Positions 1-25,247 of a stretch of 25,247 nucleotides of DNA are shown here, in pieces. Every line of letters starts with the position of its first letter. The first letter of the stretch is position 1. Position numbers and translations under genes: made by a program. Origin of the DNA: a virus (Duplodnaviria > Caudoviricetes). The stretch is taken from positions 1 through 25,247 of the IMG/VR virus record IMGVR_UViG_3300033406_000042, one strand, 5' to 3'. The notes beneath the pieces were generated by a model, which ran no database searches, was not told the DNA's origin, and worked only from the letters and a program-made list of their open reading frames with translations.

Positions 1-405
1 AGAAAAGAAACTTCCATTATCAAGGATTATTTAATTAATTGTGCAAATAATCCAATTGATTGCACAAACAATTCAATTAATCATGCCGATAATGAACAAA
101 GTAAAGTAAAAGTAAATAGAAAGAATACTAAACCTAAAGAAAACTCTACTAACGTAGAGCAAAAGAAAGCCGAACAAGCCAAGAAACTAGCCGCAGCTAA
201 AGCTGCTACTCTCTCACGTAGAAAAAACTTTTATAATTCTCTGATTCCTTTCGTAAAAACCAATAGTGGAGGAAGATATTCCAAGGAAATGATCCGTGCC
301 TTTTTCGACTATTGGTCAGAGATGAACAAAAGCGAAACTAAGATGCGATTTGAAAAACAGCCCACTTGGGAAGTCGCAAAAAGACTAAGCCACATGGGCA
401 AATAA
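1..405 (+). CDS. 3' part of phage replication initiator-like protein (5' end outside window; probable frameshift near 387-388)
   Basis: Frame 1 is open from base 1: RKETSIIKDYLINCANNP...KNFYNSLIPFV...YSKEMIRAFFDYWSEMNKSETKMRFEKQPTWEVAKRLSHMGK*. The FFDYWSE..KMRFE..TWE..KRL motif resembles C-termini of Bacteroides phage replication proteins as I recall them. Confidence 0.65.
   Translation, partial: RKETSIIKDYLINCANNPIDCTNNSINHADNEQSKVKVNRKNTKPKENSTNVEQKKAEQAKKLAAAKAATLSRRKNFYNSLIPFVKTNSGGRYSKEMIRAFFDYWSEMNKSETKMRFEKQPTWEVAKRLSHMGK
34..96 (+). repeat. Three imperfect 21-bp tandem repeats (possible iterons)
   Basis: ATTAATTGTGCAAATAATCCA / ATTGATTGCACAAACAATTCA / ATTAATCATGCCGATAATGAA, encoding INCANNP/IDCTNNS/INHADNE. 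Confidence 0.55.
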
Positions 406-416
406 AGAGAAATTCA

Positions 417-1232
417 ATGGAAGAAATAAAAATGCTAATGCTGCCCTCTCAGGTCCGTTCGATACAGCAAACGAAGAAGACGGAACTAACGCCGATTCAG
501 CAGGAATTAAAGAACTCATTAACGTCGTCCGAATTGGTTGAACAATGGGGCGGTGCCATTGCACAAATAAAATCCGTTACCGACATACAGCTCATTGCAG
601 CCAACAGGCAGATACCAACTCTGGCCGACGTGTCGGTCGTTTTTGGGAACGATACGGTGATAAAGATCATATCAGAACACTTGCGCAGTTTGTGCAAGAA
701 CGCAGATACAGGACTTACCACATACCAGTTTGCGGATACTTCACTACTTATCGCTACAGAGTACTACTACCTGAATCTGGCTGAACTGTCATACTTCTTT
801 CGGGGATGCAAGATCGGCAGGTACGGACAACTCGTATGGGGAAGTTCTCTGAATATTCAGCAAATGATGACGGCGGCAAGACGCTTCCTGACAGAGAGAA
901 ACGAAGCTATCGACAGAAATGAAAAAAAGTTGATCGAGCAGCGAAAAGAGAAAGGATTCATGAAAATAAGCACCGCAGGACAAGCTATTGTGTCTGGTGC
1001 CAATTCCGTGATAAAAATCAATCAAAAAGCAAAGAGTGATTTTAATGAATTCTGTGCTCTTTTCCCGGATTTACCAAAGGAATATCCACCTCAAACATGG
1101 TGGAAGGCATGGAGAGGAGAAGAAGACGCCTTGGATTTGGTTTATGGTGGCAAAAGACGGCCAGCATGGAGAAGCCCCGAAACAGATATAGGAGAATATC
1201 TATGTGAGTATAATATTAGCCAAAAGAAATGA
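417..1232 (+). CDS. Phage replication-module protein (DUF6633-like)
   Basis: ORF 366..1232; ATG 417 (MEEIK) is the likelier start. The YYYLNLAELSYFFRGCKIGRYGQL motif is typical of Bacteroides phage proteins following the initiator. Confidence 0.6.
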   Translation: MEEIKMLMLPSQVRSIQQTKKTELTPIQQELKNSLTSSELVEQWGGAIAQIKSVTDIQLIAANRQIPTLADVSVVFGNDTVIKIISEHLRSLCKNADTGLTTYQFADTSLLIATEYYYLNLAELSYFFRGCKIGRYGQLVWGSSLNIQQMMTAARRFLTERNEAIDRNEKKLIEQRKEKGFMKISTAGQAIVSGANSVIKINQKAKSDFNEFCALFPDLPKEYPPQTWWKAWRGEEDALDLVYGGKRRPAWRSPETDIGEYLCEYNISQKK

Positions 1233-1411
1233 AACTAACCATTTATTGGATAACAGAAGATGCAGAGAGTATCCAGCGCATAAGAGAAAAATTCAATCTT
1301 TCACCCGGCACAACTGTCAATGGAGAAACTCCTGCAGAAATACGGGAAGAAGATCTTCCACTACTAAGAGAAACCGAAAAAAGAGGATTTATACAAATAA
1401 GGAACAAATGA
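1229..1411 (+). CDS. Small hypothetical phage protein
   Basis: 60-aa ORF, 4-nt overlaps with both neighbours (translational coupling). Confidence 0.75.
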   Translation: MKLTIYWITEDAESIQRIREKFNLSPGTTVNGETPAEIREEDLPLLRETEKRGFIQIRNK

Positions 1412-1764
1412 AGCCAAAGAAACAACTCATAGAAGCCGCCATTGAGGACGGTAGCATGGACAGAATGAACATGCTATTATCAGCAGCTCACCTTTTGAAC
1501 TGTGAAGCAAACAATTTAGTCGATGAAGCAGCCGAGGTAATGCTAAAGAAAGGCTTATTGTTAGGTGAGTTAAAAATGAAGCATAATGACTTTGTGCGTA
1601 GTGCAGACAGGTATTTTAAAGAGTTTGCAATGATGATCACAACAAATAAGACGAAGATGGACATGTTCAGTGATTTGGAAGAGTTTGATAAATCATTCCG
1701 AGAGTGGGCAAAAGTAACTAACGAGTGGGAACCAATAAACAATAGCGATAAGATTTGTGAATGA
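1408..1764 (+). CDS. Hypothetical phage protein
   Basis: ATG 1408 (MKPKKQLIEAA) overlaps the upstream stop as ATGA. The longer 1204 start overlaps another gene. Confidence 0.75.
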   Translation: MKPKKQLIEAAIEDGSMDRMNMLLSAAHLLNCEANNLVDEAAEVMLKKGLLLGELKMKHNDFVRSADRYFKEFAMMITTNKTKMDMFSDLEEFDKSFREWAKVTNEWEPINNSDKICE

Positions 1765-1793
1765 TTGACTTGCTAACTCAATAGGCATAAAAT

Positions 1794-1817
1794 AAAAAAG
1801 GAGTCACGCCTGACTCC
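1794..1817 (-). terminator. Intrinsic terminator
   Basis: Minus strand GGAGTCA-GGCG-TGACTCC followed by a T run. Confidence 0.75.
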
Positions 1818-1856
1818 AACCTTTGTTAACCTTAAATCTAATACTATGAAAAACAC
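1794..1856 (-). ncRNA. Putative ~60-nt sRNA
   Basis: Lies between a consensus minus-strand Bacteroides promoter (1861-1891) and an intrinsic terminator (1794-1817), with no ORF on that strand. Confidence 0.65.
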
Positions 1857-1860
1857 ACTG

Positions 1861-1891
1861 CAAAGGTATCGAAATTCGGGCTTCCACCAAA
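1861..1891 (-). promoter_or_regulatory. Bacteroidetes primary-sigma promoter (-33/-7)
   Basis: Minus strand TTTG-N19-TACCTTTG, an exact match to TTTG-N19-21-TAnnTTTG. Confidence 0.75.
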
Positions 1892-2036
1892 TATTCGGTG
1901 CATTATAGCCCTATTTATAACATGGTTTAATATATCGAAAGGATTAGTTAACGTATTAACGTAATATAAATGCGTATTAACTTAAATATGCCTTGTGATA
2001 TGTTAGATTCTTACCCAATTCAAATTCACTAAACGT

Positions 2037-2114
2037 ATGAAGCAAATTATAAAATTCATCTTCTGCATGATTGCATTCTTTGTGGCCATGCAGATAATAA
2101 GCTATGTATTATGA
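2037..2114 (+). CDS. 25-aa hydrophobic peptide
   Basis: MKQIIKFIFCMIAFFVAMQIISYVL*; ATGA overlap with the next ORF. Confidence 0.5.
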   Translation: MKQIIKFIFCMIAFFVAMQIISYVL

Positions 2115-2272
2115 TAATAAAAGAAGCAAAGTTAATCGCTGATGATAATTCCCATATAATCATCAACGGTCCGATAGAGACGGATGATCTCGAGAGAACA
2201 AGAAAGGAGTTACACGTAATCTATACGTGTGACCGTATATTATTCACTTTTGAAGAGGAGGAAAAGAAATGA
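2111..2272 (+). CDS. 53-aa hypothetical protein
   Basis: MIIKEAKLIADDNSHIIINGPIETDDLERTRKELHVIYTCDRILFTFEEEEKK*; ATGA overlaps at both ends. Confidence 0.65.
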   Translation: MIIKEAKLIADDNSHIIINGPIETDDLERTRKELHVIYTCDRILFTFEEEEKK

Positions 2273-2451
2273 AAAAATTAATGCTGTTATTATTGGCTAT
2301 TGCTACAACTTGGGCATGTACTAAAGACTGCGTTGAACCAGAATATCCGGATATGGGAACAGAATACTGGGTTAAAAATGATTCTGACTCAGTTTATCAC
2401 GTAAGGGATAAATTGGATAGCAACTATGTGATAAAAGTCAATCAGAAATAA
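2269..2451 (+). CDS. Small putative lipoprotein
   Basis: MKK, hydrophobic stretch, then TWA-C lipobox-like site followed by an acidic TKD..EPE segment. Confidence 0.65.
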   Translation: MKKLMLLLLAIATTWACTKDCVEPEYPDMGTEYWVKNDSDSVYHVRDKLDSNYVIKVNQK

Positions 2452-2717
2452 ACTCGTTAACGAGAATAGAGTTTAATAATTATTTATTGGTTAGTGCTAA
2501 ATATTTGGCGCTACGAGCACAAATAATGGTACTTAGTAATGAAGAGTATTGGTGTTATCCGGCAGAGAATAGCTGTTTGATGTAGCAAGATGTCGATTTA
2601 CTAGCGCAAAAGATATAAATCAGAGATTCTTCTCTTTTATGAGTGATTCTCTAATTGCATTAGGATGTTAAAAATACACTTTTAAGTGAATAGATGGAGA
2701 ACAAATCATGCTATCTT

Positions 2718-2748
2718 TTTGTAGTATACAATAAAAGATATATATTTG
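2718..2748 (+). promoter_or_regulatory. Promoter of toxin-antitoxin-chaperone operon
   Basis: TTTG(2718-2721)-N19-TATATTTG(2741-2748), consensus. Confidence 0.7.
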
Positions 2749-2775
2749 CGCCACAATTCACTTAAAAGTAAAGAT

Positions 2776-3249
2776 GTGGAATGCGAATTAGAACTGTACT
2801 TAGAAAAGGAGAACATAAATATATATTCTTTTCGAAATGTAGGTGAAGAAAAACTTGAATTGGAGAAATTTCTAGAAAAATTTTCGCCTGAATCAGAGTA
2901 TTCAAAAGATATGTATATCATACTTGCTGCAATAAAAAAAATTATTGAAAATGGATCGCTAGAACGCTATTTTAGACCAGAAGGCTCGTATGCTGATGGT
3001 ATTGGTGCTATCCCTATTGAAGGGAATAGGTTAAGGCTTTATTGCATACGCATATCAGATTCTATTATTGTGTTTGGTAACGGAGATGTTAAGAATGTCA
3101 GGAGGTGGCAGGACTGTTCTGTTTTATCAACTTATGTGATGCAATTAAAAAAACTTCAAATAGAAATTTCCAAATCTCTAAAGAATAACGCATTGGAAAT
3201 TGAAAACCAAAAATATTTAAAAGGCTCTTTAAAGTTCAATATAAAATGA
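2776..3249 (+). CDS. RelE/HigB-like toxin
   Basis: IGAIPIEGNRLRLYCIRISDSIIVFGNGDVK is a RelE-fold-like strand pattern; ATGA-coupled to an HTH gene. GTG 2776 is preferred because TTG 2746 lies inside the -7 element. Confidence 0.65.
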   Translation: MECELELYLEKENINIYSFRNVGEEKLELEKFLEKFSPESEYSKDMYIILAAIKKIIENGSLERYFRPEGSYADGIGAIPIEGNRLRLYCIRISDSIIVFGNGDVKNVRRWQDCSVLSTYVMQLKKLQIEISKSLKNNALEIENQKYLKGSLKFNIK

Positions 3250-3779
3250 AGAAAGAAAATTTACTCGAAAGCAGATTGCAAGAAATACCCAAGGATATAG
3301 AAGAATTTGTGTCACTATCTTTTGATGTTTCTGATAGGATTCGAGATTTGTTAGAGAAAGAAGATTTGTCACAGAAAGAATTTGCTAAACTTTTAGGGAA
3401 AAGAGAATCTGAAGTTAGTAAATGGCTTAAGGGGACGCATAATTTTACTTTAGAAACTATTGCTAAAATTAGTATAGTTCTTAAAGCTAAATTGCTTTAT
3501 GTTCCGACATCAACGATGCCAATTGATGACTTAAAAAATGCCATAAAAGATTTTGAGGTATTGTGTGAAAATAGAACTTTAGAAGGACACTCCTCAAATA
3601 TCAAGTTTACAGTGTCAGAACAACCTACTTTATATAAAAAAGAGGATAGATTAAAGTTTTTTGATGTGCTGAATAATGTTAGTATTAATCGTAATCCTAG
3701 TGTAATGGAATATCATGTTGCCGCGTCTCTTTGTAGTGTAGAATGTGATGAAAAAAGAAATAAATACGCTCTAGTTTAA
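3246..3779 (+). CDS. HigA-like XRE HTH antitoxin with ~90-aa C-terminal extension
   Basis: LSQKEFAKLLGKRESEVSKWLKGTHNFTLETIAKI is a Cro/C1 HTH; long tail follows. Confidence 0.8.
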   Translation: MKKENLLESRLQEIPKDIEEFVSLSFDVSDRIRDLLEKEDLSQKEFAKLLGKRESEVSKWLKGTHNFTLETIAKISIVLKAKLLYVPTSTMPIDDLKNAIKDFEVLCENRTLEGHSSNIKFTVSEQPTLYKKEDRLKFFDVLNNVSINRNPSVMEYHVAASLCSVECDEKRNKYALV

Positions 3780-3797
3780 TCTTAAAATTAGTTTGTT

Positions 3798-4259
3798 ATG
3801 GAAAGTGATAATTCTTTTAAAGAGGTAAATATACGTTTGAAGAAAATTCAAGATCATAAATTTTATTATAATTTAGAATTTGAATGTGACTCTGAAAAAT
3901 TAGATGAAGAAAAGTTCCCTTGTGATGTTGAAATTAAATATCATATTTCTCATGATTTAGAGGAAGATCTTTTTAATATAAATTTGTTGATCTGCTATAA
4001 AAAGGATAAAACTTTGATTCTTGAGGCTGAAAATCGCTTTGTTTTCTGCATAAAGAATCTAAAAGATTTTATTAATGTTCGGAATGATACTACTATTTCT
4101 TTAAATGTTGATTTTCTTCCTACTTTGATTAATGTTGCAATTGGGACAATGAGGGGTATTATTTATTCAAGAACAGGAAGTAGCTCTCTTTCTGATTTTC
4201 CGTTACCCTTGATTTCTATGAATGAATTAATGAATAAGGCTCATCCTACTAATATGTAG
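3798..4259 (+). CDS. SecB-like chaperone
   Basis: 153 aa, acidic, beta-rich N-terminal part; C-terminal FLPTLINVAIGTMRGIIYSRTGSSSLSDFPLPLISMNEL resembles the SecB helix plus PxxLPxI motif; follows a TA pair. Confidence 0.65.
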   Translation: MESDNSFKEVNIRLKKIQDHKFYYNLEFECDSEKLDEEKFPCDVEIKYHISHDLEEDLFNINLLICYKKDKTLILEAENRFVFCIKNLKDFINVRNDTTISLNVDFLPTLINVAIGTMRGIIYSRTGSSSLSDFPLPLISMNELMNKAHPTNM

Positions 4260-4279
4260 TATTCAAAAAGGTATTAGTT

Positions 4280-5461
4280 ATGGATATGGATAAAGAACAA
4301 AAAAAAATCATTCTAAATCAAGTATTTTCTCCTGTACAGCCAATTCAAGAGAGAGACTTTTTTTTTGGAAGGATGAACCAGTTAACCAAAATAGTTGATG
4401 CAATAAATGAGAAAGGGCAACATGCTATCTTGTATGGTGAGAGAGGTGTAGGCAAAACATCCTTAGTCAATATAATGTATAAATCTTATACCAATGTTTA
4501 TCCTATAAAAATAACTTGTGATAGACGGCATACATTTCGTTCTCTTTGGGAAGATGCTTTTGATCATATACAATATTCTCAAACAATCAATGGCATAGGA
4601 TTTAATGCTCAAAGTAAGTCTAAAATGGTCTCTATGAAAAAAGAGATTTCATTTTGTGGGGATTTGAAGACAAATCAAATTGTAGACTTGTTAAACAAAC
4701 TTGGTAATGACTTCAAGTTAATGTTTATATTTGATGAATTTGACAATATTCGCAATGAAGAGACTAAATACTTCTTCGCTGATCTTATAAAGTCTCTATC
4801 TGACAATAATACAAATACAACAATAATATTAGTAGGTATAGCAGAAAGTGTGGAATCACTCATCGGTAGTCATCAGTCTTTAGAGAGGTGTCTCAAGCAA
4901 GTCAAAATGCCACGAATGAAAAAGGAAGAATGCGAGGCAATAATTTTTAATGGACTTAAACTCCTTAATTTCAAAATGGATAATGATATTCTAAACAAAA
5001 TTATAGAATTTTCTTCAGGGTTTCCTCATTATATTCATTTGCTATGTAAATATGGCTGTGCGGAATTGATAGAAAACGATAAAACTACATTTTCTGAGCC
5101 ATATTTAGCAATAGCATTAAATAAAGGTATTGAAAATACGTCTGAGCAGTTAAGAATTTCTTTTAGAGAGGCTGTCTTATCATCGAGTAGCAGTGATAAA
5201 TGGAAAAATATACTTTATGCATGTACAAATTGTCCGCTAGATGAATTTAATTCGTTTTCAATATCACAGATTGTTAAAGAATATAACATAATAACAAAAA
5301 GTAAATCTAAAAATTCTCACTTAAGTTATTATATAAATGAGTTAACTAAGTCTGGGCGTTCAGAGATATTAACTAGGTTAGGGAGAGGCGGAAGTACTCG
5401 TTATACATTTAATAATCCAATGATGAGAGCGTTTGTCAAACTTAAGATGAATGTAAAATAA
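4280..5461 (+). CDS. AAA+/P-loop ATPase (ORC1/Cdc6- or STAND-like) with probable C-terminal winged helix
   Basis: FFGR upstream motif, Walker A GERGVGKT, Walker B MFIFDEFD, SSGFPHYIHLLC (GxP-like), C-terminal RYTFNNPMMRAFV. Confidence 0.8.
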   Translation: MDMDKEQKKIILNQVFSPVQPIQERDFFFGRMNQLTKIVDAINEKGQHAILYGERGVGKTSLVNIMYKSYTNVYPIKITCDRRHTFRSLWEDAFDHIQYSQTINGIGFNAQSKSKMVSMKKEISFCGDLKTNQIVDLLNKLGNDFKLMFIFDEFDNIRNEETKYFFADLIKSLSDNNTNTTIILVGIAESVESLIGSHQSLERCLKQVKMPRMKKEECEAIIFNGLKLLNFKMDNDILNKIIEFSSGFPHYIHLLCKYGCAELIENDKTTFSEPYLAIALNKGIENTSEQLRISFREAVLSSSSSDKWKNILYACTNCPLDEFNSFSISQIVKEYNIITKSKSKNSHLSYYINELTKSGRSEILTRLGRGGSTRYTFNNPMMRAFVKLKMNVK

Positions 5462-5587
5462 TAATCATGGGTACAATCCAACAAGGGCTACATAACTGTG
5501 TTGTATTGTTAATCGGCAGTTTGAAAGATGATATAAACTTAATTTGTATCTAAAATTTAGTCGTACGTCATGCAACCAAGTAAACTA

Positions 5588-5621
5588 CTACCGAGTAGTC
5601 CCTTAGGGGATTATTCGGTAG
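5588..5621 (+). other. 15-bp RNA hairpin
   Basis: CTACCGAGTAGTCCC-TTAG-GGGATTATTCGGTAG pairs fully with two G-U pairs. Confidence 0.55.
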
Positions 5622-5661
5622 CTTCATTTTCATCAACATAATATAGATTAGTCTTTAGGAT

Positions 5662-5696
5662 AGAGTTTCTTACAAATCGTAAGAAGCTCTTTTTTT
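5662..5696 (+). terminator. Intrinsic terminator
   Basis: AGAGTTTCTTAC-AAATC-GTAAGAAGCTCT followed by TTTTTT. Confidence 0.7.
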
Positions 5697-5741
5697 ATGA
5701 GCAGAAACGGCTATTTAAAGAAAGGGATTAGGCAATAGAAT

Positions 5742-5793
5742 AAAAAAAGGAGAACCAAGCGTACCACCACTGAATCCTCCCTTACACGATTAC
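5742..5793 (-). ncRNA. Putative ~50-nt sRNA
   Basis: Minus strand TATTTTTG (-7 element, 5805-5798), then TAATCGTGTAA, a GGAGGATT...GGTTCTCC hairpin and T7. No clear -33 element. Confidence 0.4.
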
Positions 5794-5831
5794 AATACAA
5801 AAATACTATTTATTTTAAAATTAATCGTGTT

Positions 5832-6269
5832 ATGGAACTCAAATTTGATAAAATTATTCGACTTAAAAAGATCAGAATCGAAAAATCAGAACTCTCAGAA
5901 GAAGAAAATACTTTAGCTACTCCAATATTGACAGATAGAAGCATTATTGGCGAAATTTACAAGGTGTTTGTTGAAGCGTTAAACGAAATGAACTGTCCGC
6001 CGGATGTTGACAGCGTAACACAAAGGAAGAAATTTATCTTTATCATCTTGTACTTGTTTTCGCCCAGCACGTTAGCCGGTGGAAAAACTGCCTGTGGATT
6101 ACGGGAAGAAATGTCTAAAGTTCTAGGTGTTCATTCTAAGAGTACGATATCCGACAATTGCGCTGATGTCGTGTTCTTGTATCAAAACTATGCTGATTTT
6201 AGTAGGGATATAGAATACCTTTACACCGAAATTGTTAGTCGATTGAAAGTTAAAGGGTTAGTTTTATGA
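5832..6269 (+). CDS. Conserved Bacteroides phage protein, possible DNA-binding regulator
   Basis: 145-aa ORF; GLREEMSKVLGVHSKSTISDNC is HTH-like. Confidence 0.7.
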   Translation: MELKFDKIIRLKKIRIEKSELSEEENTLATPILTDRSIIGEIYKVFVEALNEMNCPPDVDSVTQRKKFIFIILYLFSPSTLAGGKTACGLREEMSKVLGVHSKSTISDNCADVVFLYQNYADFSRDIEYLYTEIVSRLKVKGLVL

Positions 6270-6293
6270 ATGTGCTTTCCATAGCACGAAAAG

Positions 6294-6323
6294 AAAAGCC
6301 GGAGTTTGAAGCTCCGGTTTTTT
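6294..6323. terminator. Bidirectional terminator
   Basis: AAAAGCCGGAG-TTTGAAG-CTCCGGTTTTTTT between convergent genes. Confidence 0.8.
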
Positions 6324-6331
6324 ATAAAATG

Positions 6332-6517
6332 TTATTTTACTTTTTTTGAAAATACGAAAGCTGATTTCATTTCGGCTTTTCCATCTTTATCTATTTGCTT
6401 ATAGATATGAGAGACACAAGAAGTATATTGCTCTTCGCTAACACTTTTATTATAATTTGTCTCGGCTTGATACTTCAAAGCATCACATCTTGCAGTTACA
6501 ACTAATTTCTTTTCCAT
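6332..6517 (-). CDS. Small hypothetical protein
   Basis: 61-aa ORF starting 4 nt after the 6522 ORF and ending just before the terminator. Confidence 0.5.
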   Translation of the reverse strand: MEKKLVVTARCDALKYQAETNYNKSVSEEQYTSCVSHIYKQIDKDGKAEMKSAFVFSKKVK

Positions 6518-6521
6518 AGTT

Positions 6522-6755
6522 CTAATCCCTTTCTTTTTTAATAGATTTCTTCTTTCGTTCTAATTCTCCTTTTCTGATAATACAAACAGCATTTTCATAA
6601 GGAACATCTATCTTCTGCCAATAGTTCAATAATGATTGGCGGGCAATACCTAGTTCTTGGCTTGAATAGCTATCGTACATGGCTGATGGCGAACCGAAAT
6701 ATCTATGTATCCCCGTTGCTTTTATTTCTAAATGTATTACTCCTTTTGCTTCCAT
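6522..6755 (-). CDS. Small hypothetical protein, possible HTH regulator
   Basis: 77 aa with SQELGIARQSLLNYW; minus-strand TAGATTTG (6768-6761) lies 5 nt before the ATG. Confidence 0.7.
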   Translation of the reverse strand: MEAKGVIHLEIKATGIHRYFGSPSAMYDSYSSQELGIARQSLLNYWQKIDVPYENAVCIIRKGELERKKKSIKKERD

Positions 6756-6760
6756 AACTG

Positions 6761-6861
6761 CAAATCTAGTAAATAAGTAGTATGTATCATAATTAATACT
6801 TATTTTTTATATTTATTAACGCTGCTAAGAGTATTTAATATAATATATAATACTATATTTG
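6761..6861. promoter_or_regulatory. Divergent promoter region
   Basis: -7 elements TAGATTTG (minus, 6761-6768) and TATATTTG (plus, 6854-6861); inverted repeat AAATAAGTA(6771-6779)/TACTTATTT(6797-6805). Confidence 0.55.
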
Positions 6862-6908
6862 CTGTATGAAAATCATATAAATGTATAACGAATTAAATAC
6901 ATACGATT

Positions 6909-7148
6909 ATGAAATACTTAGAAATATTATTAGAAGAGAAGAATATTAGTTCAGAAACAAATCTATTAGAGAACGAAGGCAATTTAGGCTTAACGATTCA
7001 AATGCTAATCGACTTCATCTATTCAATGCCTGCAAACATTAGAAAGCAAGTAGAGAATACATTTAGAAAGATAGACTTTATGAATGGTGATGTTATGAAC
7101 TACATCAATTTTCTAGCTAAAGGTATGGTAAAGAGTTCAGGCTATTAA
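6909..7148 (+). CDS. Hypothetical protein
   Basis: 79-aa ORF with AT-rich leader downstream of a -7 element. Confidence 0.7.
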   Translation: MKYLEILLEEKNISSETNLLENEGNLGLTIQMLIDFIYSMPANIRKQVENTFRKIDFMNGDVMNYINFLAKGMVKSSGY

Positions 7149-7160
7149 TATTGATGATAA

Positions 7161-7236
7161 ATGTACGACAATGGCTTTGTTGTCGTACATAGCAATTTAG
7201 ATAATTTCTCTAACTTAGTGCCTGTTAGTACCTTTG
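7161..7236 (+). promoter_or_regulatory. Putative late promoter 1 with upstream palindrome
   Basis: TACGACAA-N8-TTGTCGTA (7164-7187), AATTTC (7203-7208), TACCTTTG (7229-7236). Same layout recurs at 17048-17120. Confidence 0.7.
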
Positions 7237-7246
7237 AGGTATTATC

Positions 7247-7318
7247 AGCGGGATAGAGTATATGGTAACTTGCTACTTTGACTTGGTAGAGCAGACGATT
7301 CGAACGCGTCTCCCGCAA
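7247..7318 (+). tRNA. Atypical tRNA-like gene: initiator-like body, anticodon GAC (possibly degenerate)
   Basis: Cloverleaf: aGCGGGA TA GAGT atatggta ACTT G CTACT ttGACtt GGTAG agca GACGa ttcgaac gCGTC TCCCGCa A. Has a 1:72 mismatch, an A-G mismatch closing the T-loop, and T at position 37. Confidence 0.6.
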
Positions 7319-7323
7319 CACTT

Positions 7324-7397
7324 GGATAATTAGCTCAATGGTCAAGAGCGGTGCGCTGTTAACGCAAAGGTTATAGGTTCGAGTCCTATATTGTCCG
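7324..7397 (+). tRNA. tRNA-Asn(GTT)
   Basis: Acceptor GGATAAT/ATTGTCC, D-stem GCTC/GAGC, anticodon loop CTGTTAA (GTT 7358-7360), T-arm ATAGG-TTCGAGT-CCTAT, G73; no encoded CCA. Confidence 0.85.
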
Positions 7398-7422
7398 CAG
7401 CATTAATTTAATTTACACGATT

Positions 7423-7785
7423 ATGAATATCCTAACGCTTTCAATAAAACAGAAGTTCTTTGATGAGATCTTAGCTGGTAAGAAGAAGCAAGAGTTTAGA
7501 GAGATACGCCCAAACTCACAGAAAAAGTATTGTGAGCTTGATGAAGAAGGCTATGTTAAAGAGGTTGATGGTGTCTTACAACCCCGAAAATATGACGCTA
7601 TCAAGTTTCTTACTGGTGAGTATAAAGGCACGAGACCTTATGCTATCGTAGAGGTAACAGGGGCAAAGATAGAGTTGTTCGAAGATGAAAATCATGAACT
7701 GATAACCTATCAGTATCAGGGTGAAGAATATGTTGCCGCTCAGGTCGTTTACGACTTGGGTAAGGTAATCGAAAGGAATGTTTAA
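7423..7785 (+). CDS. ASCH domain protein
   Basis: LTLSIKQKFFDEILAGKKKQEFR matches the ASCH GxKxxExR motif. Confidence 0.8.
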   Translation: MNILTLSIKQKFFDEILAGKKKQEFREIRPNSQKKYCELDEEGYVKEVDGVLQPRKYDAIKFLTGEYKGTRPYAIVEVTGAKIELFEDENHELITYQYQGEEYVAAQVVYDLGKVIERNV

Positions 7786-7806
7786 TCTATAAAATTATCT
7801 AGCTGA

Positions 7807-7950
7807 GTCAGAATTAAAGTTGGTACAAGTGCAACAGCCAATAAAGGCGTTGTAGGTCGTAGAAGCTTCACAGGTGGTAGCGGCCAATTTATGAACCGTA
7901 GACAGAAATACGGTGAAGTTCGTAAGGGTTTAGGTTTATCTGGAGGTTAG
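7807..7950 (+). CDS. Unannotated basic Gly-rich peptide (47 aa) with no canonical start at its 5' end
   Basis: After an in-frame TGA (7804-7806): GTC AGA ATT... = VRIKVGTSATANKGVVGRRSFTGGSGQFMNRRQKYGEVRKGLGLSGG*. It fills the gap up to the next gene; the only ATG is at 7891. Confidence 0.6.
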   Translation, partial: VRIKVGTSATANKGVVGRRSFTGGSGQFMNRRQKYGEVRKGLGLSGG

Positions 7951-7955
7951 TGTCT

Positions 7956-8624
7956 ATGCTAATCGAGGATACATATTGCAGCATTGACCGAATTCGTGAA
8001 AAGACGAGTTCGGTTTTGCTGCTTTTGTCTTTTGGCAAGGATAGTCTTGTATTGCTGGATATGATCTATCCTAAATTTGACAGGATAGTATGTGCCTTCA
8101 TGTATTTCGTCCCCGGACTGGATCATATTGAACGCTGGGTGAAGTGGGCTAAGGCTAAATACCCTAAAATAGAGATTGTACAGGTACCACACTGGAACCT
8201 GACCTACATACTAAGAACTGGTATGTACTGCGTACCTAATCCGAAAGTGAAGCTTTTGAAGCTCGCTGATGTGGTTAAGTCCATGAAATTGAAATATGGG
8301 ATTGATTATGTCTTTTTGGGTATGAAGAAAGCCGATTCAATGAACAGGCGTTTGATGCTGAATAAGATGGAGTTCCCATACGAAAAGAATGGGATGTGCT
8401 ATCCTTTGGCTGATTTCACACAAAGGGATATCCTTGCTTACATGAGGCAAAAGGGATTACCCGAACCAGTAAGGTATTCCAAGAATGCTTCGGGTGGGGT
8501 TGGTTTTAATCTTGATTGTTTTCTGTGGTTAGAATCTCATTATCCACAAGATTTAGAGAATATATACAAGGCCTTTCCAATGAGTAGAAGAATATTATTT
8601 GAACACTATAATGGAATTAAATAA
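7956..8624 (+). CDS. PAPS-reductase-family (PP-loop) protein
   Basis: LLLSFGKDSLV PP-loop, FLGMKKADSMNRR and YPLADFT motifs. Start is GTG 7950 or ATG 7956. Confidence 0.8.
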   Translation: MLIEDTYCSIDRIREKTSSVLLLLSFGKDSLVLLDMIYPKFDRIVCAFMYFVPGLDHIERWVKWAKAKYPKIEIVQVPHWNLTYILRTGMYCVPNPKVKLLKLADVVKSMKLKYGIDYVFLGMKKADSMNRRLMLNKMEFPYEKNGMCYPLADFTQRDILAYMRQKGLPEPVRYSKNASGGVGFNLDCFLWLESHYPQDLENIYKAFPMSRRILFEHYNGIK

Positions 8625-9351
8625 ATACGTAAAATCAGAATCGGTAGAGCTTAAACGTTCTGCTATTCATTTCGCCGATTATAATCCCCGTACTCTTTCC
8701 GATGATGAGAAGAAAGCTCTCAAACGTGGTATAAAGAAATTCGGATTAGTTGGCGGATTGGTAGTCAACAAGCATACAGGTATGACAGTGGTCAGTGGGC
8801 ACCAACGTTTAACGGTCATGGATGAGTTGAACAAGTTCCCCGGCAATGACTATATCATTCGGGTAGATGTGATAGACGTTGACGAAAAACAGGAAAAGGA
8901 GCTTTGCATTCTCCTAAATAATCCAAATGCCCAAGGAAAATGGGATGATGAGAAACTCCGTGAGCTCATTCCTGATATCGACTACAAAGATGCAGGATTG
9001 ACAGACGTAGACTTAAATCTAATAGGCTGTGATTATCTTCTCCAGACAGAAGAAGAAAACTCTTTAGCTGATGCTCTTACTGATATGATGGCACCTGTCA
9101 CCGGACAGAAAGAAGCTGAAAAAGAGGCCAAGCAGTTAGAGAAAGCCGAGAAGACAGCTCACATGAAAGAAGTCAAAGAACAGGTTAAGCAGGCAGCCCA
9201 AGAGAAAGCGAACGATATGGATGCTTACCTTATGCTTTCTTTTGATACCTACGAAGCGAAATCTGCTTTTATGGAAAGGTTCGGTTATAACCCAGAAGAT
9301 AAGTTTATAAAGGGAGAAGTGTTTGACGAACAAATAGAAAGGGTAGATTAA
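8611..9351 (+). CDS. ParB/Srx N-terminal domain protein
   Basis: ADYNPRTLS..LKRGIKKFGLV..LVVN...VVSGHQRL; acidic C-terminus. Confidence 0.85.
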   Translation: MELNKYVKSESVELKRSAIHFADYNPRTLSDDEKKALKRGIKKFGLVGGLVVNKHTGMTVVSGHQRLTVMDELNKFPGNDYIIRVDVIDVDEKQEKELCILLNNPNAQGKWDDEKLRELIPDIDYKDAGLTDVDLNLIGCDYLLQTEEENSLADALTDMMAPVTGQKEAEKEAKQLEKAEKTAHMKEVKEQVKQAAQEKANDMDAYLMLSFDTYEAKSAFMERFGYNPEDKFIKGEVFDEQIERVD

Positions 9352-9352
9352 G

Positions 9353-9901
9353 ATGGCAAGACCAAAGTTTGACTACAATAGCAACGAGTTCTACGAAGAG
9401 TTATTCGCTCTCGCTTTTCAAGGATTGACCGATGCGGAGATAGCAGACGGACTGTCCGACAAGTTCGGTCAGACTTTAACGCCCGGAGTATTTTGCAAAA
9501 TGAAAAACGGAAACTATGAGGGATGGAATAAGAAGCAAAATGAAGAGCGTTCAGAGCGTATATCGCAAGTGTTAGCGCACGCCCGTCGTAAAATCAACTC
9601 GATTGTGCGTGGTGCATACTTGAAAGCCGCTTTGGGTGGAAAGAAAATAAAGAGCAAAACAATCACGAAGAGGAAGCTTCGCATTGATGGTGTATATACA
9701 GATGATGAAGATATACAAACATCTGAGACAGAACAAGAACTTCCTTATAATATGCAGGCAATGTCTACTTGGCTTTATCACCATGATGAAGAGTGGAGAA
9801 AGGTAGAGCGCAAACAAGATGAAGATGCGAGCGATATCCCCTCAGAGATCAATCAAGGTGTTAATATTGATTCTTGGATTAAGAAGGAGGTAGGCAAATG
9901 A
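9353..9901 (+). CDS. Terminase small subunit (putative)
   Basis: MARPK start, HTH-like GLTDAEIADGL, coupled directly to the large terminase. Confidence 0.75.
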   Translation: MARPKFDYNSNEFYEELFALAFQGLTDAEIADGLSDKFGQTLTPGVFCKMKNGNYEGWNKKQNEERSERISQVLAHARRKINSIVRGAYLKAALGGKKIKSKTITKRKLRIDGVYTDDEDIQTSETEQELPYNMQAMSTWLYHHDEEWRKVERKQDEDASDIPSEINQGVNIDSWIKKEVGK

Positions 9902-12204
9902 TTTGTCCTCAGACTATTTACCATCCGTTATACACCGATAAAGAGAAGTTCATTATCCTTATTACGGGCGGCCGTGGGTGTGAAACACCTACACAAGAGA
10001 TCATTATGGCTGATTTGACAATAAAGCAAATTAAGGATATTAAAGTCGGAGATTACGTTATGGGAGATAATGGTACTCCTCGTAAAGTACTCGCTACAAT
10101 GTATGGCCAAAGTGAGATGTTTCGTGTTCGGCAAACAAGTGCAAAAGATTACTTCGTAAATGATGCACATATCCTTAGTTTAAAGAAAAGTCAAGCATCT
10201 ATAAATGAAGGAAGATATAATAATTTTGGAGAATACACCGACATGAAAGTGACTGATTTCATGAATCAGAGTAATAGGTTTAAAGAACATTTTAGAGGTT
10301 ATAAAACAAACTCTATTCCCTATAAACATAAATCCGTAAAATTAGATCCTTATTTGCTTGGAATATGGCTTGGAGATGGTACTAGTATATTTCCTCAAAT
10401 TACGACTCCAGACATAGAAATAAAGCAATATATTCAAGATTATGTAAATAGGCATAACTTACTACTTACGGTTAATGGAGTTAGGGGAAAAGCTGAAACA
10501 TTACGGCTTGCTAAGAGAGGTGGCTTAACTAATCCGATTATGGATATTTTGCGTGAGTATGATTTGGTAAATAACAAACACGTTCCACAAGATTATATAT
10601 CAAATAGTGAGCAAGTGAGGCTTGAAGTACTAGCTGGTTTGCTCGATACCGATGGATACATGAGTAAAAACGGATACGAGATAATACAAAAGAATGAGGG
10701 TTTGGCAAAACAAATAAAATTCATTGCTGATACGCTTGGCTTTAGAACGAGCATTAATAGCAAGGATGCATATTGTAATAAAAAATATTGCGGCCTTGTA
10801 TATCGAGTTTTCATAAACGGAGATGTGTGGAAGATTCCATGTAAGGTAGCGAGAAAGCAAGTTCATGAATCACAAGTACATAAAAACAAGGATTGGCATC
10901 TATCTCAGCTTGCAATAGAGCCTGCTGGCATAGGTGAGTGGTGTGGAATTTGTCTCGACGGAAATCAACGTTATTTACATTCAGACGGTACAGTAACGCA
11001 TAATTCCGGGAAGTCTTTCAACGCAGCCACCTTCATAGAGCGATTAACTTTTGAACTCACTCCGGCCGAAAGGATTGTTCATCAGGTACTCTATACTCGT
11101 TATACGATGGTTTCCGCTAACATGTCTATCATTCCCGAAATGATGGAGAAGATACAACTAGACGGTACCGACAAATATTTCTCCACCACCAAGACGGATG
11201 TGGTAAACAAGATGACGAATAGTCATATCATGTTCCGGGGAATAAAAACTTCATCTGGGAACCAGACGGCAAAGCTGAAATCCATTCACGGGATAACAAC
11301 ATTTGTTTGTGATGAAGCGGAAGAATGGACTAGTGAACAGGACTTTGAAAAGATCATGCTCTCTATCCGTCAGAAAGGAATCCAGAACCGGATCATCATT
11401 ATCATGAACCCGACGGATTCCAATCACTTCATCTACAAGCGATACATAGAGAATACCCATAAGCTTGTCAACATTGACGGTGTGGATGTTCAGATCTCCA
11501 CTCATCCAAATGTGCTTCATATCCACACTACCTATCTGGACAATGTAGACAACCTTTCTCCGCAGTTTATTGATGAAGTTCAAAGAATGAAGGTAGAAAA
11601 TCCAGAGAAGTATGGTCATACGGTTATCGGTCGTTGGGCGGATGTGGCTGAGGGAGCTGTATTCAAGAAATGGGGCATAGTTAAGGAGTTCCCGGCATGG
11701 GCAAAGAAAATAGCTCTGGGGCAAGACTTCGGATATAGTAACGACGTTTCTGCGACTGTAAGATGTGGTATTATTGATAACGCTCTTTACGTGGATGAAC
11801 TGTGTTATCAAGCGGGGATGCTTACCAATGATTTAGCCAACACACTAAGGCCGTGGGGATTAAAAGTCTTTTCCGAATCTGCCGATCCTCGTTTAATTCA
11901 GGAGATAAAGAACAGAGGCGTAAACATCTATCCAGTAGATAAGAGTTCCATTGATGGCAAAGGTTCTATTATTGCAGGCATTGAAAAAATCAAAGACATG
12001 GAACTGTTTGTCACAGAACGGTCATATAATCTCATTAAAGAGCTTCGGAATTACGTTTGGGATAAAGATAAGGACGGCAACTATATCAACACCCCCGTTG
12101 ACAAGGATAATCATCTGTGCGATTCAATTAGATACTATGTACTTGGGTGCCTATTAGGACGTATTTTGAAGCCGAAAGATTTAACAGGAGTATTCACGCA
12201 TTAA
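9898..12204 (+). CDS. terL: Terminase large subunit (PBSX-like) containing an intein
   Basis: Split Walker A ITGGRG|SGKS, KLKSI, Walker B FVCDEAEE, MNP, nuclease motifs GQDFGY and DNHLCDSIRY. Confidence 0.95.
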   Translation: MICPQTIYHPLYTDKEKFIILITGGRGCETPTQEIIMADLTIKQIKDIKVGDYVMGDNGTPRKVLATMYGQSEMFRVRQTSAKDYFVNDAHILSLKKSQASINEGRYNNFGEYTDMKVTDFMNQSNRFKEHFRGYKTNSIPYKHKSVKLDPYLLGIWLGDGTSIFPQITTPDIEIKQYIQDYVNRHNLLLTVNGVRGKAETLRLAKRGGLTNPIMDILREYDLVNNKHVPQDYISNSEQVRLEVLAGLLDTDGYMSKNGYEIIQKNEGLAKQIKFIADTLGFRTSINSKDAYCNKKYCGLVYRVFINGDVWKIPCKVARKQVHESQVHKNKDWHLSQLAIEPAGIGEWCGICLDGNQRYLHSDGTVTHNSGKSFNAATFIERLTFELTPAERIVHQVLYTRYTMVSANMSIIPEMMEKIQLDGTDKYFSTTKTDVVNKMTNSHIMFRGIKTSSGNQTAKLKSIHGITTFVCDEAEEWTSEQDFEKIMLSIRQKGIQNRIIIIMNPTDSNHFIYKRYIENTHKLVNIDGVDVQISTHPNVLHIHTTYLDNVDNLSPQFIDEVQRMKVENPEKYGHTVIGRWADVAEGAVFKKWGIVKEFPAWAKKIALGQDFGYSNDVSATVRCGIIDNALYVDELCYQAGMLTNDLANTLRPWGLKVFSESADPRLIQEIKNRGVNIYPVDKSSIDGKGSIIAGIEKIKDMELFVTERSYNLIKELRNYVWDKDKDGNYINTPVDKDNHLCDSIRYYVLGCLLGRILKPKDLTGVFTH
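9979..11004 (+). mobile_element. 342-aa intein with LAGLIDADG homing endonuclease
   Basis: Starts at Cys (CETPTQEIIMAD), block B VNDAHIL, LLGIWLGDG and VLAGLLDTDG motifs, ends VTHN followed by Ser. Confidence 0.95.
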
Positions 12205-12215
12205 GATATTTGGCT

Positions 12216-13715
12216 ATGATAAGTTTACAAGAAATATTAGCATTAGAGGATATTGATCAGAAGATCCAATACCTCAAGAAAGGGAGAAAGACAGAGCTTC
12301 CCGACCGTAGAAAATTGTGGGAAGACTGGAACCCTGATCTTCACGAGATAATGACGGATAAGAAGAAGTATCCTGATCGCAAGGTACTCAAAGAGGAAGC
12401 AAAGAAGATCTTTGATGAGAAGGCAGGTAAAACGTATGAGTTAGAAGCAAAGTACGAAACGGAAGAAGTAAACCGTATTACGATACCTTTGGAACAGGAT
12501 ATTGTGAATATTCAAACGGCTTTCACCGTTGGCACCGAGCCGTCAATGGATTGCACACCTTCAGATGATAATGAAAAAGGATTATTGGCCGCTTTGAAGT
12601 CAGTGCTGCAAAAGAATAAGATCAAATACCAGAATAAAAGAGTTGTGCGTTCTTGGTTATCCGAGCAGGAAGTAGCCGAATATTGGTATGTGACTGATGA
12701 TGACTCTTTCTGGACTAAGTTTTGGGCAAAAGTGAAGACTGCTTTCGGAGGTAAGGCCAAACCCACAAAGAAACTTCGTAGTGTTCTGTGGTCTCCATTC
12801 AGGGGTGATAAGCTTTACCCGTTCTTTGATGATTACGGGGATTTAGTTGCCATCTCTCGTGAGTTCAAAAAGAAAGATTTGGATGATACAGAAATAAGTG
12901 TGTTCATGACGGTAACAAAGGATTCTGTCTACCAGTGGGAATTAAACAAAACGTGGTCCACCCCCGAAGGTAAGTCGTTCAAACATGGATTTCCTAAACT
13001 TCCTGTTCTTTATGCTTACCGTCCTGAGACGTACTGTCACAAGATTAAGACGTTTCGGGTACGCTTGGAGAAGTTGCTTTCCAGTTATGCCGATTGCATA
13101 GACTACCATTTCTTTCCCATACTGCAATTAGTTGGTGATGTAGAGGGATTCACAGGCAAGAAGAAAGATCGTATTGTGAAGCTGATGGGAGAGGGCGCAG
13201 GGGCCTCGTATCTGACTTGGGATCAAGTGCCAACAACAATAGAACTCGAATTGAAAACTTTGTTTGAGAAAGCTTATTCCATGACCAATACTCCTCAAAT
13301 CAGCTTTGAATCATTGAAAGGATCTGGTAATGCTTTATCTGGTGTGGCTTTTGACTATGTCTTCTTATCCACTCATTTACAAGTTGAGAACCATGCGGAG
13401 GTAATAGGAGACTTCATGCAAAGGCGTGTGAACTTCCTTGTGTCTGCTTTGGGCACCATTAATCCTTATGAGTTTGACAAAGCTTCACAAACGATTGATA
13501 TTGATGTGGATATCGTGCCTTATAGGCTTGATAATATCGCTGATAAAGTTACTACTGCGGTAACTGCTGTTGATGGGCAGATTTGGTCACGAAGGGAAGG
13601 TATTATGTTTGCTGGTAATGCAGACCGCATAGAGAGTGAGTTAAAGGAAATCGAAGAGGAGCAAGCAGCAATGAATAATAAAATCGGAGAAAAGGAACAT
13701 AAAATAGCTTCTTAG
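12216..13715 (+). CDS. Portal protein (SPP1 gp6-like)
   Basis: ~500 aa directly after terL; NRITIPLEQDIVNIQTAFTVG and GNALSGVA motifs. Confidence 0.85.
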   Translation: MISLQEILALEDIDQKIQYLKKGRKTELPDRRKLWEDWNPDLHEIMTDKKKYPDRKVLKEEAKKIFDEKAGKTYELEAKYETEEVNRITIPLEQDIVNIQTAFTVGTEPSMDCTPSDDNEKGLLAALKSVLQKNKIKYQNKRVVRSWLSEQEVAEYWYVTDDDSFWTKFWAKVKTAFGGKAKPTKKLRSVLWSPFRGDKLYPFFDDYGDLVAISREFKKKDLDDTEISVFMTVTKDSVYQWELNKTWSTPEGKSFKHGFPKLPVLYAYRPETYCHKIKTFRVRLEKLLSSYADCIDYHFFPILQLVGDVEGFTGKKKDRIVKLMGEGAGASYLTWDQVPTTIELELKTLFEKAYSMTNTPQISFESLKGSGNALSGVAFDYVFLSTHLQVENHAEVIGDFMQRRVNFLVSALGTINPYEFDKASQTIDIDVDIVPYRLDNIADKVTTAVTAVDGQIWSRREGIMFAGNADRIESELKEIEEEQAAMNNKIGEKEHKIAS

Positions 13716-13764
13716 TCAGAAAAATTACGGGGTTTATAATTTTTATACGAGACAAATAGAACAT

Positions 13765-13801
13765 ATAGCGGTGATTCTTCGGAGTTGCCGTTATTTTTTT
13801 T
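13765..13801 (+). terminator. Intrinsic terminator, copy 1 of a repeated hairpin
   Basis: ATAGCGGTGATTC-TTCG-GAGTTGCCGTTAT followed by a T run. Confidence 0.8.
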
Positions 13802-13820
13802 ATAAAATAATTCGTCTATA

Positions 13821-13853
13821 AGTTGCACAATTGTGTAACTCACATTATCTTTG
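13821..13853 (+). promoter_or_regulatory. TA1 promoter with operator palindrome
   Basis: AGTTGCACAA/TTGTGTAACT palindrome (one mismatch), then TATCTTTG 4 nt before the ATG. Confidence 0.7.
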
Positions 13854-13857
13854 TGAT

Positions 13858-14199
13858 ATGAAACGCAGAATTATAGCATTCGGGCAATATTACCATGACT
13901 TTATTGCTTCCCTTAATGAAAAAGAGGTGATGAAAGTTAAGTATGTGTTATCTTTGTTGGAAACATACGACCGAGTACCAATAAAGTTTATAAAGTTCAT
14001 ACGTGATGGGTTATATGAGCTGAGAATCGAATATAATGGCAATATATATCGTATATTTTTCATCTTTGATGATGGGCAGGTAGTTGTGTTATTTAATGGT
14101 TTTCAAAAGAAAACGCAAAAAACACCTACTTCGGAAATAGATAAAGCTTTAAAAATAAAGGAGGAGTATTATGACTACAAAGAACAACATGCTGACTGA
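13858..14199 (+). CDS. RelE/HigB (phage gp49-like) toxin
   Basis: GLYELRIEYNGNIYRIFFIFDDGQVVVLFNGFQKKTQKTP. Confidence 0.9.
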   Translation: MKRRIIAFGQYYHDFIASLNEKEVMKVKYVLSLLETYDRVPIKFIKFIRDGLYELRIEYNGNIYRIFFIFDDGQVVVLFNGFQKKTQKTPTSEIDKALKIKEEYYDYKEQHAD

Positions 14200-14473
14200 T
14201 ATTAGTGCTGAATTAGAAAAGGAATTCGGTAAACATGGTACACCTGAACGTGCAAAGTTTGATGAAGAAGCCTATGCCTTCTACACCAGTCAAATTTTGC
14301 TTGATGCAAGGAAGAATGCAAGATTGACTCAAGAGGAACTGGCAAAGCGTATCGGGGCTAATAAATCATATATTTCCCGTATTGAAAAAGGCACCACCGT
14401 TCCCAGTGTTGCGACCTTCTATCGGATCGTTAATGCTTTGGGGCTAACGGTTGATTTAAATCCGACTATGTAA
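14171..14473 (+). CDS. XRE-family HTH antitoxin (HigA-like)
   Basis: ARLTQEELAKRIGANKSYISRIEKG. Confidence 0.9.
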   Translation: MTTKNNMLTDISAELEKEFGKHGTPERAKFDEEAYAFYTSQILLDARKNARLTQEELAKRIGANKSYISRIEKGTTVPSVATFYRIVNALGLTVDLNPTM

Positions 14474-14517
14474 TAGCTGAACAATTTATGTCAGATACAG
14501 TAATTAGGAACATTTAG

Positions 14518-14550
14518 GCGGTGATTCATTGGAGTTGCCGCTATTTTTTT
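14518..14550 (+). terminator. Intrinsic terminator, copy 2 of a repeated hairpin
   Basis: GCGGTGATTC-ATTG-GAGTTGCCGC followed by TA and a T run. Confidence 0.8.
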
Positions 14551-14575
14551 GTTTTCAACTGAAAATATTTACTCA

Positions 14576-14610
14576 AAAGTTGCTCAACTGATAAACTTTA
14601 TATATCTTTG
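14576..14610 (+). promoter_or_regulatory. TA2 promoter with operator palindrome
   Basis: AAAGTTGCTCAACTGATAAACTTT, then TATCTTTG (14603-14610) 4 nt before the ATG; same spacing as TA1. Confidence 0.65.
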
Positions 14611-14614
14611 CTAT

Positions 14615-14956
14615 ATGAAAAGAGAGATAATAGCATACGAAAACTACTATAAAGATTTTTTTGATACCTTAGACAAGGGTACCCAAGAAAAAGTTTTGTA
14701 TGGATTGCTTTTATTGAAGACTCAAGATAGGCTACCAGCTAAGTACGTGAAGTTTCTCAAGGATGGTTTATACGAGTTAAGAATAGAGTGGAAAGGTAAT
14801 ATCTATCGAGTTTTCTTTTGTTATGATGAAGGACGTATTGTTATATTGTTCAATGGCTTTCAGAAGAAAACACAGAAAACTCCAGATAGAGAAATAGATA
14901 AGGCATTAAAACTAAAGAAAGAATATTATGAGCGAAAAAGGACTAAAAATGTTTAA
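14615..14956 (+). CDS. RelE/HigB (phage gp49-like) toxin, paralog 2
   Basis: GLYELRIEWKGNIYRVFFCYDEGRIVILFNGFQKKTQKTP; ATG 14615. Confidence 0.9.
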   Translation: MKREIIAYENYYKDFFDTLDKGTQEKVLYGLLLLKTQDRLPAKYVKFLKDGLYELRIEWKGNIYRVFFCYDEGRIVILFNGFQKKTQKTPDREIDKALKLKKEYYERKRTKNV

Positions 14957-15230
14957 TGTCGATGCGCAATTAGATGCTGCTTTCGGCAAAGAAGGAACTC
15001 CAGAGCGTAAAGCTGCTGAAGATAGAGCTAATGCTTTCTTTACTGGACAAATTATTGAAGAAGCTAGGAAGAAAGCAAATATGACACAATCAGAGCTTGC
15101 AGAGAAGATAGGTACAAATAAGTCTTATATTTCCCGTGTAGAAACGGGAAAGACAGAACCCAAAGTTTCTACTTTCTATCGCATTGCTTCTGCTTTAGGA
15201 ATGACAGTTGATCTAACTCCGACTGTATAA
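14928..15230 (+). CDS. XRE-family HTH antitoxin, paralog 2
   Basis: ANMTQSELAEKIGTNKSYISRVETG. Confidence 0.9.
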   Translation: MSEKGLKMFNVDAQLDAAFGKEGTPERKAAEDRANAFFTGQIIEEARKKANMTQSELAEKIGTNKSYISRVETGKTEPKVSTFYRIASALGMTVDLTPTV

Positions 15231-15232
15231 TA

Positions 15233-15818
15233 ATGAAGATAGTTGAAGTAATTGTAGAACATGCGTGTAAGAACTTGAGTGCTTATATTGAGGGTGCTCC
15301 GGTAATTACTGTAGGTAATGACATGTGTGAGGTTGAGGAGAATATGAAAGAGGCTATTGAGCTATATCTGGAAGATAATCCTAATCCTTGTGAATTGTTA
15401 TCAGGTGAATTTGAACTGAAATTTAAGATTGATGCTGCTACTTTTATCAACTATATGGCTAAGATAGAGAATGAGATAGAATATGATGCCATTTGTCAAA
15501 GGGTAGAGGAACTTCTTCCTATGACAGATGATAATACTCCATTGACTGATCCGAGATTGATTGAATTGAGAATTTTATCTGAGTTGGTTCTTGAGTATGA
15601 AGAGGAACATTATCCGATAGAGAAGCCAACTGTGTCTGAACTGATAGAACTTCGCTTGAAGAAAAAGGCATGATGCAGAAACAACTTGTAGGCGAATGTT
15701 ATATGATTTTTTCTGTGTTAATGACTATATCTCTGGACAGTTGGAGCCAACATTAAAAATTGCAAGATTGCTTTGTTGATTTTTGAATATTCCTGTGGCA
15801 TTTATGTTGGGATTTTAG
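15233..15818 (+). pseudogene. Chimeric remnant: HicB-like N-terminus fused to a decayed HigA-like gene
   Basis: 15233-15454 is HicB-like (SAYIEGAPVITVG...MKEAIELYLE). From ATG 15455 it is HigA-like (MAKIENEIEY...YEEEHYPIEKPT). HTH remnants (QKQL, EPTLKIARLLC*FLNIP) continue out of frame past the stop at 15673. Confidence 0.65.
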
Positions 15819-15873
15819 TATTGGAATATTGGTGTGAATATGTTTTAAAAAATAGGCTTTATAAATCAGTATT

Positions 15874-16899
15874 ATGAATGAAAATTCTAGAAATCACTAT
15901 ATCAAAACAGTAAAAGGGCTTTTAAAAGCTCAAAAAGAGACAGATGCTTTTCGTGTATTCAACACCAAACATCTAAATACCTATATTAATAATCACGATA
16001 ATTGGAGCGGTGGTATTGATTATTACACTGTTGAAATTAATGTTTCTCCTGCTGAATATGCAAAACTTAAGAAAGACAATAAAATTAATGATTTAGAAAA
16101 ATGTATTGCATCAGCATTTGATGATGCAACAAAAGGTGACGAAAGTGTTGTTTTTAGCAATATATTAATTCGCGCGAATGCCGATATTGAAGAAGATGAA
16201 ATAAATGAATCTGTTGATGATTTTACATTTTGGAATTTTGGATATTACAAAATGTTTATTAGTCATTTAACAGTGGATAAAATCTCTGCTGCAAATCTAA
16301 AATCAGCATTGGCTATTTATGGAATATCTTGTTTTGTGGCACATGAAGATATAGAACCAACGAAAGAATGGGCAAATGAAATAGAGAAAGCATTGTTAAC
16401 AATGGATTGTCTATGTGCTATTATAACTCCAAAATTTATAAATAGTAAGTGGTGTGACCAAGAAGTTGGTTTTGCGTTAGGCAGACGAGTATTAGTAGTC
16501 CCTATTCGTAAAAGGTATGATCCGTATGGATTAATGGGTAAGTTTCAAGGAATACAGTCTAACGGAAAAACTGCCAATCAATTAGCAAAAGAAATCTTTG
16601 ATATATTGTGCAAAAATAAAAGCTCTAAAAACTTATATGTTAGAAATTTAGGAAATCTATTTTTAAATTCAAAAAGTATAGATGAAGCTAATAAATGGAT
16701 TTCCGTACTGAATAGTGCAAAAATAGAGGATACAGATATTGTTGAATTTATTAATTCTCACTATCTAGATAACGATAATTTAAAGGATAGCAAAGTCATA
16801 GAGAAAGCCAATAAATTGTTTGTCAAACACTCATTAAGAGCCATAAATCAAAACCTGTTTGTAGAGAAACAGACAGAAGTTGATGATTTACCTTTTTAG
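15874..16899 (+). CDS. TIR-domain protein (putative anti-phage)
   Basis: MFISH...CFVAHEDIEPTKEWANEIEKAL...FINSKWCDQEVGFALGR with the catalytic Glu in WCxxE; extra N- and C-terminal regions. Confidence 0.85.
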   Translation: MNENSRNHYIKTVKGLLKAQKETDAFRVFNTKHLNTYINNHDNWSGGIDYYTVEINVSPAEYAKLKKDNKINDLEKCIASAFDDATKGDESVVFSNILIRANADIEEDEINESVDDFTFWNFGYYKMFISHLTVDKISAANLKSALAIYGISCFVAHEDIEPTKEWANEIEKALLTMDCLCAIITPKFINSKWCDQEVGFALGRRVLVVPIRKRYDPYGLMGKFQGIQSNGKTANQLAKEIFDILCKNKSSKNLYVRNLGNLFLNSKSIDEANKWISVLNSAKIEDTDIVEFINSHYLDNDNLKDSKVIEKANKLFVKHSLRAINQNLFVEKQTEVDDLPF

Positions 16900-16959
16900 T
16901 ATTTTTTTCGGTTTCGATGTAGATTACAGTTCCGCTAAAGTATTCGTTTCACGTTCTAA

Positions 16960-16997
16960 GATAGCGATTTCTGCCAATAATGTAGAGGTCGTTTTTT
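16960..16997 (+). terminator. Probable intrinsic terminator
   Basis: AGCGATTTCTGC-CAATAAT-GTAGAGGTCGTT followed by a T run; stem has G-U pairs. Confidence 0.55.
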
Positions 16998-17047
16998 GAT
17001 ATTATTTCAATTTCTCTATCCCCCTTTTTACGCTTTTTATACCTATT

Positions 17048-17120
17048 TACGACAATAATCCCATTGTCGTATATCCCACCTTTTAAAATTTCCCACTCAC
17101 ATACTTCCTACCTACTTTTA
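17048..17120 (+). promoter_or_regulatory. Putative late promoter 2 with upstream palindrome
   Basis: TACGACAA-N8-TTGTCGTA (17048-17071), AATTTC (17087-17092), TACTTTTA (17113-17120). Confidence 0.7.
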
Positions 17121-17152
17121 TACCACGAACTTTTAATTAAAATTCATACGGT

Positions 17153-17794
17153 ATGAAAGAAAAGATTTTAGCAGCATTAAAAACGAAATTTAGCGGTGTT
17201 GATGATGCTATCTTAACCCGAATAGCTGAAAAGAGAGCTGAGGGTGTAACGGACGAAAGCCAAATACCTACCATTGTGGAGGGAGTTAGTTTTCAGGACG
17301 TGCTAACAAGTTATGGCGATTTCCGTGCCGGGGATGCCTCTAACTCCGCAGTCAGAAACTACGAGAAGAAGCATAATCTTAAAGAGGGTAAGCCAGTTGA
17401 GAATCCCGATCCGAAACCAGAACCTATTCAGGTGCCTAAAACAGATGACATGGCTACTTTGATAGCTAATGCAGTTAGTGCAGCCGTTAAGCCTCTTTCG
17501 GATAAACTCGCAGGCTTTGAGCAGAAAGAATCACAGGTTACACGCCAAACGCAGGTTCTTGCAAAAGCCAAAGAGTACGGTATTCCCGAATCATTTGCTA
17601 AAAAAGTCTCTATTGCTGAGGATGCTGATTTGGATACTTATTTCAAGGAGCTAAAACAGGATTTCGCTAATGTAGGCTTTGAAGGCGTGAAAAGCCCGGA
17701 ATCATCCGAGCAGAAATTTGAGAAAGAAAGTACCGAGATAGCGAAAGCGATCAATGCCGGTACTAAAGAGATTGTAGAACAAAGTAACAAGTAA
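17153..17794 (+). CDS. Capsid scaffolding protein (putative)
   Basis: Helical, charged, PDPKPEP linker; first gene of the head operon. Confidence 0.65.
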   Translation: MKEKILAALKTKFSGVDDAILTRIAEKRAEGVTDESQIPTIVEGVSFQDVLTSYGDFRAGDASNSAVRNYEKKHNLKEGKPVENPDPKPEPIQVPKTDDMATLIANAVSAAVKPLSDKLAGFEQKESQVTRQTQVLAKAKEYGIPESFAKKVSIAEDADLDTYFKELKQDFANVGFEGVKSPESSEQKFEKESTEIAKAINAGTKEIVEQSNK

Positions 17795-17797
17795 AAA

Positions 17798-18391
17798 ATG
17801 AGTGCAGGATTTACTTACAATTTAACGCCCGAACCATCTGTTGAAGAGAGATATGATGTGCAGTCGGGTGTACGCCGTAGAGGAGTTTATAAGCTCGATA
17901 CGACGAATTTGAATGTAGGCGATTATCTACCTTCGTTCACTCCCATAGCTGCAAATCTAAATACAAAGATTTGTGTTCCGGTGAGAAACGTAAAGGTGAT
18001 AGAAGCTTACGCAACCGGGGCAGAGGCTTTGACTATCAAGATAGCAAAGAACTCTCTCGCCTATGCAGGAATGTTCATCGGGAACGGATCAAAGGGTGCG
18101 CAGGTCAGTGCGATAGACAAGTCTAACGCTGGTTATGATGTGTTGACCATTGCGGCTGCTTTCGGTGCTAATATTGCTAAAGACGCAGTTCTTTTTGAAG
18201 CTACTGCTGTTAGTGGTACAACTCCTAAGAATGTAGCCAATTCCGCTTTATTCGAGCGGAAAAAGATTGAGAGTGGCATAAACCTGATTGCTCTATTAAT
18301 GAGAGCTTTTGAGATTGAGCCTGATAAATTGGTGATTCCTTTCTCCGATAAGGATAAAGCGAACTTACCTCATTTCCAATTTAACGAATAA
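17798..18391 (+). CDS. Head decoration protein (putative)
   Basis: Ala/Gly-rich 197 aa between scaffold and capsid genes. Confidence 0.55.
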   Translation: MSAGFTYNLTPEPSVEERYDVQSGVRRRGVYKLDTTNLNVGDYLPSFTPIAANLNTKICVPVRNVKVIEAYATGAEALTIKIAKNSLAYAGMFIGNGSKGAQVSAIDKSNAGYDVLTIAAAFGANIAKDAVLFEATAVSGTTPKNVANSALFERKKIESGINLIALLMRAFEIEPDKLVIPFSDKDKANLPHFQFNE

Positions 18392-18404
18392 AACCCGATA
18401 GATT

Positions 18405-19487
18405 ATGATGTTAACTATTGATACGTTATTCAATGACCCCAATATAGTATCGGCGGTCATTAACCGTGTTACTCAAACACGTAGAGATATGATCTATTGG
18501 ACGCAGTATTTGGACTTCCGTAGAACGACTACCCGTGTGTTCAAGGATTATATCGGTACTGTTACCGGTGTTATGGCAGGTTCTGTCAATTCCCGTTATG
18601 GAGAGAAACCTATTCGTGAGCGTCGGAACATCGGTTCAGGCTATGGCGAAATCGCCTATTTAGGTGATGCTTACCAAATGTCTATTGACCGTCTTTCCGA
18701 ATTACAAGATCTGATTGACAAATACAACGCTGCTAAGACATCTGACCAAACCACAGCTCTTAATGAGATTGTGAGCTTTATCTATGATGATTATCGCCAA
18801 GTATTGTTGGCCGCTCATAAGAGAATGGATTTAGTTGTAGGCTCATTGCTGATGACTGGTAGCGCAGAAGTGAAGAACAAAGATAACAACCCTGACGGAA
18901 CAGACTTGTTGAAGATTGATCTTCCGCTTAAGTTTATCACTCCCGAGGCTGCTACTAAGAATGTTTTCATTACTTATCTGCAAGCTCAAATTAATGCTTT
19001 GGCGGCTGATTACGGAGCGTTCTCTAAAATGATCATGACACGCTCAACGTTCATTAAGAACATTGTGGGTTCTTCTGAATTCGGGGATAAGTTCAAGATG
19101 ACACTAGGTTCCAATCAGTTTTATATGGCTGGAGGGCTTATCACTTCGCAAATGGCTTCTGAGGTATTCACTGGTATCGGTCTTCCCGCTATCGAAATCA
19201 AAAACGATTACGTAAAAGACCAAACCGGGGTAAATAAGGCTGTATATGCCGATGATCGTATTACTCTCTTACCGCAGGATAAGATTGGCTATATGAGATT
19301 CCATACTCCGTATGAAGCAACTGATCCCATTCAAGGGCGTACTTATACAGGAGCGGACGGTAATATGCTTATTTCCCAATACAGAGATAAGAACGGTCGT
19401 TATCTTGAGTATGCTGCTGAATGGATTCCTCAAATCAGCAATCCGACGCAGATTGTGAACTTTGATTTATCAGCCATGAACGCATGA
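18405..19487 (+). CDS. Major capsid protein
   Basis: 360 aa; position and size fit lambda gpE-like capsids of Bacteroides phages. Confidence 0.8.
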   Translation: MMLTIDTLFNDPNIVSAVINRVTQTRRDMIYWTQYLDFRRTTTRVFKDYIGTVTGVMAGSVNSRYGEKPIRERRNIGSGYGEIAYLGDAYQMSIDRLSELQDLIDKYNAAKTSDQTTALNEIVSFIYDDYRQVLLAAHKRMDLVVGSLLMTGSAEVKNKDNNPDGTDLLKIDLPLKFITPEAATKNVFITYLQAQINALAADYGAFSKMIMTRSTFIKNIVGSSEFGDKFKMTLGSNQFYMAGGLITSQMASEVFTGIGLPAIEIKNDYVKDQTGVNKAVYADDRITLLPQDKIGYMRFHTPYEATDPIQGRTYTGADGNMLISQYRDKNGRYLEYAAEWIPQISNPTQIVNFDLSAMNA

Positions 19488-19786
19488 TAATAGGTGACTA
19501 CATAAAACAAAAGTTTCAGTCCTTCGGCATTCAATTGTCGGAGGCTGACCTTTTGGATATCTCTCTTGGATTAGATGAAGAGGTGACTTTTGATAACAAG
19601 CTCAAAGTAGATGTTGCTATTGCGAAGTTCGTCCCTTCTCTCTTACTCCGTGCGCAATCAATTTCAGAAAGCGGGTTCTCAATGTCTTGGAACATTCAGG
19701 GCATTAAGGACTACTATTCATGGGCTTGCAAAGAGTACGGGCTAACGGATAATTTGAGTAATAAACCTAAAGTAACGTTCTTATGA
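19484..19786 (+). CDS. Head-tail connector/adaptor (putative)
   Basis: SISESGFSMSW motif; synteny; ATGA coupling. Confidence 0.65.
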   Translation: MIIGDYIKQKFQSFGIQLSEADLLDISLGLDEEVTFDNKLKVDVAIAKFVPSLLLRAQSISESGFSMSWNIQGIKDYYSWACKEYGLTDNLSNKPKVTFL

Positions 19787-20106
19787 TTTTCACCCCTCAT
19801 ATATTACAGATTAAGGTAACTACTGAGCCGCAAAGGGATGAGCTCGGAAGACCTGTCCCCGGTACTGGTAGTGAAGATTGGCAAACTGTATGTGAATGTC
19901 GTTGTGATGATAACACAACCAAAGAGTTTACTTCCACAAATGGACAAGTCTATAGACCTAACTACCATGTGGTATGTGAGAAGAAAGTCTATCTTAAAGC
20001 AGATGATGAAGTCAGATGTATGGATGGGGATATGGTGAGAGGAAAAGGGACGGTTTACGCTGTCAAGTCAACTAACTACTTTAACTACTCAGAGCTATGG
20101 ATGTAG
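19783..20106 (+). CDS. Head closure protein (putative)
   Basis: RDELGRPV N-terminal motif, beta-rich; synteny. Confidence 0.65.
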   Translation: MIFTPHILQIKVTTEPQRDELGRPVPGTGSEDWQTVCECRCDDNTTKEFTSTNGQVYRPNYHVVCEKKVYLKADDEVRCMDGDMVRGKGTVYAVKSTNYFNYSELWM

Positions 20107-20377
20107 GTTTCGACTTTTCCGATATAGATTCCTTCTTTCAGGAGGAAGAAGCCAGAGTACTTGCCAAAGAGCATGAGATAGGAGAGGAAGCCATTCAATA
20201 CGCTAAAGAGCAGGGTAATTATAAAGACCATACAGGGCATTTGACGAGGTAGACAAAGAGGGCTTAACCCTGAAAAACGAAGCAGAATACGCTTCATTCG
20301 TAGAATCCAAGAAGTTTGATGTTTTAAGTAGTACAGCCTTACATGCTGAAAAACGGCTAAAAGAAGAATTTGAATAA
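20097..20377 (+). pseudogene. Frameshifted neck/tail-completion (HK97 gp10-like) gene
   Basis: MDVGFDFSDIDSFF...GNYKDHTGHLTR* stops at 20250-20252; EVDKEGLTLKNEAEYASFVESK...KEEFE* continues in another frame to 20377. Confidence 0.7.
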
Positions 20378-20769
20378 TGATAGTAAGTAGCGACATAGCA
20401 AATATCCTTTATCGTGACTGCCAAGCTTTCGGTATTAAAATCTATCCTGATGGTGAAACGCCTACGGGTGAGGTTACGGAAGAACGAGTTGTCATTCATG
20501 CCAAAGCCCAAACTCCGGGAACTTACTGGAAGAAGGGTTTTGTAGAAGTAAATATTTGCGTGCCAGACTCAAGCGAGAATTCCGCTAATTCCGTTCGTTT
20601 GGGCGAGCTTGAAAGAGAGGCTCAAACGATATTGGATGATGTCGTAAGTTCTTATGATGGAAGTTGTTATCGCTATTCAATTAATTCTATAGGTCGGGAA
20701 GCGGACACTGCTTTAAAGTGTCATTATGTGAATTGCAGATTATTATTTGAAGTATTAAATGTTAAATAA
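20377..20769 (+). CDS. Tail terminator protein (putative)
   Basis: 130 aa just before the tail tube gene; synteny. Confidence 0.6.
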   Translation: MIVSSDIANILYRDCQAFGIKIYPDGETPTGEVTEERVVIHAKAQTPGTYWKKGFVEVNICVPDSSENSANSVRLGELEREAQTILDDVVSSYDGSCYRYSINSIGREADTALKCHYVNCRLLFEVLNVK

Positions 20770-20771
20770 TT

Positions 20772-21323
20772 ATGATTACAGCAGCAGGTATTAAAAGAAT
20801 TTTATACGCTGAGACAAGCGTAATTGCGGCCGATCTTACGGGCACAGCTTTGAAAGCGATCATAGATGCCGCAGCCACCGCAAAGCATGAGATTTCTAAC
20901 GTACATGGCGACACATGGAGTTTGGAGGAATCCGAACCAAGTACCACTCGTTATAAGAACGCTTTGACAGGGCAGAATTACCGTCAGGATACCGAAATGG
21001 GGGATATTCAGGCATCCTTTACCATCGGGCAATATGACTATCAAACAAAGGCCGATTTAATGGGCGGTGATGTTATCAAGAACGGGGATAAGGTTGTAGG
21101 TTGGAAACGTGCCAGTGGCATTGTTGAAACATACAAATGCCTTATCTTCCAAACGAAAGATAATCAATGGTGTGTATTCCCTAAAGGAGCCGTGACAACT
21201 CGTGAGGCTAATACGGATAAGGCTATTGGTTTAGCTCTTTCAGGGGTAGCATTGGAACCGGGAATTGATGGCGTTCGCTCCGAATATTGGTTTGATGATT
21301 CGGAAGTGGTAACAAAGGGATAA
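20772..21323 (+). CDS. Major tail tube protein (putative)
   Basis: 183 aa beta-rich; followed by a terminator, chaperones and tape measure. Confidence 0.7.
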   Translation: MITAAGIKRILYAETSVIAADLTGTALKAIIDAAATAKHEISNVHGDTWSLEESEPSTTRYKNALTGQNYRQDTEMGDIQASFTIGQYDYQTKADLMGGDVIKNGDKVVGWKRASGIVETYKCLIFQTKDNQWCVFPKGAVTTREANTDKAIGLALSGVALEPGIDGVRSEYWFDDSEVVTKG

Positions 21324-21342
21324 GGTTGATTTTTAGGATAAC

Positions 21343-21378
21343 AAACGGGTGGAGTGGCTAGACCACCTCACCCGTTTT
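21343..21378 (+). terminator. Terminator/attenuator after tail tube gene
   Basis: AAACGGGTG-GAGTGGCTAGACCACCT-CACCCGTTTT. Confidence 0.65.
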
Positions 21379-21392
21379 AAATTTGAAGAAAT

Positions 21393-21809
21393 ATGAATGA
21401 AGCAGCTAAATTAGTGTCAGATAGTCTACTAGGTGAGGACTTCGCCACAATACATATAAAGGATAAGTATTATACAGTTTATCCACCAACAATAAAAGTT
21501 ATCTGCCGGGCATGCTCGGCTTTCTCCAAGATAGGTTTGGATGGTAATTATAGTAAATTGACTGTCATCGGGGAGATCCCTGAAAACATACCACACATCA
21601 TTAAGGGGCTTTCGGCATTGATCGTTGGTGGCACACGCAACTGGAGATGGAAAGCTCACAAAGTAGGTAAAGCCTTCCAATCAGCCACGAATAGCGATAT
21701 AAAAGATGCATGGGAAACTGTTCTTCCTTTAATGGATGGCGGGAGTTTTTTCGAATATGCGCTTTCCATGAAGAGCGCCGCAAAGATAGTAGCAAAGGAG
21801 AAGTTGTAG
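21393..21809 (+). CDS. Tail assembly chaperone (gpG-like)
   Basis: Between tail tube and tape measure; slippery heptamer near its 3' end. Confidence 0.7.
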   Translation: MNEAAKLVSDSLLGEDFATIHIKDKYYTVYPPTIKVICRACSAFSKIGLDGNYSKLTVIGEIPENIPHIIKGLSALIVGGTRNWRWKAHKVGKAFQSATNSDIKDAWETVLPLMDGGSFFEYALSMKSAAKIVAKEKL

Positions 21810-22000
21810 GAAACGATACGATGTTAGGACAAATTGCTTCATTCATGGAAAATCTTCATTTGTCTTACAAAGAAGTTTTTGAGGTGATCTCTTATCGTAA
21901 TTTGATAATCATGCAAAAGGATAAATTACACGAAGTAACAGGCGAATTAGTACAAGAAAGTTCAGGCAAAGATATGGCATCAAGAAGGAGGCAAAAGTAA
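21746..22000 (+). CDS. Tail assembly chaperone extension (gpT-like), reached by -1 frameshift or from ATG 21821
   Basis: T TTT TTC at 21746-21752; the -1 frame is open to 22000 (...GQIASFMENLHLSYKEVFEVISYRNLIIMQKDK...). Confidence 0.6.
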   Translation, partial: FFRICAFHEERRKDSSKGEVVGNDTMLGQIASFMENLHLSYKEVFEVISYRNLIIMQKDKLHEVTGELVQESSGKDMASRRRQK

Positions 22001-25000
22001 TGGCAAAATTATACTTTAAAGTCAGTAGCGATTACCAAGAAGTTATAAGGCTACGTAACGAGATAGCGAAATTAGATACACAGATAAAGTCTATGGACGT
22101 TAATAAGGCTCCACAGGCTGTTGCTGTTCTTAACAATCAGATGCAACAAGCCAAACAGCAAATGCGGGGAATGGTCGAAGAAGCCGCTAAGGCAGGCGCT
22201 GTGATGGGCAATGACTTAAAGCAGAAGATTTATCAAGGCTCACAGGCTGTAAATGACTTCACTCAAAAGATTATCAATCAAAAAACGGTTGTTAAAGATA
22301 TTGAAGCGGATGTGCGAAGATTGTCTGATGCTTACAAGAAAGTTCGTAATAACCCATTGCAGGCAAATTCAGCCTTGGGTGAATTGGATGTGGCAAAGAA
22401 GGAATTGCAGAAAGAGAAAGCAACTCTCTTTGAACTACAAACAGAACAATCAAATGCCCGTTTATCGGTTAAGAAACTCAGGGATGAATACTCACTGTAT
22501 AAGGATGACGCAAAGAATGTAGTAAATGCCAATGGTGGTATGTCGATGTCTTTCGGCAAAATGCTTGGCGTAATAGGTGGAGTTGCTGCATTAAAACAGT
22601 TAGGATCTGAGCTTATTCATGTCAAAGGTCAGTTTGAATCGATTGAAATTGCATTAGACACAATGCTTGGCAGTAAGGAAAAGGCTGATACCTTGCTCGC
22701 AGAAGTAAAAAGCTATGCAACGGTTTCTCCTTTAACGCTAACCGATATCTCTTCCGCCACACAAATGATGCTTGGCTTCAATATTGAGGCAGAGAAAGTT
22801 CCGACTTACTTTAAAGCCATCGGTGATATATCAATGGGAGACACTCAGAAGTTTAACTCTTTAACTCTGGCATTCTCTCAAATGTCTGCTACAGGCAAGC
22901 TTATGGGGCAGGATTTAAACCAAATGATTAATGCTGGTTTCAATCCATTACAGGTTATTGCCCAAAAGACAGGTAAGAGTATAGCAGAGCTCAAAGATGA
23001 AATGTCGAAAGGTGCGGTTTCTTCTGAAATGGTTCAGCAGGCCTTTATTGATGCAACAAGTGCCGGTGGCAAGTTCTACAAGATGTCAGAAAACGCCTCT
23101 AAAACTATCAATGGGCAACTTTCCATGATGCAAGATGCTTTGGATAGAGTCTTTAATGAGATTGGAACAGACGGGGAAGGCGCAATCATGGGAGCTATTA
23201 AGGGTACCACATCTTTGATCCAGAACTATGAGACCGTAGGTAAGGTTCTCACTGGATTAATAGCGACCTATGGGGCCTACAGGGTTGCTTTAGCTCTCAC
23301 TGTTCTGGAAGATGGAAAGTACGTTATTTCACTGGCCCGACTAGGTACTGTTTTAAAATCAAGTGCTGTTGCGCAATCGTTGCTAAATTCAGCTATCTTG
23401 AAGAATCCTTATGTGGCAGCCGCAGTATTAATCGGAACACTTATTACCGCCATATGGGCTTTTCATGATGCTACAACCGCACAGGAAAAAGAGCTTAAAC
23501 GCATATCCGAAGGAACAGAACAGTACAATCAGTATTTGGAAGATGAGAAAAACAGAATTGACGAACTTATCGCTAAGTTACAGGATGAAACACTTACAAG
23601 AGAGGATAAATTAGAAGCATTTAAGGAATTACAGAAGATAGCTCCGAAAATCTTTGGTGAATATAAAACAGAGCAGAATTTAATAGATCACCTTACAGAA
23701 GCAAGAAAGAAAGAGAACGAGCAGATCCTAATTCGTCAGAAGCTCATGGGTTCTTATAATATGAATCAGAACGCTGAACGCCTTAAAGAACTAAAGAGAT
23801 TACAGGAACTTCAGAAAGTAGGTGGAGCTGGTCGTGTAAGGCAAGGAACACAAGCCGAATATGAGTCTCTATATGCTCAATTCAACATCAAAAAGGACAA
23901 AGGATGGTTGGATACAGATGCGGAAGTTATAGAAGGGAAGATAAAAACACTAACTTCTTCTATTGGAAATGCTCAGAAAGACATGAGAGTCAGCCAACAG
24001 AATACATGGGAATTGACGCTTGATACAATGAGCAAATCCACCGCTAAAGCACAGAAGACCATGTATGAAGGTTATCGGATTCTTCTAAGAAATTCAGGTA
24101 AACAATGGATAAAGATACAAGGAGAAGAGGCTCCTGTTGATCAGAAAACAATTACTAACCGAATAACTCTTCTCGACCAGAAAGTTTTAAGTGTAGAGGA
24201 AAAGAATGCGAGCCAATTCAGAAATGAAGCAAAAAAAGCATGGGAAAAAGCTAAGAAAGAAGTAGAGAGTGTGAAAACATCATCTACCTCTTACAAAAGT
24301 GCAGCTCAATATGAAAAGGCATTAAAAGAAGCTCAAGATAAAGAAGAAACATCGGAAAAAGCGTATAAGGATTTAGGAGGACAAACAGGAAGCTCACTCT
24401 CAAAAGAAGAATCTACTAAAGAGAAGTTAAGGAAAGAAACAGATAAATATAATATTCTTCTTTCTAAGCAGGCTTCAGAAGAGCAACGGACGGCCGAAGA
24501 TTTACAAATGAAAACGGATGAAGCTCGCATTAAATCTATGGATGATGGGAGTAAAAAGACCATTGAGCAAATGGAGCTTAATTTTGAGAAAGAGATGCAG
24601 GCTATTGATCGACAAAAAGAAAATCGTCTTAGGGAGAAAATAGATAATGCCCGCACTGCTTTTGAATCTAATCCTCAAAATAAAGGCAAGTCATTTGATG
24701 CTTCAGGCATCTCTTTGTCGGATGCTGAAATAAAAGACTTCAATGAACAATATAAGGCGGCCATTGCCGAGTATGGAAAGGAGGTAGACAAGCAGAATGC
24801 AACAGGCATACAGGTCATGAATGACTACCTGAAAGAATATGGGACTTTCCAACAAAAGAAGCTCGCTATAGCGCAGGAATATGATGAGAAAATAGCTAAG
24901 TCGACAGATGAATGGCAGAAAAAGTCTTTAGAGGAACAGAAAACCTCCGCAATTGGAAAGGTAGATATAGAATCCATAAAGGCGGATATTGATTGGGTAT

Positions 25001-25247
25001 CTGTATTCAGTGAATTCGGGGGAATGTTTAAAAGTATAACAGAGCCTATACTTGAAAAGGCTAAAGAGTATACCAAAACAAAGGATTTTAAGCAATCTGG
25101 AGCAACTGATCAGAAAACGCTGGTTGACGCTATAAATAAGATGGAAGAGTCAATGGGCGTTGGTGGCTCTCTTAATTTTAAGAAGCTTGGTACTGATATG
25201 GCGGCCTATCAGTTAGCTATCAACTCGCTAAAAAATGCCAAGATTGA
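22000..25247 (+). CDS. Tail tape measure protein (3' truncated by window end)
   Basis: ATG 22000 (MAKLYFKVSSDYQEVIRLR). Tape-measure motif AIGDISMGDTQKFNSLTLAFSQMSATGKLMGQDLNQMINAGFNPL; helical and Ala/Lys/Glu-rich; still in frame at the window end. Confidence 0.9.
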   Translation, partial: MAKLYFKVSSDYQEVIRLRNEIAKLDTQIKSMDVNKAPQAVAVLNNQMQQAKQQMRGMVEEAAKAGAVMGNDLKQKIYQGSQAVNDFTQKIINQKTVVKDIEADVRRLSDAYKKVRNNPLQANSALGELDVAKKELQKEKATLFELQTEQSNARLSVKKLRDEYSLYKDDAKNVVNANGGMSMSFGKMLGVIGGVAALKQLGSELIHVKGQFESIEIALDTMLGSKEKADTLLAEVKSYATVSPLTLTDISSATQMMLGFNIEAEKVPTYFKAIGDISMGDTQKFNSLTLAFSQMSATGKLMGQDLNQMINAGFNPLQVIAQKTGKSIAELKDEMSKGAVSSEMVQQAFIDATSAGGKFYKMSENASKTINGQLSMMQDALDRVFNEIGTDGEGAIMGAIKGTTSLIQNYETVGKVLTGLIATYGAYRVALALTVLEDGKYVISLARLGTVLKSSAVAQSLLNSAILKNPYVAAAVLIGTLITAIWAFHDATTAQEKELKRISEGTEQYNQYLEDEKNRIDELIAKLQDETLTREDKLEAFKELQKIAPKIFGEYKTEQNLIDHLTEARKKENEQILIRQKLMGSYNMNQNAERLKELKRLQELQKVGGAGRVRQGTQAEYESLYAQFNIKKDKGWLDTDAEVIEGKIKTLTSSIGNAQKDMRVSQQNTWELTLDTMSKSTAKAQKTMYEGYRILLRNSGKQWIKIQGEEAPVDQKTITNRITLLDQKVLSVEEKNASQFRNEAKKAWEKAKKEVESVKTSSTSYKSAAQYEKALKEAQDKEETSEKAYKDLGGQTGSSLSKEESTKEKLRKETDKYNILLSKQASEEQRTAEDLQMKTDEARIKSMDDGSKKTIEQMELNFEKEMQAIDRQKENRLREKIDNARTAFESNPQNKGKSFDASGISLSDAEIKDFNEQYKAAIAEYGKEVDKQNATGIQVMNDYLKEYGTFQQKKLAIAQEYDEKIAKSTDEWQKKSLEEQKTSAIGKVDIESIKADIDWVSVFSEFGGMFKSITEPILEKAKEYTKTKDFKQSGATDQKTLVDAINKMEESMGVGGSLNFKKLGTDMAAYQLAINSLKNAKI

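Follow-up and report, generated by a model that had tools for sequence, protein, structure and literature searches.

A tRNA of a gut-type Bacteroidales phage acts, to judge from sequence comparison, very probably as a dedicated formyl-valine initiator for a neighbouring gene of 47 codons. The DNA analysed, in the following called the window, is the whole 25,247-nt stretch (positions 1 to 25,247) of the IMG/VR record IMGVR_UViG_3300033406_000042 (Caudoviricetes), and its named relatives are affiliated with Bacteroidota. The accepted view is that bacterial proteins begin with formyl-methionine, delivered by one kind of initiator tRNA that also reads other start codons. If true, a second initiator occurring in nature, with an amino acid and a start code of its own, would break this single-initiator rule, uncover a class of genes overlooked or cut short by annotation, and provide evolved orthogonal initiator/start pairs for synthetic biology. 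Database entries begin the proteins concerned at internal or upstream methionines.

The features of the locus are compiled in Table 1. Its neighbours, namely the ASCH-like, PP-loop, ParB-like and terminase genes, indicate that the module heads the phage packaging operon; a database search found the module absent from GenBank phages. ASCH proteins are of an RNA-binding type. The ASCH-like gene sits between tRNA and peptide and also occurs in relatives without the tRNA, while the PP-loop gene begins 5 nt past the peptide stop, a gap that is short in most clusters of relatives as well. The tRNA-Asn(GTT) is an accessory outside the conserved module, since it was present in one of 60 related loci scanned. 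Upstream of the initiator-like tRNA, the earlier note on this DNA had placed a late promoter. A promoter-like TAnnTTTG, which we take to be the Bacteroidia -7 element, does stand there and was found in 28 of 36 tRNA-bearing clusters, whereas the word late derives solely from gene order. From one RNA run, a 298-nt contig of low depth was assembled that spans 7019-7316; it cannot show processing or even transcription. A perfect 10-bp inverted repeat (7162-7189), possibly a terminator, follows the preceding gene and lies ahead of the promoter-like element.

Table 1. Features of the tRNA-peptide module and adjoining genes in the window
Feature	Position	Strand	Basis or remark
TAnnTTTG promoter-like element	7229..7236	+	sequence; ends 10 nt before tRNA
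Initiator-derived tRNA, anticodon GAC (7280-7282), U37/U38, open 1:72, A73	7247..7318	+	
tRNA-Asn(GTT), ordinary-looking	7324..7397	+	Rfam RF00005, 67.7 bits
ASCH-like protein, 120 aa, ATG start	7423..7785	+	PF04266, E 0.004, under curated cut-off
Start signal GCTGA|GTC (the bar precedes the first codon)	7802..7809	+	-1 A opposite U37, -2 G opposite U38, GTC opposite anticodon
Gly/Arg-rich peptide, 47 aa, C-terminal glycine, predicted formyl-valine start	7807..7950	+	
PP-loop (PAPS-reductase-like) enzyme	7956..8624	+	PF01507, E 2.5e-6; phrog_424
ParB-like protein, ATG start in window	8611..9351	+	phrog_9353, phrog_620
Terminase small and large subunits	9353..12204	+	Pfam and PHROG matches

The tRNA forms a 72-nt cloverleaf with an A1/A72 mismatch, G2-C71, C3-G70, G4-C69, A11-U24 and A73. 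A11-U24 in the D stem is an initiator trait. Thus, all features of the initiator-like cloverleaf with GAC anticodon reported in the earlier note are present. In the anticodon stem, 29-31/39-41 are A-U, C-G and U.G, so that the three G-C pairs of initiators are missing, and A53/G61 is mismatched. CCA is encoded neither here nor in two host initiator genes inspected. Taken alone, the window copy is weak: its folding z is -0.14, Rfam yields no match at E<=1, and ARAGORN calls it tRNA-Val(GAC). Five other loci compared against Rfam gave generic RF00005 only, over four of the elements, and no match to a described non-tRNA family at the curated threshold. However, the window tRNA is more than a chance fold, because relatives share both tRNA and start. 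With the ASCH-like protein as query, 80 viral loci were collected; the tRNA pattern is present in 79, the 80th (L042) holds a compensated variant, and GTC or GTT directly follows TGA in all 80.

An alignment of 44 rows, comprising 42 family tRNAs and two host initiators (L283, L284), has 94.8% of its cells paired and double-sided changes at 17 of 21 pairs, while none of 500 shuffled alignments scored as high on four of five fold measures. Positions 1:72 are unpaired in 44/44 rows, C3-G70 occurs in 44, G2-C71 in 43, G4-C69 in 42 and A11-U24 in 44/44. Since some rows stem from patterns that fix the tRNA ends, unbiased evidence for the open pair comes from the 80 loci collected by protein. G30-C40 occurs in 12/44 rows, among them both host rows, whereas 30:40 is C-G in 32/44, and 31:39 is U.G in 39/44. 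The earlier caveat that the window copy may be degenerate is only partly borne out: U37 and the lost G-C pairs are family traits and not decay, while the A53/G61 mispair is peculiar to the window (1/44 rows). The window's own copy is divergent.

Family anticodons are GAC, AAC or TAC rather than the CAU of a methionine initiator. The major ValRS elements A35, C36 and A73 are kept in window and family, with C at 73 in L292. Like the host tRNA-fMet (L283, L284), the phage tRNA has the open 1:72, G2-C71, C3-G70, G4-C69, A73 and A11-U24, together with near-identical D and variable regions, and the cloverleaf family derives from tRNA-fMet. However, the host initiator has CAU, A37/A38 and three G-C pairs where the phage tRNA has NAC, U37/U38 and no G-C run. 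Furthermore, the host tRNA serves the whole cell and the phage tRNA would serve a few phage genes. Of the traits of elongator tRNA-Val, the paired 1:72, G3-C70, U4-A69 and a purine at 37 are all lacking. Consequently, the phage tRNA falls outside tRNA-fMet by its anticodon and G-C stem, and outside elongator tRNA-Val by its open 1:72.

The most telling evidence comes from covariation between anticodon and first codon. Anticodon variants were gathered by pattern scans without any start codon, and protein scans added loci with or without a tRNA. This gave 436 loci with a PP-loop gene; 404 of them with at least 1250 nt upstream were retained (32 dropped), and redundant loci were merged into 78 clusters. 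Among the 33 clusters with a tRNA in cis and a GTN start, GAC/GTC occurs in 23, AAC/GTT in 7, TAC/GTA in 2 and GAC/GTT in one. Anticodon and start thus match by Watson-Crick pairing in 32 of 33, the remaining one being a G:U wobble, and none of 200,000 permutations matched as well. The initial start rule used flanking bases; rerunning the analysis on the first GTN in frame, whatever its flanks, returned the same table. On a tree built from PP-loop proteins, anticodon and start codon each change 8 times. Independent pairs, taken on starred branches, gave 7 changes in the same direction, 0 in the opposite direction and 1 tie (p=0.016). One starred clade joins the window's nearest relative L001 (GAC/GTC), the wobble intermediate L002 (GAC/GTT) and L246 (AAC/GTT), whose peptide is identical in sequence to that of the window. 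The expectation of a GAC anticodon and open 1:72 co-occurring with valine first codons was thus confirmed in the form that position 34 alone varies and the start follows. Because the changes are limited to 34, valine identity is always retained.

The pairing extends beyond the codon. Base 37 is complementary to base -1 in 33/33 clusters, with U37 facing A in 32 and C37 facing G in one (L292), which argues against U37 being decay. Position -2 is G opposite U38 in 33/33, and this invariance renders -2/38 uninformative. GA precedes 32/33 valine starts as against 10/242 internal valine codons of window genes. In the ATG-start counterparts TT stands before the start in 21/35 and T at -1 in 30/35, a T-rich context that fits A37/A38 of the host initiator. 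According to bioRxiv 2022.05.02.490318, a 37/-1 pair was established in E. coli by compensatory mutants. The phage tRNA shares with that A37:U(-1) quadruplet pairing a match between base 37 and base -1; however, the preference described there is mild, while evolution has fixed the phage pair, and in the opposite orientation (U37:A, C37:G). An extended duplex of 9 nt between mRNA and entire anticodon loop was rejected, as -4/40 has 7 C-C mismatches and +4/+5 vary. GCY at -5 to -3 (7802-7804 in the window) is conserved in the family without tracking the tRNA stem, and similar bases occur in actinobacterial look-alikes. The leaders of the 33 clusters carry A at -13 in 28 and at -14 in 30; initiation in Bacteroidia is described as proceeding mostly without Shine-Dalgarno pairing, via A-rich leaders (PMC13000453).

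The peptide frame itself begins 489 nt downstream of the tRNA. As the earlier note had seen, it opens with GTC AGA right after an in-frame TGA and reaches its first ATG only at 7891 (Met29). Between the window and L246, the peptide gene differs by 12 synonymous and 0 non-synonymous codons, 9 and 0 of them in codons 1-28, and in five other relatives synonymous changes likewise outnumber non-synonymous ones. The frame is thus under purifying selection upstream of Met29 and coding from codon 1, contrary to the possibility raised before that conservation sets in at the methionine. Among database homologues, 11 of 13 start with Met, two codons ahead of the window's valine, and the four Met-start homologue loci that were fetched have an identical gene order and no tRNA. 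The C-terminal glycine is invariant in 33 aligned homologues, which were chosen partly by their C-termini. No match to the peptide was found in Pfam, PHROG or NCBIfam, and none above lead level in the ESM Atlas; the PP-loop profile gave one match among solved structures, to the N-terminal motif alone. The window holds only this one valine-start gene of its kind.

Presence of the tRNA goes along with the type of start. Among 72 clusters, 33 combine tRNA and GTN, 35 have no tRNA and ATG, 3 have tRNA and ATG, and 1 has GTN without tRNA; this count leaves out 6 clusters without an assignable frame and includes 5 labels set by hand (L288, L332, L393, L440, L441). Since some distant ATG frames are unproven homologues and a few probably mis-picks, the tree test is the fairer figure, with about 7 concordant and 0 discordant pairs (p about 0.016). 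In most tRNA-less relatives, the peptide ATG lies at about the same place. Peptide homologues at a conserved ATG had been named as a finding that would speak against the valine initiator; such homologues do exist, but almost all of them lack the tRNA.

Some clusters are exceptions. In L300 and L311, the tRNA accompanies an ATG peptide, yet short GA|GTT frames follow the ASCH-like gene; moreover, the ParB-like gene of L300 (AAC-type) starts at TGA|GTT and an Arg-rich gene of L311 at GTC. L288, the GTN case without a tRNA in cis, belongs to a genome of which another contig holds one. In L441 and L331, the tRNA is decayed or interrupted and the peptide starts with ATG. An insertion of ~500 nt splits the tRNA of L331 (L331:1004-1624), of which a 5' half remains along with a second copy that is degenerate. 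L393 has the tRNA and an ATG peptide, and a cognate start was not found in its 3.3 kb. L307 and L361 possess GA|GTY Arg-rich frames with no tRNA nearby, L307 having none in its 57%-complete record.

Based on work in E. coli, we expect host ValRS to charge the phage tRNA via A35, C36 and A73, host Fmt, which was over the cut-off in 5/5 carrier genomes, to formylate it via the open 1:72, G2-C71, C3-G70 and G4-C69, and IF2 to place it in the P site at GA|GUC. There, four pairs (-1 to +3), perhaps with a fifth G.U at -2, would offset the missing G-C stem signature. GA before the start finds no pairing partner in A37/A38 of the host initiator, so that only the phage tRNA would use the site. The targets of this tRNA would be one to three small basic proteins and, in one lineage, ParB; the closely following PP-loop gene is possibly a target too, through coupling. 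The terminal glycine of the peptide and the abutting PP-loop gene suggest that the tRNA may gate a peptide-enzyme module. As a guess at its purpose, the module could be gated apart from the host initiator pool, e.g., when that tRNA is cut or limiting. Some nucleases are reported to cut the host initiator tRNA (PMC10264068). Phage tRNAs that evade anticodon nucleases (PMC10264068) share an altered anticodon loop with the tRNA studied here, and nuclease escape is a possible motive. However, those tRNAs replace host tRNAs for standard codons, and the accessible part of that source describes no new start codon.

In its action the phage tRNA is likely comparable to engineered valine initiators, so far known from engineered cells only. 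The E. coli G34C36 initiator is reported to be valylated and formylated, to start and restart at GUC, and to bind IF2 about as well as formyl-methionine (PMC2268962), while an AAC initiator starts GUU with formyl-valine in E. coli (bioRxiv 2021.05.25.445580). Both G34C36 (PMC2268962) and i-tRNA(AAC) (bioRxiv 2021.05.25.445580) combine an initiator body with a valine anticodon, and their GUC or GUU start with formyl-valine is what we propose for the phage tRNA. In contrast, they are described as laboratory mutants in which the G-C stem and A37 are retained, whereas the phage tRNA occurs in nature, has acquired a -1 partner of its own and has undergone repeated codon switches. Identity elements given in PMC9976931 comprise A35, C36 and A73 as major and G3-C70 and U4-A69 as minor elements of ValRS, besides the formylation set; the absence of both minor elements from the phage tRNA counts against the initiator reading.

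The missing G-C stem is the main objection to the initiator reading. The native E. coli initiator is reported to require G30 (PMC5389676), and initiation is lost in an E. coli stem mutant with UA/CG/AU (PMC6393288). However, a C-G middle pair still gets into 70S (PMC5389676), valylation is reported to be impaired by a rigid G-C stem (bioRxiv 2021.05.25.445580), and the -1 pair would add stability, all of which softens the objection. The phage system would also put the 37/-1 pairing to the test in nature and show to what extent the three-G-C rule applies outside E. coli.

The same objection nourishes the strongest, albeit unlikely, rival explanation: the tRNA would pair with the same site without ordinary initiation, as an uncharged or unformylated P-site mimic acting as blocker or guide, and the host initiator would make little peptide. 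The G-C signature on which the 30S-to-70S step depends in E. coli is indeed missing, ASCH-like and PP-loop proteins adjoin the tRNA, and GCY at -5 to -3 is conserved without tracking it. Against a mimic, the anticodon changes at 34 only, so that valine identity is always kept, and the formylation elements are kept as well. In addition, CAU and A37/A38 of the host initiator fit GA|GUC poorly. Finally, loss or decay of the tRNA accompanies an ATG start (L441, L331, L307), which is the behaviour of an activator rather than a blocker.

Less probable still, the tRNA could be an unusual elongator tRNA-Val that makes up for a host without a GAC isoacceptor, the GTC start being a coincidence. Four Bacteroidota carrier genomes did show UAC valine tRNAs only with the pattern used, and ARAGORN labels the tRNA as tRNA-Val. 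However, 1:72 is open in 44/44 rows, A11-U24 is invariant while the host valine tRNAs found with the pattern used have C11, and GTC is the rarest valine codon of window genes (26/242). Codon supply also predicts no matched changes at the first codon and at -1. We give hardly any credence to the peptide being a tail of the ASCH-like protein, fused to it by readthrough, frameshift or hopping from the terminal valine codon onto GTC. The two do share a reading frame in the window, where the ASCH-like gene ends GTT TAA 21 nt earlier; across GTN-start clusters, however, the gap of 5-35 nt falls in all three frames (with one outlier, likely a mis-pick), a valine-final ASCH-like protein occurs in only 15/36 tRNA-bearing clusters, and secondary valine-start frames stand behind other genes. 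This fusion was consequently rejected. Just as implausible is a near-cognate start, in which the host initiator reads GUY (or ATT at codon 3), keeping the peptide low, and the tRNA is a bystander: E. coli's native initiator reads GUU weakly according to bioRxiv 2021.05.25.445580, but this leaves unexplained why the codon tracks the phage anticodon through 8 changes, and codon 3 is not conserved.

Besides the peptide gene, further genes seem to use the valine initiator proposed here. Downstream of the PP-loop gene, Arg-rich frames stand behind a GGAG motif and GA in 123/228 GAC loci, compared with 2/145 tRNA-less loci. The 35 distinct N-termini of such secondary frames in GAC loci comprise 17 GTT, 16 GTC, 2 GTG (terminase) and 0 GTA, whereas TAC loci have GTA in 2/2; a TAC phage holds three GA|GTA genes. 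For one secondary family, an ATG homologue begins at the same place, and two database entries were called 8 codons upstream. GGAG(G) in front of secondary valine-start genes was observed downstream of the PP-loop gene in L004, L009, L016, L027, L081, L158, L210 and L300, which is noteworthy because Bacteroidia mostly ignore Shine-Dalgarno sites. In L210, a pistol ribozyme just above the Rfam threshold (L210:1295-1361) lies about 440 nt upstream of the TAC tRNA. The idea of a general switch for late genes was not supported: ten phage records were scanned, seven of them whole and the other three either partial or covered in part, and their valine starts are confined to this module. A genome-wide set of valine-start late genes was thus not found, as only scattered, chance-like intergenic matches occur beyond the module in these ten records.

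A genome scan returned look-alikes that have a ribosome-binding site and the cognate codon within about 80 nt; they are few and were judged by eye. The Dokdonella-type loci L225, L228, L239 and L240 have AAC, C37, a ribosome-binding site and G|GTT, followed by an IPTL-CTERM-like peptide of 36-37 aa. L229 combines TAC and G37 with GGAGG and then C|GTA, and L244 and L247 combine TAC and U37 with GGAGG and then GA|GTA; their peptides comprise 7-19 codons. These C|GTA and GA|GTA look-alikes belong to a Saccharimonadales and an actinobacterial genome. In an unrelated phage group (L218:765-1760 (-), L219-L221), an initiator-like tRNA with GTT anticodon and C37 lies directly before a long gene that seems to begin at G|AAC, homologues of which begin with Met at about the same place. 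In L222 (Verrucomicrobia), after 2574, a tRNA with TAC and A37 was observed, and a 66-codon frame begins TT|GTA right after the previous stop. Matches with CAC anticodon (L209, L213, L215, L224, L234, L235, L241) lacked a start that was clearly cognate; several of them resemble single-base variants of an ordinary initiator. L209, L213/L214 and L215 are initiator-like CAC phage tRNAs with altered stem or loop amid head or tail genes. A scan for other DAD anticodons gave 4 matches, for which a cognate start was likewise not evident. Of the 26 genome-scan matches, about 9 were dismissed as chance matches in coding DNA.

Taken together, we consider it probable that natural orthogonal initiation is widespread, with tRNA-fMet repeatedly made into a private initiator in several phyla, in mobile elements and bacteria alike. 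Hidden genes would then begin with formyl-valine or another non-methionine residue at the four-base start codes GA|GTC, GA|GTT, GA|GTA, G|GTT, C|GTA and G|AAC. The literature searched, mostly from journals without subscription, yielded no natural case of a valine initiator tRNA, and PMC11744186, in its accessible part, deals with engineered tRNAs only.

The window shows some further features. The large terminase gene (9898-12204) carries a Hint plus LAGLIDADG insert and is intein-like. According to the ORF list, two tandem gene pairs, which we take to be toxin-antitoxin-like, and another HTH-type gene are inserted after the portal gene (13831-15673). A probable head-tail gene (20097-20377) has a stop after 51 codons and seems interrupted, and a FopS sRNA match was found in Rfam at 1788-1856 (-) with 75 bits.
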